DNA of 63,408 bases, counting the filler, from Nitrospirae bacterium CG2_30_53_67 (GTDB lineage Bacteria > CG2-30-53-67), in NCBI GenBank assembly GCA_001873285.1. It is 7 parts of 7 records of this genome, joined end to end, with 100 filler letters (N's around TTAATTAATTAA, not from the genome) between each part and the next. Parts side by side here need not be neighbours in the genome. Positions count along the whole stretch, not along the records: positions 42,755 to 48,836 come from MNYV01000011.1; 6 more parts are not named here. One strand, given 5' to 3'. Both the position numbers and the translations under genes were made by a program. How positions within the stretch are numbered: the first letter of the stretch is position 1; each line of letters begins with the position of its first letter. The notes under the pieces are model-generated. The model saw nothing but the letters and a program-made list of their open reading frames with translations, made no database searches and was not told where the DNA came from. Of the stretch, positions 1 to 63,408 are shown piece after piece.

Positions 1-50
1 ATTCCCGGCGCGGGCCCGCCGCCTACGACAATGGCTAATGTCTCACTCAT
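1..50 (-). CDS. 5' fragment of a probable (PPi-dependent) 6-phosphofructokinase, running off the window edge
   Basis: Reverse strand from ATG at 50 reads MSETLAIVVGGGPAPG, the typical Pfk/Pfp N-terminal Gly-rich motif; GGAGA RBS upstream. Not in the ORF track. Confidence 0.7.
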   Translation of the reverse strand, partial: MSETLAIVVGGGPAPG

Positions 51-71
51 GTTTTTTCTCCCATTGAGTGG

Positions 72-500
72 CTAAAAAGGGATGTCATCCTCAATCGTGG
101 AGGCGGAGCTTGGCGCCTCATTTTCAGTTGCTGTATGGTCGGAACCAGGGGCGGAAGCGGAACCGGAACCGGGACCTCCCAGCATGATCATGTTCTCCGC
201 CCGGACTTCAGTGGTATACCGCTTGTTCCCGTCTTTATCTTCCCAGGACCTAGTGGTCAGCCTTCCTTCGATGTACACCTGTTTTCCCTTGGTCAGATAT
301 TCCCCGCAGATCTCGCCCAGTTTACCCCAGGCCACGATGTTATGCCATTCTGTCCGCTCGTTCTTCTGTCCGTCCTTACCGGTCCAAGACTCGTTTGTTG
401 CCATGGAGAAGTTAGCCACAGCCGACCCGTTCGTCGTATATCTCACCTCCGGGTTTTTCCCTAGTCTGCCGATAAGCTGTACCCTGTTTAAACTTTTCAT
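72..500 (-). CDS. ssb: single-stranded DNA-binding protein
   Basis: LNRVQLIGRLGKNPEVR OB-fold start, TEWHNIV, acidic tail DDIPF. Confidence 0.98.
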   Translation of the reverse strand: MKSLNRVQLIGRLGKNPEVRYTTNGSAVANFSMATNESWTGKDGQKNERTEWHNIVAWGKLGEICGEYLTKGKQVYIEGRLTTRSWEDKDGNKRYTTEVRAENMIMLGGPGSGSASAPGSDHTATENEAPSSASTIEDDIPF

Positions 501-520
501 GAAGACGCCCCCTCGATTCC

Positions 521-638
521 CCGATCAAAGTCGAGGACAAGTTTATAACATCAAATCCGAACGGATGAAAGGTATAGGCCTGTCCTCCGACCCTCCGATC
601 AAGTCGGAAGGCAAGCTTGATCGGGGGACCGGAAATCC
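521..638. repeat. degenerate palindromic REP/RPE-like repeats (family D) upstream of ssb
   Basis: gattccccgatcaaagtcgaggacaag and cctccgatcaagtcggaaggcaagcttgatcggggg resemble 13958-13982 and 37226-37296. Confidence 0.5.
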
Positions 639-704
639 GATTATTTTATAGCAGAAATCCTAAAAGAAAAGCAAGGGGATTTTTAGGTTCAGGATGGCCA
701 GTTA

Positions 705-888
705 GTAGCCCCTATTCGTAAATACGGTGGCATTTGAGTGCCGTAGGGCGGCCTTCTCTCCGTTCCGCTCCTTGCAGCGTACCAGAGGGGTACACCTCAG
801 TCGCGCGCGGGGATGAGACCGCCCTACGACCCTCTACCGGTAAACCGAGTACAAGTCGGTACGTCACCATATTTACGAACAGGACCGC
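705..888. mobile_element. MITE family A, copy 1 (reverse orientation relative to copies 2 and 3)
   Basis: Imperfect terminal inverted repeats around TTCGTAAATA/TATTTACGAA; TTA on both flanks; near reverse complement of 42296-42478. Confidence 0.8.
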
Positions 889-2736
889 TTAGTTGGAGCC
901 GTTTTGCAGGGCAACGAGGGCCTTTTCGTCCATTTTGTTCTGCTCGTAATATTCCCTTTCCAGTTCCTCGAGGGTAAAACGGTCCAGGCCGCTGTTTTCG
1001 AAGAAGTCCTGCCGGAGCATGTTGTTCTGTTCGGCAATGATCTGCGGCAGAAGTTTTTCTTTATAATAGATCTCCTTGTTGAGGTTCAGTATGGCCTGGT
1101 TGAGGAGATGATCCAGAAGGTTCTTGTTGATATCCAGATAGACCGAGATCTCGGTGAAAAGTTGTCTCCGTATGGCTTCTCGCTGCTGTCTTCCGTGGAT
1201 CTTGGTATAGACGTCAAGAACCCTTTCTTTAATACGATCATAGATTGTGAAATAGAGTTTTTGCTGGTCTTGAATTTCTGAAATGGTTTCAACAACGTCG
1301 GCGAGGGTTTTGTCCCCGTTCTCGATGCCCTGGATTCCCGCAGAGAGGGCAAGGATCTTCTTCCTGCCGTAATGAGAGAGATATTTGTTCTGTAAGACGG
1401 TTAGGATAAAGAGTTCATAAAAGAGATTAGGATAGGTCTCGTCAAAAACCTTTTTATGCCCTAAAAGGCTTCTGAGTTTGTCCGGGGTGAGTTCGATCTC
1501 TTCGTTGAAGGCGAGTTGGTTGATGATCATGTAGGTGGCGTCATATCGGTCGAAATGCGTCACGATGTATCCGAAGTTTTCCAAAGGCCAGTCATTCCCC
1601 TGCTTTTCTGAGAGCTCGTCGCAGATTCGCACGGTATCCATCAGGATGCCGTCGAAGGTCGGGTCCTGAAACACCGTGGCCTTGTTTTTTGCCCAGAGAA
1701 GTTTGACCATGTCATCTTTTGTGATCAGTTTGTCGAGGTTATCCTCCTTGATGAAAAGCCCCTCCAAGATCTCTCTGGTTTCCTGGATGTACTCAGGTTC
1801 ATCCACCTCCATCAGTTTTTTGTTCTTTAAAAGCTGATCATCCAGGATATTGGGAAGGACGATAGGAATGTTGTTCCGTACGCAGAGGGTTCTCAGCCGG
1901 ATCAGCCGGGCCTGCTGCGAGTGGCTGATTTCCTGACGGGCCTCTCCTTCGATCAGGACATCCTTGCATTCATCAATAATCCGCTTGTTTTCAGGGTGTT
2001 TGTAAATGACATCGATTTTCATCCGTTCCTGATCGTACTGATTGATCCGATAATGTGAGGCCAAGGCATGGATCCTATCCGCATCCTTTTCGGAAATGGA
2101 TTTGTTCTTGTAGTAGATCTCTTTATACAGGTTATAGAACGCCTCATGGTGTTTGTTGACGATCCGGATCAGAAAGAAAAGATACCGGGGACGGTTCATT
2201 TCCGTGAGGATTTCGGAAACGAGTCCCAGGTCATCGCCCCGGCCTACATAGGTTGAGCGTTTGAGGCGTTTCCCTATGCTGCGCAGGATATATTCCTGCT
2301 GCCGGCGGAATTCTTTTATTTCTTCGAAATAGACGAAGAAAAAATAATTTGCAAGGGTGTTGCCTTCGAAGAAGATCTTTCCATAGTCGTCAAACCAGTG
2401 GCTTCGAGAGATAAATTCAATTCCTTTGCCTTCATCCGAGGCTACGGCGCCGCACATAATCAGCCTGTTTAAAACCTCTTTCCGCATCAGGTCTTCAATG
2501 GGCTGCTCCCCTCCGAACATGTACTCACAGAAACTTCCGCCGTTTCCCTTGTGCAGAATTCCATCGCGCGTGAGAATCAGTTCGTTGCCGAGAGAGAAGA
2601 ATCGGGTGAAAGGCCCCGACTTTGGATCTTTCCCCTCTTCGAAGAAATAGCGATGGCTGATATCGTGACCAGCGATGGTCGTGAAGTATTCGATCTGATC
2701 GGATATGGCGCCGTGTAAACGGATGTCTTGAATCAT
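889..2736 (-). CDS. TIGR04442-family conserved deltaproteobacterial protein
   Basis: 615 aa; N-terminus MIQDIRLHG..IEYF..AG.D..HRYFF and GNGGSFCEYMFG recalled from this family. Confidence 0.75.
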   Translation of the reverse strand: MIQDIRLHGAISDQIEYFTTIAGHDISHRYFFEEGKDPKSGPFTRFFSLGNELILTRDGILHKGNGGSFCEYMFGGEQPIEDLMRKEVLNRLIMCGAVASDEGKGIEFISRSHWFDDYGKIFFEGNTLANYFFFVYFEEIKEFRRQQEYILRSIGKRLKRSTYVGRGDDLGLVSEILTEMNRPRYLFFLIRIVNKHHEAFYNLYKEIYYKNKSISEKDADRIHALASHYRINQYDQERMKIDVIYKHPENKRIIDECKDVLIEGEARQEISHSQQARLIRLRTLCVRNNIPIVLPNILDDQLLKNKKLMEVDEPEYIQETREILEGLFIKEDNLDKLITKDDMVKLLWAKNKATVFQDPTFDGILMDTVRICDELSEKQGNDWPLENFGYIVTHFDRYDATYMIINQLAFNEEIELTPDKLRSLLGHKKVFDETYPNLFYELFILTVLQNKYLSHYGRKKILALSAGIQGIENGDKTLADVVETISEIQDQQKLYFTIYDRIKERVLDVYTKIHGRQQREAIRRQLFTEISVYLDINKNLLDHLLNQAILNLNKEIYYKEKLLPQIIAEQNNMLRQDFFENSGLDRFTLEELEREYYEQNKMDEKALVALQNGSN

Positions 2737-2855
2737 GTGTGTGAAGAAATTTACCCGAATTTACAATAAGTTCCGTATGATTTCATTTTATACAATCCGG
2801 CGCTTTCTGTAAAGGGGGAAATTGAAAATCTTAAAACAGGGTGTAACTAGGTTGA

Positions 2856-4127
2856 TTAAACGGTCTCGCCCAGTATGGGTTTTATCTTCACCTTGAGAAT
2901 GCGGTGCCTTTCCAGTTTATGCGCTGAGATCAAGTATTGTTTGAAGGAGATCGCCTCGGCCTCCTTGGGGATCTTGCCGAAGATATCCAGAAGAAATCCG
3001 GCAATCGTTTCATATTCTCCTTTAGGGAACTTGATCCCGCTCTCTTCATAGACCTCGTCGAGTGTCAGCCGTCCGTCCAGGATCATGACGCCGCCGGGGA
3101 AACGTTCTACTTTTTTGGTTTCTTGATCGTATTCATCACGAATTTCTCCGGTAATCTCCTCGAGAAGATCCTGCATCGTGACCAGTCCGGCCACGCCCCC
3201 GTATTCATCGGCCACGATACTGATCTGCCGTTTTTCCTTTCGGAATTCATCAAGGAGATGATCCACCCGCTTTGTCTCCGGTACAAAAGAGGGTTTGCGA
3301 AGGACCTTCTGAGGTTCAAATCCCCCGGGATCAGACCAGTAAGGGATCAGGTCCCGGACAAAAAGAAAACCGACGATATTGTCGATATGATTCCGGTAAA
3401 CGGGATATCTGGAATGGCCGGATTCTATAATGGTTTTCAGGATCGTTTCGTTTGAGTCGCGAAGGTCGATGGCGGCAATGTCCGTTCTGGGCGCCATCAC
3501 CTCCTTGACAATGGTCTTGCTGATTTCAAAGATTCCGTGAAGCATCTCCCCTTTTTCTTTCTGAAGGACCCCTTCTTCTTCTCCATGGGTGATGATGGAT
3601 CGGATTTCTTCCATGGAGATCCGGACGTTCATGGGTTTTACCCGTAAGACCCCCTTCAGAATGAAGCTTGAGATCAACGTGGTCACGCTCACCAGGGGGG
3701 CGAGGATCACGGTCAGCCATTGGATCGGGCGTGCGGCCAGAAAAGAAACCTCCTCGGCATGGTGGGCGGAAAAGGTTTTGGGTGTGATCTCGGATACAAT
3801 CAAAAGGAAAAAGGTAATGATGAGCGTAGCGGCCAGCATAGCGGTCTCCTTGCCGAAAGAGGGTTCGAGCATCTGAGCGGCCAGGGCCCCGGCCAGAACC
3901 GAAGCGGCTGCATTGGCCAGGTTGTTCCCCACCAGGATGGTTCCCAGAAGCCGGTCGGTCTTTTTCAAAAGCTGCTCGACCAAGATGGCACGCTTGTCCC
4001 CCTCTTGTACAAGATGTCTCAGGCGGGTTTTTCGGAAGGAAGTCAGGGCCGTCTCCGAACCCGAGAAAAAGGCGGAAAGGGCAAGGAGGATCAGGATCAA
4101 GCATAGAAAAAGCCGACTTTCATTCAA
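2856..4127 (-). CDS. HlyC/CorC (CNNM-CBS-CorC) transporter-associated protein
   Basis: LSAFFSGSETALTS, TILVGNNLAN, EITPK, CBS pair, VADEYGGVAGLVTMQDLLEEITGEIRDEYD. Confidence 0.93.
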   Translation of the reverse strand: MNESRLFLCLILILLALSAFFSGSETALTSFRKTRLRHLVQEGDKRAILVEQLLKKTDRLLGTILVGNNLANAAASVLAGALAAQMLEPSFGKETAMLAATLIITFFLLIVSEITPKTFSAHHAEEVSFLAARPIQWLTVILAPLVSVTTLISSFILKGVLRVKPMNVRISMEEIRSIITHGEEEGVLQKEKGEMLHGIFEISKTIVKEVMAPRTDIAAIDLRDSNETILKTIIESGHSRYPVYRNHIDNIVGFLFVRDLIPYWSDPGGFEPQKVLRKPSFVPETKRVDHLLDEFRKEKRQISIVADEYGGVAGLVTMQDLLEEITGEIRDEYDQETKKVERFPGGVMILDGRLTLDEVYEESGIKFPKGEYETIAGFLLDIFGKIPKEAEAISFKQYLISAHKLERHRILKVKIKPILGETV

Positions 4128-4151
4128 AATGAAACGCCTCCTGTTCCCGCT

Positions 4152-5564
4152 TTATCTTTTCAAAGGCCATTGATACGTGAAGATCAGAGCAACCAGGTCC
4201 CGTTCGATCCGCGGGCCGGCCACAGCGCCCTGGAGGTCTCTTTTCTGTATGGTATGATTCCATGAAAGAGATCCTGAGAGGTCACGGGTAATGGAATAGC
4301 TGGTCCCGACGCCGACGCGGAGGGTATCATATTTGTCCTGTAAAAAGTCCGATTCATTCTTGTTCTGGTCGTAACGGCCGTTCAAAAAGGCGCTCAGCCG
4401 GTCCGAGAGGCGGTGGTTATAATTGGCGCTGTAAGACCGGCGGATCGATGTCCCGCCATAAGCGGATCGTTGATAGGTATCCTGGTCAAATGATAGAGAG
4501 AGGGATGAAGACTCAAAGGTTTTGTTGATGGTGAGATTGTAGATTAACCCGGAACTTTTCTGTGAATCGTCGCTGATAGGTTCTATAGTTACACCAGGGA
4601 AGACAATCGGCATTCCAGTATGTGCGATGGCGTATATATATGATGAGGCTATAGCAGCTTGGACAAGACTTCCTTCTGGCAGAGAATGGGGGACTTCAAT
4701 GCCTCCGCCTGGAACAAGAGCGAGAATTTTTGTGACATCTTCGGTCCTTCTTGTGCCGATGTATAGACTGGTATTCAAGGTGGATGAAAATTGGTGTGAC
4801 CATCCGATATAGGCGGATTTGTTTATGGACCGGTCAAATTCCGAGTTGAAAAGAAGCTCATAAAAATCTGGACCGATCGGTCTATACACAGCGCTCTGCC
4901 TCAGTTCCAGATCGCTCCTTTCATAATTCGTGTTATTTGCGGAAATCGAAGTGAAGACGGTATTCTGGGCATCCAGACTGTAGTTGTAGGAGATCGTCCC
5001 TCCGTTACCGGATGAGTCATAGTAAGCCGGCAGGGAGTAACGGAACAAGGAATGGGTCGCGCTCAGGCTGATGAAGGCCTTGGGAGATACCGAATAGCTC
5101 ATGGATCCGGTCACGGAATTGGATTTGTTTCTGACCTGTTCCACGATAATGTCCGATTCGGTCTCGCTGGCCCCGGCCCTCAGGAACCTGTCCGAATCCT
5201 TCATACTGGCGAAATTGTCCGACAAGGAGAGGCTGAGACGCTGCGAGAGTTTGTGCGAGGCGTTCAGCGTGACGTAATGGTTTCCATAATTTGCTCCCGG
5301 GAAAGAAGAGTATTGAAATCGGCTGGTCCGGTAGTTGAGGCCTATATCCGTGTCCGGTGATACGGCATGAAACGGGAAGGCGATGTCTGCCTGATAGTTA
5401 AAATCACTCTCTTTATTGGATGCGCTCCAATAAATGTTGGAATCATATTCCAAGCCCATCGACACTTTGGGGATGAAGGTGTAGTTCCATTCGGCGTTGA
5501 CCTGAGCGATGATGGTTGTTTGGATGACTAAAAAAATAAATAACCAGAAGATTCCTTTTTTCAT
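4152..5564 (-). CDS. outer-membrane beta-barrel protein (polysaccharide-export/PEP-CTERM-associated type)
   Basis: Signal peptide, YDSNIY motif near N-terminus, alternating Ser/Tyr-rich beta strands, aromatic C-terminal strand FTYQW. Confidence 0.65.
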   Translation of the reverse strand: MKKGIFWLFIFLVIQTTIIAQVNAEWNYTFIPKVSMGLEYDSNIYWSASNKESDFNYQADIAFPFHAVSPDTDIGLNYRTSRFQYSSFPGANYGNHYVTLNASHKLSQRLSLSLSDNFASMKDSDRFLRAGASETESDIIVEQVRNKSNSVTGSMSYSVSPKAFISLSATHSLFRYSLPAYYDSSGNGGTISYNYSLDAQNTVFTSISANNTNYERSDLELRQSAVYRPIGPDFYELLFNSEFDRSINKSAYIGWSHQFSSTLNTSLYIGTRRTEDVTKILALVPGGGIEVPHSLPEGSLVQAAIASSYIYAIAHTGMPIVFPGVTIEPISDDSQKSSGLIYNLTINKTFESSSLSLSFDQDTYQRSAYGGTSIRRSYSANYNHRLSDRLSAFLNGRYDQNKNESDFLQDKYDTLRVGVGTSYSITRDLSGSLSWNHTIQKRDLQGAVAGPRIERDLVALIFTYQWPLKR

Positions 5565-5657
5565 ATTGCCTCCTTCTTGTTGATTGAATGGCCGATACAG
5601 AGAACCTCAAAATCTTTATTTTAATTTCTGCCGCGTTCATGATTTTTAAAGAATTTC

Positions 5658-6737
5658 CTATGTTTTTTTTAACCCATGGTTCTTTGCGGATCGTTTCAAC
5701 CATCGTTCTGCAGGAAGATAGGCCGCACGCCTGGACCATGAGGACTGATAGAGCCGGTTCATGAACCGCCAGGGGTCTCCTCTCGTGGTTCCCCAGATTA
5801 CAAAGCGGTGGGCCATGGCGCCGAACCTTTGGAACAGGTATCGATTGGAGAGCGAGGTATAGATCTGTCTTCCAAAGGCCTCTTTCCAGAGGGCGTTATA
5901 GTCTGAACCCTCTATGATGCTTCGGGCGGCGAGATACCCGGAGGTCAGGGCATACCGGATCCCGAAACCAAAAAGAAAATCCTGGAACCCTGCCGCCTCC
6001 CCTGCGTAGAGCCGATGATGATGAACCGCGTTTCGGGTTGGGAAGTAGCTGCCGTAACCGGTAAACCGCCGAGTCTCTTCCATGGAAAATGGGCGGATGT
6101 TCTGAAAGGCCCGGATGCTGTGGTCAAGGTGGTTGAACCCATTCTTGAAGTCTTTGAAGTAGACGCTCGCCAGGGTCGCCTGCCCCTGCCGGGCGAGAAG
6201 ATAGGCATAACCCCAGGGCGCGGCCCGGTTGTCCAGATAAGCCATGATGGTGTCATGGAGATCGGTCTTAAAAAGCACGCCGCTGGCCAGGGTATTGGGT
6301 CTTCCAGGGCCGGTTGCAATGATCTCCCCTTGGTCCGGGTTCATCCGCTGGTTGAACAGGATATGAACCCCGGCATCTTCGGCCTGTTTCTTCAGGGATC
6401 GGTCCAGGCTTCCTTTCAGCGGGCCTCGAAGGGTGAGATAGAAGAGAGGTTTGTCGGATTTTACGGTCCCTCCGAAATTCCCTTGCATGAAGAACTCGCC
6501 CTGCTTATAGGGTTGACAGAGGAAATCAGGGCGGATCGACATCCTCTGAATTGAAGAGAGAAAGTCTTCGCTTATACTCCAGTTTTCAATCCCCTGAAAG
6601 TCTCCGGAGAAGCGCATGCCCACGTCTCGGTTCCTTTCGAATACGGTGACGCCGTAACCGGCATGGGCCAGGTGGATGGCTGCGCACAACCCCGCAGGGC
6701 CGGCCCCGATGATTCGGATCTCTTTTTTTTTATTCAT
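5658..6737 (-). CDS. FAD-dependent oxidoreductase (geranylgeranyl-reductase-like)
   Basis: IIGAGPAGL Rossmann motif, GEAAGFQDFLFGFGIRYA second FAD motif; 4-nt overlap with nadE stop. Confidence 0.85.
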   Translation of the reverse strand: MNKKKEIRIIGAGPAGLCAAIHLAHAGYGVTVFERNRDVGMRFSGDFQGIENWSISEDFLSSIQRMSIRPDFLCQPYKQGEFFMQGNFGGTVKSDKPLFYLTLRGPLKGSLDRSLKKQAEDAGVHILFNQRMNPDQGEIIATGPGRPNTLASGVLFKTDLHDTIMAYLDNRAAPWGYAYLLARQGQATLASVYFKDFKNGFNHLDHSIRAFQNIRPFSMEETRRFTGYGSYFPTRNAVHHHRLYAGEAAGFQDFLFGFGIRYALTSGYLAARSIIEGSDYNALWKEAFGRQIYTSLSNRYLFQRFGAMAHRFVIWGTTRGDPWRFMNRLYQSSWSRRAAYLPAERWLKRSAKNHGLKKT

Positions 6738-8503
6738 ACGCTGTATTTATTCGTAATCGGCAGCCTGCGTCCTGAGCCGAAGGCCCTGGGCGTGATCCGG
6801 ATCCCCAGGGCGGCCTGCTGGCGCTTATACTCGTTTTTGTCGATCATCCGAATGATGCGGCGGACGGTTTTTTGATCATAACCCAGACCCACGATGTCCG
6901 AGGCGGATTCATCCAATTCTACATAAGCGTGCAGGATCCCGTCGAGGATCTCATAATCAGGGAGTGTATCCGAATCTTTTTGACCCGGAGAGAGTTCCGC
7001 CGAGGGGGGTTTGGTCATGATTCGTTCCGGGATCACCGGCTGTTCGGCCAGGCTGTTTCTGTAATCGGCGAGTTTATAGACGAGGGTCTTGGGCACATCG
7101 GAAATCAGGGCCAGTCCCCCTGCCATGTCGCCGTAGAGAGTGGCATATCCCACTCCCACTTCGGATTTGTTCCCCGTGCTGATGACCAGATAGCCGAACT
7201 TGTTGGAGAGCGCCATGAGGATCACCCCGCGGATTCGTGCCTGGATGTTTTCTTCAGTGACGTCTCTTTTTTTGCCTTTAAAAATTTTTGAAAGCGCTGC
7301 CGCAAAGGCGTCATAGATATCGTGGATCGGGATGATCTTCAGCCGGATGCCCAGGTTCCCGGCCAGTATTTTTGCATCCTCCACGCTATCCCTGGAGGTG
7401 ATCCTGCTCGGCATGGAGACCCCGATCACATGATCCGCGCCGATGGCGTCCACGGCCAGGGCGGCCGTCAGGGCGGAATCAATCCCTCCGGAGATCCCGA
7501 TGACGACCTTCCTGAAGCCGTTCTTCCGCGCATAATCGGAAAGGCCGAGTTTGAGCGCCGAATAGACCTCTTCGTATGGATGATAAGCCTCGTGGACCTC
7601 GCGCAGCAGGAAGGGATTCTCAGTGATGTCAAGTTTTTTCCGGCACGTCCCTTTATCGAGGCTGCGGGTGATCCCCGTGGAAGCAATGACCGTCAAGGGC
7701 CTTGCATTCAGTTTGGTTTCCAAAGTCCTCCGCCGGTTCCGGGGGTTTTTCAGCCGGTCATGGCGCACGTCGTCCAGGTTCAGGTCGGATACGATCAGGT
7801 CTTCCTCAAAGGCCTTGCCGAGGGATATCAGGTGTCCCTGCTGGTCGGCGATCAGGCTCCTGCCGTCAAAGACCAGATCGTCCTGGCCTCCGACCATATT
7901 GTTGAACATCAGGACGGCCAGATGATCCCTGGCCCTCGTGGCGATCATCTCCCGTCTCATGCCCGCCTTGCCGGCATGGAAGGGCGATGCGGAGATGTTG
8001 ACCACGAGTTCAGCTCCGTTTCGGGCCAGTTCCACGGCCGGACCGTCAGGGAACCAGATGTCCTCACAGATGGTCACCCCGAAGAGGGCGCAGTCCATAT
8101 CAAATAAGAAGCTTTGGGCCCCCTGCCGAAAATAGCGATGCTCGTCGAATACATCGTAATTCGGAAGAAGGATCTTGTGCTGGGTTCCGATCCATTGGCC
8201 GTCATGGAGGACGGCGGCGGCATTATAGAGATCGTCCGTGTAGTCCACGAATCCCACAATCACGCAGATCCCTTTTGTTTCCGGCAGGATTTTCTGCAGG
8301 CATTCGAGATTCTTCCGGATAAAGTCGGGCTTTAACAGGAGATCCTTGGGAGGGTATCCGGTTACGACAAGTTCCGGGAAGGAGAGGAGTTGAACCCCCT
8401 TTTTTCGGGCAGCCCGGATCCACTCGACCATTTTTTTACGGTTTCCATCCAGGTCCCCGACCACCGGGTTGATCTGTGCCATTCCCACGCGGAGACATCT
8501 CAT
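6734..8503 (-). CDS. nadE: glutamine-dependent NAD+ synthetase
   Basis: Nitrilase domain (FPEL, K..LPNY, ICEDIW) plus synthetase domain (GISGGIDS, ENIQARIR, TGNKSE). Confidence 0.96.
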   Translation of the reverse strand: MRCLRVGMAQINPVVGDLDGNRKKMVEWIRAARKKGVQLLSFPELVVTGYPPKDLLLKPDFIRKNLECLQKILPETKGICVIVGFVDYTDDLYNAAAVLHDGQWIGTQHKILLPNYDVFDEHRYFRQGAQSFLFDMDCALFGVTICEDIWFPDGPAVELARNGAELVVNISASPFHAGKAGMRREMIATRARDHLAVLMFNNMVGGQDDLVFDGRSLIADQQGHLISLGKAFEEDLIVSDLNLDDVRHDRLKNPRNRRRTLETKLNARPLTVIASTGITRSLDKGTCRKKLDITENPFLLREVHEAYHPYEEVYSALKLGLSDYARKNGFRKVVIGISGGIDSALTAALAVDAIGADHVIGVSMPSRITSRDSVEDAKILAGNLGIRLKIIPIHDIYDAFAAALSKIFKGKKRDVTEENIQARIRGVILMALSNKFGYLVISTGNKSEVGVGYATLYGDMAGGLALISDVPKTLVYKLADYRNSLAEQPVIPERIMTKPPSAELSPGQKDSDTLPDYEILDGILHAYVELDESASDIVGLGYDQKTVRRIIRMIDKNEYKRQQAALGIRITPRAFGSGRRLPITNKYSV

Positions 8504-8727
8504 GGAACCGCTCCTTCTCCAGAAAAGGTCCTTTTGTCCTTTGATTCAGAGCTATCATAAGAAATAGAGGGGAAAAATTCAAGCGAATTCACGCGCCTCT
8601 TTCAAAACGTTTGCTGACCGGAGTTTTTTCATAAAAACTTGGTTGTTTTCCGCCGGGGGTTATACTACTATAAAAAAAATTGCGGCTGATCATGGATGGA
8701 TGATGGACACGTGACGGAGGGGAAAGC

Positions 8728-10692
8728 TTGACTGACGGGAAGCGTAAAGAGCCCAAAACGGTGATCCTGGTAGGGAGCCCGAATGTAGGAAAAAGTGTGA
8801 TTTTCGGTCTGCTGACAGGAAGGTATGTGACCGTATCGAATTATCCGGGGACCTCCGTGGAGATCGTGGAGGGGATTATTCAAACCACCGGAAGGGGGCA
8901 GGAGAACATCAAGATCATCGACAGCCCCGGCGTCAACAGCCTGATTCCCAAGTCCGAGGATGAACAGGTGACGAGGAATATCCTTCTCCGAACAGAGGAC
9001 GCCGGGATCTTGCAGGTAGCCGATTTCAAGAATCTGAAGCGTTCCCTTCTGATCAACTCCCAGCTTTCAGACATGGGCTTGCCCATGGTTCTTGTCTTGA
9101 ATATGTATGACGAGGCCGAGGAGCGGGGGATCCGCATTGACCGTGACCGGCTCTCTGAGATTTTGGGGATTCGGGTGATCCCCACCGTGGCCACCGAGCG
9201 GAGGGGCCTCAGGGAGATTTGGAAGTCTCTCGGCGAATTCCGCCACGCAAACCGAGAGGCGCGGTTTTCTCCTCCCATCGAGGCCGCCGTTGAGGAACTC
9301 GCCGCTCTTCTTCCGGAGACGCCGGTCTCAAAAAGGTTTCTTGCCCTCACGCTTCTGGCGGAAGACAGGCATTTATATCATCTCCTGAAGGAAACCGACC
9401 CGGACCTCGACACCGGGAAGATTCAGGAGATCCTTCAAAAGGCTCAAGAGGAGTTCCAGGATCCTCTGGGTTATGTGATCCAGAAACAAAGGCAGGTCTA
9501 TGTGGATGAGATCTTCAAGCTCTGCGTTCAGCAGGAATACAAACCTTCATCGAGCCGGAGAGAAACCGTAGGGAATTGGGCCATGCATCCGGTCATCGGG
9601 GTTCCGGTCCTTTTCTTCCTCCTTTACCTGATGTACCTCTTCGTGGGGAAAATCGGGGCCGGTTACGGAGTCAATTTTTTGGAGAATGTTGTCTTCGGGC
9701 GGGTGGTGACGCCCTTCTTGACCCGTGTGGTGGATGCCGTCCTCCCCTTTGCCTTTATGCACGATCTTTTGGTCGGTGAGTACGGAGTTTTATCCGTGGG
9801 GCTCACTTACTCTGTGGCCATCGTTCTTCCGGTGGTCAGTTTCTTTTTCCTTTTTTTCGGATTGCTTGAGGACTCCGGTTACCTTCCCCGGCTCACGGTC
9901 ATGTCCAACCGAGTCTTCAAGAAGATCGGTTTGAACGGGAGGGCTGTTCTTCCCATGGTCCTCGGCCTCGGATGCGTCACCATGGCGACCCTGACCACAA
10001 GAATCCTGACGACCCGAAAGGAAAGAGTCATAGCCACCCTGCTTCTTGCCCTCGGGATCCCTTGTTCAGCCCAATTGGGAGTGATCTTGGGCCTGGTCGG
10101 GGGTCTCTCCATGAAGGCCCTGGCCATCGTGATCGTAACGGTTCTGATGCAGCTTTTGATTGTGGGCCATCTTGCGGCCAAGGTTGTTCCGGGCAAGAGT
10201 TCGGATTTCCTGATTGAGATTCCGCCCCTCCGAATCCCCCAGATGTCAAACATCGTTATGAAGACCTACCACAGGGTCAAATGGTTTCTGAAGGAGGCCG
10301 TTCCCCTTTTTATGCTGGGTACGTTTATCCTCTTTTTGCTCGATAGGCTGGGTTTGATCGGCGGGATTGAGCGGGTCCTCGCGCCGGTCCTGGAGGGGCT
10401 GCTTGATCTTCCGGCCAAGACAGCCCAGGCCTTTATTGTCGGGTTTCTGAGACGAGACTACGGCGCCGCCGGACTTTTCATGATGGCCGATCGGGGAGAA
10501 ATGAGTATGCTTCAGCTTGCTGTGAGTATGACGGTAATGGTCCTCTTTGTCCCTTGTCTGGCCAACTATTTTGTCATGATTAAAGAGCACGGCAAAAAAG
10601 TGGCTTTTTATATGGTGAGCTTTATCCTGGTTTATGCAATTCTGGTGGGGGCCGTGCTGAACGTCGTTCTACGAACTTTTTCGATTTTGTAG
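8728..10692 (+). CDS. feoB: ferrous iron transporter FeoB
   Basis: GSPNVGKS, VSNYPGTSVE, DSPG, NMYD G-motifs; LEDSGYLPR, LGCV, IPCSAQ membrane domain; GGAGG RBS before TTG. Confidence 0.95.
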   Translation: MTDGKRKEPKTVILVGSPNVGKSVIFGLLTGRYVTVSNYPGTSVEIVEGIIQTTGRGQENIKIIDSPGVNSLIPKSEDEQVTRNILLRTEDAGILQVADFKNLKRSLLINSQLSDMGLPMVLVLNMYDEAEERGIRIDRDRLSEILGIRVIPTVATERRGLREIWKSLGEFRHANREARFSPPIEAAVEELAALLPETPVSKRFLALTLLAEDRHLYHLLKETDPDLDTGKIQEILQKAQEEFQDPLGYVIQKQRQVYVDEIFKLCVQQEYKPSSSRRETVGNWAMHPVIGVPVLFFLLYLMYLFVGKIGAGYGVNFLENVVFGRVVTPFLTRVVDAVLPFAFMHDLLVGEYGVLSVGLTYSVAIVLPVVSFFFLFFGLLEDSGYLPRLTVMSNRVFKKIGLNGRAVLPMVLGLGCVTMATLTTRILTTRKERVIATLLLALGIPCSAQLGVILGLVGGLSMKALAIVIVTVLMQLLIVGHLAAKVVPGKSSDFLIEIPPLRIPQMSNIVMKTYHRVKWFLKEAVPLFMLGTFILFLLDRLGLIGGIERVLAPVLEGLLDLPAKTAQAFIVGFLRRDYGAAGLFMMADRGEMSMLQLAVSMTVMVLFVPCLANYFVMIKEHGKKVAFYMVSFILVYAILVGAVLNVVLRTFSIL

Positions 10693-10702
10693 GAGGAAGA
10701 CC

Positions 10703-11359
10703 ATGAACAGGGAAGATCGTGAAGAGGCCATGGAGTTGATCGGGACCCTGGGGGAGAAAGGAGAGGTGTTTTTAAAAGATCTGCAGGCGCGCGGCCTTAA
10801 CCATCCGCTCACGCAGGAACAGATCTCCCTTCTTCAAGAAGAGAAAATGATCGTCATCGATCCCCGTGGAAAAGTCCAGGCCACGGAGAAGGGGAAGAGC
10901 CTGTCCGAAGAGATCATCCGGCGCCATCGTCTGGCCGAGCGCCTGATTTCGGACGTATTGATCTTGAGGGAGAAGAACAAGATCGAAGAGTCCGCCTGTG
11001 ACCTTGAGCACGTGATGAGTCCGCAGTTGACCGACAGTATCTGCACCCTGCTCGGCCATCCCACAAGCTGTCCCCATGGGAAGCGCATCCCGCGTGGGAC
11101 CTGCTGTTCCGAAAAAAGAACGCAGATTGAAAGCCTGATCCGTTCTCTGGACAAGCTGGATCCGGGAGGGCAGGGAGTCATCGCCTATATCTCCACCCGG
11201 GACCATCAGCTCCTGGACCAGCTTACCTCTATGGGTCTTTTCCCCGGCACCCGGGTCAAGGTTCACCAGAAACAGCCTGCCCTGGTGATTCTCTTTGAGG
11301 AAACGACCCTGGCCCTGGACAAGGAGATCGCACGGGAGATCCATGTCTGGAGGAAGTAG
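10703..11359 (+). CDS. DtxR/MntR-family metal-dependent regulator with C-terminal FeoA domain
   Basis: RRHRLAERL, ACDLEH, LGHPTSCPHGKRIP, C-terminal LTSMGLFPGTRV FeoA/SH3-like segment. Confidence 0.88.
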   Translation: MNREDREEAMELIGTLGEKGEVFLKDLQARGLNHPLTQEQISLLQEEKMIVIDPRGKVQATEKGKSLSEEIIRRHRLAERLISDVLILREKNKIEESACDLEHVMSPQLTDSICTLLGHPTSCPHGKRIPRGTCCSEKRTQIESLIRSLDKLDPGGQGVIAYISTRDHQLLDQLTSMGLFPGTRVKVHQKQPALVILFEETTLALDKEIAREIHVWRK

Positions 11360-11391
11360 ACGGGGTCCCCCTCTAACGAACCCGCTTTCCC

Positions 11392-12816
11392 CTATGCTTT
11401 TTTGATGAAAGCCATGACCCTCTCCGCGGCACGCTCTGCGCTCTCAACGCAGTCATTAATCCCGATACCGTAGAAAGCGTTGCCTGTCAGGAAGAGACCG
11501 GGATGATCTTCGGCGAGGATCTGCTCCAATGCGGAGAGACGTTTGCCGTGGCCGACCGTATATTGCGGGATGGCTTCTTTGTGTTGGAATATCTTGACAA
11601 ACTTTGGTGCAGCCTGGATCCCCATGATCTCTTTCAGCGTCTGCCGGGCGCCGGCAAGAATCTCATCGGGATTTGCAAGAGCGTATTCGGGATGACGGGC
11701 GCCGCCGGCCATGCTCCGAAGAGAGACATACCCCTCGGGCGCCCTTCCGGGGAAGATGCTGGAATCCCAAAGCGTACCCAGGATCTTCTTGTTTTCCTGA
11801 TTCGGAATCAGGAAACCGAAGCCGTCTACGGAAATCGGAATGGACTCTTTCCGATACCCCAGGCAGATGACGGAAACCGGGGCATAAGGGATTTGACGCA
11901 GCGTGTCCGATGCCTGGTCGGAAAGCCCTGAAAGTATCCGGGCGGCGGCGTAGGCTGGAACGGCGGAGACCACAATTTTTGCAGGGATAGGAGCGCTTTG
12001 ATTTTCCACCTGAATCCGGAAAGGCGGTTCACCCTTCAAGCCCCTTTGAATCCGGCTGACCTTGCAGGATACTTGAATGGAACCGGAAAGTGCGTCACGC
12101 AGGGCATGAACCAGATCTTCCAGCCCCCCCGCAAAGGAAGTGAGGATGCCCCCGGGGCCGGCCGGGCCGGCCTGGGGCGCCTTTGCTTCTCCCTCAGTCC
12201 TTTTTTTCTTTTGGATTTTGATCATGGCCCGGATCAGGCTTCCATACTCAGCTTCCAGCTCTGCGATCCTCGGGAAGCAGCTTTTCAGACTCATCTGTTC
12301 CGGGTCTCCGGCGAAGATCCCCGAGACCATGGGCCCGATCAGTTTGTCTAAGGCCTCTTGCCCCAGTCTCCGCCGCGCAAAATCCGCAAGGGTTTCGTCC
12401 CGGTCCTTCGGGGCTTTCCGGGCCCAGAGCTCACCGATGATTCTCAGACGGCCCCGGAGAGACAGAAGGCCGGATTTAAAAAATGCAGGAGGACTTTCGG
12501 GGAGAGCATGAAGTTTTCCCCCGGAATAAATAAAACGTTTGCGCGCCTGATCCCGGCTTTTGAGAAGCCGCCCTGAAACACCGAGCCGTTTACAAAGCTC
12601 AAGAGTGAGAGGCTTGTTGTCGAGAAAACCGTTGGGGCCGTACTCACAAAGAAAGCCCTGGTCTCGAATGCTCCAGATCTTCCCTCCGAGCCGGTCTTCG
12701 CTTTCCAGGACCGTGAGTTCAATGTCCTGCCCGGTTCTTGCGGCGCCTTCCCGGATGCAAAAGGCGGCCAAGAGACCGGAAATACCGCCGCCGATGACCA
12801 CGATCCGTGTTCCCAT
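11392..12816 (-). CDS. hemY: protoporphyrinogen/coproporphyrinogen oxidase (HemY family)
   Basis: VIGGGISGL, RLGGKI, EYGPNGF, AIPQYTVGH, GIGINDCV. Confidence 0.92.
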   Translation of the reverse strand: MGTRIVVIGGGISGLLAAFCIREGAARTGQDIELTVLESEDRLGGKIWSIRDQGFLCEYGPNGFLDNKPLTLELCKRLGVSGRLLKSRDQARKRFIYSGGKLHALPESPPAFFKSGLLSLRGRLRIIGELWARKAPKDRDETLADFARRRLGQEALDKLIGPMVSGIFAGDPEQMSLKSCFPRIAELEAEYGSLIRAMIKIQKKKRTEGEAKAPQAGPAGPGGILTSFAGGLEDLVHALRDALSGSIQVSCKVSRIQRGLKGEPPFRIQVENQSAPIPAKIVVSAVPAYAAARILSGLSDQASDTLRQIPYAPVSVICLGYRKESIPISVDGFGFLIPNQENKKILGTLWDSSIFPGRAPEGYVSLRSMAGGARHPEYALANPDEILAGARQTLKEIMGIQAAPKFVKIFQHKEAIPQYTVGHGKRLSALEQILAEDHPGLFLTGNAFYGIGINDCVESAERAAERVMAFIKKA

Positions 12817-12882
12817 GGTGAATCCTGTATGCGGAAAAGAAACAATATTTTTTGCATACTTATATAGGAGAGCGGTGAAATG

Positions 12883-13842
12883 TCAATGATTTTTTTCAGT
12901 ATCGCTGACGCCCAGGCGGGGACTGTGATCCTGATCAATATGTATCCCTGCGAACGCATCGAATTGAGAGAGATATTTCTTGAGTTTGCGGATCAGCCTC
13001 GTCTCAATCTGACGCACCCGTTCCCGGCTGATCTTGTAGCTGTTCGCAATCTCCTGAAGGGTCGCCGGATTTTCGGACAAAAGCCGTTTCTTGAAGATCA
13101 GGAGTTCCTTTTCCCCCAGAGTTCTTGAGAACTCCCGGAGCTTTTCAGTGAAAAGTTTCATGAATTGGGAGTCCGCCAATCGTTCATCAACCGGGATCTC
13201 CTTTGATGAGAAGAAGTGCATGAAGGAGGTCTTGGAGTCTTCCTGAATCGGGGCATCCAGAGAGACTTCGTCTCCCTTGAGGATTTGCTGCATCTCAATG
13301 ACGTCGGACTCCCGGACGTCGAAACTTTCGGCCAGCAGCCTGGGGCTGGGCATATCCCCGTCGGCCATGATCCGTTCATATTCCTGGTTGAGTTTAAAAA
13401 AGAGCTTCTTCTGGGCTGCGGTGGTCCCGATTTTATAGATACGATAGTTGTTCATGATGAATTTCAGAATATAGGCCCGGATCCACCAGGCTGCATACGT
13501 GGAGAGCTTAACTCCTTTGTAGGGGTCATATTTTTTGATCGCCTGCATCAGTCCGATATTTCCTTCCTGGATCAGGTCAAGAACGTTCTGGTAAAGGCGG
13601 ACAAAATCAAAGGCGATCTTGACGACCAGGCGAAGATTTCCCAAGACCAGTTTCTGTGCGGCGTCTACATCCCGGGTTTCGGCGTAGCGTACCGCCAGGG
13701 CATATTCTTCCTCGGGGGTGAGAAGGGGATAGGTCCTGATCTCTGATAGGTACCTCTGCAGGGGATCGCTCTTGATCAGCGACTTCCCTCCCGCGGCAGG
13801 CGGTTTGTTCGTGTTGTTCGGATGCGCTTTGTTTTTCATCAT
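12883..13842 (-). CDS. rpoH: RNA polymerase sigma factor, RpoH/sigma-32 family
   Basis: NLRLVVKIA, DLIQEGNIGLM, TYAAWWIRAYI, RpoH-box-like QKKLFFKL, ISRERVRQIE. Confidence 0.85.
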   Translation of the reverse strand: MMKNKAHPNNTNKPPAAGGKSLIKSDPLQRYLSEIRTYPLLTPEEEYALAVRYAETRDVDAAQKLVLGNLRLVVKIAFDFVRLYQNVLDLIQEGNIGLMQAIKKYDPYKGVKLSTYAAWWIRAYILKFIMNNYRIYKIGTTAAQKKLFFKLNQEYERIMADGDMPSPRLLAESFDVRESDVIEMQQILKGDEVSLDAPIQEDSKTSFMHFFSSKEIPVDERLADSQFMKLFTEKLREFSRTLGEKELLIFKKRLLSENPATLQEIANSYKISRERVRQIETRLIRKLKKYLSQFDAFAGIHIDQDHSPRLGVSDTEKNH

Positions 13843-13944
13843 ATGAAGTATTTTATATTATCATAATGAATGGTTCAGGTCAAAGTTGAATCAAGGGATG
13901 GGTCTGCGACAAATTTATGGGTACAAATCAGGGTTACATATGTT

Positions 13945-14030
13945 TGTCATTGTCCGGTCCCCCGATCCAGTCGGAGGACAGGCCCGACCTGTCTGCCGTG
14001 GCATCGGCACAGGCTGGCCGGACAATCCAG
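13945..14030. repeat. family D palindrome with two nested small palindromic insertions
   Basis: Outer arms tgtcattgtccgg...ccggacaatccag match the reverse complement of 37266-37296; loop holds cccccgatccagtcggaggacagg and cctgtctgccgtggcatcggcacagg. Confidence 0.7.
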
Positions 14031-14087
14031 TCTTTTTCCGATTGAGAAGGATTCTATCCAGAGCAGGGATAGCCCGGATTTTTACGG

Positions 14088-14597
14088 TCAATCAAGATGG
14101 GTTGTGTTCAGCGGTTCTGAGGATGGTTTTTCTTCCTGTGATTTTTTCTCAGTCAGGTCTTTGAGCATGATGCGGTATAAAATTTCTCTTATTTCCGGAG
14201 AGGAGATCAGGCGGAGCGATGATTCGATCTCCTCTTTTTCAGCCCGGCTGATTCTGATCTTTTCAGAGCGGGTCTTTTGGGGTCGAGGTTCCGGGCCGTC
14301 AAGGGTCCCGATGCGAAAACGGATCTCCGACGCGGCCTCAAAGCCGAGTTTTCGGTTGATATTCCGGATGATGGGGTCCTTGAGAAAGTTGAGCTGATGC
14401 ATCCAGGAAGAATGTTCAACCGTGATGAACAGACACTTGCCGGAAAAGAATTCCGGACGGGTCTTTGAAGCAACCTCCGGGCCTACAATCTCTTCCCAGC
14501 AGGACCAGATGGCATGCCTCTCAATGATCCAATCCATGCCGAATTCCTTAAGGATGGCTTTCACTGTCCGGCCGGCGGCGACAGGAGTTCTTTCCAT
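14088..14597 (-). CDS. DUF721/DciA-family protein
   Basis: WEEIVGPEVASKTRP, LFITVEHSSWMHQLNFLK..I...IN, IRFRIG. Confidence 0.85.
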   Translation of the reverse strand: MERTPVAAGRTVKAILKEFGMDWIIERHAIWSCWEEIVGPEVASKTRPEFFSGKCLFITVEHSSWMHQLNFLKDPIIRNINRKLGFEAASEIRFRIGTLDGPEPRPQKTRSEKIRISRAEKEEIESSLRLISSPEIREILYRIMLKDLTEKKSQEEKPSSEPLNTTHLD

Positions 14598-14652
14598 ACA
14601 TAACCCCTCAGGTGGATATCATCTTTTGTTTTGATAAGGGCTTTATCTTTTT

Positions 14653-14929
14653 GGTTCATCTCCAAAAGAGTGGGTGAAAAGATCAGGGGTCAAGGGGTCA
14701 AGGATTCCAGGGGTCAAGTGAAGTGCTTTTCAAGACTTGAGGGTCCGAGGGTTCCAGTGTTTTTCTCTGGAGATTTTGCTTGCGTTTAAATATTTCACTT
14801 GACCCCTTGACCCCTTGATACCTCAGTGTAGTAGCCGTCGCAGACGGCAAGGATAGAGAAAAGCGGTGCACGCGAAGCGTAACCCTGGAATCCTCGAACC
14901 CTTTTTACCCACTATATGTGAGAAGAACC
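14653..14929. mobile_element. MITE family B, copy 1 (8-mer arrays inside; extra internal insertion ~14819-14881)
   Basis: Ends GGTTCATCTC / GAGAAGAACC; near identical to 39826-40083 and 42500-42654. Confidence 0.8.
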
Positions 14930-15023
14930 ATTTTTTCTAAATTTTTAATCCTAAGACGAGAATGTGTCAAGAAGAATCAACAGGCGCCGCCTGCTTTTAA
15001 GGGCTTCGAGCCGAATTTTTGTG

Positions 15024-15052
15024 TTGCGTCTCGGTCATAGAGGTGGTATATT
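15024..15052 (+). promoter_or_regulatory. sigma70-type promoter for galT-glgA
   Basis: TTGCGT-17 nt-TATATT with extended -10 TG. Confidence 0.5.
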
Positions 15053-15114
15053 AAAAAAATTCCTAAGTCATTTAAAAATAGGCTGTTTTTGCTTGTGCGA
15101 AGGGGAGGATATAT

Positions 15115-16113
15115 ATGCCTGAACTGAGAAAGGACCCCATCATCGGCCGGTGGGTCATCATCTCAACGAATCGGGGAAAGAGGCCCACGGACTTTGGGGA
15201 GACCCTTCTTAAAAGAAACGGGGGGTTTTGTCCATTCTGCTATGGGAATGAAAAGGTCACGCCTCCGGAAATTCTTGCCTTCAGAAAAAACGATTCGGCG
15301 CCCAATACCGAAGGATGGAGTTTGCGGGTGGTGGCCAATAAATTTCCTGCCCTTCAGATAGAAGGGGACCTCAACAAACGGGCTGAAGGGATCTATGACA
15401 AGATGAACGGGATCGGGGCGCATGAGGTCATTATCGAAACCCCTCACCACGACAAGACCCTGAGCACCCTCCCTCTGGAAAAGGTCGAAGATGCGCTCTG
15501 GGCATACCGTGAGAGGATGGTGGACTTAAAGAGGGATCCTCGATTCAAGTATATCCTCATCTTCAAGAATGAAGGACTTTCGGCAGGGGCTTCCCTGGAG
15601 CATTCCCACTCCCAGTTGATCGCCCTCCCGATTGTGCCCAAAAGGGTTGCCGAAGAGATCCAGGGCGCATCGCTTCATTACCGGTATAAGGAGCGCTGCG
15701 TCTACTGCGATATTCTTCATCAGGAGCTGGAATCCAGGATTCGGGTGATCTCAGAGAACGAGCACTATGTGGCGATAGAGCCGTTTACGCCGAGGTTCCC
15801 TTTTGAAACGTGGGTTCTTCCCAAGGCCCATCAATCCTCATTTGAGCAGATGCCTCGTGAAAAATACCTTCTTCTCGCTGCTATCCTTCAGGATACCCTG
15901 AAGCGGATTGACAAGACCTTGAACATGCCCCCCTACAACTATATCCTGCATACTTCGCCGATTGGAGAAGAGGTCAACGACTATTATCACTGGCATTTGG
16001 AGATCATGCCCAAGTTGACCCGTGTGGCCGGCTTTGAATGGGGTTCGGGTTTTTATATCAATCCGACCCCGCCTGAGGAAGCAGCGGAGTTTCTAAGGGA
16101 AGCGCGAGTGTAA
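15115..16113 (+). CDS. galT: GalT-family nucleotidylyltransferase (possibly ADP-glucose phosphorylase type)
   Basis: ELRKDP, RGKRP, CPFC.GNE, NKFPAL, GAHEVIIE, AGASLEHSHSQ. Confidence 0.9.
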   Translation: MPELRKDPIIGRWVIISTNRGKRPTDFGETLLKRNGGFCPFCYGNEKVTPPEILAFRKNDSAPNTEGWSLRVVANKFPALQIEGDLNKRAEGIYDKMNGIGAHEVIIETPHHDKTLSTLPLEKVEDALWAYRERMVDLKRDPRFKYILIFKNEGLSAGASLEHSHSQLIALPIVPKRVAEEIQGASLHYRYKERCVYCDILHQELESRIRVISENEHYVAIEPFTPRFPFETWVLPKAHQSSFEQMPREKYLLLAAILQDTLKRIDKTLNMPPYNYILHTSPIGEEVNDYYHWHLEIMPKLTRVAGFEWGSGFYINPTPPEEAAEFLREARV

Positions 16114-16147
16114 GTGTCTCTAAGTGTCTGCCGTTTTGGAGACCGAC

Positions 16148-17644
16148 ATGAAGATCCTGTTTGCAGCCTCAGAGATGGTTCCCTTTGCCAAGACCGGAGG
16201 GTTGGCCGATGTGGCCGGAAGCCTTCCCGGCGCGCTGCGGGGGCTTGGACACGATGTCCGGGTGATCATCCCCAAGTATCGGTCGGTGGATCGTTCAGGC
16301 GCAACACTGAAAGAAACCGGATGCAAGGTTCATGCCCGGGTGGGGGAAGAGGTCCTCGTAGGCGATATTTTGAGCGGGACACTCCCCTCAGGCGTCCCGG
16401 TCTATCTGATACGGTACGATCCATTTTTTGACCGGGAACATCTTTACGGTTCATCCCAAGGGGATTATCCGGATAACGCCTCCCGCTTTATCTTTTTTTC
16501 TCGGGCCATCCTGGATGCCATGAAAAGTCTGGACTTCTGGCCTGATGTCCTGCATCTGAATGACTGGCAGACCGGATTGGCGGCCCTTTATCTTCAGACG
16601 TACAAGGGGGTTGCGCGATTCAGCGAGGTTGCATCCCTTTTTACCATTCACAATCTCGGTTATCAAGGGCTCTTCTGGCATTTTGACCTCCCGCTGACCG
16701 GCCTGGGATGGGAGTACTTTACTCCCGATGGGATCGAGTTCCATGGGAAGATCAATTTTCTTAAGGCGGGGTTGCTCTACGCGGACGGCCTCAATACGGT
16801 CAGCCGAAAATATGCCGAAGAGATTCAGACGCCCGAATTCGGTTTCGGTCTGGAAGGGGTGCTGAGCAAACGTTCAGGAGACCTCTTTGGAATTTTAAAC
16901 GGGGTGGATGATTCTTCCTGGGATCCCGCTGCCGATCCTTTGATTCCTGCCGGGTACTCATTGAAGAATATGGAAGGGAAACCCATATGCAAGAAGGCCC
17001 TTTTGAAAGCATTCGGTTTGAGCGAAGAGATGAACCGCCCGGTGATCGGCTGCGTTTCTCGGCTGATTGAGCAGAAGGGTTTCGACCTGATCTCGGCCGT
17101 GGAGGAAGATCTGGCGGGGATGGACCTCGCCCTTGTGGTTCTCGGTTCCGGTGAAGAGAAGTATCAGCGGATCCTGCTGCGGCTTGCTCAGAAGTATCCG
17201 GAGCGGTTCGGAGTCAAGATCGCCTATGACAACCGGACCGCCCACCTGATCGAGGCCGGCTCGGATTTTTTTCTCATGCCGTCCAAATACGAACCCTGCG
17301 GGCTGAACCAGATGTACAGCCTGAAATACGGGACCATACCCATTGTCCGGGCCACGGGCGGACTGGATGACACGATTGTCAATTTCAATCCCAAGATGCT
17401 GAAAGGGAACGGTTTCAAATTTGCGGATTACACTCCGGAGATGCTCTCCGTCACCCTTCGAAGGGCCCTTCAGGTTTATGACAGCCAGGCCCTTTGGAAA
17501 GAACTGGTCAAGAATGCCATGGCATGCAATTTTTCCTGGAGCCGATCGGCCGTGGAATATGAAAAGCTTTATACCCGGATACTCAAAAAGAAACGCAAGG
17601 CCGGAATATCCATTGCAGAGGGCTCCTTTCAGGGGCGATTTTAA
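16148..17644 (+). CDS. glgA: glycogen synthase
   Basis: MKILFAASEMVPFAKTGGLADV, HLNDWQT, TIHNLGYQG, MPSKYEPCGLNQM; ATG 16148 chosen as start. Confidence 0.97.
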   Translation: MKILFAASEMVPFAKTGGLADVAGSLPGALRGLGHDVRVIIPKYRSVDRSGATLKETGCKVHARVGEEVLVGDILSGTLPSGVPVYLIRYDPFFDREHLYGSSQGDYPDNASRFIFFSRAILDAMKSLDFWPDVLHLNDWQTGLAALYLQTYKGVARFSEVASLFTIHNLGYQGLFWHFDLPLTGLGWEYFTPDGIEFHGKINFLKAGLLYADGLNTVSRKYAEEIQTPEFGFGLEGVLSKRSGDLFGILNGVDDSSWDPAADPLIPAGYSLKNMEGKPICKKALLKAFGLSEEMNRPVIGCVSRLIEQKGFDLISAVEEDLAGMDLALVVLGSGEEKYQRILLRLAQKYPERFGVKIAYDNRTAHLIEAGSDFFLMPSKYEPCGLNQMYSLKYGTIPIVRATGGLDDTIVNFNPKMLKGNGFKFADYTPEMLSVTLRRALQVYDSQALWKELVKNAMACNFSWSRSAVEYEKLYTRILKKKRKAGISIAEGSFQGRF

Positions 17645-17646
17645 AT

Positions 17647-20148
17647 ATGGAAAACAACAAGATTGAATATGAGATTTTAAGAGATATCCTCAAGATCAGC
17701 AATTCCACGTTGAATCTTCACGAGCGGCTCAATCAGGTGGTGGAAAAGATCGTGAACAAGATGCACGTGGATGCCGGCGCCGTCTATCTGATGAAAAAGG
17801 GCGGCGAGGCCCTGAGCCTCAAGGCCGCGGTCGGCCTCAACCCCGAGATGATCAACGGAATATCCTTGAAAGTCGGGGAGGGGATCACGGGATGGGTTGC
17901 AGTGGAGAAGACCCCGTTGGCCGTTCGGGATATCTTTCAGGATCCGAGAATGAAGAAATTCCCGGGGAGCGGAGAGGAGAAATACCGCTCCATGATCTCG
18001 ACTCCGATCCTTTTTCTGGGCAAATGTCTCGGGGTCATCAATATCTGGACCATTGCAGAAAAAGAGTTCACCACAGACGACCTCCATCTTCTCAGTTCCA
18101 TCGCGGACGGCATCGGAGGGAGTATCCGCAACGCCCAGCTCTATCTGGATGCCACGGAACAGTATGAGGAACTGGTTTCCCTGTACGACATCAGCAAGAT
18201 GCTCAGCTCCACGCTGGAGCTTCAGGAGCTGATCGGCATGGTGACAAGAAAGAGCACGGAATTTATCGGGGCCAGCGGATGTATGCTCCATCTTCTGGAT
18301 GGGAATGACAACCTCCTGAAGGTCAAATCCATGTATGGGCTCTACAAGAATCCGGAGGAGATCTCCCGGACGCATCTCAAACTGGGCGAAGGAACAGCCG
18401 GCCAGGTGGCGGCAAAGGCCGCCCCCATGATGATCAATAAGCTGTCGAAAGATTCGGAAAATGTCCTCCCCATGGAGAGAATCTTCTCCTCCCTTCTCTG
18501 TGTCCCCATGACCGTAAAGGAGAGGGTCATCGGGACCCTGACCCTTCATGACAAGAAAGACGCCTTCGGCGCCCTGGTCCCTTTCGACAAGGACGACATG
18601 AACCTCCTGATGGCGCTGGCCAGCCAGGGGGCGTTGGTTCTTGAAAATGCATGGAACTACGAAAGGGCGGAGCGGCTCTTTCAGGAGAACGCGCAAAAAG
18701 CAAATGATTTTGCCATTCTCTATGAGATCAGCAACGCCATGAGCACGACCATGAACCTGGACCAGCTTCTGCAGATCATTCTGAAAGCCGTCACCTTCGG
18801 CGGGGGGCTGAACTTCAACCGGTCAATTCTCCTGTTGGTTAATGAAAAGACCAACACCCTGCAGGGGATGCTCGGCGTAGGGCCGGACAGCGGAGAGGAC
18901 GCCTTCCGTATCTGGACGGAAATCGGTTCCAAGAAGATGAGCTTCAAGGAATGGATTGCTTCGGTCAAGGCCTCCGGTCATGACCGCACGAGCCGGTTTG
19001 ACCATCTGGCCAAGGGGATAAGGATTCCCATTGAATACGGGAAAGGGGTCCTGGCCCTGACGGTCCTGGAGAAGAGAGGGTTCAACATCAGGAATGCCAG
19101 GGAGGATCTGCGGATCAACCCCGAAATTCTACAAAAACTGGAATTTGAAAGTTTTGCAACCGTTCCCCTGATCTCTCAGGATCGGGTGATCGGGGTGATC
19201 ATCGTGGACAATCTTTATAACAAGAGAGAGATCACGGAGAATGACCTGAGACGTCTGGAACTTTTTGCGAGTCAAGCCGGACTGGCCATTGAAAACGCCA
19301 AGGTCTACTCGGATCTGGAGATGGCCGCCCGTTCCATCCGAGAGCTTCAGGATCGGCTGATCCAATCGGAAAAGATGGCGGCCTTGGGAGAAATGGCCGC
19401 CAGCATTGCCCATGAGATCCGCAATCCCCTGGTTTCCATCGGGGGATTCGCCCGCAGGCTCGACAGCAAGCTTGATGCATCCAACCCGGAGAAGCGTTAC
19501 TCCAGAATCATCGTTAAGGAAGTCGGCCGGCTGGAGAAAGTGCTTCAGGAAGTTCTGGCTTTTTCACGATCCGCGGAGCCGATGTTCTCCGAATGCAATG
19601 TCATCACGATCCTTGAGGAGGCCCTGGAGGTTTTCGAGGAGAGTTTTTCCGAGAGCGGGATTGAAGTCAGCAGGGATTTTCATGACGGGATTCCAACCAT
19701 CCACGTCGACTCCAACCAGATCAAACAGGTTTTTATCAATCTTTTTTCCAATGCACAGCATGCCATGAGCAAGGGAGGGCGCCTATCCGTCGGGTGTGAA
19801 TATAAGGAAGTGGAAGGCGAGGTCATGGTTTATGTGAGTGATACGGGCGGAGGGATATCCGAAGATGTGATCACGAATATTTTCAATCCTTTTTTCACGA
19901 CCAAACATACCGGCACAGGACTGGGGCTGGCGATCACGCACAGGGTTGTGGACGCGCATGGCGGAGATATTCTGGTCAAGAATGAACCGGGTGTCGGGGT
20001 CACCTTCTCGATTTCCTTGCCTGCCAGGCAAAAACAGGGAGCGGCAATCCAGGAGATGGATCTCTCTGAGGCAAGGACAAGCCTGAAGGGGAAAGAAATT
20101 CATCACAAGGGTCAGGAGGATTTTCTGGACGACAAGGTGAAGGGGTGA
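17647..20148 (+). CDS. multi-GAF sensor histidine kinase
   Basis: Three GAF-like repeats, H-box AHEIRNPL, N-box QVFINLFSNA, G-boxes DTGGGI and GTGLGL. Confidence 0.93.
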   Translation: MENNKIEYEILRDILKISNSTLNLHERLNQVVEKIVNKMHVDAGAVYLMKKGGEALSLKAAVGLNPEMINGISLKVGEGITGWVAVEKTPLAVRDIFQDPRMKKFPGSGEEKYRSMISTPILFLGKCLGVINIWTIAEKEFTTDDLHLLSSIADGIGGSIRNAQLYLDATEQYEELVSLYDISKMLSSTLELQELIGMVTRKSTEFIGASGCMLHLLDGNDNLLKVKSMYGLYKNPEEISRTHLKLGEGTAGQVAAKAAPMMINKLSKDSENVLPMERIFSSLLCVPMTVKERVIGTLTLHDKKDAFGALVPFDKDDMNLLMALASQGALVLENAWNYERAERLFQENAQKANDFAILYEISNAMSTTMNLDQLLQIILKAVTFGGGLNFNRSILLLVNEKTNTLQGMLGVGPDSGEDAFRIWTEIGSKKMSFKEWIASVKASGHDRTSRFDHLAKGIRIPIEYGKGVLALTVLEKRGFNIRNAREDLRINPEILQKLEFESFATVPLISQDRVIGVIIVDNLYNKREITENDLRRLELFASQAGLAIENAKVYSDLEMAARSIRELQDRLIQSEKMAALGEMAASIAHEIRNPLVSIGGFARRLDSKLDASNPEKRYSRIIVKEVGRLEKVLQEVLAFSRSAEPMFSECNVITILEEALEVFEESFSESGIEVSRDFHDGIPTIHVDSNQIKQVFINLFSNAQHAMSKGGRLSVGCEYKEVEGEVMVYVSDTGGGISEDVITNIFNPFFTTKHTGTGLGLAITHRVVDAHGGDILVKNEPGVGVTFSISLPARQKQGAAIQEMDLSEARTSLKGKEIHHKGQEDFLDDKVKG

Positions 20149-20211
20149 GGTGAAAGCTTCCATGTCCTTGTCTTTTATCGTTTAAGACATGGATGGAGAA
20201 AGGGGGTATGT

Positions 20212-20565
20212 ATGAAAACAGTTTTAATTGTAGACGACGAGGAGAATATCCGAACCCTCTACAAGGAAGAGCTGACGGATGAAGGGTATCATGTCATCCT
20301 GGCCAGCAACGGATATGAAGCCCTGGAGGTTCTGAGTGTTCAGAAACCCGATGCGATTATTCTCGATATCAAGATGCCCGGAATGGACGGGGTGAATCTC
20401 CTGAAACTGATCAAGGAAAGAAAAGAAGATGATATCCCGGTCATCATCTGTTCAGCGTATGAGGAGTATAAACAGGATTTTTCGCTCTGGGCCTCTGAAG
20501 AATATATTGTAAAATCCTCGGATTTGACCAAGATGAAGAGCGCTTTAAAGAGGATTCTGAAATAG
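20212..20565 (+). CDS. single-domain response regulator
   Basis: VDDEENI, ILDIKMPGMDG, IICSAY, YIVKSSD. Confidence 0.92.
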   Translation: MKTVLIVDDEENIRTLYKEELTDEGYHVILASNGYEALEVLSVQKPDAIILDIKMPGMDGVNLLKLIKERKEDDIPVIICSAYEEYKQDFSLWASEEYIVKSSDLTKMKSALKRILK

Positions 20566-20650
20566 CCTGGGGGGTGTCCGGCCGGTCCTGCACGGCCCCA
20601 TGGCATTCCAGGATTCTCGGGATTTTTGAATGGTTGTAGAAAATAGATCC

Positions 20651-21016
20651 ATGGCTTCGGATAAAGATCATTCAATACTGATTGTTGATGACGAAGAGAG
20701 TATCTGCCTTCTCTATCAGGCGGAACTGGATGATCGTGGTTACTCTGTCCGGGTCCAGACCGACGGGACCCGGGCCATGGAGGATATCGAAAGGTTCCAT
20801 CCGGACCTCGTGATTCTGGACATTAAGATGCCCGGCGCCGACGGCCTGGAGATTCTGGATCACATCAAAAGCCGGTTCCCGGATATTGATGTGATCCTGA
20901 ATTCGGCTTACGGCTCCTTCAGGAATGAAGCCTCTGCCAGGAAGGCCGATGGATACGTCATCAAGTCCTCGGACATGACCGATCTGCTGAAAACCATTGA
21001 AAAGGTGCTTGCTTGA
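20651..21016 (+). CDS. single-domain response regulator (paralog of the upstream gene)
   Basis: VDDEESI, ILDIKMPGADG, ILNSAY, YVIKSSD; start could be 20630. Confidence 0.9.
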   Translation: MASDKDHSILIVDDEESICLLYQAELDDRGYSVRVQTDGTRAMEDIERFHPDLVILDIKMPGADGLEILDHIKSRFPDIDVILNSAYGSFRNEASARKADGYVIKSSDMTDLLKTIEKVLA

Positions 21017-22023
21017 GGAACAAGAAAGGTCAAGCCTTTGGAGAGTTCGATCTGATCGAGCGCATGACCGGACCGGCCGGGATATTTTCCAAGAATCTTC
21101 GCACTGGAATCGGCGATGACTGCGCCGTCATCTCAGGCGATGCATCGTTCGATATTCTGCTCACATCGGATCTGCTCGTTGAAAAGATTCACTTCGACCG
21201 CCGCTGGTTTCTTCCGGAGCAAATCGGAGGCAAGGCCTTTCTGTCGAGTCTGAGCGACATTGCCGCGATGGGAGGTTTGCCGGAATTCGCCCTGGTGAGC
21301 CTGGCCGTTCCCCGCTCCGTTGCAGGAAGAGAGGCAGAGGCTCTCTACCGGGGGATCAGAGATGCGGCCGGTCAGTTCAAGGTCACTCTTGCAGGCGGGG
21401 ATCTTTCCGGCTCGGACGGCCGGATCTTCATCGACATGATGCATGTTGGAAGGATAGAGAAAGGCCGGGCCGTGCTGCGGTCTGGAGCGAAACCCGGAGA
21501 CCGCATCTTTGTGAGCGGGACGTTGGGAGATGCCGCCTTGGGGCTTCGTGCCCTCCAGTCGGATCTGAAGATCGAGAGTGCGGAACCCTTTATACGCAGG
21601 CAGAGGATGCCTGAGCCAAGGATCACCTTGGGCCGGGCCCTCAGCTCGGGGCGCCTGGCCTCCGCCATGATTGATCTGAGCGACGGCCTCTCTTCAGACC
21701 TTGGACATCTATGCAAATCAAGCGGGGTGGGCGCCCGTGTAAGGTTTAAGGACCTGCCGGTCTCGAAAGATTACCGAAGGGTCTGTATGAAGTTGTCCGT
21801 GGACCCTGTGTCCAACCTTCTTCACGGTGGAGAGGACTATGAACTTCTTTTCACGGTCCCTCCCTGTGATCTGATGGGGTTGAAACAGGCCCGTCTTCCG
21901 GTTCCGGTGGTTGAGATCGGCGAGATTCTTACGGTCTCAGAAGGTCTTTCCGTCGAATTTCCCGACGGCGGATGCATAGAGCTTGCTTCCGGAGGATACG
22001 ATCACTTTCGGATGGACGGCTGA
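21013..22023 (+). CDS. thiL: thiamine-monophosphate kinase
   Basis: GEFDLI, GIGDDCA, SDIAAMGG, GGD, IDLSDGL, GGEDYELLF, GYDHF. Confidence 0.95.
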   Translation: MRNKKGQAFGEFDLIERMTGPAGIFSKNLRTGIGDDCAVISGDASFDILLTSDLLVEKIHFDRRWFLPEQIGGKAFLSSLSDIAAMGGLPEFALVSLAVPRSVAGREAEALYRGIRDAAGQFKVTLAGGDLSGSDGRIFIDMMHVGRIEKGRAVLRSGAKPGDRIFVSGTLGDAALGLRALQSDLKIESAEPFIRRQRMPEPRITLGRALSSGRLASAMIDLSDGLSSDLGHLCKSSGVGARVRFKDLPVSKDYRRVCMKLSVDPVSNLLHGGEDYELLFTVPPCDLMGLKQARLPVPVVEIGEILTVSEGLSVEFPDGGCIELASGGYDHFRMDG

Positions 22024-22069
22024 ACATAGAATCATCCCTGATCATCATCAAATAGAAAGGCGGCTTCAA

Positions 22070-23170
22070 ATGATTATCGGAATTGTCGGGCTCCCCAACT
22101 GCGGGAAGACCACGCTTTTTAATGCCTTAACCGGCGGGACCGCCGAGACGGCCTCCTATGCCCAGACCGGGGCCGAACCCAACGTGGGCGTGGTCAAGGT
22201 CCCGGATGCACGGGTGGACCGTTTGAGCGAGATCTACAAACCCCAAAAGACCACTCACGTCTCCGTGGAAGTCGTGGACCTTCCCGGCCTTCCCAGGGGG
22301 AGCGTGTCCGAGGGGGCCAAGGTTACGGAATTTCTTCAACGAGCTCGAGAGGTGGATGCCCTGGTCCACGTGGTCAGGGTTTTTACGGATGCCTCGGTCC
22401 CGCATCCTGCCGGATCTGTGGATCCTCTCAGGGATGTGCAGGACCTCGAGATCGAGCTGATGCTGAGCGATCTCGGGATCATCGAGAAGAGGCTTGAGCG
22501 GATCGAAGCCTCCCTGAAAAAAGGAATGGATAGGCAGAAGAACGAAAAGGAGAAAGCGCTTCTCGACCGCTTCCGGAAGGCGCTGGAGGCGGAGAAGCCG
22601 CTCCGGGATCTCTCCATTGAGGCCGAAGAGGAAAAGCTGGTCCGGGGGTACCGTTTCCTGACTCTCCTTCCGGTGATCCTTGTGTTGAATATCAGTGAAG
22701 AGGCCATAGGCGCGCCCGAAACCGAGGGATTATGCGTGAGGGTCCGGGAGATGTTTCCCGGCGAGAAGTTCAGGGCGGAGGCGGTCTGCGCCAAGATTGA
22801 GATGGAACTCTGCCGCCTTTCTCCGGACGAGGCCAGGCTCTTCATGGAAGATCTGGGGATCAGGGAATCGGCCATGGAGCGCCTGATCCACACCTGCTAT
22901 GATCTTCTCGGGCTGATCTCCTTCCTGACCGTGGGTGAAGATGAAGTGCGCGCATGGACCATCATGAAACAAACCCCCGCGGTGCGTGCCGCAGGGGCCA
23001 TCCATTCGGATATTGAACGGGGCTTTATCAAGGCCGAGGTGGTCACTTTCGATCATTTCATCGAGGCCGGCTCCATGGCCCACGCCAGGGAGAAAGGGAC
23101 CCTCCGGCTCGAGGGCAAGGAGTATATCATTCTGGACGGGGATATCGTGCATTTCAAGTTTAATGTATAA
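22070..23170 (+). CDS. ychF: redox-regulated ATPase YchF
   Basis: GIVGLPNCGKTTLFNALT, EVRAWTI, AGAIHSDIERGFIKAE, GDIVHFKFNV. Confidence 0.95.
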   Translation: MIIGIVGLPNCGKTTLFNALTGGTAETASYAQTGAEPNVGVVKVPDARVDRLSEIYKPQKTTHVSVEVVDLPGLPRGSVSEGAKVTEFLQRAREVDALVHVVRVFTDASVPHPAGSVDPLRDVQDLEIELMLSDLGIIEKRLERIEASLKKGMDRQKNEKEKALLDRFRKALEAEKPLRDLSIEAEEEKLVRGYRFLTLLPVILVLNISEEAIGAPETEGLCVRVREMFPGEKFRAEAVCAKIEMELCRLSPDEARLFMEDLGIRESAMERLIHTCYDLLGLISFLTVGEDEVRAWTIMKQTPAVRAAGAIHSDIERGFIKAEVVTFDHFIEAGSMAHAREKGTLRLEGKEYIILDGDIVHFKFNV

Positions 23171-23183
23171 CGGCTTTGTAAAA

Positions 23184-23242
23184 AACCCCCTCACCCTCCC
23201 CTCTCCCCCTTTGAAGGGGGAGAGGATAAAGGTGAGGGGGTT
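23184..23242. repeat. REP-like palindrome, family C
   Basis: aaccccctcacc...ctctcccccttt gaagggggagag...ggtgagggggtt; related copies at 38409-38532 and 60961-61060. Confidence 0.7.
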
Positions 23243-23275
23243 ACAAATGAATAAAAAAAAGTCACAGGAGAGAAC

Positions 23276-24534
23276 ATGTCGCAAGATCTGAAAACAGTCA
23301 GTTGGGATCTTTCCCGGCTTTATTCATCGGTCTCGGACCCGGCCATGGAGACCGATATGCAGACCGGCATGAAACAGGTCCATAAATTCCGGGAGCGGTA
23401 TTACGGGAAGATCGGGTCCGAAAAACTGACGGCCGAGACCCTCAGGGCCGCCATCATGGAGATCGAGGCCCTTCAGGAGAAGGTCTTAAAGCCCTATCTC
23501 TATGCCCAGCTTGTTTTTTCTGCGGACACGGAAAAGGATGCGCATAAGGAGCTGGTCCAGAAGACACGCGAGTTTCTCTCGAGGCTCCGCCACGAGATTA
23601 TCTTCTTTGAACTGGAGATCCTCTCCATCCCGGATCATCGGTTTGACAAACTCATGTCCGACCCCCTGCTTGCGAATTACCGTCATTACCTCAAGCGGCT
23701 GCGCCTCTTTAAGCCCTATACCCTCTCGGAAAAAGAAGAACAGGTCATCAATATAAAAGACATGGCCGGCAAGCAGGCCTTCAGTCAGCTCTTCGAGGAG
23801 CTTTCTTCCTCCTTCGTTTATCGTCTCAACCTCGAAGGGGAGGAGCGGGACTATACCGGGGAGGAGCTTCTGGCCATGCTCCACCGTTCCGAGGCCGAAA
23901 TCAGGGAGCGGGCCTTCTCCGCATTCCTGGACCGGCACGGGGAGAACGCACTCGTCCTCTCGTCGGTGTTCAACAATATCTTCCTGGACCACTCCGAGGA
24001 ATGCCATCTTCGGGGATACAAGGATCCCATAACCGCCACACACCTCACGAACGAGCTCTCGCACGAGACCATCGAACGGATGATGGAGGTCACGGAAAAG
24101 AATTATTCCCTGGCGCAGGATTATTTCAGGCTCAAGGCCCGGCTGCTCAATTTGCCGAAACTCAAAAACTGTGACGTTTATGCCCCCGTGGGTGAGGTAA
24201 ATAAAGTCTTCCCCTTTGATGAGGCCAGGGACAAGGTCTTGAAGGCCTTCGGAGACTTCAGCCCGGAGATGGAAAAGATCGCGAAGGAATTCTTTGAAGA
24301 GTCCCGTATTGATGCGGCAGTCCGGCATGGGAAAACCGGCGGCGCCTTCTGCAGCGGCATGACCCCCAGGATTCCTTCCTATGTGCTCATGAACTATACC
24401 GGGAACCTCCGGGATGTGGCCACCCTGGCCCATGAGCTGGGGCACGGGGTCCATTTTTCGCTTTCCAAGAAACAGACCCTGGTCAATTATGATGCCGTGC
24501 TCCCCATGGCCGAGACCGCCTCTGTTTTCGGCGA
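23276..24534 (+). CDS. M3-family oligoendopeptidase (3'-truncated at gap)
   Basis: WDLSRLY start, GKTGGAFC, TLAHELGHGVH zinc motif, AETAS. Confidence 0.92.
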
Positions 24535-24634
24535 NNNNNNNNNNNNNNNNNNNNNNNNNNNNNNNNNNNNNNNNNNNNTTAATTAATTAANNNNNNNNNN
24601 NNNNNNNNNNNNNNNNNNNNNNNNNNNNNNNNNN
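24535..24634. other. artificial contig-joining spacer
   Basis: N-run + TTAATTAATTAA (stops in all frames) + N-run. Confidence 0.97.
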
Positions 24635-26178
24635 TCCGAATCCTGGATCATCTTTTGAATCTCTTCCTCAGAAAGCCCGCTCGATGCCGTGATCTTAATG
24701 GACTGCTCCTTGCCGGTCCCTTTGTCCCTGGCCGAGACATGAACGATACCGTTCGCATCAATATCAAAGGTGACTTCGATCTGCGGGACCCCTCTCGGCG
24801 CCGGGGGAATCCCGACCAGTTCGAATCTCCCCATGGACTTATTATCTCCCGCCATCTCCCGCTCACCCTGCATGACATGGACACTGACCGCCGGCTGATT
24901 GTCGGATGCCGTGGAGAAGATCTGGCTCTTTCTGGTCGGTATCGTGGTGTTCCGTTCGATCAGTTTCGTAAAAACACCGCCCACGGTTTCAATGCCGAGA
25001 GACAGGGGGGTCACATCAAGAAGCAGCACATCTTCCACCGTCCCCTTTAGAACCCCGCCCTGGATTCCTGCGCCCATGGCTACGACCTCATCAGGGTTGA
25101 CTCCCTTATGAGGCTTTTGCCCGAAGATCTTTTCTACGGTTTTCTGTACCAGCGGCATCCGGGTCTGCCCGCCGACCAGGATGACCGAATGGATATCCGT
25201 TATGCTGATGCCGGCATCAGCAATGGCCTGATGACACGGCCCGACTGTCTTCTCAACCAGATCCTCAACCAGGGATTCCAGTTTCGCCCGGGTCATCCTG
25301 ATATTCAGGTGTTTGGGGCCGCTCGAGTCGGCTGTAATAAACGGCAGATTGATATCCGTCTCCATGGCCGTGGAAAGCTCGATCTTGGCCTTCTCCGCCC
25401 CTTCCTTCAGGCGCTGCAGGGCCATCTTATCCCTTCTCAAGTCAAACCCCTGTTCCCTCTTGAACTCGGAGGCCAGATAATCAATGACCCTCTGATCAAA
25501 ATCTTCTCCGCCAAGGTAGGTATCGCCGTTGGTGGATTTGACCTCCAGAACCCCTTCCCGGATCTCAAGGATTGAGATATCGAAAGTCCCTCCTCCCAAA
25601 TCATAGACAGCGACCAGTTCATCCCGCTTCTTGTCCAAGCCGTATGCCAATGCCGCCGCCGTAGGCTCGTTGATGATTCTCAGAACCTCAAGCCCGGCGA
25701 TCCTGCCTGCATCCTTGGTGGCCTGTCTTTGGCTGTCGTTGAAGTACGCCGGAACCGTGATCACAGCCTCGGTGATCTCTTCCCCGAAATAGTCCTCTGC
25801 CGTCTGTTTCATCTTTTGAAGGACCATCGCGGAGATCTCGGGCGTGCTGTAATCCTTGTCCCGGATGGAGATCAGGACATCCCCCCTCGGCGACTCCTTA
25901 AGAAGGAAAGGAAGGTTCTCCATGGCCTTCTGGACTTCGATGGACCGGAACTTCCGGCCGATGAACCGTTTCACGGAGAATACCGTATTCTCCGGATTGG
26001 TGACGGCCTGCCGTTTGGCCACCTGCCCGACCAGCCGCTCTCCATGTTCCGTAAAGGCGATCATCGACGGCGTGGTGCGGCTCCCTTCAGAGTTCTCAAT
26101 CACCTTAGGGTCCTTCCCGTCCAGAACGGATACACAGGAGTTGGTGGTACCGAGATCTACACCTATGACTCTGCCCAT
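24635..26178 (-). CDS. dnaK: chaperone DnaK (3'-truncated at gap)
   Basis: [53 protein letters not shown]. Confidence 0.98.
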
Positions 26179-26231
26179 AAGACACTCACTCCGAAGATAG
26201 GGCGATCCTCATCGCCTTAATTTCTGAAGAA

Positions 26232-26885
26232 TCACTCTTCATCGTTCATGACCGTTTCAGCCTTGTCCCGGGATTTTTTGGAAACCTTGACCATAGCCGG
26301 CCTGATCAGCCTGTCCTTCAGGATATATCCTTTCTGAAGTTCCGAAATCACCATGTTTTCTTCATACTCGTCCGCAACCTCGTGTATCACCGCTTCATGA
26401 AGACGAGGATCGAAAGGCTCACCCATGGCCCTCATCTCCTTCACACCGTACTTATCCAGGATGTCCTTCAACTGTTTCAGAATCATCTCCACGCCCAGCG
26501 CGACCCCTTCAGACTGATCATGATTTTTTGTCTGTTCAATCGCGCGTTCCAGATTGTCAACCACGACGAGAATATCCTTGATCATCCCTTCGTTGGCGTA
26601 CTTGATGAATTCCGACTTCTCTTTATCCATCCTTTTTTTGTAATTCTCAAATTCCGCGTAGACCCGTAAAAATTTGTCGTAATTTTCTTCAGCCTTCTGC
26701 TCGGCGGCTTGAATCGCGCTCTGCGCCTCGGATACAGCGGCTTCTTCAACCGAGGCTTGGGCTTGATCGGCAGGGCTCCCGCCTGCCGTCTCATCGAACA
26801 GCGCCTGCGATTCTTCAATATTTTCTTTTCCGGACTGAAACTCTTCTTCTCTCCCGCCGGAAACATCCTTGCATTCATCAGACAT
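26232..26885 (-). CDS. grpE: nucleotide exchange factor GrpE
   Basis: AEFENYKKR, VVDNLERA, FDPRLHEA, QKGY.LKDRLIRPAMVKV; start set at ATG 26885 after GAGGAG. Confidence 0.96.
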   Translation of the reverse strand: MSDECKDVSGGREEEFQSGKENIEESQALFDETAGGSPADQAQASVEEAAVSEAQSAIQAAEQKAEENYDKFLRVYAEFENYKKRMDKEKSEFIKYANEGMIKDILVVVDNLERAIEQTKNHDQSEGVALGVEMILKQLKDILDKYGVKEMRAMGEPFDPRLHEAVIHEVADEYEENMVISELQKGYILKDRLIRPAMVKVSKKSRDKAETVMNDEE

Positions 26886-26935
26886 AGGATACAAGTCTCC
26901 TCTCTTAAAAAACTCAAAAAAATCGGCCGCGCAGG

Positions 26936-27976
26936 TTAGGACTGACCGCTTATGAATTGGCTGAGAAGTTGGGACGTACAATGGACCACTGAGATCACCT
27001 TGGAATAATCCATGCGTTTCGGACCGATGATGCCCAGGGTGCCGACCACCTTGTCTTTGTACTTGTAATTGGCTGTAACCAGGCTGCAGTCCTCCAAGAT
27101 CCGCATCGGGTTCTCAGAACCGATGTACACCACCACCCCTTCAGAATCCATGCTCCTGTCCAGAAGCTGTACCAGGATGGATTTTCTCTCAAAAGCCTGC
27201 AAAATCTTCTTGACTCTCTTCAGGTCCGAAAACTCCGGGAGGTCCACGATATTGGAAGCCCCTTCCATATAGATCTGACCGTTGGTCCCAAAAAATTCGG
27301 AAGATGATTCATCCGCCAGAAAGATTTTTCTCAATAAATTCTGATAGAGCTGCATATCCGCCGCCATCTTCCGGACAATCCTTTCCCGGACCCCCTCCAG
27401 GGTGAGCCCGCAGAGTTCCTCGTTGGCGTAGGAGGTCAGTTCATTCAGATCATCCTGAGACATATTCATGTCCGTTGAAATCAACCGGCTGTGGACCAAC
27501 CCGGACTGGGAAATTAGGATGAGAAGGATCTCATGGTTCGAAAGACGGATAAACTCCATATGGTTGTATATGATATTGGAGAGTTTCGGAGCCAAAACCA
27601 GACCGACGTAGTGGGAAACCATTGAAAGGATCTGCGATGTTTCCTGGAACAGCGCATCCACCTCTCTCCTCCGTTTCAGGGTGACATAATGTCTCGCGAC
27701 CTGGTCCACGTCCTCTTTGGAATGCCCTATGTGATCCATAAGATGATTCACATAGAAACGATACCCCATGTCCGTGGGAACCCGCCCGGCTGATGCATGG
27801 GGCTGCGTGAGATAGCCCATATCATCCAGATCCGCAAGAACGTTCCGGACCGTCGCCGGGCTCAGCTTAAGATTGGTTTTCTTGACCACGGTCCTCGAGG
27901 CCACAGGTCCGCCGGTATTGATATAGTTATGGACCAATGAAAAAAGGATATCCTTGGTCCTTTGATTCAGATCCAT
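26936..27976 (-). CDS. hrcA: heat-inducible transcription repressor HrcA
   Basis: PVASR, SPATVRN, QPHASAGRVPTDMGYRFYV, GIIGPKRMDY. Confidence 0.96.
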   Translation of the reverse strand: MDLNQRTKDILFSLVHNYINTGGPVASRTVVKKTNLKLSPATVRNVLADLDDMGYLTQPHASAGRVPTDMGYRFYVNHLMDHIGHSKEDVDQVARHYVTLKRRREVDALFQETSQILSMVSHYVGLVLAPKLSNIIYNHMEFIRLSNHEILLILISQSGLVHSRLISTDMNMSQDDLNELTSYANEELCGLTLEGVRERIVRKMAADMQLYQNLLRKIFLADESSSEFFGTNGQIYMEGASNIVDLPEFSDLKRVKKILQAFERKSILVQLLDRSMDSEGVVVYIGSENPMRILEDCSLVTANYKYKDKVVGTLGIIGPKRMDYSKVISVVHCTSQLLSQFISGQS

Positions 27977-28138
27977 GGTTTCATCACCCTATCGTTGATT
28001 TCAGATATGTTTATTCTATCTCTCCAAACATTCTAAGTCAATATTTTTTAAAGGCTTTTTCCCTGCCTCTCTTGTCTTTTAGTCCGAAAATCTCCCCTTA
28101 TCAAGAGAGATCCTCTTCATATGAGTATAAATATAACA

Positions 28139-28165
28139 TTAGCAATCTCTGCTTTCAAGTGCTAA
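28139..28165 (-). promoter_or_regulatory. CIRCE element (HrcA operator)
   Basis: TTAGCAATC-N9-AAGTGCTAA versus consensus TTAGCACTC-N9-GAGTGCTAA, upstream of hrcA. Confidence 0.92.
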
Positions 28166-28166
28166 T

Positions 28167-28195
28167 ACTGTAACAACTCGCCATTTTCATGTCAA
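28167..28195 (-). promoter_or_regulatory. sigma70-type promoter of hrcA-grpE-dnaK
   Basis: Minus strand TTGACA-17 nt-TACAGT directly followed by CIRCE. Confidence 0.75.
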
Positions 28196-28345
28196 GTAAA
28201 AAGAACCTGGGAAAAACGCTTGTATGCTTATATAAATCCTTGTTTTCATAGGTTTTTATACCTTTCCTCTCCACAGACGCACCCTGACTTCATAACAACC
28301 TTGTGAGAGGGTTGACAATCTGATATGATTGCTTGAAAAGATCGT

Positions 28346-29668
28346 ATGGAGATGGATCAAATGCGAAAACCTGTGGTGGCCATTGTGGGAAGGCCCAACG
28401 TGGGGAAATCTACGCTCTTCAACCGGCTCATCCGGAAAAGAAAGGCCATTGTCGGCGATCTTCCGGGCATCACAAGGGATCGAAATTATGCCGTAACGGA
28501 ATTCGATCAATGCCCCTTTATTCTGGTCGACACCGGAGGCTTTGTTCCGGACTCCCAAGACCCCATCATGAAGCAGATGATGGAGCAGGTTCAGTTGGCC
28601 GTAGAAGAGGCGGATTGTATCCTCCTCATCTTAGATGCCAAAGAGGGATTGAATCCTATGGACCGGGAGATCCATGATCTCCTCCGCAAAAAAAATAAGA
28701 CGGTCCTTCCGGTGGTCAATAAAGTCGACGGGGCCAAACAGGAAGGCGCAGTCTATGATTTTTACGAGCTCGGAGCGGATCGTCTCTTTGCCGTCTCTGC
28801 GGAACACGGCATCGGGATCCATGATCTGATGGAAGAGATCGTCCGATCATTCCCCCAGGGAGAACCCGGAGGCGAGGAAGCCTTCACGAGGATCAGTGTC
28901 ATCGGAAGGCCTAATGCCGGCAAATCCACGCTCATCAACGCCCTGATCGGTGAGAATCGGCTGATCACAAGCGAGGTCCCCGGAACCACCAGGGATACCA
29001 TCGACACCCTCTTTGAGTATCAGGGAGAGTCGTATCTCCTCATAGACACCGCCGGAATCCGGCAGAAATCCAAAATCACCCACCGGGTTGAAACCTACAG
29101 TGTCATCATGGTTCTGAAGAGCATCGAGCGGTCGGACATCTGTTTGATCCTCATCGATGCCGCAAAGGGGGTCACCGAACAGGATCTCAGGGTAGCGGGC
29201 CTCGCCCATGAGGCCGACAAGGCCTCCATCCTGCTGGTGAACAAATGGGATCTGGTTAAAAAGCAGATTAATCAAAAGCAATTTCTGGAGGATCTCCGAT
29301 TCCAGCTCAAATTCATGGACTATGCCCCGGTCCTTTTTGTCTCGGCCCTGACCGGAGAGCAATTGAAAAAAATCTTCCCCGTTATTCAAGAGGTTAAAAG
29401 ATCCTATGACCGGAGGGTCACGACGGCCAAAGTGAACCAGGCCTTACAGCAAGCGGTTTCCAATCATGAACCTCCTTACTACAGGAGATCCAGGATCAAA
29501 TTCTTTTACGGGACCCAGATCGAAACGGCGCCCCCGACCTTCGTCCTCTTCGTCAATGCCCCAGCCGGAGTCCATTTTTCCTATCGGCGTTATATTTCCA
29601 ACCAGATCCGCAGCCGTTTAGACTTCCCTCATGTGCCGATCCGGGTCTTTCTGAAAAAAAGGAAGTAA
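28346..29668 (+). CDS. der: ribosome biogenesis GTPase Der
   Basis: Two G domains (GRPNVGKS, DTGG, NKVD; GRPNAGKS, DTAG, NKWD) plus KH-like C-terminus. Confidence 0.97.
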   Translation: MEMDQMRKPVVAIVGRPNVGKSTLFNRLIRKRKAIVGDLPGITRDRNYAVTEFDQCPFILVDTGGFVPDSQDPIMKQMMEQVQLAVEEADCILLILDAKEGLNPMDREIHDLLRKKNKTVLPVVNKVDGAKQEGAVYDFYELGADRLFAVSAEHGIGIHDLMEEIVRSFPQGEPGGEEAFTRISVIGRPNAGKSTLINALIGENRLITSEVPGTTRDTIDTLFEYQGESYLLIDTAGIRQKSKITHRVETYSVIMVLKSIERSDICLILIDAAKGVTEQDLRVAGLAHEADKASILLVNKWDLVKKQINQKQFLEDLRFQLKFMDYAPVLFVSALTGEQLKKIFPVIQEVKRSYDRRVTTAKVNQALQQAVSNHEPPYYRRSRIKFFYGTQIETAPPTFVLFVNAPAGVHFSYRRYISNQIRSRLDFPHVPIRVFLKKRK

Positions 29669-29669
29669 G

Positions 29670-30564
29670 TTATGCCTTGAGCACACTTCGGATCAGGTTT
29701 GGATCCACGTCGTCCCGGATCACGACCTTACCGATCCTTTCAGGGAGGACAAAGCGGACCTTCCCATCCCTGACCTTCTTGTCGTGTGAAAGAATCCGGA
29801 TCACTTCCTCCGGATTCAGTGCAGGCAGGGCCGTCGGAAGCCCGATCATAGTCAGAAGCTTCTCCAGACGGGAAACCACGTCCTCATCACAGAGTTTCAT
29901 GGCATGCGAGATCCTGGCGGCAGCCGCCATGCCCATGGACACGGCCTCACCATGGACGTATCGGGTATATCCGGTCAGAGACTCTATGGCGTGGCCGAGG
30001 GTATGGCCGAAATTCAGGATCACCCGTCTTCCGGATTCGCGCTCGTCCTCCTCTACGATGGATGCCTTGGCCGCTGAGGAGGATCGGACCACCTCGGTCA
30101 TGGCTGAGGATTCCTGTTTCAATATCTCCTGGACGTGTGATTCCACAAAAGAAAAGAAACCGGGATCGAGGATCACCCCGTACTTCACCACCTCGGCCAT
30201 ACCTGCAAGCAGCTCTCTATCCGGGAGGGTTTTCATCAGACTCAGATCGCAGAGGACCAGCCTCGGCTGATAAAAAGCGCCGATGAGGTTCTTCCCCTTT
30301 GGATGATCCACACCGGTCTTACCGCCGATGGCGCTGTCCACCTGCGCCAGGAGGGTGGTGGGAATGTTGATGAAATGCACGCCTCGCATATAGGTGGCCG
30401 CGGCAAAGCCGGCCAGATCACCGATCACCCCGCCGCCCAGGGCCGCGATCGTGGACGTCCGGTCCATGTCGAAATCCACCAGGGCGTCATAAATTTTTTC
30501 CGCCATAGCAAGGGATTTATAAACCTCTCCGTCGGGGATCTCGATCATCCGCACACGGAATCCG
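29670..30564 (-). CDS. aroB: 3-dehydroquinate synthase (5'-truncated at gap)
   Basis: PDGE, ALGGGVIGDLAGF, PTTLLAQVDSAIGGKTG, KNLIGAFYQP, LNFGHTLGHAIE. Confidence 0.96.
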
Positions 30565-30664
30565 NNNNNNNNNNNNNNNNNNNNNNNNNNNNNNNNNNNN
30601 NNNNNNNNTTAATTAATTAANNNNNNNNNNNNNNNNNNNNNNNNNNNNNNNNNNNNNNNNNNNN
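30565..30664. other. artificial contig-joining spacer
   Basis: N-run/TTAATTAATTAA/N-run. Confidence 0.97.
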
Positions 30665-30927
30665 TGGTAAACGGCGATGCCGGCCTGCGCGAGTTTCATG
30701 AGTGCGCCCTGGCCGATCCCCCCGACCACCACGCCGTCTACGTGCTGTCCATCGAGGGCCCTGAGCGGTTCGCACATGCCGTGGGCATGATGCTGGTCGG
30801 CGTTGTAAACGGTTGAGACATCCCGGCTCTCGGGATCCACCACCACAAATGCGGGGGCGGAACCGAAGTGACCGTAGACCTCGCTTTCAAAGGCGTCGGA
30901 CTTTTTCACGGGGAAACAAAGTTTCAT
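30665..30927 (-). CDS. NifB/NifX-family (FeMo-co-binding fold) protein, 3'-truncated
   Basis: HFGSAPAFVVVD, HHAHGMC, VVVGGIGQGA. Confidence 0.88.
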
Positions 30928-31229
30928 TTTAGTTCTCCTTTCATGTAAATGGGTTCTTCAAATACAAGGGCCTTGCCTTGGGAGAGGGCCATGGCCGACT
31001 TTTTCCTTGCGCTGGAGAGGATTCTCTGCACCGTGCCCCTGGATATCCCCATCCTTTCCCCTGCCTCTTCCTGTGTCAGACCGTCCAGGTCGCACAGTTT
31101 CAAGGACTCCAGCTCATCCTTGTAAAGGGGTATCCGTTCGACGTCCGTCATGGGGATCCCTGTGGGCTTGAATGACCTTCCACGCCATTGACAGCCGCAG
31201 GATCTGGGTTTCTTATATCTCGGGGACAT
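30924..31229 (-). CDS. DUF134 HTH protein
   Basis: PR.KKPR, FKPTGIP, DELESLKLCDLDGLTQEEAGERMGISRGTVQRIL.SARKK. Confidence 0.92.
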   Translation of the reverse strand: MSPRYKKPRSCGCQWRGRSFKPTGIPMTDVERIPLYKDELESLKLCDLDGLTQEEAGERMGISRGTVQRILSSARKKSAMALSQGKALVFEEPIYMKGELK

Positions 31230-31243
31230 GGGTTGGCCCTTTC

Positions 31244-31289
31244 ATATTGTGCATATGCACAATATAGACGCCTTATCCATTCTTGTCAA
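31244..31289 (-). promoter_or_regulatory. promoter with overlapping perfect palindromic operator
   Basis: Minus strand TTGACA-17-TATATT; palindrome ATATTGTGCATATGCACAATAT at 31244-31265. Confidence 0.7.
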
Positions 31290-31359
31290 GGGAGATTTTT
31301 ATGTTTTTATGTTTTTTCGGATTTCAGGTGGATTTTTTCTTGTGGGTACGGCAAGTGAA

Positions 31360-32094
31360 TTATTTTTTCGTCCAGCCCACGGCAGCCATGTAGAGGATCG
31401 TCTCCTCGATACCGTCGAGGCCGATCAGTCGGTTCACTTCATCATCAAAAAAGGCCGCAATGGCGCAGACCCCGAGGTCCAGCGCTTCGCCGGCCAGGTA
31501 GAGATTCTGGGCGATGTGACCGGCGTCGAGATAGATGTACCGGTATGCCCTTTGCTCGTATTTCCACTTGGCCCGTTCGACAAGGGCGGACCAGAGGAAG
31601 GTAACCTGCGCCTTCATGACCATGGTTTGGCCCAGGGCGGCCTTGGCAAATTCCTTGGAGAGATCCCCCCGCTGAAGAAACTCAAGGTCAAAGTGCCTGG
31701 GCCTGAAGTGATAGAGACCGTGTTCGAGGCCTTCAACGGCCCTGACAGAAAGGTAAGTCTCTACGGGATATAAGGCCCCTGCCGATGGCGCGGTTCTGAA
31801 CAGATGGTTCCCATGGCCGGACGTGATCCCCTGCGCCGCCCACAACAGGGAGGAGAGCAGTTCAAGTCCGAGAGGCCTGCTATCGTCAAAATTCCTCCTC
31901 GATCTTCTCTGAAGCAGAAGGCTCCACAAACCCGGTTCCCCTGAGAGGTCGGGTTTGGGGAGGGTCATGACCGATAGGGGGTCCTCGTAATACTTGAAGG
32001 GTTCAGGCCGACGGCGAAAGTCCAGGGAATGACCGCCGATCTTTCCGGGGTCGTACTTGGTCTCCTGCTGAAACCTCTCTCCAATGTCTTTCAT
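31360..32094 (-). CDS. SagB/ThcOx-family nitroreductase-fold dehydrogenase
   Basis: RRSRRNF, LLWAAQG, RTAPSAGALYPVETY, YLDAGHIAQNLYL. Confidence 0.9.
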   Translation of the reverse strand: MKDIGERFQQETKYDPGKIGGHSLDFRRRPEPFKYYEDPLSVMTLPKPDLSGEPGLWSLLLQRRSRRNFDDSRPLGLELLSSLLWAAQGITSGHGNHLFRTAPSAGALYPVETYLSVRAVEGLEHGLYHFRPRHFDLEFLQRGDLSKEFAKAALGQTMVMKAQVTFLWSALVERAKWKYEQRAYRYIYLDAGHIAQNLYLAGEALDLGVCAIAAFFDDEVNRLIGLDGIEETILYMAAVGWTKK

Positions 32095-32140
32095 GATTCT
32101 CTGATTTGCAATAAGCTTCTCAAATGCCCCGGTATTTGCG

Positions 32141-32752
32141 CTACTTCAGTGCCTCGTAAACCTTCCCGACCATCTTGGCCGAGGGCTTGAGGGTCTTGGC
32201 CCCTTCGATCCATCGTGCGGGACAGGCCTCATCGGGGTGTTTGGCCAGGTGGATGTTGGCCTTGAGTTTTCTAAGAAGTTCATCCACGTTCCTCCCCATG
32301 TTGTAGAAATTGACCTCCGAGGCCATGAGTTTCCCCTCGGGGTTGATGATATAGGTTCCCCGGAGGGCCAGACCTGAGGCGGGGTCATAGATGCCGAACA
32401 GCTTTGAAACGGCGCCGGTAGGGTCGGACCCCATGGAAAATTTCACCTTCTCCAGGAGCTTCTCATCGCGCTGCCAGGCCATGTGCACGAACTTGGTATC
32501 GGTACTGACCGTGATTAACTCGGCGCCCAGTTTTTTGAATTCATTCTGCCGATCTGCCAGATCAGCCATTTCCGTGGCTCAAACAAAGGTGAAGTCCGCC
32601 GGATAGAAAAAAAGGATGGTCCATTTCCCGGCTTTTTCCAGCGCGTTAAGGGAGGTTTTTCCGAAGTCGGACCGTTCCGGATCATAAGTCTCCAGGGCAA
32701 AGTCCGGAACCGTCTGTCCCACCTGTAGTCCGTAAGCAAGTTCCTGTGTCAT
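32141..32752 (-). CDS. selenocysteine-containing AhpC-type peroxiredoxin (203 aa, Sec at codon 58)
   Basis: ORF-track pieces 32579-32851 and 32141-32569 are in one frame; FFYPADFTFV-TGA-ATEMADL with TGA at 32579-32581; GGAGG RBS before ATG 32752; resolving ACPARW. Confidence 0.9.
32548..32566 (-). promoter_or_regulatory. bacterial SECIS-like hairpin
   Basis: GCUGAUCU-GGC-AGAUCGGC starting 12 nt after the UGA; G at the first loop position. Confidence 0.7.
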
Positions 32753-32783
32753 CTCATCCTCCTGATTGTTGATTAATAAAGTT

Positions 32784-32901
32784 GGTTCTTCTCCCATATA
32801 GTGGGTAAAAAGGGTTTGAAGGTTGAAGAACCATAGGGTTATAGGATTCAAGGGGTCAAGGGTTCAAGTGAAATACTGACGGCTGGAATTCTTGACCCCT
32901 G
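32784..32901. repeat. family B remnants: 49-bp mini element (32784-32832) plus 8-mer tract
   Basis: ggttcttctcccatatagtgggtaaaaag is nearly the reverse complement of the right end of 14653-14929; ends ttgaagaacc; then ggattcaaggggtcaagggttcaagtg. Confidence 0.65.
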
Positions 32902-32957
32902 TCTATGGAGTATAATCGTCATTGTCTGTTTTGGCAAATGGGCGGTTCCCTCCGGGT

Positions 32958-33677
32958 CTATTGGGGATGGACATGGTTATTCGTAAACTCCACGATGTGA
33001 CAGACGATTTCCTCAGGGGTTTTGCAGACCTGGAGCAGGTCCAGATCCTTGGGAGAGATGCATTTCTCAGTAAGCATGGTCTTCCTGAAGAATTCAAGGA
33101 TCGGCTCCCAGTATCCGGGATCATAGAGGACGATGGGGAAGTGATCGATCTTGTCGGTCTGGGCGAGGGTCAGGGATTCGAAGAGCTCATCCAGGGTCCC
33201 GAAGCCCCCGGGAAAGATGACAAAGGCGGTGGAATATTTTACGAACATGAGTTTGCGGACGAAAAAGTATCTGAACTCCAGGGAGATGTCCTGGAAGGGG
33301 TTCGGGGTCTGCTCAAAGGAGAGTTCAATGTTGCATCCTACGGAGATGCCGCCCCCTTCCTGCGCCCCCTGGTTGGCCGCGGCCATGATGCCCGGGCCGC
33401 CGCCGGTGATGATGGGATAGCCCTTCTCCGAGAGGAGACGAGCGGTCTCGCGTGCGGCCTGGTAATAGCGGTGTGTCTCCTCTGTCCGGGCGGAGCCGAA
33501 GATGGCCACGGCGCCGTGGATCTCGTGTAGGTTCTCGAAACCTTCCACCACCTCGCCCAGGATCCGGAGGGCCCTCCAGGGATCCTTTTTCGTAAAGTCC
33601 TCCCTCTCTTTCAATGGCGGGGTGCGGAGCAGTTCACGGTCTTCGTTAACGGACTTCTTGCATTTTCTCTTCATCAA
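32958..33677 (-). CDS. LOG-family (TIGR00730) nucleotide phosphoribohydrolase
   Basis: IFGSAR, TGGGPGIMAAAN, YFFVRKLMF, PGGFGTLDELFE. Confidence 0.93.
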   Translation of the reverse strand: MMKRKCKKSVNEDRELLRTPPLKEREDFTKKDPWRALRILGEVVEGFENLHEIHGAVAIFGSARTEETHRYYQAARETARLLSEKGYPIITGGGPGIMAAANQGAQEGGGISVGCNIELSFEQTPNPFQDISLEFRYFFVRKLMFVKYSTAFVIFPGGFGTLDELFESLTLAQTDKIDHFPIVLYDPGYWEPILEFFRKTMLTEKCISPKDLDLLQVCKTPEEIVCHIVEFTNNHVHPQ

Positions 33678-33699
33678 ACGTCCTCATTTCAGGGATGCC

Positions 33700-33741
33700 A
33701 AGAAACGGGAAGCCCCTCTGTGTCGAGAAAGGGGCTTTCCC
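33700..33741 (-). terminator. probable intrinsic terminator after trpB2
   Basis: Minus strand gggaaagcccct...aggggcttccc hairpin followed by gtttctt. Confidence 0.55.
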
Positions 33742-33762
33742 TAGATGACAGCCGGCCATGAC

Positions 33763-35121
33763 TTACGGTTTGACCTTCGGCAGGTTCGCAAGGGCGGCCT
33801 TGATCTTGGCCTCCGGATAAGCGCAGTCCGTGAGTTTGCCGGAGAGGTAGTCATCATAGGCGCTCATGTCGAAGTGCCCGTGTCCGGAGAAGTTGAACAG
33901 GATGACCCGTTTTTCTTTGCGTTTTTTGGCCTCGAGCGCCTCGTCGATGGCGGCGCGGATGGCATGCGAGGTCTCCGGGGCGGGGATGGTCCCCTCGGAT
34001 CGGGCGAACATGAGCGCCGCCTCAAAACAGGTGAGCTGCGGGTAGGCCCTGGCCTCGATCACACCGGCATGCACAAGCTGGCAGAGGAGCGGGGCGTCCC
34101 CGTGGTAGCGGAGACCTCCGGCATGAATGCCCGGCGGGACAAAGTCGTGCCCGAGGGTATGCATCTTGACGACCGGGGCCATCCTTGCGGTATCTCCATA
34201 GTCAAAGGTATAGGGGCCTTTGGTGAGGGTGGGGCAGCTTGCGGGTTCTACGCCAAGGAGCCGCACCTTCTTGCCTGCCGCCTTGTCCGGCACAAAGGGG
34301 AAAGAGAGGCCGGAGAAGTTGGAACCGCCCCCCACACAGCCGATGACCACGTCCGGGTACTCGCCGGCGATCTCCATCTGCTTTTTAGCTTCGAGGCCGA
34401 GGATGGTCTGGTGCATGCAGACGTGATTGAGCACGCTCCCCAGGGAATAATGGGCATCAGGGTCGGTGGCCGCCTTCTCTACGGCCTCGCTGATGGCGAT
34501 GCCGAGGCTCCCGGGATTGTCCGGGTCCTTTTTCAGCAGTTCCCGGCCGTAGTTGGTCTGGTCCGAAGGGCTGGCAAAGACCTTGGCGCCCCAGACATGC
34601 ATGAGCGAACGGCGATAGGGTTTCTGGTTGTAGCTGACCTTGACCATGTAGACCTGCAGCTCGATATTAAAAAAGTTGCAGGCCATGGCCATGGCCGATC
34701 CCCACTGGCCCGCCCCGGTTTCGGTGACTATCCGTTTGGTCCCTTCCTTCTTGTTGTAATAGGCCTGAGCGACCGCGGTATTGGGCTTATGGCTTCCGGC
34801 CGGTGAGACGCTCTCGTTCTTGTAATAGATATGGGCCGGGGTGTCGAGGAGCTTTTCGAGCCGCGTTGCCCGAACCAGCGGTGTCGGCCTCCAGATAGAA
34901 TAAATCTTCATCACCTCATCCGGGATCTTGATCCAGCGTTCGCCGCTCACTTCCTGTTCGATGAGCCCCATGGGAAAGAGGGGAGTCAGATCACCCGGTG
35001 AGACCGGCTGCAATGTCGCCGGGTGAAGGACCGGCGCCGGGGGGCCTGGAAGGTCCGGGATCACATTGTACCATTGGGTCGGCATTTCGCTTTGTTTGAG
35101 ATAGATACGGTTTTCCATCAT
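33763..35121 (-). CDS. trpB2: TrpB2-type tryptophan synthase beta-like PLP enzyme
   Basis: [51 protein letters not shown]. Confidence 0.93.
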
Positions 35122-35311
35122 GTTTCTCCTCAGGAAAGGTTATAGCCGGAATATACCGGGAAATACGGCACCGGCATGGGATCAGCGTTTTGAATGGGAA
35201 CGTTTAGGACGCAAGCAAACCTTCCACGGGCATAAATTACCAAGACCGTTTATAAATGTCAATAAAGGAAAAATCCAGCCCTGAAAATACAGGTGAAATG
35301 CCCGGAAAGAG

Positions 35312-36653
35312 CTATTTCCGGAGGAAAAAGAATTCTTCGAAAAGCCGCGGGTCATCGAACGTTCTCTCGCCGATCAGGGCGGTCCCATGATGTCCCCTTT
35401 GCCGCATGCTGCCGATATCAGGAATCCCTGCCGGAAAGAAAAGAAAACGCTCGGGCCTTTCCGTCTCCCCTTTCACGATCCCCTCGGGGCTGAATATGCT
35501 CTCATTCCGTCCGCTGTCCCTCGGAAGAGATTCCAGGACGTCGTAAGGGAGAAGGGTATAGGTGATAGGGGTGCCGGCCGAAAAGCCGGTGTAGTGAATG
35601 CGTTCCACCCAGTGCCTTCGGGTTCCGATCCGGACGGAGAGCCTGGATCCAGGCTCATACGGAGGGAGCCACTGAGGGACAAAGGCATCTTCCCGGAACA
35701 GTTCGGTCTTGGGTCCCCTGAAAATCTTTTCCGAGGGAAAGAAGAAGTGATAACATCCGCAGTTGTGGATCACGTCGACCATGGCCGGCTCCCCTGCCGG
35801 AAGAAGCGTGATCCTCAGGTTCATGCCGTGGATCCTGCCTGACTCAATATCGAGCAGGCCGGTCCTGGGTCTTTGTTTGTACCAGATTACATAGTTCAAC
35901 TGGAGAAGGGGACTTCCTCTCAGTATGGCATGGGTCGCATAATAATAGACTGCGGGGCGCTCCGTGTCCACGGCCATGTGCGGACCTTGCCAGACCACGA
36001 TACCCGGGAGGTCATAGTCCCCTGTCACATCCTGTTCCAGCACCGGGGCATAGCGCTCTGCAATCCACTTCAGCTCCTGATCGCTGAGCAGTGGAATTCC
36101 GAGAGGATTTTGAGATGCCTTTAAAAGCAGGCCCTCAACCGTGTTCCCATTGAGATCCGGCATCTGAGATATACCGGGAGAAAAAAGGGTCAGGGTTCCA
36201 CGGGGCTCAAGATCTTCGATGGGGACGGCATACTGTCTTGAGACCTTGGCCTTGTAGTTTGCGATCCCTAATCCGATAGGAATTGTAAACAGGGGATAAA
36301 GTCCCAGGACCTTTCTTGCTCTCCGGTATTCCGAAGGGATCTCCTCCGAATTCAGGGCGAGCGTACTCCATCCGACGTTCTTTTTTGCATGACTCAGGAG
36401 CGCCTGGGCGCATTCATGGGCATCGGCCTTTAAAGATTCTCGAAGGTCCTGGGACGACGGCTCACCGATCCCGGGCCCGCTCTTCAGCCCGTGCAGCCAT
36501 GGAGCCAAGGCCGCATCCGGCAGGTTCTCGATCTCCTTGTTGACGGCCAGGCTCCCTTCCTGATCGAGCAGATTCAACCACTGTTCACCCTCGGCCTGGT
36601 CCGTGATGAAATACTTCATCTCCTCCAGGAAACGGGTCGTCCTCGTGAGGGGT
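35312..36653 (-). CDS. conserved hypothetical protein (5'-truncated at gap)
   Basis: Frame open from the gap (PLTRTTRFLEEMKYF...); motifs IHNCGCYH and GSMRQRGHH; function not recognised. Confidence 0.75.
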
Positions 36654-36753
36654 NNNNNNNNNNNNNNNNNNNNNNNNNNNNNNNNNNNNNNNNNNNNTTA
36701 ATTAATTAANNNNNNNNNNNNNNNNNNNNNNNNNNNNNNNNNNNNNNNNNNNN
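36654..36753. other. artificial contig-joining spacer
   Basis: N-run/TTAATTAATTAA/N-run. Confidence 0.97.
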
Positions 36754-36754
36754 C

Positions 36755-37159
36755 TTTCATGTCTCCAAGCCCTCGGACCTGATCCCGGAACTGCAGGGGC
36801 GTTTTCCCATCCGGGTGGAGCTCAAGTCCCTGGGCAAGGAGGACCTCGTGCGGATTCTGACCGAGCCGAAAAACGCCCTGATCAAACAGTACATGGCCAT
36901 GCTCGGGACAGAAGGGTTCCATCTCACCTTCACCACGGACGGCATCGAAGAGATCGCGGTCATCGCCACTCAGGTGAACGAGCAGTCCGAAAATATCGGA
37001 GCGAGAAGGCTCTACACGATTCTGGAGAAGCTTCTTTCCGATATTTCCTTCAACGCCCCGGATGCAGAGACCCGGGAGTCGGTCATAGACAGACAGGCAG
37101 TCCGTCAGTGCCTGAAGGATATCGTGCAGAACCAGGACCTGTCGCGGTATATTCTGTAA
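36755..37159 (+). CDS. hslU: HslU protease ATPase subunit, C-terminal part
   Basis: [46 protein letters not shown]. Confidence 0.96.
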
Positions 37160-37225
37160 AAAGATGAGAATGAAACCACAGAGGGGGATAGAATTTATAC
37201 ACAGCGTCATAAGCAAACGACACCT

Positions 37226-37296
37226 TGTCATTCCCCGACTCGATCGGGGAATCCAGCTATTCAAACTGGATTGTCCGGTCAAGCCGGACAATGACA
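37226..37296. repeat. family D palindromic (RPE-like) element
   Basis: tgtcattccccgactcgatcggggaatccag ... ctggattgtccggtcaagccggacaatgaca, two hairpins in inverted arrangement. Confidence 0.75.
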
Positions 37297-37453
37297 AACA
37301 GCCTAAAACTTTGGTCATTCTGTATAATATACTTTGAAGATAATGCACAATCATTTAAGACGTTGAGTATAAATCTTGTCTATCCTTATTAATATTCAAG
37401 GATTTCTCTGTGGTTAGGTTTCGGCAATGCGATGAAATGAGCCGAGGAAAATC

Positions 37454-38356
37454 ATGAAAAAATTTCTGCGGACCGCCGACGTTCTGATCGAGGCCCTCCC
37501 CTATATCCGGAGGTTTGAGGGAAAGACCATCGTCATCAAGTACGGCGGGAGTGCCATGATCAACGAGGAGTTAAAAAGGGTCTTTGTCCTGGACATCATC
37601 CTCATGAAGTATGTGGGAATCCACCCGGTGATCGTGCACGGCGGAGGCCCCCAGATCGGCAAAATCATGAAGAAGATGGGGAAGATCCCGAAGTTCATCC
37701 TGGGCCAGCGGGTCACGGATGAGGAGACCATGGACATCGTCCAGATGGTCCTCGGCGGCAAGATCAACAAGGATATTGTTTCTCTGATCAATAACAACGG
37801 CGGAAAAGCCGTGGGGCTGACCGGCAAGGACGGCCGCATGATCAGGGCAAAGAAGATGATCGTGAAAAAGCCCTCTCCTGAGACCGGGGTCCCGGAGATC
37901 ATCGACCTGGGCAAGGTCGGAGAGGTGGAGGAGGTCAACCCGGAGATCATCCGGGTGACCGAGCAGAGCGGATTCATCCCGGTCATCGCCCCTGTCGGAG
38001 AGGGGGAAAACGGGGATTCGTATAATATCAATGCCGACCTGGCGGCTGGAAGCATCGCGGCAGCCCTTTGTGCCGAAAAGCTGATCCTGCTGACCGACGT
38101 TCCCGGGATCCTAAACAAAAAGGGGCAACTGGTCCAGACGGCGACCAAGAGTCAAATCGAGCGGATGAAAAAAGATGGAACCATCACATCGGGCATGCTC
38201 CCCAAGGTCACGGCCTGCTTCAATGCCTTGAACGCCGGTGTGTGCAAGGCGCACATCATTGACGGACGGCTCAAGCATGCCGTGCTGCTGGAGCTCTTTA
38301 CCCGGGGAGGCGTGGGCACCGAGATCATCCTGAACAGGAACCGGAAGAAGAAATGA
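37454..38356 (+). CDS. argB: acetylglutamate kinase
   Basis: EALPYI, VIKYGGSAM, VHGGGPQI, YNINAD, GMLPKV, HIIDGR. Confidence 0.97.
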   Translation: MKKFLRTADVLIEALPYIRRFEGKTIVIKYGGSAMINEELKRVFVLDIILMKYVGIHPVIVHGGGPQIGKIMKKMGKIPKFILGQRVTDEETMDIVQMVLGGKINKDIVSLINNNGGKAVGLTGKDGRMIRAKKMIVKKPSPETGVPEIIDLGKVGEVEEVNPEIIRVTEQSGFIPVIAPVGEGENGDSYNINADLAAGSIAAALCAEKLILLTDVPGILNKKGQLVQTATKSQIERMKKDGTITSGMLPKVTACFNALNAGVCKAHIIDGRLKHAVLLELFTRGGVGTEIILNRNRKKK

Positions 38357-38408
38357 TGGTCTAAAGGGAGGAGAGAAATACTCGAAAACCTGAAGACCCA
38401 GGTATTCA

Positions 38409-38532
38409 TTCCCTCTCCCTTTGATGGGAGAGGGTGAGGGAGAGGGTGGGCAATACATCGTTTCACCCTCCCCTTAGTCCCCTCCTCTATGAGCCGTTGG
38501 CCCCGAGCCATAGGCCATCGAGGGAGGGGAGA
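38409..38532. repeat. family C REP-like pair with nested hairpin insertion
   Basis: ccctctcccttt gatgggagagggtgagggagagggtg ... caccctcccctt agtcccctcct[ctatgagccgttggccccgagccatagg]ccatcgagggagggga. Confidence 0.65.
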
Positions 38533-38610
38533 TCAGGAGTTCTCTCCTATGCCGGGGAGCGAAGTATCCCTCGTCCCAAGGTCGGAGATGGGAATCTGAA
38601 GAAGCGGACC

Positions 38611-39825
38611 ATGAAAATACCAACGCAGCAGCAGATCATCGAAGCCTCGGAGAAGTATCTGATGAAGACCTATGCCCGGGTTCCCGTGGCGCTTGTCCGG
38701 GGCGAGGGGAGCAGGGTCTTCGACGCGGACGGAAAGAGCTATATTGACTTTCTGGCCGGCATTGCCGTAAACGGGCTGGGGCACGGCCATCCTGCGCTCC
38801 TGCAGGCGATCCAGGAACAATCCAAAAAGCTCCTGCACGTCTCCAATCTGTACCATATCGAACCTCAGGCCGAGCTGGCCCGCCTTCTGGTCGAGCATTC
38901 GTTTGCAGACAAGGTCTTTTTCTGCAACAGCGGGGCAGAGGCCAACGAGGCCGCGATCAAGCTGGCACGGAAGGCAGCGAAAGACCGGGGGGAGCCGGAT
39001 CGGTTCGAGATCATCACCATGACGCAGTCCTTTCACGGCAGGACCCTGGCCACGCTCACGGCCACGGGACAGGAAAAGTTTCACAAGGGGTTTGAGCCGC
39101 TTGTGCCTGGGTTCCGGTATATTCCCTTCAACGACATCCGGGCCGCGGAAAAGGCCGTTGACGGCAAAACCTGCGCTGTCCTGGTGGAGCCGGTGCAAGG
39201 AGAAGGGGGGATCAATGTGGCAAGTCTTGACTATCTGCCGGCCCTTCGGTCCATCTGTGAAAAACGCGGCGCCCTCCTGATTTTTGATGAAGTGCAGTGC
39301 GGCATGGGGAGAACGGGCCGGCTCTTTGCCTGCGAACATTTCGGGGTCTGGCCCGATATCATGACCCTGGCCAAATCCCTGGCCGGAGGGATCCCCATCG
39401 GGGCCATGCTGGCCCGGGATGAAGTCGCCAAGAGCTTCACGCCGGGGACGCACGCCTCCACCTTCGGAGGCAATCCCCTATCCTGTGCAGCCGGTATCGC
39501 GGTGATGAAGACACTCCTCTCCCCCGGGTTCATGGAAAACGTAAAGGCCCGTTCAGATTATTTTCAGGGGCGGCTGCTCAAAATCAAGGAGACCCATCCG
39601 GTCATCCGGGAGATCCGCGCCCTCGGACTCATGATCGGGATGGAGATCACGGTTGAGGGTGCGCCGATAGTCAAGGCCTGCATGGAAAAAGGATTCCTGA
39701 TCAACTGCACCAACGGCAATGTGCTCCGGTTCCTGCCTCCGCTGATCATCAGGGATGAGGAGATCGATCTGCTCATGGAGGCGCTGGACGAGATTTTTCA
39801 AGTCGGAGATTTCGCTTTAAAATAA
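38611..39825 (+). CDS. argD: acetylornithine aminotransferase
   Basis: YIDFLAGIAV, FFCNSGAEANEAAIK, SFHGRT, DEVQCGMGRTG, TLAKSLAGG, HASTFGGNP; start at ATG 38611. Confidence 0.95.
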   Translation: MKIPTQQQIIEASEKYLMKTYARVPVALVRGEGSRVFDADGKSYIDFLAGIAVNGLGHGHPALLQAIQEQSKKLLHVSNLYHIEPQAELARLLVEHSFADKVFFCNSGAEANEAAIKLARKAAKDRGEPDRFEIITMTQSFHGRTLATLTATGQEKFHKGFEPLVPGFRYIPFNDIRAAEKAVDGKTCAVLVEPVQGEGGINVASLDYLPALRSICEKRGALLIFDEVQCGMGRTGRLFACEHFGVWPDIMTLAKSLAGGIPIGAMLARDEVAKSFTPGTHASTFGGNPLSCAAGIAVMKTLLSPGFMENVKARSDYFQGRLLKIKETHPVIREIRALGLMIGMEITVEGAPIVKACMEKGFLINCTNGNVLRFLPPLIIRDEEIDLLMEALDEIFQVGDFALK

Positions 39826-40083
39826 GGATCATCTCCAAAAGAGTGGGTGAAAACATAAGGGGTCAAGGGGTCGAGGATTCGAGGGGTCAAGTGAAGTGCT
39901 TTTCAAGACTTGAGGGTCCGAGGGTCCAAGGATTCAAGGGGCCGAGTGAAGTGCTAAAAACATCAGAGGTCAAGGGTGCCGGTGTTTTTCTCTGGAGATT
40001 TTGCTTGCGTTTCAGTATTTCACTTGAACCCTTGAACCCTGGAACCCTTGGATCCTTTTTATCTACTAAATGGTAGAAGAACC
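39826..40083. mobile_element. MITE family B, copy 2, with perfect 8-bp target-site duplication
   Basis: TAAAATAA at 39818-39825 and 40084-40091; ends GGATCATCT / AGAAGAACC. Confidence 0.85.
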
Positions 40084-40128
40084 TAAAATAATGATGTGTG
40101 GCCTTTGCAATTTGCTGAGAGCTTGTAT

Positions 40129-41061
40129 ATGAAAAAAGACCTTTTATCCCTTCATCACCTGAGCCGAGAGGATATCGAGCTGATCCTGGAGAGGTCCGCA
40201 GGCCTGAAAAAAAAGCACAAGGCCGGCATCCCCTATCAGCCTCTCCTCGGGAAATGCCTGGGGATGATCTTTGAAAAGTCCTCCACGAGGACGAGGGTCT
40301 CCTTCGAGGTGGGGATCCTTCAACTCGGCGGCCATGCCCTGTTTCTGAGTTCCAAAGATCTCCAGCTCGGACGCGGGGAGTCCATTGCCGATACCGCCAA
40401 GGTCCTTTCCCGCTACATCGACGGGATCGTCATCCGGACCTATAAACAGTCGGACGTGGAGGAGCTGGCCAAAGTAGCCGATATCCCCGTGATCAACGGA
40501 CTGACCGACCTGCTCCATCCCTGCCAGACCCTGGCCGACCTCTTCACGATCAGGGAACGGATCGGGTCCCTTGAAGGGTTCAAGGCAGCCTATATCGGCG
40601 ACGGAAACAATATGGCCAACTCCTGGCTGCACGGCGCGGCCAAACTTGGAATCCACCTCTCCGTGGCCTCGCCTCCGGGGTATGGGCCTGATGCGACGGT
40701 CGCCCGTGAGTCCATAGAGGAGGCCCGGCATACGGGGGCCAGGATTCTGATCACCCAGGACCCCGTGGAGGCGGTGACCGGGGCCCGGATTATCTCCACC
40801 GATGTCTGGACCAGTATGGGACAGGAAAAAGAACATGACCAACGGCTGAAGGCCTTCAGAAAATACCAGGTCAATGACGCATTAACAAGACATGCAGATC
40901 CCGGCTACCTGTTCATGCACTGCCTCCCGGCTCACCGGGGTGAAGAGGTCACAGGCGAGATCATCGACGGACCGCACTCCGTGGTCCTGGATGAGGCGGA
41001 GAACCGGCTCCATACCCAGAAGGCCGTGCTGGAACTTTTAATGGGAGAGATGAGGAAATGA
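40129..41061 (+). CDS. argF: ornithine carbamoyltransferase
   Basis: [47 protein letters not shown]. Confidence 0.97.
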
Positions 41062-42260
41062 AGAAGAAGATCCGAAAGATCGTGGTCGCCTACTCCGGCG
41101 GTCTTGACACGTCCGTGATCGTACGCTGGATCAGGGAGACCTACAAGTGCGAGGTCATCACCTTTACCGCCGATCTCGGGCAGGGAGAAGAGCTCACGGG
41201 GATCGAGGAAAAAGCCAGAGAGACCGGGGCCTCCAAGGCTGTTGTTTCGGATCTCCGGGAAGAGTTTGTTCGTGACTATGTGTTTCCGGCCCTGCAGGGG
41301 AACGCCGTGTACGAGGGAGGTTATCTCCTGGGAACCTCCCTGGCCCGGCCGCTGATCGCCAAATACCTGATCCGGATCGCGGAACAGGAAGGGGCCGATG
41401 CCATTGCGCACGGGGCCACGGGTAAGGGAAACGACCAGGTCCGATTTGAGCTTTCGGCTTATGCCCTGAACCCTGAGATCCGCGTGGTGGCCCCCTGGCG
41501 GGAATGGGACATGAATTCCCGTGAGGCCCTGATCGCCTATGCCAAAATCCGTTCGATCCCGGTCCCCGTGACCAAGCAAAGGCCCTACAGCAGCGACCGG
41601 AATCTCTTTCACATCAGTTTTGAGGGGGGGATCCTGGAGGATCCCTGGTCTCCGCCGCCCGAGGACATGTTTGTCCTCACGGTCTCACCGGAGAAGGCCC
41701 CGGACACTCCCGAAATCGTGGAGATAGACTTTGTTGACGGGATACCCACCGCCGTAAACGGCAAGGCCCTTTCCCCGGCTGCGCTTCTGTCCGAACTCAA
41801 CCGTCTCGGCGGCATCCACGGCATCGGACGACTGGACCTGGTGGAGAACCGTTTCGTGGGGATGAAGTCCCGGGGAGTCTACGAGACGCCGGGCGGAACC
41901 ATCCTGCATACCGCCCACCGGGCCGTGGAGTCGATCACCATGGACCGGGAGGTCATGCACTTAAGGGACGCCCTGATCCCCAAGTTTGCCGAGCTGATCT
42001 ACAATGGGTTTTGGTTCTCCCCGGAAATGGATCTCCTGAGAAAGACCATGCAGGAGGCGCAGCGAGGCGTCACGGGCACGGCCAGGCTCAAGCTCTACAA
42101 GGGGAACTGTACAATACTGGGGAGGAAATCGGACCGGTCTCTCTATCATCCCGGATACGCGACCTTTGAGGCGGATCAGGTCTATAATCAGCAGGATGCT
42201 GAAGGATTCATCAAGCTCAATGCCCTCAGGCTCCGGATCCGCAAGATGAGGGAGAAGTAG
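41058..42260 (+). CDS. argG: argininosuccinate synthase
   Basis: [43 protein letters not shown]. Confidence 0.98.
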
Positions 42261-42295
42261 ATCCATAAAATTGCGGATTCTTGCTGGTTCCCTTA

Positions 42296-42478
42296 GTGGT
42301 CCAGTTCGTAAATATGGTAACGTACCGACTTGTACTCGGTTTACCGGTAGAGGGTCGCAAGGCGGTTTCATCTCCGCGCGCGACTGAGGCGTACCCCCCT
42401 GGTACACCGCAAGGAGCGGAACGGAGAGAAGGCCGCCTTGCGGCCCTCGAATACTACCGTATTTACGAATACGGCCGC
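42296..42478. mobile_element. MITE family A, copy 2
   Basis: TTA|GTGGTCCAGTTCGTAAATA ... TATTTACGAATACGGCCGC|TTA. Confidence 0.82.
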
Positions 42479-42499
42479 TTAGCATCTTAATTTTTTTTT

Positions 42500-42654
42500 G
42501 GTTCATCTCCAAAAGAGTGGGTGAAAACATCAGGGGTCAAGGGGTCAAGGATTCCAGGGGTCAAGTGAAGTGCTTTTCAAGACTTGAGGGTCCGAGGGTC
42601 CAAGGATTCAAGGGGCCGAGTGAAGTGCTAAAAACATCAGAGGTCAAGGGTGCC
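42500..42654. mobile_element. MITE family B, copy 3 (cut by contig end)
   Basis: Near identical to the left part of 39826-40083. Confidence 0.8.
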
Positions 42655-42754
42655 NNNNNNNNNNNNNNNNNNNNNNNNNNNNNNNNNNNNNNNNNNNNTT
42701 AATTAATTAANNNNNNNNNNNNNNNNNNNNNNNNNNNNNNNNNNNNNNNNNNNN
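42655..42754. other. artificial contig-joining spacer
   Basis: N-run/TTAATTAATTAA/N-run. Confidence 0.97.
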
Positions 42755-43648
42755 AAAGACCGTAGAGACCACGCTCGGATCCTTGATGGGGAAACAAATT
42801 TTTTCCAGGTCTTCGGGGGTTTCCCAGAGTCCCACGGCCTTCCATGCCTGGACCTGGTCTCCCTTGATGATAAAGAGGATGACCCGTTCCAGCCGGGCGT
42901 TCGCATAGGCGGTAAGGGTGTCTGCGATATCTTCCCTGTTCTTTGCCTGTGCCAGGTTTAGGGACGCGCCCTCGAATGTCGTCAGGTCAATGGCCGGTTC
43001 GGGTTCGGGCGCTCCCGCGGGCATGGGTACGGGCGCGGGTACCGGCTCCGGCGGCCTGGCTTCGATGCTGACGGGCGGCGCGCTTGGGGCAGGGAGGGGC
43101 GCTTTTGCTTTCTCCGTCATCTGCTGAGCCGCGCGCTCTTCCTGGATCTTCTTTTTCTCCTCCCATTCCTTCCGCCTTTTCTTCTCCTCTTCGGGGATGG
43201 AGATAAACCGCATCTCCCTTCGGATCCGGTAGTTCTTCTCCAGCAGGAAACTCATCTTCGACTCGGTGGTCACAAAGGGTTTGATGACCTTGCCGGTGAT
43301 GAAGCTGATCTCGTTGACGGCCTCCATGTTCGTCGGGTCCATCATGGCGAGATGGATCCTTCCCTTGGGGGATTCAAAGGGGCAGACCCGGTACTTCCGT
43401 GCAAGGTCTTCGGGGATCTCCTGAATGACGGCGGGATCAATCTCTCTGAGCTTGACCGGATCTGCAATGGAGACATGCAGGGTGTGGCTCAGGGCTTCCA
43501 GGAGTTGTTCCTCGGTAATGTAAAAAAGTTCCAGGAGATTGGTCCCGATCCTTCCGCCGAAAATGACCTGTCTCTGCAGGGCCTCGCTGCACTGCTCCCC
43601 GCTCACGTAACCTTTGTCGATCAGATATTGTGTCAGTTTTGGTCTCAT
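42755..43648 (-). CDS. MshEN/GspE-N-terminal domain protein without visible ATPase (3'-truncated)
   Basis: KLTQYLIDKGYVSGEQCSEALQRQ..GGRIGTNLLE tandem motif, IHLAMMDP, Pro-rich linker, REDIAD..ERVILF segment. Confidence 0.78.
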
Positions 43649-43712
43649 AGGTTGAACAGTCACTATCCGGGTTTCAGTCCCTTTCCCGTATCGGGGAGGG
43701 AGGCAAGCGGAC

Positions 43713-45122
43713 TTAAAGGGCGAAAGGCCCGGTCTTCTGCCGTTGCAGATCGATCTCCGCGGCATGGATCAGATCTATAGCCGATTGCACCTCTGTCTCT
43801 TCCATGGATGAAACGCCCACCTGCACGGAAACACCCAATTCGTGCAGGGTAGGGTTCTTGAACGCCAGTTTCTGGAATCGTTTGGCCTGTACGGTCGCGC
43901 CGATCAGGCTGGTCTCCGGGAGGAGGATGGCAAAATCGTCACCCTGGCACCTGGCAGCCAGGTCGGATTTGCGGATGGACTCATTGATCAGACGTCCGAT
44001 GATCCGCAGGGCCTGGTCCCCTTTTTCGATCCCGTGGATCTCGTTCACCTTCCTGAACTGGTTGATGTCGATCAGGATGAGCGACAGATGGCTCTTATAG
44101 CGTTTGGCCCGGTAGATCTCCTTTTCACCGGCTTCAAGAAAACTGTAATAGCCGCAGAGATTGGTGAGAGAGTCGAAGGATGCCACCGCGGTTTTATCGT
44201 TGTGTTCAACCGATTCAAAGACCTGGGCATTGAGCAGAGCGGACTTGGCGGCGTTGGATATTCCTTTCAGGAACCGTATCTCCCGTTCATTGAATGTCTC
44301 CTTGGACCGCGCCGTGCTCAGGAGGAGCGTTCCGATCAGGTCGTCTCCATGCGTGATCGGGACCACCATGAGGGAGAAACATCCGATCTCGTGCAGGATC
44401 TCCCGCACCATGGACATTCGTTCATCCTTGTCTATATCGGGAATTACGACCACGCTCCTCCGTTGAAGCGCTTCCATGATCTCCGGATACTTGTTCAGGT
44501 CGATCTTCAGATCCTGAATCTCCGGCCCGTCGCTGGTGGCCTCTACGATCCCTTCAGACATGTTCTTACCGATCCGGATCACGGAACAGCGTTTGACCTG
44601 GATATGTTCGGAGATCTTCTGGACCAGGCAGTAGAGAATATCCCGGGTTTTTTTCTTGGCGTGAAGTGTGGTGATCAGCTGATTGGTGACGAACAGGTCT
44701 TCCTTTTCGTTTTTGATCTGGTCCATCCTTTTCTTGATCTGGAGGTGGCGCCGTATGTGCGCCAGGAGGAGATCCGCATCAAAGGGTTTGGTGACATAAT
44801 CATTCGCCCCCAGTTCAAAACCGGTCTGGATATCCTTTCCCTTATCCTGAGAGGTCACCATAATGACCGGGATATCCTGGGTGTGATGGTTTTCCCGGAT
44901 GGTTTTCAGGACCTTGAGCCCGTCCATGTCGGGCATGATAATATCAAGGAGGATCAGGTCCGGCGAAAAAACCGCGGCCTTCTGGAGGGCCTCAATTCCG
45001 TTTCCTGCATCTTCGACGATGTAATGGTTTTGGACCAAGAGGTTCTTCAGGGTGGAGCGGATGCTCACGTTGTCATCGGCGATGAGAATTTTATCATGTT
45101 TTATCAATGTGTTACGCTCCAT
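43713..45122 (-). CDS. REC-GAF-degenerate GGDEF response regulator
   Basis: ADD, DLILLDIIMPDMDG, YVTKPF; GAF-like middle; RKSDLAARCQGDDF at the GGDEF position; start could be 45170. Confidence 0.85.
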   Translation of the reverse strand: MERNTLIKHDKILIADDNVSIRSTLKNLLVQNHYIVEDAGNGIEALQKAAVFSPDLILLDIIMPDMDGLKVLKTIRENHHTQDIPVIMVTSQDKGKDIQTGFELGANDYVTKPFDADLLLAHIRRHLQIKKRMDQIKNEKEDLFVTNQLITTLHAKKKTRDILYCLVQKISEHIQVKRCSVIRIGKNMSEGIVEATSDGPEIQDLKIDLNKYPEIMEALQRRSVVVIPDIDKDERMSMVREILHEIGCFSLMVVPITHGDDLIGTLLLSTARSKETFNEREIRFLKGISNAAKSALLNAQVFESVEHNDKTAVASFDSLTNLCGYYSFLEAGEKEIYRAKRYKSHLSLILIDINQFRKVNEIHGIEKGDQALRIIGRLINESIRKSDLAARCQGDDFAILLPETSLIGATVQAKRFQKLAFKNPTLHELGVSVQVGVSSMEETEVQSAIDLIHAAEIDLQRQKTGPFAL

Positions 45123-45249
45123 TCTCGGAAATTCTAAACAGGCCAAGACTTCTGATTCGTATACTACCATAATAAAAGAAAAACATCTGTTTTGACAAGG
45201 ATTTTTATTGGTTTTATTGACATGCCGATTTACCAGTGTTATCCCTTCC

Positions 45250-45278
45250 TTGACACTGCGGCGGGCATCTGATAGAGT
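45250..45278 (+). promoter_or_regulatory. sigma70-type promoter of the radical SAM operon
   Basis: TTGACA-17 nt-TAGAGT with extended -10 TG. Confidence 0.6.
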
Positions 45279-45315
45279 TCAAAAAATTCAAGAACCTATC
45301 CGGAGATCCAACTTG

Positions 45316-45390
45316 ATGAACCGAGACCACCGTACGTTTGCATTTCTTTTTCTCCTTTTCCTTCCTACGGTCGATCTCCTCTTTCCTTGA
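45316..45390 (+). CDS. candidate leader peptide MNRDHRTFAFLFLLFLPTVDLLFP
   Basis: GGAGA about 9 nt upstream of ATG; lies between promoter and first gene; Phe/Leu run. Confidence 0.35.
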   Translation: MNRDHRTFAFLFLLFLPTVDLLFP

Positions 45391-45487
45391 CCCTGACCAG
45401 CCTGAGTTCTGTTTGCCGTGAAGGCGCCAAGACACAAAGAGGATTGTGAGCGGGTATTCCCCCATTATGTGAGACAGTGAGTATCTT

Positions 45488-46648
45488 ATGCCGTTGCAGA
45501 ACACAACATTCAAACCCGACACGATCCGTTATAAGGATGTCCATGCGGAATTGAAAAGCGTCCTGACGGAGATCCGGAGCCATGATCAAAAGGTTTTATT
45601 TGAGCCGGGCCGCGCCCTCTCTTCGGATATCCGGATCGGATATCTGCAGGGGCGGACGGTGCAGAGGCTGGTCATCACGCTCCGGTCCCCGGGCTGTGCG
45701 TGGGTCCGCAAGGGGGGCGGGTGCACCATGTGCGGGCATTATCCGGGGACCACGCAAGGAACGGCGCTTTCGCCTCAGGATTTTTCGGCTCAGTTCAGGA
45801 GGGAGGCCGCGCGCTACCGAGGACGGGACCTGCCGATACTCTGCCTGTACAACTCCGGGTCGGTGCTCAATGAAGAAGAGATCCCGGAAGAGGCCCTTGC
45901 AGGGATATTCGAAGAGATCGAGCGAATGAAGGAGGTCCGCAAGGTTGTTCTGGAGAGCAGGCCTGAGTATTGTTCCGAGGAGAAGATCGCCTGGATCAGA
46001 AAACGCATCGGCGGGAAAGATTTGGAGATCGCCATGGGGCTCGAGTCCTGCAATGACCGGGTCCTCTCCCTGACCCTGAACAAGGGCTTCGTCTCGGAGG
46101 ATTTCCGCCGGATGGCTGAGAGGATCCGGCAGTATGTGGCGATCCGGATTTATGTGCTGCTCAAGGGTCCCTTTCTGACCGAGTCGGAGGCCATCGAGGA
46201 TGCGGTCTCCTCCATCGAATTTGCCCGTACGCTTTCACCGAGCGAGATTCATCTTGAGCCGGCCACGCTGCAGAAACACACCTTGCTCCATTCTTTGCAC
46301 CAGGCCGGGCTGTATGATCTCCCCTGGCTCTGGAGCATCTATGAGGTGCTCAGCCGTGTTGGCGCCGAAAACAGGGTTTATGTCAGCCCGTTCAATCATA
46401 TGCCGAGGCCGGTCCATATTCCTGAAAACTGCCCTGACTGTTCGGAGCAAGTGCGGGACCTGCTCACCCGGCGCTACAATGAAACCTTTGACCTGCAGCC
46501 TGTCCGGCAGTTTCCCTGCGCCTGCAGAGAGAGGTGGGAACACGCCCTCAAAGAAGAGGATCCGAGACCGCTGGCACAGCGGATCCTTGAAGGGCTGCGG
46601 GTGATCCGGCAAGCAGGCGGCCTCCATCGTATGGAGGCCGGATCATGA
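45488..46648 (+). CDS. RaSEA/TIGR01210-like radical SAM protein
   Basis: LRSPGCAWVRKGGGCTMCG (Cx8Cx2C), YNSGS, ESRPEY, EIAMGLES, NKGF, YVLLKGPFLTESEAIED, PWLWSI.EVL, NCPDC, CAC...W. Confidence 0.85.
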   Translation: MPLQNTTFKPDTIRYKDVHAELKSVLTEIRSHDQKVLFEPGRALSSDIRIGYLQGRTVQRLVITLRSPGCAWVRKGGGCTMCGHYPGTTQGTALSPQDFSAQFRREAARYRGRDLPILCLYNSGSVLNEEEIPEEALAGIFEEIERMKEVRKVVLESRPEYCSEEKIAWIRKRIGGKDLEIAMGLESCNDRVLSLTLNKGFVSEDFRRMAERIRQYVAIRIYVLLKGPFLTESEAIEDAVSSIEFARTLSPSEIHLEPATLQKHTLLHSLHQAGLYDLPWLWSIYEVLSRVGAENRVYVSPFNHMPRPVHIPENCPDCSEQVRDLLTRRYNETFDLQPVRQFPCACRERWEHALKEEDPRPLAQRILEGLRVIRQAGGLHRMEAGS

Positions 46649-47760
46649 GACCGAGGCCTTTCTTCATGGAGCGATGGCTCATGGCCAACCGGTTCCACGT
46701 CCGTTACAATCTGGCCGAGAGCGGTGTTTCGGATCTGACCTTAAATGAGCTTATCTCCCTCTGCGATATCGATCTCAAGGAACTGATGTCCATCAAGCTG
46801 GAAGACGAAGACACGCGCGGGAGCGAGGCGCTCCGGGAGGAGATCAGCAGTCTCTATCCGGGAAGGAGAGCTGAAGAGGTCATGGTCACCACAGGAACCA
46901 GCGAGGCCCTCTTTATCCTGTTTCATCTCCTGCTCAATCCCGGTGACACCTGCGTCGTCACCTTCCCGGCCTTTCAGGGTCTCTATGAAACCGCCCGCTC
47001 ACTTTCCTGCCGGATCAAATTCTGGGAACTCCGGATTGAAGAAGGCTTTGTGCCGGATTTAAACCGCCTTGCCGATCTCATGGACGACCGGACCCGCCTG
47101 GTGGTGGTGAACACCCCCCATAATCCGACCGGCAAGATCATCCCCATGGAGACGCTGAGCGAGGTTCACCGTCTCTGTCGAGAACGCGGGGCCTACCTGC
47201 TCATGGATGAACATTATCGTTTTCTCCCGCTCAACGGCTCCGCGGGGATCCTCCCCTCGGCCGTGACCCTGGGCGGGGACGTGATCGGGACCGGTTCCAT
47301 TGTCAAATGCTTCGGACTCATGGGTCTTCGCATGGGGTGGATGGTCGCGCCTTTGGATCTGCTGTCGGCGGCCAGGGATTTCAAGGACTACCTCACCCAC
47401 ACGTTATCCCCGATCAGCGATTTCTTGAGTCTTAAGGCCCTGAGAAACCGGGAGGCCATCCTGTCCGTGCACCGGAGCCATGTGCTCAAGAACGCCGCCG
47501 CGCTCAATCAATGGATGAGAGGGCATGAGGCCTTCTTCGGCTGGACCCCGCCCGAGGGCGGCGTGGTCAGCTACCCCCGGATCCTGTTGGATATGGATGC
47601 TGACCGTTTCTGTCAGGATCTGATCGACCGGCAGGGGGTCTTTCTGCTCCCTGCCGGCTCCTTCGAGATGGAGGGGCATGTCCGCATCGGGTTCGGTATC
47701 CGGCATGACGCGTTCCTGGAGGCGCTGGACCGGCTGGACCGTTACCTGAAAGATATGTGA
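46645..47760 (+). CDS. class I/II PLP-dependent enzyme (VioD/capreomycidine-synthase-like subgroup)
   Basis: MERW..YNLAESG, TTGTSEAL, NTPHNPTG, DEHY, GSIVKCFGLMGLRMGW; ATGA overlap with the upstream gene. Confidence 0.88.
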   Translation: MRPRPFFMERWLMANRFHVRYNLAESGVSDLTLNELISLCDIDLKELMSIKLEDEDTRGSEALREEISSLYPGRRAEEVMVTTGTSEALFILFHLLLNPGDTCVVTFPAFQGLYETARSLSCRIKFWELRIEEGFVPDLNRLADLMDDRTRLVVVNTPHNPTGKIIPMETLSEVHRLCRERGAYLLMDEHYRFLPLNGSAGILPSAVTLGGDVIGTGSIVKCFGLMGLRMGWMVAPLDLLSAARDFKDYLTHTLSPISDFLSLKALRNREAILSVHRSHVLKNAAALNQWMRGHEAFFGWTPPEGGVVSYPRILLDMDADRFCQDLIDRQGVFLLPAGSFEMEGHVRIGFGIRHDAFLEALDRLDRYLKDM

Positions 47761-47767
47761 GGAGGGT

Positions 47768-48836
47768 ATGATGAGAATTGGATTCACCTACAACCTGAAA
47801 AAGGACAAGGTCCGGTCAGATCCGAACGGTAGGGACAATCCTGCTGAAGAAGACTGGGATGACTCGGATGCCGAGTATGAAGACCTGGAGACCATAGACG
47901 CCCTTGCAGCGGCCCTTGAGACATGCACAGAGGAGCCTGTGGTCCGCCTCCCGTGCGATCATGCTCTTCCGGCAAGGCTGGAATCCGAGCATCTTGATTT
48001 TGTTTTCAACATTGCGGAAGGGTGGGGCGGACGGAACCGGGAGGCCTTTGCCCCTTCCCTGTTCGAGATCTTCGGGATCCCTTATACTGGATCTGACGGG
48101 CTCACCCTGAGCCTGACCCTGAACAAGGTTCTGACCAAGAAGATCCTGATGGCCGAGGGGATCCCCACACCTGAATTCTTTGTGGTCAGGGATCTTGGGG
48201 AACTCAGGGATATCCCCCTTCCATTCCCCCTGTTTGTCAAACCCTGTCATGAAGGGACCAGCAAGGGGATTCGGAACTTTTCCCTGGTGAGAAACCCGGA
48301 CGAACTGGAAAGGGCCGTGTCGTGGGTCCTGATCAACTATCATCAGCCGGCGCTGGTGGAACGCTTCATCTCCGGGCCCGAGGTGGCTGTCGGCATCCTG
48401 GGGAACGGCCCGGATATCAAAATCCTCCCGCACGCGGAGATCCGTTTTACCGAGCAGAATCCCTTCTACTCGTTTGAATGCAAATCCCTGGTGGACGAGG
48501 AGATCCTCTGTCCGGCCCCCCTGAGTCCGTCCCTCACCATGCGGATAGAAGAGATCGCCCTCGCTGCCTATGAGAGCTTCGGGTGCCGGGATCTGGCCCG
48601 GCTTGACCTTCGAATCAACGAGACAGGCGAGCCTTATGTCCTCGAGATCAATCCGCTTCCAGGCCTTTCACCCCGCTACAGCCTTTTCCCGATCCAGGCT
48701 GCGGCCGCAAGCATGGACTACAAAGCGATGGTCCGTGCTCTCGTGGGGCAGGCCATGAAACGGTACAGCATGGATATGACGGGGAGGAGCGCCCGGAGGA
48801 AGCCCAAGGGCCGGGCATTGATACCCAATGAGGATG
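47768..48836 (+). CDS. D-Ala-D-Ala-ligase-like ATP-grasp enzyme (open into gap)
   Basis: RIGFTYNLK, VFNIAEG..GRNREA, PYTGSD, VKPCHEGTSKGI, RDLARLDLR, LEINPLPGL. Confidence 0.88.
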
Positions 48837-48936
48837 NNNNNNNNNNNNNNNNNNNNNNNNNNNNNNNNNNNNNNNNNNNNTTAATTAATTAANNNNNNNN
48901 NNNNNNNNNNNNNNNNNNNNNNNNNNNNNNNNNNNN
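48837..48936. other. artificial contig-joining spacer
   Basis: N-run/TTAATTAATTAA/N-run. Confidence 0.97.
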
Positions 48937-48940
48937 CGTT

Positions 48941-49453
48941 GTGTCCGCACTGATGATATTTCTCCTCTTATCCGGAGCGTGCGGCAAGAAAGAGGAAACC
49001 AAGGTCTATTCCACACCCGGGGGGAAGGTGGAGGTCACCAAGAAGCAGGGCGGGGATGTCCATGAGATGACGGTAAAAACCGGAGAGGGAACTACGACGA
49101 TGAAGATGGGCGCCGACACCATCCCCAAGGATTTGGGTGTCCCGGTCTATCCGGGTGTGGAATCGGAGCAAGGGCAGTCGTGGAGCATGACGGGGACAGA
49201 CAAGGAGAAAAAGAACGACTTTTCTGCAACGGTCCTCTTCTCAAAGGACCCCATCGACAAGGTATCAGCCTTTTACAAGGAAAAGTTGAAAGGGGATGAT
49301 CCGAAGATGTACGAGATGGCCATGCCCGAAGGGAAGATGGTGAACATCATCATCGATAAAGAGGAGAGTGCCACACAGATTGTCCTGACCGAAAACAAGG
49401 AGAAGAAAGGGACCCAGATTCAGATCACGAAATCCAAGGAGGCTAAGGATTAA
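48941..49453 (+). CDS. hypothetical lipoprotein (probably 5'-truncated)
   Basis: LLLSGAC lipobox then GKKEE; IPKDLGVPVYPG and D.IDKV..FYKEKL motifs. Confidence 0.75.
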   Translation: MSALMIFLLLSGACGKKEETKVYSTPGGKVEVTKKQGGDVHEMTVKTGEGTTTMKMGADTIPKDLGVPVYPGVESEQGQSWSMTGTDKEKKNDFSATVLFSKDPIDKVSAFYKEKLKGDDPKMYEMAMPEGKMVNIIIDKEESATQIVLTENKEKKGTQIQITKSKEAKD

Positions 49454-49713
49454 ATTTGATGGACTTGTAAGAAGTTCTAAAATGTGACGGCAAAGAAAAA
49501 AGGCCCAGATGCAAGGCGCGCAAGTCCTGAGGAATGAGGCGTACTTGGATGTACGCTGCAATGACGAAGGGCGCAGCGAACCCCAAGATTCATTAATATG
49601 TAAGTCGCCAAAGGCGGCATGAATAATGCAAAGCGGGGCATGCGGCGCTTCGAAACGAAGTGAAGAAGCGGCAAGCATAACCAGCAGATGGACTTTTTAC
49701 GAAGCCGTCAAAT
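49454..49713. mobile_element. MITE-like element (family F) with internal insertion
   Basis: Imperfect TIRs atttgatggacttgtaagaagt / actttttacgaagccgtcaaat; core tgaggcgtac..gtacgctgca similar to family A. Confidence 0.65.
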
Positions 49714-49714
49714 C

Positions 49715-51259
49715 TTATTCCCACTCGATGGTACTCGGCGGTTTGGAGGAGATGTCGTAGGCCACGCGGTTGACCCCTTTGACCTCGTTGATGATCCGAT
49801 TGGAGATGCGGCCCAGGAGGTCGTAGGGAAGCTGGACCCAGTCGGCGGTCATGCCGTCCTGACTCGTGACCGCACGTACGGCGATCACGTGCTCGTAGGT
49901 CCGCTCGTCGCCCATGACCCCCACGGTCCGGATCGGGAGGAGCACGGCAAACGACTGCCAGATCTGCCGGTAGAGCCCTGCGGCCTTGACCTCCTCGATC
50001 ACGATGGCATCGGCCCTGCGGAGGATCTCGAGCCGATCTCTGGTGACTTCCCCGAGCACGCGCACGGCAAGACCCGGGCCCGGAAAGGGCTGGCGAAAGA
50101 GTATCTCATCGGGAATCTGCAGCTCCTTCCCTGCCAGCCGGACCTCGTCCTTGAAGAGTTCCCGCAGGGGTTCGATCAGCTTGAGTTTCATCCGTTCAGG
50201 GAGGCCGCCCACGTTGTGGTGGCTCTTGATGGTGGCCGAGGGACCTTTGAAGGAGACGCTCTCGATTACGTCCGGATAGAGGGTCCCCTGCGCCAGGCAA
50301 TCAACCTTGCCGAGTTTGCCTGCCTCTTCTTCAAAGACCCGGATGAACTCGTTCCCGATGATCTTGCGCTTCTTCTCAGGATCGGTGACCCCGGCCAGTT
50401 TTTTAAGGAACCTCTCTGCGGTATCCACAAAGACCAGAGGGATGCGGAACTCGTCACGGAACGTCTTGACCACTTTTTCAGCCTCGTTCAGCCTAAGCAG
50501 TCCGTTGTCCACAAAGATGCAGGTCAGGCGGTCTCCGATGGCCCTGTGGAGCAGCACGGCGGCAACCGAGGAATCCACTCCACCGGATAAGGCGCAGATC
50601 ACCCGGTCTTCTCCCACACGGGCCCGGATATCGGATACAGCCTGCTCCACAAAGGAGTGCATGGTCCAATTGGGCCCGCACCCGCAGATCCGGTAGGCGA
50701 AGTTCTTGAGGATTTCCATACCCTGCGGGGTATGGGCCACTTCGGGATGGAACTGCAGGGCATAATAACCCTGTCCTGGATCGGCCATCGCGGCCACCGG
50801 GGAGTTTTCCGTGCCGGCTATAGGGGAGAATCCCTGTGGCGGTGTATCAATACGGTCGCCGTGGCTCATCCAGACCCGGAGGCGTTTCCCCAAGCCGGAG
50901 AACAGTTCCGATTCAGCGAGCAGGTCCAGGTCCGCCGCGCCGTATTCACGGTGTGCTGCCGGAGCGACCCTGCCGCCCAGCATCTGCGTCATCAACTGCA
51001 TGCCGTAGCAGATGCCGAGAATGGGGATGCCCATAGAGAAGATTCCCAGATCAGGGAACGGCGCCCCGGGATCTGATACGCTCGAGGGGCCGCCCGAGAG
51101 AATCAGGCCCGAAGGCCGAAAGGCCTGGATCCCCTTCAGGGGTTCGGAAAAAGGCCGAATCTCGGAGTAGACCTTGAGCTCTCGGATACGGCGGGCGATG
51201 AGCTGGGTGTACTGGGATCCGAAATCGAGGATCAGAATCTTTTTCTGCTGTATGGACAT
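49715..51259 (-). CDS. guaA: GMP synthase (glutamine-hydrolysing)
   Basis: [56 protein letters not shown]. Confidence 0.98.
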
Positions 51260-51326
51260 AGCGTATGCACACCCCAAATGATACTGTGAGCCGGCGGAGA
51301 AGAAGTTGTGATTTTAGGCATCCAAG

Positions 51327-51432
51327 AAGGGTTCCAGGGGCCAAGGGTTCGAGGGGTCAAGCGATTCGTTTCCTCTCATTTTCTTCGCCGTTCACTTGAA
51401 CCCTTGACCCCTGGAATCCTTGGACCCTTTTT
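51327..51432. repeat. 8-mer palindromic array of the family B type
   Basis: gggttcca ggggccaa gggttcga ggggtcaa gcg ... cacttgaacccttgacccctggaatccttggaccc. Confidence 0.7.
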
Positions 51433-51494
51433 GCTTGCAATCTCTATACTTGTTATACGTGTAAAAGACTTTGTATGTATGTCAAGAATGTTGG

Positions 51495-53123
<1,629 letters not shown>

Positions 53124-53329
53124 CTAACATACAAGAGTTCATCCGTCAAGAAGGAAATCGCACGTGGGTTTAAGAAGCGGGGCCGCTTGACGGAATCCTC
53201 TTTTTCCGTTACAAAAGATCCAATGATTGAAAGACCGAAGACGTTTCCGGTCTTTTTCAGAGGCGCCTCCGGAGTCCGGGGGGTGGGGGGCGGCCATTGT
53301 CCGGATCAAGCCGGGATGATGAAAAGGGA

Positions 53330-53564
53330 TACCACAGAGCACACAGAGAACACGGAGAAAAGCAGCGCCTTGTTAAAAGCAAAACCTTTTCACCGCAGAG
53401 CACACAGAGAACGCAGAGGAAAGGCCTTTTAGGTAAGAACGAAAACCAAGACCTCTTCACCGCAGAGGCGCGGAGGGCGCTTGGCACAAACAACTGCCGT
53501 TTTTTTATGCAGATTCGTGTTCATTCGTGGCAGAAAAATTTTGTTTTCTCTGTTCCCTGTGGTT
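53330..53564. repeat. 9-mer-based tandem repeats (accacagagcacacagagaacacggag type)
   Basis: Three related copies at ~53331, 53391 and 53458 and a partial inverted copy ctctgttccctgtggt near 53548. Confidence 0.6.
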
Positions 53565-53588
53565 ATCTTCTGACTGACGGAGGCCGAT

Positions 53589-54131
53589 ATGGAAAAGAAG
53601 ATTGGGAAAAGCAGGCTGACTCTGGTGCGCGGGGATATCACGCAGGCGGAGACTGAAGCCATCGTGAATGCGGCCAACTCGTCTCTCATGGGAGGCGGAG
53701 GCGTGGACGGGGCCATTCACCGGGCCGGAGGCCCGAAGATCCTGGAGGAGTGCAAGGCCATTGTGGCCAGGCAGGGGAGATGCGGAACCGGCGAAGCGGT
53801 CATCACGTCCGGAGGAAACCTAAAGGCCCGGTATGTTATCCATACCGTGGGGCCGGTCTGGTCCGGCGGGGGTCGAAACGAACGGGAACTTCTATCCGAT
53901 GCCTACAGGAACAGCCTCAGGCTTGCGAAGGAGAATCACATCCGCTCCATCTCATTCCCATCCGTCAGCACCGGGGCCTACCGGTTCCCCATCGAGGAGG
54001 CGGCCGGAATCGCCCTTTCAACCGTTCGGGACTTTCTCACGGAGCACCCCATGGACGAGGTCCGGTTTGTGCTCTTTTCTGAAAACGATCTTAAGGTTTA
54101 TGAGGATGCATTCAGGAAGGCATTCCATTGA
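53589..54131 (+). CDS. macrodomain O-acetyl-ADP-ribose deacetylase (YmdB-like)
   Basis: GDIT, IVNAANSSLMGGGGVDGAIH, VIHTVGPVW, FPSVSTGAY. Confidence 0.94.
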   Translation: MEKKIGKSRLTLVRGDITQAETEAIVNAANSSLMGGGGVDGAIHRAGGPKILEECKAIVARQGRCGTGEAVITSGGNLKARYVIHTVGPVWSGGGRNERELLSDAYRNSLRLAKENHIRSISFPSVSTGAYRFPIEEAAGIALSTVRDFLTEHPMDEVRFVLFSENDLKVYEDAFRKAFH

Positions 54132-54177
54132 TTAGAGATCTGCAGCCCTTATTCATCTGTGATTAATATCAATTTCT

Positions 54178-54900
54178 TCATAGATCCAAATCGGCATTCT
54201 GGAATCCATACTCTGATTCTGGTTCGCTGACTATCCAGCGTATATTCTCAGCGGTCATTTTCCCGATCCCTTCAACTTCCTTCAGTTCTTCCAGACGGGC
54301 TGAAATTGCATTTTCTACGCTACCAAAGGTTTTCAGTAACCGTCCGGCCTTCGCCGGGCCGATACCCGGTAAGCCCTGTAGAATCTGAAGCTGTGTTCTA
54401 TGTTTACCCTTGGGTCGTTTCCCCTTGTGAGGTAATGCACCAACGGAAATTCTTCTCATCTGTTTGGCAGCGTAACATATGAGCTGGGCGCTTTCTTTCG
54501 GGCTCTGTGAGCGTAGAACTGGAATTCCTAAAAAGAGACTGATTGTAATCAGAGCGCCCTGGATCGCTTCTCGTCGCATTCCGCTTGTGGCCAGATCACC
54601 GGCTGTTCCCTCTAAGATAAGGACCGGACGCTTCGGCGAGGAAGCAAGTCTGCATGCTTGATCAAAGAGCCGTCCATTCTGGATGGAAACTGTAAAATCC
54701 AACAAGGTCTTCCTCTCAAAAAGGAAGTTACCCTCTACTTCATAATCCCCCAGAGCAAGACGTTGTACAAAAACTTCGACATCCTCCAAAACCTTTAACG
54801 CTTCTATTGTGCCGCTTCTTTGTTCGCGATCATCTGCAATGATTCGGATAAGAGGTGTTTGACAGGAGAAACCGGTATCCATATTTTGCATTTTTATCAA
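54178..54900 (-). CDS. ERCC4/XPF nuclease with tandem HhH domain
   Basis: ADDRE, LGDY, ERKTLLDF catalytic motifs; LPGIGPAKA and VEGIGKMTA HhH motifs. Confidence 0.88.
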   Translation of the reverse strand: MIKMQNMDTGFSCQTPLIRIIADDREQRSGTIEALKVLEDVEVFVQRLALGDYEVEGNFLFERKTLLDFTVSIQNGRLFDQACRLASSPKRPVLILEGTAGDLATSGMRREAIQGALITISLFLGIPVLRSQSPKESAQLICYAAKQMRRISVGALPHKGKRPKGKHRTQLQILQGLPGIGPAKAGRLLKTFGSVENAISARLEELKEVEGIGKMTAENIRWIVSEPESEYGFQNADLDL

Positions 54901-54975
54901 TTTTTATGGGAATTGTAAATCTAATTTTTTTTGTGGAGGGCGCGCCCGACCATGATACGAAAAAGCCGCCCATGC

Positions 54976-56288
54976 TCAATTCACAAAAGCGGGGGCGTTG
55001 TCCAGTATTTCAAAACCCTGGTCCACGGAGATATCCCGGATCATGTAAACGCTGAAGATCATCTGGTAGACCGAGTCGCCCAGGTTTTCCCATCCCGTGG
55101 AGATGAACCCCATATTGCCGAATTGTCCGGGGATGTTATCGGGAGGGTCCATGCGGCTCGCATCATCGAGGATGTATACCCTGTAGTGGACCGGGAGATT
55201 CCTTCCAAGATTCATGGAGACCAGGATTTCTCCATCGGGACTGGAAACAACGAGGGCCTTGTCACCGGAGGCATTGATTTTTTCCTTTTCAGCGGACATC
55301 TTTCCATTGATGGCGGCGCCAGAGGGCCGTCGTTTCCGTCCATGGTCATCAGGGTCTTAAGGTCCGAGAAAAAGAGGCCGATCCTGAAGGGGATCTCAAT
55401 GAAGGTATCCAAGAAGAAGGCGTTGGCGTAATGGATATGATAGATGGTGATGGCCGGGGTGCGAAGCCCCATGAAGAGCCTGGCCCTGTTGACCGTGCAC
55501 CGGATGACCCGCACGGGGCCTTGCTTTACGGCGGTCAGCCTGGATTCGGAATCCTCTTCCGTTCTTACAAAGTCCAGTTTATGAAGAAACTTCCCGCTGT
55601 GTCTCGCCTTCATCTTGTCGGCCAGATTCGCGCCGTATTCATGGGGAGAAGCCCCCTTCCAGTTTAATGCATCCATGACAAAAGGGGTTTTCCTGGAGAA
55701 TCCGACCCGGTAGGTTTGCGACTCGATCACATCGTCCTTGGGACGGTAGGAGACATAATGCGGCATGCCCGCTTGAGAGGTCTCGTGATCCAGGACCCAT
55801 GCATAGACCCATTTACGGATATTTTTTATCGGATCACGGATTTCTATTTCCACGGCCGAGGAGAAGGTCATTCCCTCCAGCCGGGTCAGGGTCTGCTCTC
55901 CGGCATCGGATGCCATAAATACAAGCTCGTCGTTTTTGTCCATGGGCGATCTCCCTTGCCGTTCCTGCTCTTTTTTATCAGCCGGGATCAGAAATCTTCC
56001 GTTCATGTCCCTTCGGTCGATCTGGAAGGGGATGGGTTTCAATCCCTCAGGGTCATGGAAGGCATAAAGAGAGATCTTTGCTGCGGGCGCATGCAGCAGG
56101 GGCGGGAGTTCTTTGCCCTTGAGGACCACGGGATAATAAGGGGAAGAGATGGGATGGCGGACCGAGACATGCCGGATGGCTGCTGCGGGCGAAAGGGATG
56201 AGGCCTCCTGCGGGAAGATTAGGCAAATCCACAGGGCTGCATGGAAGAACAAGACTCTTGCACTGAGCATAGGGATCATATGAACCAT
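54976..56288 (-). pseudogene. secreted hypothetical protein apparently split by a frameshift near 55311-55325
   Basis: ORF 55212-56288 (signal peptide, IPFQID, DELVFM, GPVRVI) overlaps ORF 54976-55299, whose frame reads AINGKMSAEKE upstream of its ATG. Confidence 0.55.
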
Positions 56289-56312
56289 CCTGTCCGGTTG
56301 TTTCGTCTCTTA

Positions 56313-56501
56313 GTGGTCCTGTTCGTAAATATGGTAACGTACCGAGAGGGCCTGCCTGTGCCGGCACGGCAGACAGGTCGTAGGGCGGCCTCATCAAGGC
56401 GCGCGACTGAGGCGTACCCCTCTGGTACACCGCAAGGAGCGGAACGCCGAGGAGGCCGCCCTACGGCACTCGAATGCAACCGTATTTACGAATAGGACCA
56501 C
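56313..56501. mobile_element. MITE family A, copy 3
   Basis: TTA|GTGGTCCTGTTCGTAAATA ... TATTTACGAATAGGACCAC|TTA. Confidence 0.85.
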
Positions 56502-56572
56502 TTAGGACAAAGATATACCAGATTCATGAGCATGGCAATCCGCAAGGGCAAAGGCAGAGACTTTTCGGCCGG

Positions 56573-57496
56573 TCACCCTTCCCGGCACGGGTTTTTGGGA
56601 GGATCCATCACAAAGAAAGGCGCATGATTGGAGGTAAAAAGCGGCGGCTCTTTTTTCAGGATGCCTGACACGGCCGGATGGCGCTTGAACTCCTGCTCTA
56701 AAAACTGCCGGACCTTTTTTCTGTGCCACCCCTTTGGATGGACGAAGTCCGTGTAGAGGGAAAGGTCGCCTTCATAGAAACCGCTGGTTTTCAGTCCTTC
56801 TGCTTCCGGGCTGGAAACCGGCATGTTGAAGATCGCGAGGTTCAGGAAGCTGATTTCATCCTTGTGCCTGACTGTAAATGCAAGGGTCCTTTGCGCTTCA
56901 GTCAGGCTCTCCGGCGGCGTGCCGAAAAGAAGATAGACATACGCGGCGATTCCCGAGCGGCTCAGGGTCTTCAGGGCCTTTGATGCCGTGTCAAGATCAA
57001 TCCCCTTGTCCATCCGGTCGAGCACGTCCTGATCCCCGGATTCCAGACCCAGCTTGAGCATCACGCATCCTGAACGCTTCAGGGCCATGCAGAAATCCAT
57101 ATCGGCCAGGAGCCGGCTGATCCGTGCAAAACCATACCATGGCACACCGGGGGGATGATCCGAAAGGGATTTGAGCAGCGGGGCGCTCATGGCATTGTCC
57201 AGGAAATGGATCAGTGCCGGTTTTGTCTCTTTGGTGAGCGTATTCAGTTCGACGGCTATTCTCTCCACCGGCACAGGAACATAGGGATTGGATTCGGCTC
57301 TTTCCGGGCAGAAGGCGCATCGGCGGAAATGACATCCGCTCGACCCGCTGTAGGGGAGAACGAAACCCGGAGAGAGATAGTCCTGGACCGGGAGCCCTGC
57401 ATAATCGGGCATACTGCCGCCGTTCTGCATTTCATTCATGCCGGCGAGCGTCAGCAATGGCGCCTCGCCAGGTCCGGAAATGAGGTGATCCACAAG
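56573..57496 (-). CDS. B12-binding-type radical SAM protein, C-terminal part
   Basis: SSGCHFRRCAFC, IHFLDNA, LKLGLESGDQDVLDRMDKG, YLLFGTPPE. Confidence 0.85.
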   Translation of the reverse strand, partial: LVDHLISGPGEAPLLTLAGMNEMQNGGSMPDYAGLPVQDYLSPGFVLPYSGSSGCHFRRCAFCPERAESNPYVPVPVERIAVELNTLTKETKPALIHFLDNAMSAPLLKSLSDHPPGVPWYGFARISRLLADMDFCMALKRSGCVMLKLGLESGDQDVLDRMDKGIDLDTASKALKTLSRSGIAAYVYLLFGTPPESLTEAQRTLAFTVRHKDEISFLNLAIFNMPVSSPEAEGLKTSGFYEGDLSLYTDFVHPKGWHRKKVRQFLEQEFKRHPAVSGILKKEPPLFTSNHAPFFVMDPPKNPCREG

Positions 57497-57596
57497 NNNN
57501 NNNNNNNNNNNNNNNNNNNNNNNNNNNNNNNNNNNNNNNNTTAATTAATTAANNNNNNNNNNNNNNNNNNNNNNNNNNNNNNNNNNNNNNNNNNNN
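57497..57596. other. artificial contig-joining spacer
   Basis: N-run/TTAATTAATTAA/N-run. Confidence 0.97.
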
Positions 57597-57699
57597 GCAG
57601 ACAAGATAAGTATACTATGCAACGTTAAGAATAATATTATGTCGCTTTAATTATGCAATAATATATAAGGGAATCATTGCTTAAGAAAATGAGGGGGTA

Positions 57700-58104
57700 T
57701 TGCCCAGGGACCCGGAAGCAACCGAACTGAAGCAGATGATCGCCGATTATATGGAGCAGGGGTTCCTGTCGAATATCATTGCCATGTTCAAGTCGGACCC
57801 TTCTCTTTATGAGATGGCAGGCGTTCTGCTCCTTGATGAGCGTTTCAGGGTGAGAATGGGTATGACCGCGCTCATAGAGGAATTGCATAAAACCAGGCCC
57901 GATGAGGTCCGAAAGGCCCTCTCATCCCTGCTACCCCTGCTCGGTCATGAAAGCCCGACAATAAGGGGAGATGCGGCATACCTCGTCGGTCTGATCGGAG
58001 ATGAAGAAGATCGTGTGGTTTTAAAATCGCTTCTGAATGATCCCAACCCTCAGGTGGCCGAGATGGTCAGGGAGATCCTTGAACAGAATGATTTAGAATT
58101 TTAA
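57700..58104 (+). CDS. HEAT-repeat protein
   Basis: LLGHESPTIRGDAAYLVG, LLNDPNPQVAEMVRE; GAGGGG RBS before TTG. Confidence 0.8.
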   Translation: MPRDPEATELKQMIADYMEQGFLSNIIAMFKSDPSLYEMAGVLLLDERFRVRMGMTALIEELHKTRPDEVRKALSSLLPLLGHESPTIRGDAAYLVGLIGDEEDRVVLKSLLNDPNPQVAEMVREILEQNDLEF

Positions 58105-58160
58105 GAAATCCGATGAAGCCGGATGATTTTGCTTTGTATCTTCAGTGGAGGTCCTGCAGG

Positions 58161-58448
58161 ATGAGAACCATGAATCTGTTGTTGTCCATCGCCTTTTTTA
58201 CCGCCTCCTGCGCAGTGAATGCCTCGATGCTCGAGGGGAGAGGCACGGTCCGTTATATCCCCATTGAGGGAGGATTCTACGGAATCGTCTGCGACGATGG
58301 TAAGAACTATGACCCGGCCAATCTCCCGCCTGAGTTCCAGCAGGATAACCTCAAGGTCAGGTTCACCGGAAAGATTCTGAAAGACCGGGTCGGTTTCCAC
58401 ATGTGGGGGGAGATCATCGAGATCAAGGATATTTCAAGATCCGAGTGA
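58161..58448 (+). CDS. small putative lipoprotein
   Basis: GGAGG RBS, hydrophobic stretch ending FTASC, GTVRYI.IEGGFYGI..DDG..YDP.NLP motif. Confidence 0.7.
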   Translation: MRTMNLLLSIAFFTASCAVNASMLEGRGTVRYIPIEGGFYGIVCDDGKNYDPANLPPEFQQDNLKVRFTGKILKDRVGFHMWGEIIEIKDISRSE

Positions 58449-58465
58449 CGGGATGTTCTCGATGT

Positions 58466-59959
58466 CTATCCAGTCCGCTGGAAGGCCTCCTCGGTCTCAC
58501 GGGCAAGTCTCTCTTCCCTGGCCAAAATCCCCTGTCCCTGGATCACAAAGAAGACCGTATCCGCTTCTCTGACCATGCGTATCCTGTACCAGCGGCCCCA
58601 TGTCCTGAGAGTCAAAACCCCCATGAAGAGAAAGGATGACACCCAGAGGAGGGGAAGCCCGGGGTCATGCCGGATGCTCAGAGTCGTTGCCTCGTCAAGG
58701 CCCTCGAAGATCAGGGTCTGTCCCTTTACCGTAAGGGGTTCATGCAGGACCAGTTTTTCCAGAGGTTGTGCCGTCTCCTTCACCTTCCCCTGGTCCTCCT
58801 TCTGCTTGGCCCCATCTTCTGGCTCAGGAATTAGAGAGACCGGCACAAAAGGAACGATCTTTTGGACCTGGCCATCCATTGTGAAAAGAGATCCGGTCTT
58901 GACCGCTCCTTCGAGCCTGATCTTCTCCTTGACACCGGGGATCGAGAACTCCTTTCCGGCATCGACGGTCAACATCTCCCCGGTTGAAGGGATTCGGATA
59001 TGAAGTCTCTGGTCGTAGGCGGCCTGATACAAGGCAAGCCCCTGATACCGGAGCGGATCGTTGACCTCGATGACCTTTTCCATCTTTAGCCGGTCTCCAT
59101 CATAGATCTGAAGACGGCTCTTCCAGTCCTTTGGATAGTAGGAAGGGTTGTCGATTTTAAAACGCAGGGGTTTGTCTCTTTCTGCAAAGACAGCCCTGAT
59201 CCTGTCCATTTTCCACCACCGGTTTTCCTCCGTGAAATCGAGCTTGTATTCATAGGTGTATTCGGTGATGAACTCGGCCAAGCCGATCCGGAAGGTTTTC
59301 TCCTCGGGGGCCTTCCATGCGGCCTTGTTCCCGATAAATAAATTCATTAAACGATGCCATCGGGTCTGATCCGAGACTGTGGCGATGGTCTGGGGCTCTC
59401 CCGGCCAGATGGTAACCTCTGACTCAAAGGAAAAGAGATAGGTGGTAAAGAATCCGAGGATACAGAAAACAAGGGCCGCGTGATAGATCCAGGAGAGCCA
59501 TGTCGCACTGAATCCCATCTCCGCCTCCAGCATGTCCTCTTTTTGTTTGCGGATGGAAAACCCCAGGTTCTTGAGAACCGGTCCTGGGTCATTGTTCCCT
59601 TGCATGCGGACCTCCCGGTACCCGGGAGAGCCCTTGAACGTCTTGAGCGAAAAAAGAGTAAATCCGATCTTTCTTCGGTTCTTCCTCAACACCATCCATC
59701 GGTCCATTGTGCAGAGAAAGAGGCTGATCCAGAAGAGGATCGCAATATAGAGGAAAGGGGAGGCATGATGGGTGTAGATGTCAAGGAGATGGAAGGTCCT
59801 GACGATCCAGAGCGCGAACCCGCCCTCTTCTGCATATTCACTGTTCTGCGAGAAGATGGTCCCAATGGAATAGAAGAAGCTCAGGACGCAAAGCAGAAAG
59901 ATCGCGGTCTTAATGGAAATGAGTTTTTTATAGATCCAGCTCTTTCGTATCCGGTCCAT
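58466..59959 (-). CDS. resB: cytochrome c biogenesis protein ResB/Ccs1
   Basis: SIKTAIFLL..IGT, LFLCT.DR, IYHAAL, IEVNDPLRYQG..LYQA, HDPGLPLLW. Confidence 0.85.
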   Translation of the reverse strand: MDRIRKSWIYKKLISIKTAIFLLCVLSFFYSIGTIFSQNSEYAEEGGFALWIVRTFHLLDIYTHHASPFLYIAILFWISLFLCTMDRWMVLRKNRRKIGFTLFSLKTFKGSPGYREVRMQGNNDPGPVLKNLGFSIRKQKEDMLEAEMGFSATWLSWIYHAALVFCILGFFTTYLFSFESEVTIWPGEPQTIATVSDQTRWHRLMNLFIGNKAAWKAPEEKTFRIGLAEFITEYTYEYKLDFTEENRWWKMDRIRAVFAERDKPLRFKIDNPSYYPKDWKSRLQIYDGDRLKMEKVIEVNDPLRYQGLALYQAAYDQRLHIRIPSTGEMLTVDAGKEFSIPGVKEKIRLEGAVKTGSLFTMDGQVQKIVPFVPVSLIPEPEDGAKQKEDQGKVKETAQPLEKLVLHEPLTVKGQTLIFEGLDEATTLSIRHDPGLPLLWVSSFLFMGVLTLRTWGRWYRIRMVREADTVFFVIQGQGILAREERLARETEEAFQRTG

Positions 59960-59972
59960 GGTCTATTTCCCG

Positions 59973-60857
59973 TCACAAGGCATAGATGTGAAGGCTTTCG
60001 ATACTGAAGAGTTTGGCCAGCCAGCTCACCCCGATGAAGGTCATGATCATGCAGATGAAACCGAGTATGTTAAAAAGAGAGGCTTGCCACCCCCGCCATT
60101 TTGGGATGGTCATGGCATGCATATAGATCGTGAACACCGTCCAGGTGATCAGGGACCAGGTCTCCTTGGGGTCCCAGGACCAGAATCTTCCCCAGGCGTT
60201 GTCGGCCCAGACGGCCCCGGAGATGATCCCAAAGGTCAGGAGCGGATAACCGAAGAGAACGAGGTTATAGGCAGAGCGATGAAAGGTTTCAAGGTTCCCG
60301 GGTAAGAGCCCATAGGACTTTCCCTTGCCTTTGAGCACGGCCGGCCGAAGGAACACATAGACGATCTCCACGGAAGAGCTCACTACGAATACGGCATACG
60401 AGAGAAAAGCCAGGACCACATGAGGGACGAACCAGTTACTCTGCAGGGCCGGGAAGAGGGGGTTGATCTCCGGTTCTCTGGTGAAGAGCGCGAAGAGGCA
60501 TGCCCCCGAGGCCATGAGGGTGACGATCAGACCGGGGAGGAAGACCTTGTTCCAGCGCCGCTCCATATAGAGATAGACCATGACCGTGGACCAGGAAAAC
60601 CAGGAAAGGGACTCGTACAGGCTTTGAAAGGGGGGCCGTCCCCCTGCATAGCTTCGGAGCAGGATCATACCCGTATGAAGAAGCACAGCCGTGCGTAAGA
60701 TCCAGGAGCCGATTTTTCCGCTTCCACGATCTGGGGCAAAGAGATGGAACAGGTAAAATAATGCGCTGATCCCGTAAAGGGTCACAACCACCCAGAAGAC
60801 CCGGAGCTCCCATTGGAGGAGGCCGGCCTCCTGCACCAAAATGTTCTCGATCATCAT
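59973..60857 (-). CDS. ccsA: cytochrome c biogenesis protein CcsA/ResC
   Basis: PALQSNWFVPHV, GAVWADNAWGRFWSWDPKETWSLITW..IYMH, SLHIY. Confidence 0.94.
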   Translation of the reverse strand: MMIENILVQEAGLLQWELRVFWVVVTLYGISALFYLFHLFAPDRGSGKIGSWILRTAVLLHTGMILLRSYAGGRPPFQSLYESLSWFSWSTVMVYLYMERRWNKVFLPGLIVTLMASGACLFALFTREPEINPLFPALQSNWFVPHVVLAFLSYAVFVVSSSVEIVYVFLRPAVLKGKGKSYGLLPGNLETFHRSAYNLVLFGYPLLTFGIISGAVWADNAWGRFWSWDPKETWSLITWTVFTIYMHAMTIPKWRGWQASLFNILGFICMIMTFIGVSWLAKLFSIESLHIYAL

Positions 60858-60960
60858 CGCATCCCCTCAGAAATCCTTGGGCATCATACCAGAGAAAGCA
60901 TGAAAAAACAATCCCTATGAGACGCCCAAAAACAGAGATAGAAAATTGTTCTCCCAACAA

Positions 60961-61060
60961 ATCCCCCTCCCCTTGCGCGGGAGGGGGTGTGGGGGAGGGG
61001 TAACCTTAAAGGTGAAAACGATTCACCCTCACCCTGTCCTCTCCCATGAAGGGAGAAGGA
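60961..61060. repeat. family C REP-like pair
   Basis: ccccctcccttgcgcgggaggggg...ggagggg and caccctcaccctgtcctctcccatgaagggaga. Confidence 0.65.
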
Positions 61061-61165
61061 ATAATTTTGGAATTTCTATCGCGGATTTTGGGAGACGGGC
61101 AAAAGGGACAGATGGGTTAGCGGCAGAGAACATGGAACATGCCCCTTCATTGCTGCCGGATATGG

Positions 61166-61465
61166 TCATGGCATTTTCAGAAGCCGTTCACCCCGCCAGA
61201 CGCGGACGATACGAACTTTATTTTTTTCAAAGCGGTAGACGATCCGGAAAGGCTGAAAAATGATCTCTCGCAGATGCTCGACCTGGAACTCAGGCACAAC
61301 GCGTCCGCTCCGGGGATGGGCGCTCAGACGCTCGATCAGGCTGATGATCTCGTTCGTGAGCCGCACCCCGACATCGGGCGCCCCTTCGCCGGCGTAATAC
61401 GCCTGCAGTTCCTCCAGGTCGCCGATTGCGGACGCCGCAAATGTGATCGAGACCTTGCCGGCCAT
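61166..61465 (-). CDS. RelE/ParE-family toxin
   Basis: ITFAASAIGDLEEL, LSAHPRSGRVVPE, LREII..PFRIVYR, VRIVRVWR. Confidence 0.9.
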   Translation of the reverse strand: MAGKVSITFAASAIGDLEELQAYYAGEGAPDVGVRLTNEIISLIERLSAHPRSGRVVPEFQVEHLREIIFQPFRIVYRFEKNKVRIVRVWRGERLLKMP

Positions 61466-61469
61466 CGGA

Positions 61470-61739
61470 CTACTTCAGACCGAGGCGTTTCTTCGCCTCG
61501 GTCAGGGAAATCTCGCGGCCTTCCTCCAGATCCATTATTCCCTTCACCACCGCCTGCATGAAGGAGCGCTGCTCGGTTTCTTCTTCGTAATCCTTGAGCG
61601 CCTGGAGTACCGCGACCCCCCGGCCTCTGCTCGTCAGCAGGATCGGCCGGCGCGTCTCGTTCACGTGCGAAACCACCTTCCCGGGGTTCACCTTCAGGGC
61701 GCCGAGCGGGATAATGTCCTCGGAAAATTTCGTACCCAT
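61470..61739 (-). CDS. Phd/YefM-family antitoxin
   Basis: DIIPLGALK, RPILLTSRGRGVAVL..DYE; GGAGG RBS; directly upstream of the toxin. Confidence 0.9.
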   Translation of the reverse strand: MGTKFSEDIIPLGALKVNPGKVVSHVNETRRPILLTSRGRGVAVLQALKDYEEETEQRSFMQAVVKGIMDLEEGREISLTEAKKRLGLK

Positions 61740-61887
61740 AGAGACCTCCAGACTGGTATTGTTAATTGGTCGGATTATAGCACTTATTAAAAGGACTGTC
61801 AACTGGGCTATGAGATAGCGGGGAATTTTCTTTGAGTTCTTTGCAGTGTTCGTCTATGCTGATGGAAACTTAGAAAAGGGTCTTGAT

Positions 61888-62028
61888 GTGAATCTTCAGG
61901 AACTTCTCGACATTCAGGTCTTGGGTGTCACGATCAGATCTGCTGCAAGAGCGGCTGTCTTCGGCGGGATTGCGGTGATCCTTGTCCGGAAGCTTATACG
62001 AATAATCAAAGGGGGACGAAGCCGGTAA
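61888..62028 (+). CDS. candidate small membrane protein (46 aa)
   Basis: GTG start after AAAGGG; NLQELLDIQVLGVT..AAVFGGIAVILV then basic tail. Confidence 0.35.
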   Translation: MNLQELLDIQVLGVTIRSAARAAVFGGIAVILVRKLIRIIKGGRSR

Positions 62029-62035
62029 CCAGCGT

Positions 62036-63408
62036 CTAAACCGGCTCCTCTTCGAAATGGATCAAAAGGCGGGAGGCCATGGTCTGGACCTCTAACGACG
62101 GATCCTCGATGGCCTTCTGTATAATCTCTTTCTCTTTGGAGATCACGGCAACTGCCGAGTAGGCCCTCAGCGCCTTTGCCCGAACCTCGGGAAGGGGATC
62201 CTCCAGAATCACCCTTTTGAGCGCTTTCTTCAGATTCTTCCTTTTCAGGGTTCCAGCGATCATCATGGCCTTCAACTTCTCATTCTTCGTCGTCTTTCCG
62301 GACAGGATCTGCTCCTCTAAAAAGAGATCAAGGCTCTTTAATGTATGATCCTTGAGGATCTGGAATTCGAGTTTTTTGGATTCGGGTATCTGATCAATCA
62401 GAAGAGCAACCACGGGGTCGTCTCTGTTGGAAGTTATCTTTTTAAGGAGATTCCGCACCTTGACCTCTTTGAATTTGTCCAGGAAGCACGTTAGAAATTG
62501 GGGCTCGGCATAATGGAACAGGGACAACAGGGCATGGGCACTGATCCTTGAATCCTTCTCATAGACGGCGTTTCGAAGGTACGGAAGTGCGTCCGGGTCC
62601 TTGATGAGACCCAGTGCGAGGATGACCCTCAACCGTACAAGGAAGTCGGGATCATTCCGCATCTCACTAATGAACGACGACATGGCGGGGTTCAGGAAAA
62701 GCGCAATGGCATCCATGGTCGCAGCGCGGATAGCGGCATCGTTGTCTTGAAGCAATGAGAGGAGCAAAGCCTTGCTTTCCGGTTGACCCACCCCATGAAG
62801 AGCCCGGATAGACTGGTTTCTGATTTCCGGCTCTCCGATCCTTGCCAGGGTATACAAAAGCCTGGATGGATCAAAGGAACGGACTTCTTTGAGTTCACGG
62901 AGAACCTTCAGGTTGATCCGGTTTGCGGCTTTTAGTTCCTCAAGCAGAAGGTCCGGTCCTGCGGGATCAATCTGATGAACCGCCTCCAGAATGGATAACC
63001 GGAGCCGGAATCCGGCATCCTTGAATCTCTCAAAAAGCATGGGGAGGGATTTTTGGCTTTTGAACTGGCCCAGGGCCGAAGCCGCTATTGCCGAGACCTT
63101 CTGCTTCGGGTCATTCAGCAAAGCAATGAGTTGGCCTTCGGCCTCCAGAGCGTGGAGTTTCTTCAAGCCGGCAGCCGCTTCCACGCGGACCCTGGTCTGG
63201 GGGTCGCGAAGGAGCCGGATCAGATCAGGAATACATGAGCGATCTTCGAGGACGGTGAGGACACGAATTGCACTCGCACGCGTCCAGGGGCTCTCCTCTC
63301 CAAGGACATTGTGAAGGATGGGCAAGGTCTCCCTGCGTAATATCGAATCCGGTGAGAGGAGCCTGCCCAGGGCATCCATGGATGTCTTCCTGACCCAGTG
63401 GTGTTTGT
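62036..63408 (-). CDS. large HEAT-repeat protein (5' end outside window)
   Basis: Repeated LLxDxxxxVRxxAAxALG units; frame open to the window end. Confidence 0.88.
   Translation of the reverse strand, partial: KHHWVRKTSMDALGRLLSPDSILRRETLPILHNVLGEESPWTRASAIRVLTVLEDRSCIPDLIRLLRDPQTRVRVEAAAGLKKLHALEAEGQLIALLNDPKQKVSAIAASALGQFKSQKSLPMLFERFKDAGFRLRLSILEAVHQIDPAGPDLLLEELKAANRINLKVLRELKEVRSFDPSRLLYTLARIGEPEIRNQSIRALHGVGQPESKALLLSLLQDNDAAIRAATMDAIALFLNPAMSSFISEMRNDPDFLVRLRVILALGLIKDPDALPYLRNAVYEKDSRISAHALLSLFHYAEPQFLTCFLDKFKEVKVRNLLKKITSNRDDPVVALLIDQIPESKKLEFQILKDHTLKSLDLFLEEQILSGKTTKNEKLKAMMIAGTLKRKNLKKALKRVILEDPLPEVRAKALRAYSAVAVISKEKEIIQKAIEDPSLEVQTMASRLLIHFEEEPV

Follow-up and report, generated by a model that had tools for sequence, protein, structure and literature searches.

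An operon joining a bacterial RaSEA-like radical SAM enzyme to a PLP enzyme and an ATP-grasp ligase: a candidate uncharacterised amino-acid pathway

Nitrospirae bacterium CG2_30_53_67 (assembly GCA_001873285.1) carries an operon of three genes and four catalytic domains, which is rare but conserved in uncultivated bacteria. The product of this operon is most likely a small amino-acid-derived compound that has not yet been described, and the odds that it is such a pathway, turning amino acids into a small molecule without oxygen, are put at roughly one half. A first-pass annotation of the same DNA had proposed an operon built on an archaeal-type RaSEA radical SAM enzyme with a PLP enzyme and an ATP-grasp ligase. 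That interpretation is supported in part; its proposals that the ATP-grasp ligase stands in for ArcS and that the radical enzyme breaks a C-N bond are analogies, and it overlooked the fourth catalytic domain, which is KamA-like and was lost at a contig end, as well as the affinity of the PLP enzyme to arginine cyclases.

The window, meaning the whole stretch of 63,408 nucleotides that was analysed, is a chain of contigs joined at six places by N44-TTAATTAATTAA-N44 linkers, and the contig of the trio (window 42755-48836, G000:C32) measures only 6.1 kb. For both reasons, the earlier remark that no tgt, arcS or que gene is found on this contig carries little weight. The tight coupling of the genes is present as described, with an ATGA overlap between genes 1 and 2 (sequence ggatcATGAgacc) and a 7-nt gap containing GGAGG between genes 2 and 3 (sequence atgTGAggagggtATG). 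All three genes gave strong family matches in profile searches, which places the trio far beyond chance. No conserved transporter, regulator or resistance gene was found beside the unit in the loci read.

Table 1. Features of the operon and its surroundings, in window coordinates.
Feature	Position	Strand	Remarks
Promoter-like site	45250..45278	+	TTGACA-17 nt-TAGAGT, TG before the second hexamer; consensus match only
Leader sORF, 24 codons (MNRDHRTFAFLFLLFLPTVDLLFP)	45316..45390	+	GGAG 10 nt upstream
Gene 1, RaSEA-like radical SAM protein, 386 aa	45488..46648	+	TIGR01210; Cx8Cx2C and four C-terminal Cys
Gene 2, PLP enzyme placed in the GntC/VioD/OrfR arginine-cyclase group, 371 aa	46645..47760	+	
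Gene 3, Ddl-like ATP-grasp domain (codons 1-356)	47768..48836	+	Ends at contig end
Artificial contig joint (N44-TTAATTAATTAA-N44)	48837..48936	none	Non-biological

Gene 1 reads as a bacterial cousin of archaeal RaSEA. The motifs previously listed along its length were all found, namely C70-x8-C79-x2-C82, NSGS, LESRPEY, LLKGPFLTESEAIED, PWLWS, NCPDC and CAC, and its C-terminal cysteines are C315, C318, C344 and C346. TIGR01210 is the only NCBIfam match at E ≤ 0.01, covering 299 of 313 model positions and narrowly passing the equivalog cut-off (221.7 vs 212.15 bits), while the competing family TIGR01212/YhcC gave no match at that threshold. The Latescibacter ortholog L007 (197.6 bits) and the relatives P0130 (165.1) and P0158 (198.6) fall below the cut-off. 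Across 48 aligned family members, archaeal RaSEA included, the Cx8Cx2C motif is invariant (48/48), as are the individual residues C70, C79, C82, C315 and C318, with C344 and C346 retained in at least 90%. Pfam returned no family match, PF04055 included, and a PDB sequence search with gene 1 found none either. An AlphaFold model (pLDDT 94.1) matched 107 PDB structures at E ≤ 0.001 with radical SAM enzymes on top, the best folds being the radical SAM cores of TsrM, Elp3 and HydE at 12–16% identity. The three-Cys motif and the predicted barrel fold together assign gene 1 to the radical SAM superfamily.

The label "archaeal-type" does not hold phylogenetically. In trees built with FastTree (166 rows) and IQ-TREE (62 rows), sequences labelled archaeal RaSEA, from Methanobacterium, Thorarchaeota, Natronoplasma and Thermoplasmatota, form one clade (support 99), whereas the protein of the window falls in a separate bacterial clade of 25 rows (support 97), supported branches away. 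Fusions to TIR or CHAT domains occur elsewhere among RaSEA-like proteins, indicating that the wider family extends beyond amino-acid metabolism. GNAT is also among the partners of RaSEA-like proteins, as is a carbamoyltransferase in a Streptomyces plasmid cluster. In the distant member P0158 the fusion partner resembles dimethylargininase and arginine dihydrolase (165.5 bits), which provides a second link to guanidino substrates.

The nearest relatives of gene 2 are three arginine cyclases, GntC, VioD and OrfR. It scores below cut-off with both the GntC (336.1 vs 415) and VioD (303 vs 390.9) models and reaches 131.6 bits with PF00155, and its PDB matches are 8FFT GntC (243 bits), 3OP7 (209) and 4M2J (186). 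In all 11 unfused PLP proteins of the trio, the equivalents of GntC E9, S25, F108, N158, D186, H188, K219, R227 and H250 are kept, and that of Y189 in 10 of them; the roles of these key residues are taken from PMC10367076. Of the catalytic Lys, N-terminal Glu and Ser-Ser pair common to the three cyclases, the Lys, the Glu and the first Ser are retained, while the second Ser (S26) is replaced by Gly in 11/11; the T84 position holds Ser, likewise in 11/11. Asp occupies the N52 position in the 11 unfused and both fused forms. According to PMC10367076, Asn52 of GntC is tied to recognition of the gamma-hydroxyl, and N52D cut product further than N52A. Because the scores lie under the GntC and VioD cut-offs and S26 and N52 are lost, the enzyme of the trio may carry out other chemistry, plain transamination included.

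Gene 3 does not terminate at position 48836, which is the end of the contig. Its frame continues on G000:C123, whose first 105 nt repeat window 48732-48836 exactly, giving one ORF of 713 aa that joins the Ddl-like ATP-grasp domain to a C-terminal KamA-like radical SAM aminomutase. The same ORF is uninterrupted on metagenome contig L041 (8281-10419); the metagenome contigs displaying the full gene carry gene 1 at 100% (L041) and 99.7% (L042) identity. The earlier statement that this Ddl-like subfamily goes with KamA-like genes is thereby borne out, the two being fused here. The ligase half begins with an MRIGFTYNLKK-type N-terminus, contains an acidic insert and matches PF07478 (125.8 bits); it stays below the cut-offs of the Ddl models (178.7, cut-off 243; 155.8, cut-off 245.65), matches PDB entry 6U1C (121.6 bits) and gives weak Pfam matches to TTL and ATPgrasp_ST, below cut-offs. 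Since its whole length aligns at 36% identity with the ligase adjoining a canonical lysine aminomutase of the same genome (contig C114), beta-amino acids are likely to be what it handles.

The aminomutase half passes the subfamily model TIGR00238 (274 bits, cut-off 199.2) and lies under every equivalog cut-off: AblA (TIGR03820) 354.2 vs 525.4, Glu 351.7 vs 650, Arg 327.6 vs 600 and EpmB 226.6 vs 369.3. The order of these scores (AblA > Glu > Arg) does not favour arginine. Aligned with 2A5H (332 bits), it keeps CxxxCxxC and the Lys337 and Asp330 positions, has Gln for Asp293 and Thr for Cys268, is two residues shorter in the loop before the PLP lysine and is missing the C-terminal Cys-rich tail. 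Asp293 and Asp330 of 2A5H bind the lysine epsilon-ammonium group, and both sites are Asp in the canonical KamA of contig C114. As the pocket differs, with Gln at the Asp293 site, Asp330 kept and the loop shortened, the substrate is probably not plain lysine.

Recurrence of the trio, which the first-pass annotation had left to be checked, was confirmed in two phyla in the order radical SAM, PLP, ATP-grasp. Among genome contigs, nine loci hold a gene 1 relative (44–79% identity); the PLP gene follows in 9/9, two of them cut at a contig end, and the ATP-grasp gene is then present in all seven with enough DNA. Metagenome contigs contribute 18 loci with gene 1 at 43% identity or more, where L046 is the same contig as L004; the PLP gene comes next in each of the 11 that extend 200 nt or more past gene 1, and the ATP-grasp gene in each of the four with enough DNA. 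In two proteins, P0130 and P0148 (763 and 762 aa), gene 1 and the PLP domain are a single chain. These fusions nest within the trio clade, and the best models of their PLP domain are again VioD and GntC (244 and 234 bits).

The aminomutase keeps company with the trio in different arrangements. The fusion of gene 3 belongs to the lineage of the window. Of the 14 genomes of its phylum, three have gene 1, and these three, but none of the other 11, also have the full-length fusion. In the phylum of L010, 9 of 168 genomes have gene 1, and exactly these nine possess a stand-alone KamA-like ortholog (at least 60% identity), two of the orthologs being partial, at contig ends. Genome G044, by contrast, lacks gene 1 but encodes a KamA-like protein of the Gln type (51% identity). 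The KamA-like gene of Latescibacterota-type genomes is not linked to the trio, lying some 45 kb off in G014, and adjoins a DAHP synthase gene in 3/3, so that its membership of the pathway there is a matter of co-occurrence among related, non-independent genomes. The patchy, rare distribution suits accessory metabolism better than tRNA housekeeping.

Upstream of gene 1, the leader is shared within the lineage of the window. The promoter-like site corresponds to L041 5763-5791, and the TTGACA element with TGATAGAGT/TGATAAAGT could also be aligned in L002 and L003. The leader sORF is conserved in the three species of the lineage (3/3): L002 has the same 24 codons with five synonymous codon changes and one Leu-to-Ile exchange, and in L003 it is likewise 24 codons long, 15 of the 24 residues being identical. 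The region preceding gene 1 in 19 Latescibacterota-type loci yielded no similar sORF, placing it outside the conserved core as a lineage-specific element.

Taken together, the four domains would form a self-contained unit that turns amino acids into a small molecule in an oxygen-independent way, leaving nucleic acids unmodified. The KamA-like domain would convert an L-amino acid by shifting its amino group from the alpha to the beta carbon. The RaSEA-like enzyme would use a 5'-deoxyadenosyl radical to abstract hydrogen from the carbon adjoining the side-chain nitrogen of an arginine-like amino acid with a guanidino- or amidino-type side chain, the position at which RaSEA is thought to attack preQ0-lysine; in the arginine-like amino acid this position would then be oxidised or cleaved. 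The PLP enzyme, equipped like the arginine cyclases GntC, VioD and OrfR but with Asp for the hydroxyl-recognising Asn52 of GntC, might complete the tailoring through elimination or cyclisation, so that a radical SAM and PLP pair would stand in place of the oxygen-dependent hydroxylase-plus-cyclase pairs of aerobes. The Ddl-like ATP-grasp domain would finally link the beta-amino acid to the tailored amino acid via an acyl phosphate, yielding a dipeptide-like guanidino compound that could serve as antimetabolite, solute or signal. This specific order of steps and the arginine substrate are put forward tentatively, with the odds well against them. Equally speculative is the wider proposal that RaSEA-like radical SAM enzymes are a broad, so far unrecognised class which breaks or oxidises the N-CH2 bond of amidine, guanidine, urea or amide adducts supplied by a dedicated partner, the present member working with a cyclase-type PLP enzyme towards an oxygen-free tailored, possibly cyclic, guanidino amino acid that the ligase-aminomutase fusion then beta-aminoacylates.

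Archaeosine is an unlikely product, because Tgt and QueC of this genome are ordinary and ArcS and arcTGT were not found. In archaea, RaSEA works in complex with ArcS and takes off the lysine skeleton once ArcS has attached it, according to PMC11298593. The idea that the operon, its ATP-grasp enzyme taking the part of ArcS, modifies bacterial tRNA or DNA with archaeosine or a different 7-deazaguanine can draw on the score of gene 1 over the RaSEA equivalog cut-off and on the capacity of the genome for preQ0-type precursors, its QueC exceeding the cut-off (174 vs 150.3 bits). Against this, a genome 95.05% complete (G000) gave no match to the ArcS domain (DUF5591, PF17884), and the single locus of the TGT superfamily encodes an ordinary bacterial Tgt (TIGR00430, 524.6 vs 306.75), which lies under the cut-offs for arcTGT (157.7 vs 350) and ArcS (28.4 vs 440). 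Given also that gene 1 stands outside the archaeal RaSEA clade, that its constant partners are amino-acid enzymes and that it is patchily distributed inside each phylum, such a modification is extremely improbable. A distinct possibility borrows only the nitrogen-donor logic of ArcS and RaSEA, with an amino acid as recyclable ammonia carrier in an anaerobic counterpart of peptide alpha-amidation. The ATP-grasp enzyme would couple the amine of an amino acid, possibly a KamA-made beta-amino acid, to a carboxylate, the RaSEA-like enzyme would cut the N-C bond of the carrier to leave a primary amide, and the PLP enzyme would re-aminate the resulting aldehyde or keto acid. The removal of lysine by archaeal RaSEA (PMC11298593) is a precedent, the operon holds all three activities that such a cycle needs, and the partners of RaSEA-like proteins (arginine-dihydrolase-like, GNAT, carbamoyltransferase) all form or handle N-substituted amidines, guanidines, ureas or amides. 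It is nonetheless unlikely, the PLP enzyme being nearest to non-transaminating arginine cyclases whose E9 and S25 it keeps, and the aminomutase having no obvious role in the cycle.

ATP-grasp and radical SAM enzymes are frequent modifiers of peptides, and the ligase might add a beta-amino acid to a carboxylate of a peptide or protein, the radical and PLP enzymes then acting on the tethered residue, with the peptide as scaffold or carrier. The 24-codon leader sORF, present in all three species of the lineage, and the sub-cut-off matches of the ligase to TTL and ATPgrasp_ST point in that direction. The PLP enzyme, however, keeps the Arg that binds the free alpha-carboxylate in GntC (PMC10367076). 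The ligase is moreover a paralog of ligases beside aminomutases of free amino acids, and the 19 Latescibacterota-type loci in which the sORF was not found keep the trio, which makes a peptide target quite unlikely. Lysine fermentation opens with KamA, as in clostridia, and the unit could by analogy begin the fermentation or salvage of lysine or arginine, where a radical break of the C-N bond in arginine would yield guanidine plus a semialdehyde. The fusion of an ATP-consuming ligase to the aminomutase follows biosynthetic logic instead, and genes of the 3,5-diaminohexanoate pathway and dehydrogenases were not found beside the unit; a catabolic role is accordingly given little chance. Barely credible is an alternative D-Ala-D-X made for peptidoglycan by the Ddl-like enzyme: its best named matches are indeed Ddl and Van ligases, but the true Ddl is encoded on contig C22 (327.7 bits, cut-off 245.65, vs 155.8 for the trio ligase), the trio ligase is fused to an aminomutase and mur genes are never nearby in the loci read.

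If the wider proposal on RaSEA-like enzymes is true, it points to a new family of small natural products made by anaerobes not yet cultivated and to a reaction new to radical SAM enzymes, with free amino acids as substrates. The operon may reveal how anaerobes accomplish the arginine tailoring done by oxygenases in aerobes. Identifying the product would explain for the first time what the widespread association of KamA-like aminomutases and Ddl-like ligases is for. The compact three-gene system is also tractable for RaSEA-like enzymology outside archaeosine synthesis, and defines a bacterial RaSEA branch locked to amino-acid enzymes: a PLP enzyme (fused in some), a ligase and probably a non-lysine 2,3-aminomutase.

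To our knowledge RaSEA is the sole characterised member of its family, known from archaeal tRNA modification only. Gene 1 has in common with labelled archaeal RaSEA the Cx8Cx2C and C-terminal Cys columns, and, like RaSEA in the ArcS-RaSEA pair of Euryarchaeota, is invariably accompanied by a specific partner enzyme. It differs in its identity of 30–34% to those archaeal sequences, in its N-terminus, where a conserved extension carries an SDIRxGY motif, and in having a PLP enzyme and an ATP-grasp enzyme as partners instead of ArcS. GntC (8FFT/8FFU), VioD and OrfR (4M2J) supply the best HMM and PDB matches of gene 2, yet the operon is without a VioC-, GntB- or OrfP-type hydroxylase gene and has a radical SAM gene in that place. 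Compared with cassettes of KamA (2A5H) and a Ddl-like ligase, the halves of gene 3 are fused, ligase first; with Ddl and Van ligases gene 3 shares the ATP-grasp fold and the C-terminal domain (PF07478), while scoring under every Ddl/Van cut-off in a genome whose true Ddl is separate. A similar logic is seen in the streptothricin and blasticidin S pathways, in which a PLP cyclase acts on a modified arginine, a 2,3-aminomutase provides a beta-amino acid and an amide ligation follows. Those pathways are large actinomycete clusters with oxygen-dependent hydroxylases, whereas here a minimal three-gene unit of uncultivated bacteria has a radical SAM enzyme in the position of the hydroxylase.

The association of a RaSEA-like radical SAM gene (gene 1) with genes for a PLP enzyme (gene 2) and an ATP-grasp ligase (gene 3) recurs in other genomes, which agrees with the operon proposed in the first-pass annotation. 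A search for related loci with a 10-row gene 1 alignment returned nine on genome contigs, from the window's lineage and from Latescibacterota, each with a gene 1 relative of 44-79% identity. The PLP gene follows gene 1 in all nine (two are cut by the contig end), and the ATP-grasp gene comes next in 7/7 loci having enough DNA. Metagenome contigs contributed 18 loci with gene 1 at least 43% identical, one of which (L046) is the same contig as locus L004; where 200 nt or more lie downstream, the PLP gene follows in 11/11 loci (the remaining seven end too early), and the ATP-grasp gene is next in 4/4. Two homologous proteins, P0130 and P0148, are fusions of gene 1 to a PLP domain. Beyond the trio, no neighbour is common to loci of the window's lineage and of the Latescibacterota-type phylum. 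Upstream of the window's trio, a diguanylate cyclase gene and a gene for an MshEN-domain protein are found, both also upstream in locus L002 of the same lineage (75-79% identity), while Latescibacterota-type trio loci neighbour DsbD, MscS, TrkH and phosphoribosyltransferase genes. An osmolyte role, prompted by MscS and TrkH, had local synteny as its sole basis and was dropped.

The three ORFs are tightly coupled on one strand, as had been described, with coordinates and junction sequences in agreement: genes 1 and 2 share an ATGA overlap (ggatcATGAgacc), and a 7-nt gap containing GGAGG (atgTGAggagggtATG) separates genes 2 and 3. The motifs named earlier in gene 1 are likewise all present, including C70-x8-C79-x2-C82. 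The placing of the end of the third gene at 48836 has to be revised, this being the end of the contig, with the frame continuing on G000:C123, another contig of the source genome; the start of C123 overlaps window 48732-48836 exactly (105 nt) and extends the frame 391 codons further. Gene 3 is a single uninterrupted ORF in two metagenome contigs, L041 and L042, whose gene 1 is 100% and 99.7% identical to that of the window. The source genome is a draft (183 contigs, 2.37 Mb, 95% complete) and the trio contig measures 6.1 kb. Separate contigs are chained into the window by six joints, which are artificial linkers, and gene neighbourhoods are therefore not to be read across them. Dispersed intergenic repeats near contig ends, one with an 8-nt periodic GAACCCTT-like unit, probably account for the fragmented assembly.

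Coordinates of the trio, its surroundings and the assembly features of the window
Feature	Position	Strand	Remarks
Contig joints	24535-24634, 30565-30664, 36654-36753, 42655-42754, 48837-48936, 57497-57596		N44-TTAATTAATTAA-N44 linkers
Trio contig	42755-48836		G000:C32
Protein with MshE-type c-di-GMP-binding N-terminal (MshEN) domain	within 42755-45170	-	upstream; cut by contig start
PleD-like response-regulator diguanylate cyclase	43713-45170	-	upstream of trio, divergent
Promoter-like site	45250-45278		conserved in three species of the window's lineage
Leader sORF	45316-45390	+	24 codons, own GGAG; L002 6767-6841, L003 4627-4701
Gene 1	45488-46648	+	ORF, 386 aa
Gene 2	46645-47760	+	ORF, 371 aa
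Gene 3	47768 onward	+	ORF open at contig end 48836
Repeat pair	39826-39980 / 42500-42654		97% identity
Repeat pair	42289-42482 / 56306-56505		85-95% identity
Repeat pair	40011-40068 / 51383-51432		93% identity

The recognition of gene 1 as RaSEA-like holds at the level of family models, TIGR01210 (RaSEA) being its sole NCBIfam match (221.7 bits, cut-off 212.15). No Pfam family was matched, and a sequence search of the PDB gave nothing at E <= 0.01. The AlphaFold model, built on a 48-row alignment (pLDDT 94.1), displays a distant likeness to the radical SAM cores of TsrM, Elp3 and HydE (12-16% identity, TM <=0.55). Across these 48 rows, which take in sequences labelled archaeal RaSEA, C70, C79, C82, C315 and C318 are invariant, with C344 and C346 conserved in 90% or more. 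In a 62-row IQ-TREE phylogeny the window protein groups with every trio-linked sequence and with the PLP fusions in one clade (support 91) within a larger one (support 97), the NCBI-labelled archaeal RaSEA forming a clade of their own (support 99) several supported branches off. A 166-row FastTree phylogeny gives a similar picture: a clade of 36 rows (support 95) contains the window protein, and across the midpoint root a clade of 26 rows (support 99) contains those labelled RaSEA. Complex prediction for genes 1 and 2 (alignments A4, A5) gave a score of 0.00 and a mark of 0.32, which speaks neither for nor against binding.

The gene 1 family is large, with 1732 representative clusters matching at E <= 0.001. 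TIR and CHAT domains are typical of conflict systems, and RaSEA-like proteins are fused to TIR in P0164 and P0190 and to CHAT in P0405, whose radical SAM part shares 43% identity with the gene 1 protein. A role in anti-phage defence was rejected, as PADLOC returned no match for the three trio proteins or the downstream 254-aa ORF; tblastn of gene 1 against phage records also gave no match. More distant homologs (28-35% identity) occur on plasmids of cultured bacteria. The homolog on Clostridium acetobutylicum pSOL1 (L092) adjoins DUF1659/DUF2922 gene pairs, that on a Bacillus thuringiensis plasmid (L093) belongs to a fatty-acid/polyketide-like cluster that also encodes AsnB and ABC exporters, and that on Streptomyces sp. 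F8 pFRL5 (L094) is accompanied by P450, SHMT, glycosyltransferase, carbamoyltransferase and heptose genes.

Gene 2 encodes a fold-type I PLP enzyme related to arginine cyclases. It scores 336.1 bits with the GntC model (cut-off 415) and 303 with VioD (cut-off 390.9), and its top PDB relatives are GntC (8FFT, 243 bits), the uncharacterised 3OP7 (209) and 4M2J (186). The residues of GntC named in PMC10367076 (E9, S25, S26, N52, T84, F108, N158, D186, H188, Y189, K219, R227, H250 and R346, with N52 and H250 marked by asterisks) were mapped by HMMER alignment and scored in 11 unfused trio PLP proteins. E9, S25, F108, N158, D186, H188, K219, R227 and H250 are kept in all 11 and Y189 in 10, while T84 is Ser in 11/11; the alpha-carboxylate-binding Arg of GntC aligns with an Arg of the window protein. 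S26 is replaced by Gly and N52 by Asp throughout the 11 and in both fused forms, P0130 and P0148, whose PLP domains again have VioD and GntC as best models and carry the same signature residues. This pattern indicates that gene 2 retains the cyclase apparatus together with the guanidinium-side residues.

The C-terminal part of gene 3 is a KamA-family radical SAM aminomutase (TIGR00238, 274 bits against 199.2), far below the cut-off of every substrate-specific equivalog model. Ligase and KamA-like domain form one protein in the window's lineage (718 aa in L002, 696 aa in L003, 713 aa in L041). Among 14 species genomes of the window's phylum, gene 1 is present in three, and the full-length fusion in the same three and in 0/11 others. 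The ligase of Latescibacterota-type genomes is a separate protein (~320 aa), and all three such genomes tested have a gene for a short KamA-like protein that shares 45-50% identity with the fused domain. Of 168 genomes from that phylum, nine carry gene 1, and precisely these nine carry a KamA-like ortholog (at least 60% identity); 14 other genomes contain matches at only 42-52%. This co-occurrence is supportive rather than proof, related genomes not being independent.

Taken together, the trio has a probability of roughly one half of encoding an oxygen-independent small-molecule pathway of the following general kind, and its details as given here are considerably more doubtful. We infer every chemical step, with architecture, fusions and co-occurrence as the observations behind them: the aminomutase domain of gene 3 would yield a beta-amino acid, the RaSEA-like and cyclase-type PLP enzymes would jointly tailor an arginine-like amino acid, and the ATP-grasp ligase would couple the two. 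The main rival, itself improbable, follows ArcS-RaSEA logic, in which an amine is ligated, its N-C bond is cut to leave an amide, and the carrier is recycled by the PLP enzyme. There is a hint of a common theme, in that other RaSEA-like proteins are fused to or sit beside enzymes of N-substituted guanidines, ureas or amides, namely the arginine-dihydrolase-like (guanidino-modifying) domain fused in P0158, the GNAT (acetyltransferase) domain fused in P0171 and the carbamoyltransferase of Streptomyces L094. The N-terminal part of gene 3 is a Ddl-like ATP-grasp that falls below all Ddl and Van cut-offs. A cell-wall role is a minor alternative, as are catabolism and peptide-directed modification. 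Archaeosine itself is a very improbable product. The genome search suggested earlier recovered QueC, which is found in most bacteria, and a sole TGT-superfamily locus, a standard bacterial Tgt (TIGR00430, 524.6 against 306.75) that lies under the arcTGT (157.7 against 350) and ArcS (28.4 against 440) cut-offs. Neither arcTGT nor ArcS was found, and a search for the ArcS domain DUF5591, positive in three control archaea, found none in this genome. According to PMC11298593, archaeal RaSEA requires ArcS as complex partner. It is because of the bacterial Tgt, the absence of DUF5591, this need for ArcS, the tree placement and the amino-acid partners of gene 1 that archaeosine synthesis is rated so low.

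The operon leader of all three species of the window's lineage contains a sORF encoding a Phe/Leu-rich peptide (MNRDHRTFAFLFLLFLPTVDLLFP in the window, ...DLIFP in L002, MNRNHTSLGFLFSLYLPTLNLLFP in L003). Window and L002 versions differ by five synonymous changes and one conservative change, and in L003 15/24 residues are identical. A survey of 19 Latescibacterota-type loci turned up no similar sORF, and this lineage specificity led to the idea of a RiPP precursor being demoted. A riboswitch or attenuator was rejected: an Rfam search of window 45100-45560 gave nothing at E <= 5, the leader folded no better than shuffles (z = +2.07), and no terminator-like hairpin was reported on its plus strand.

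In literature largely outside subscription journals, TIGR01210 went unmentioned, and a search, some of its queries weak, returned no bacterial RaSEA homolog with PLP/ATP-grasp partners. The enzyme families are known, but their conserved combination here is apparently undescribed and is likely to include a reaction new to the RaSEA family. Compared with GntC, gene 2 departs exactly at the site where GntC reads the hydroxyl leaving group. Compared with the lysine 2,3-aminomutase structure 2A5H, the KamA-like domain keeps CxxxCxxC and the Lys337 and Asp330 positions, but Gln replaces Asp293 and Thr replaces Cys268, one loop is two residues shorter and the C-terminal tail is missing; the structure literature assigns roles to the four residues Asp293, Asp330, Lys337 and Cys268. 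The Gln-type pocket is present in every examined fusion spanning the whole query (P0285-P0293, P0295, P0296 and P0319 by motif scan, six of P0297-P0311 by alignment) and in 28 stand-alone proteins. In three Latescibacterota-type loci (L036, L037, L038; genomes G014-G016), a Gln-type short KamA-like gene directly follows a DAHP synthase gene (3/3). For eight of the 14 genomes with matches at 42-52%, the pocket position is Gln in one, His in three and Asp in three, with no motif match in one. Outside the window, contig G000:C114 of the source genome (loci L024, L031) carries a canonical lysine-type KamA (490 aa; AblA model 522 against 525.4), followed by two Ddl-like ligases of 344 and 338 aa, one with 36% full-length identity to the trio ligase. 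This canonical KamA has Asp at both positions, 293 and 330, whereas the trio domain has Gln at 293.
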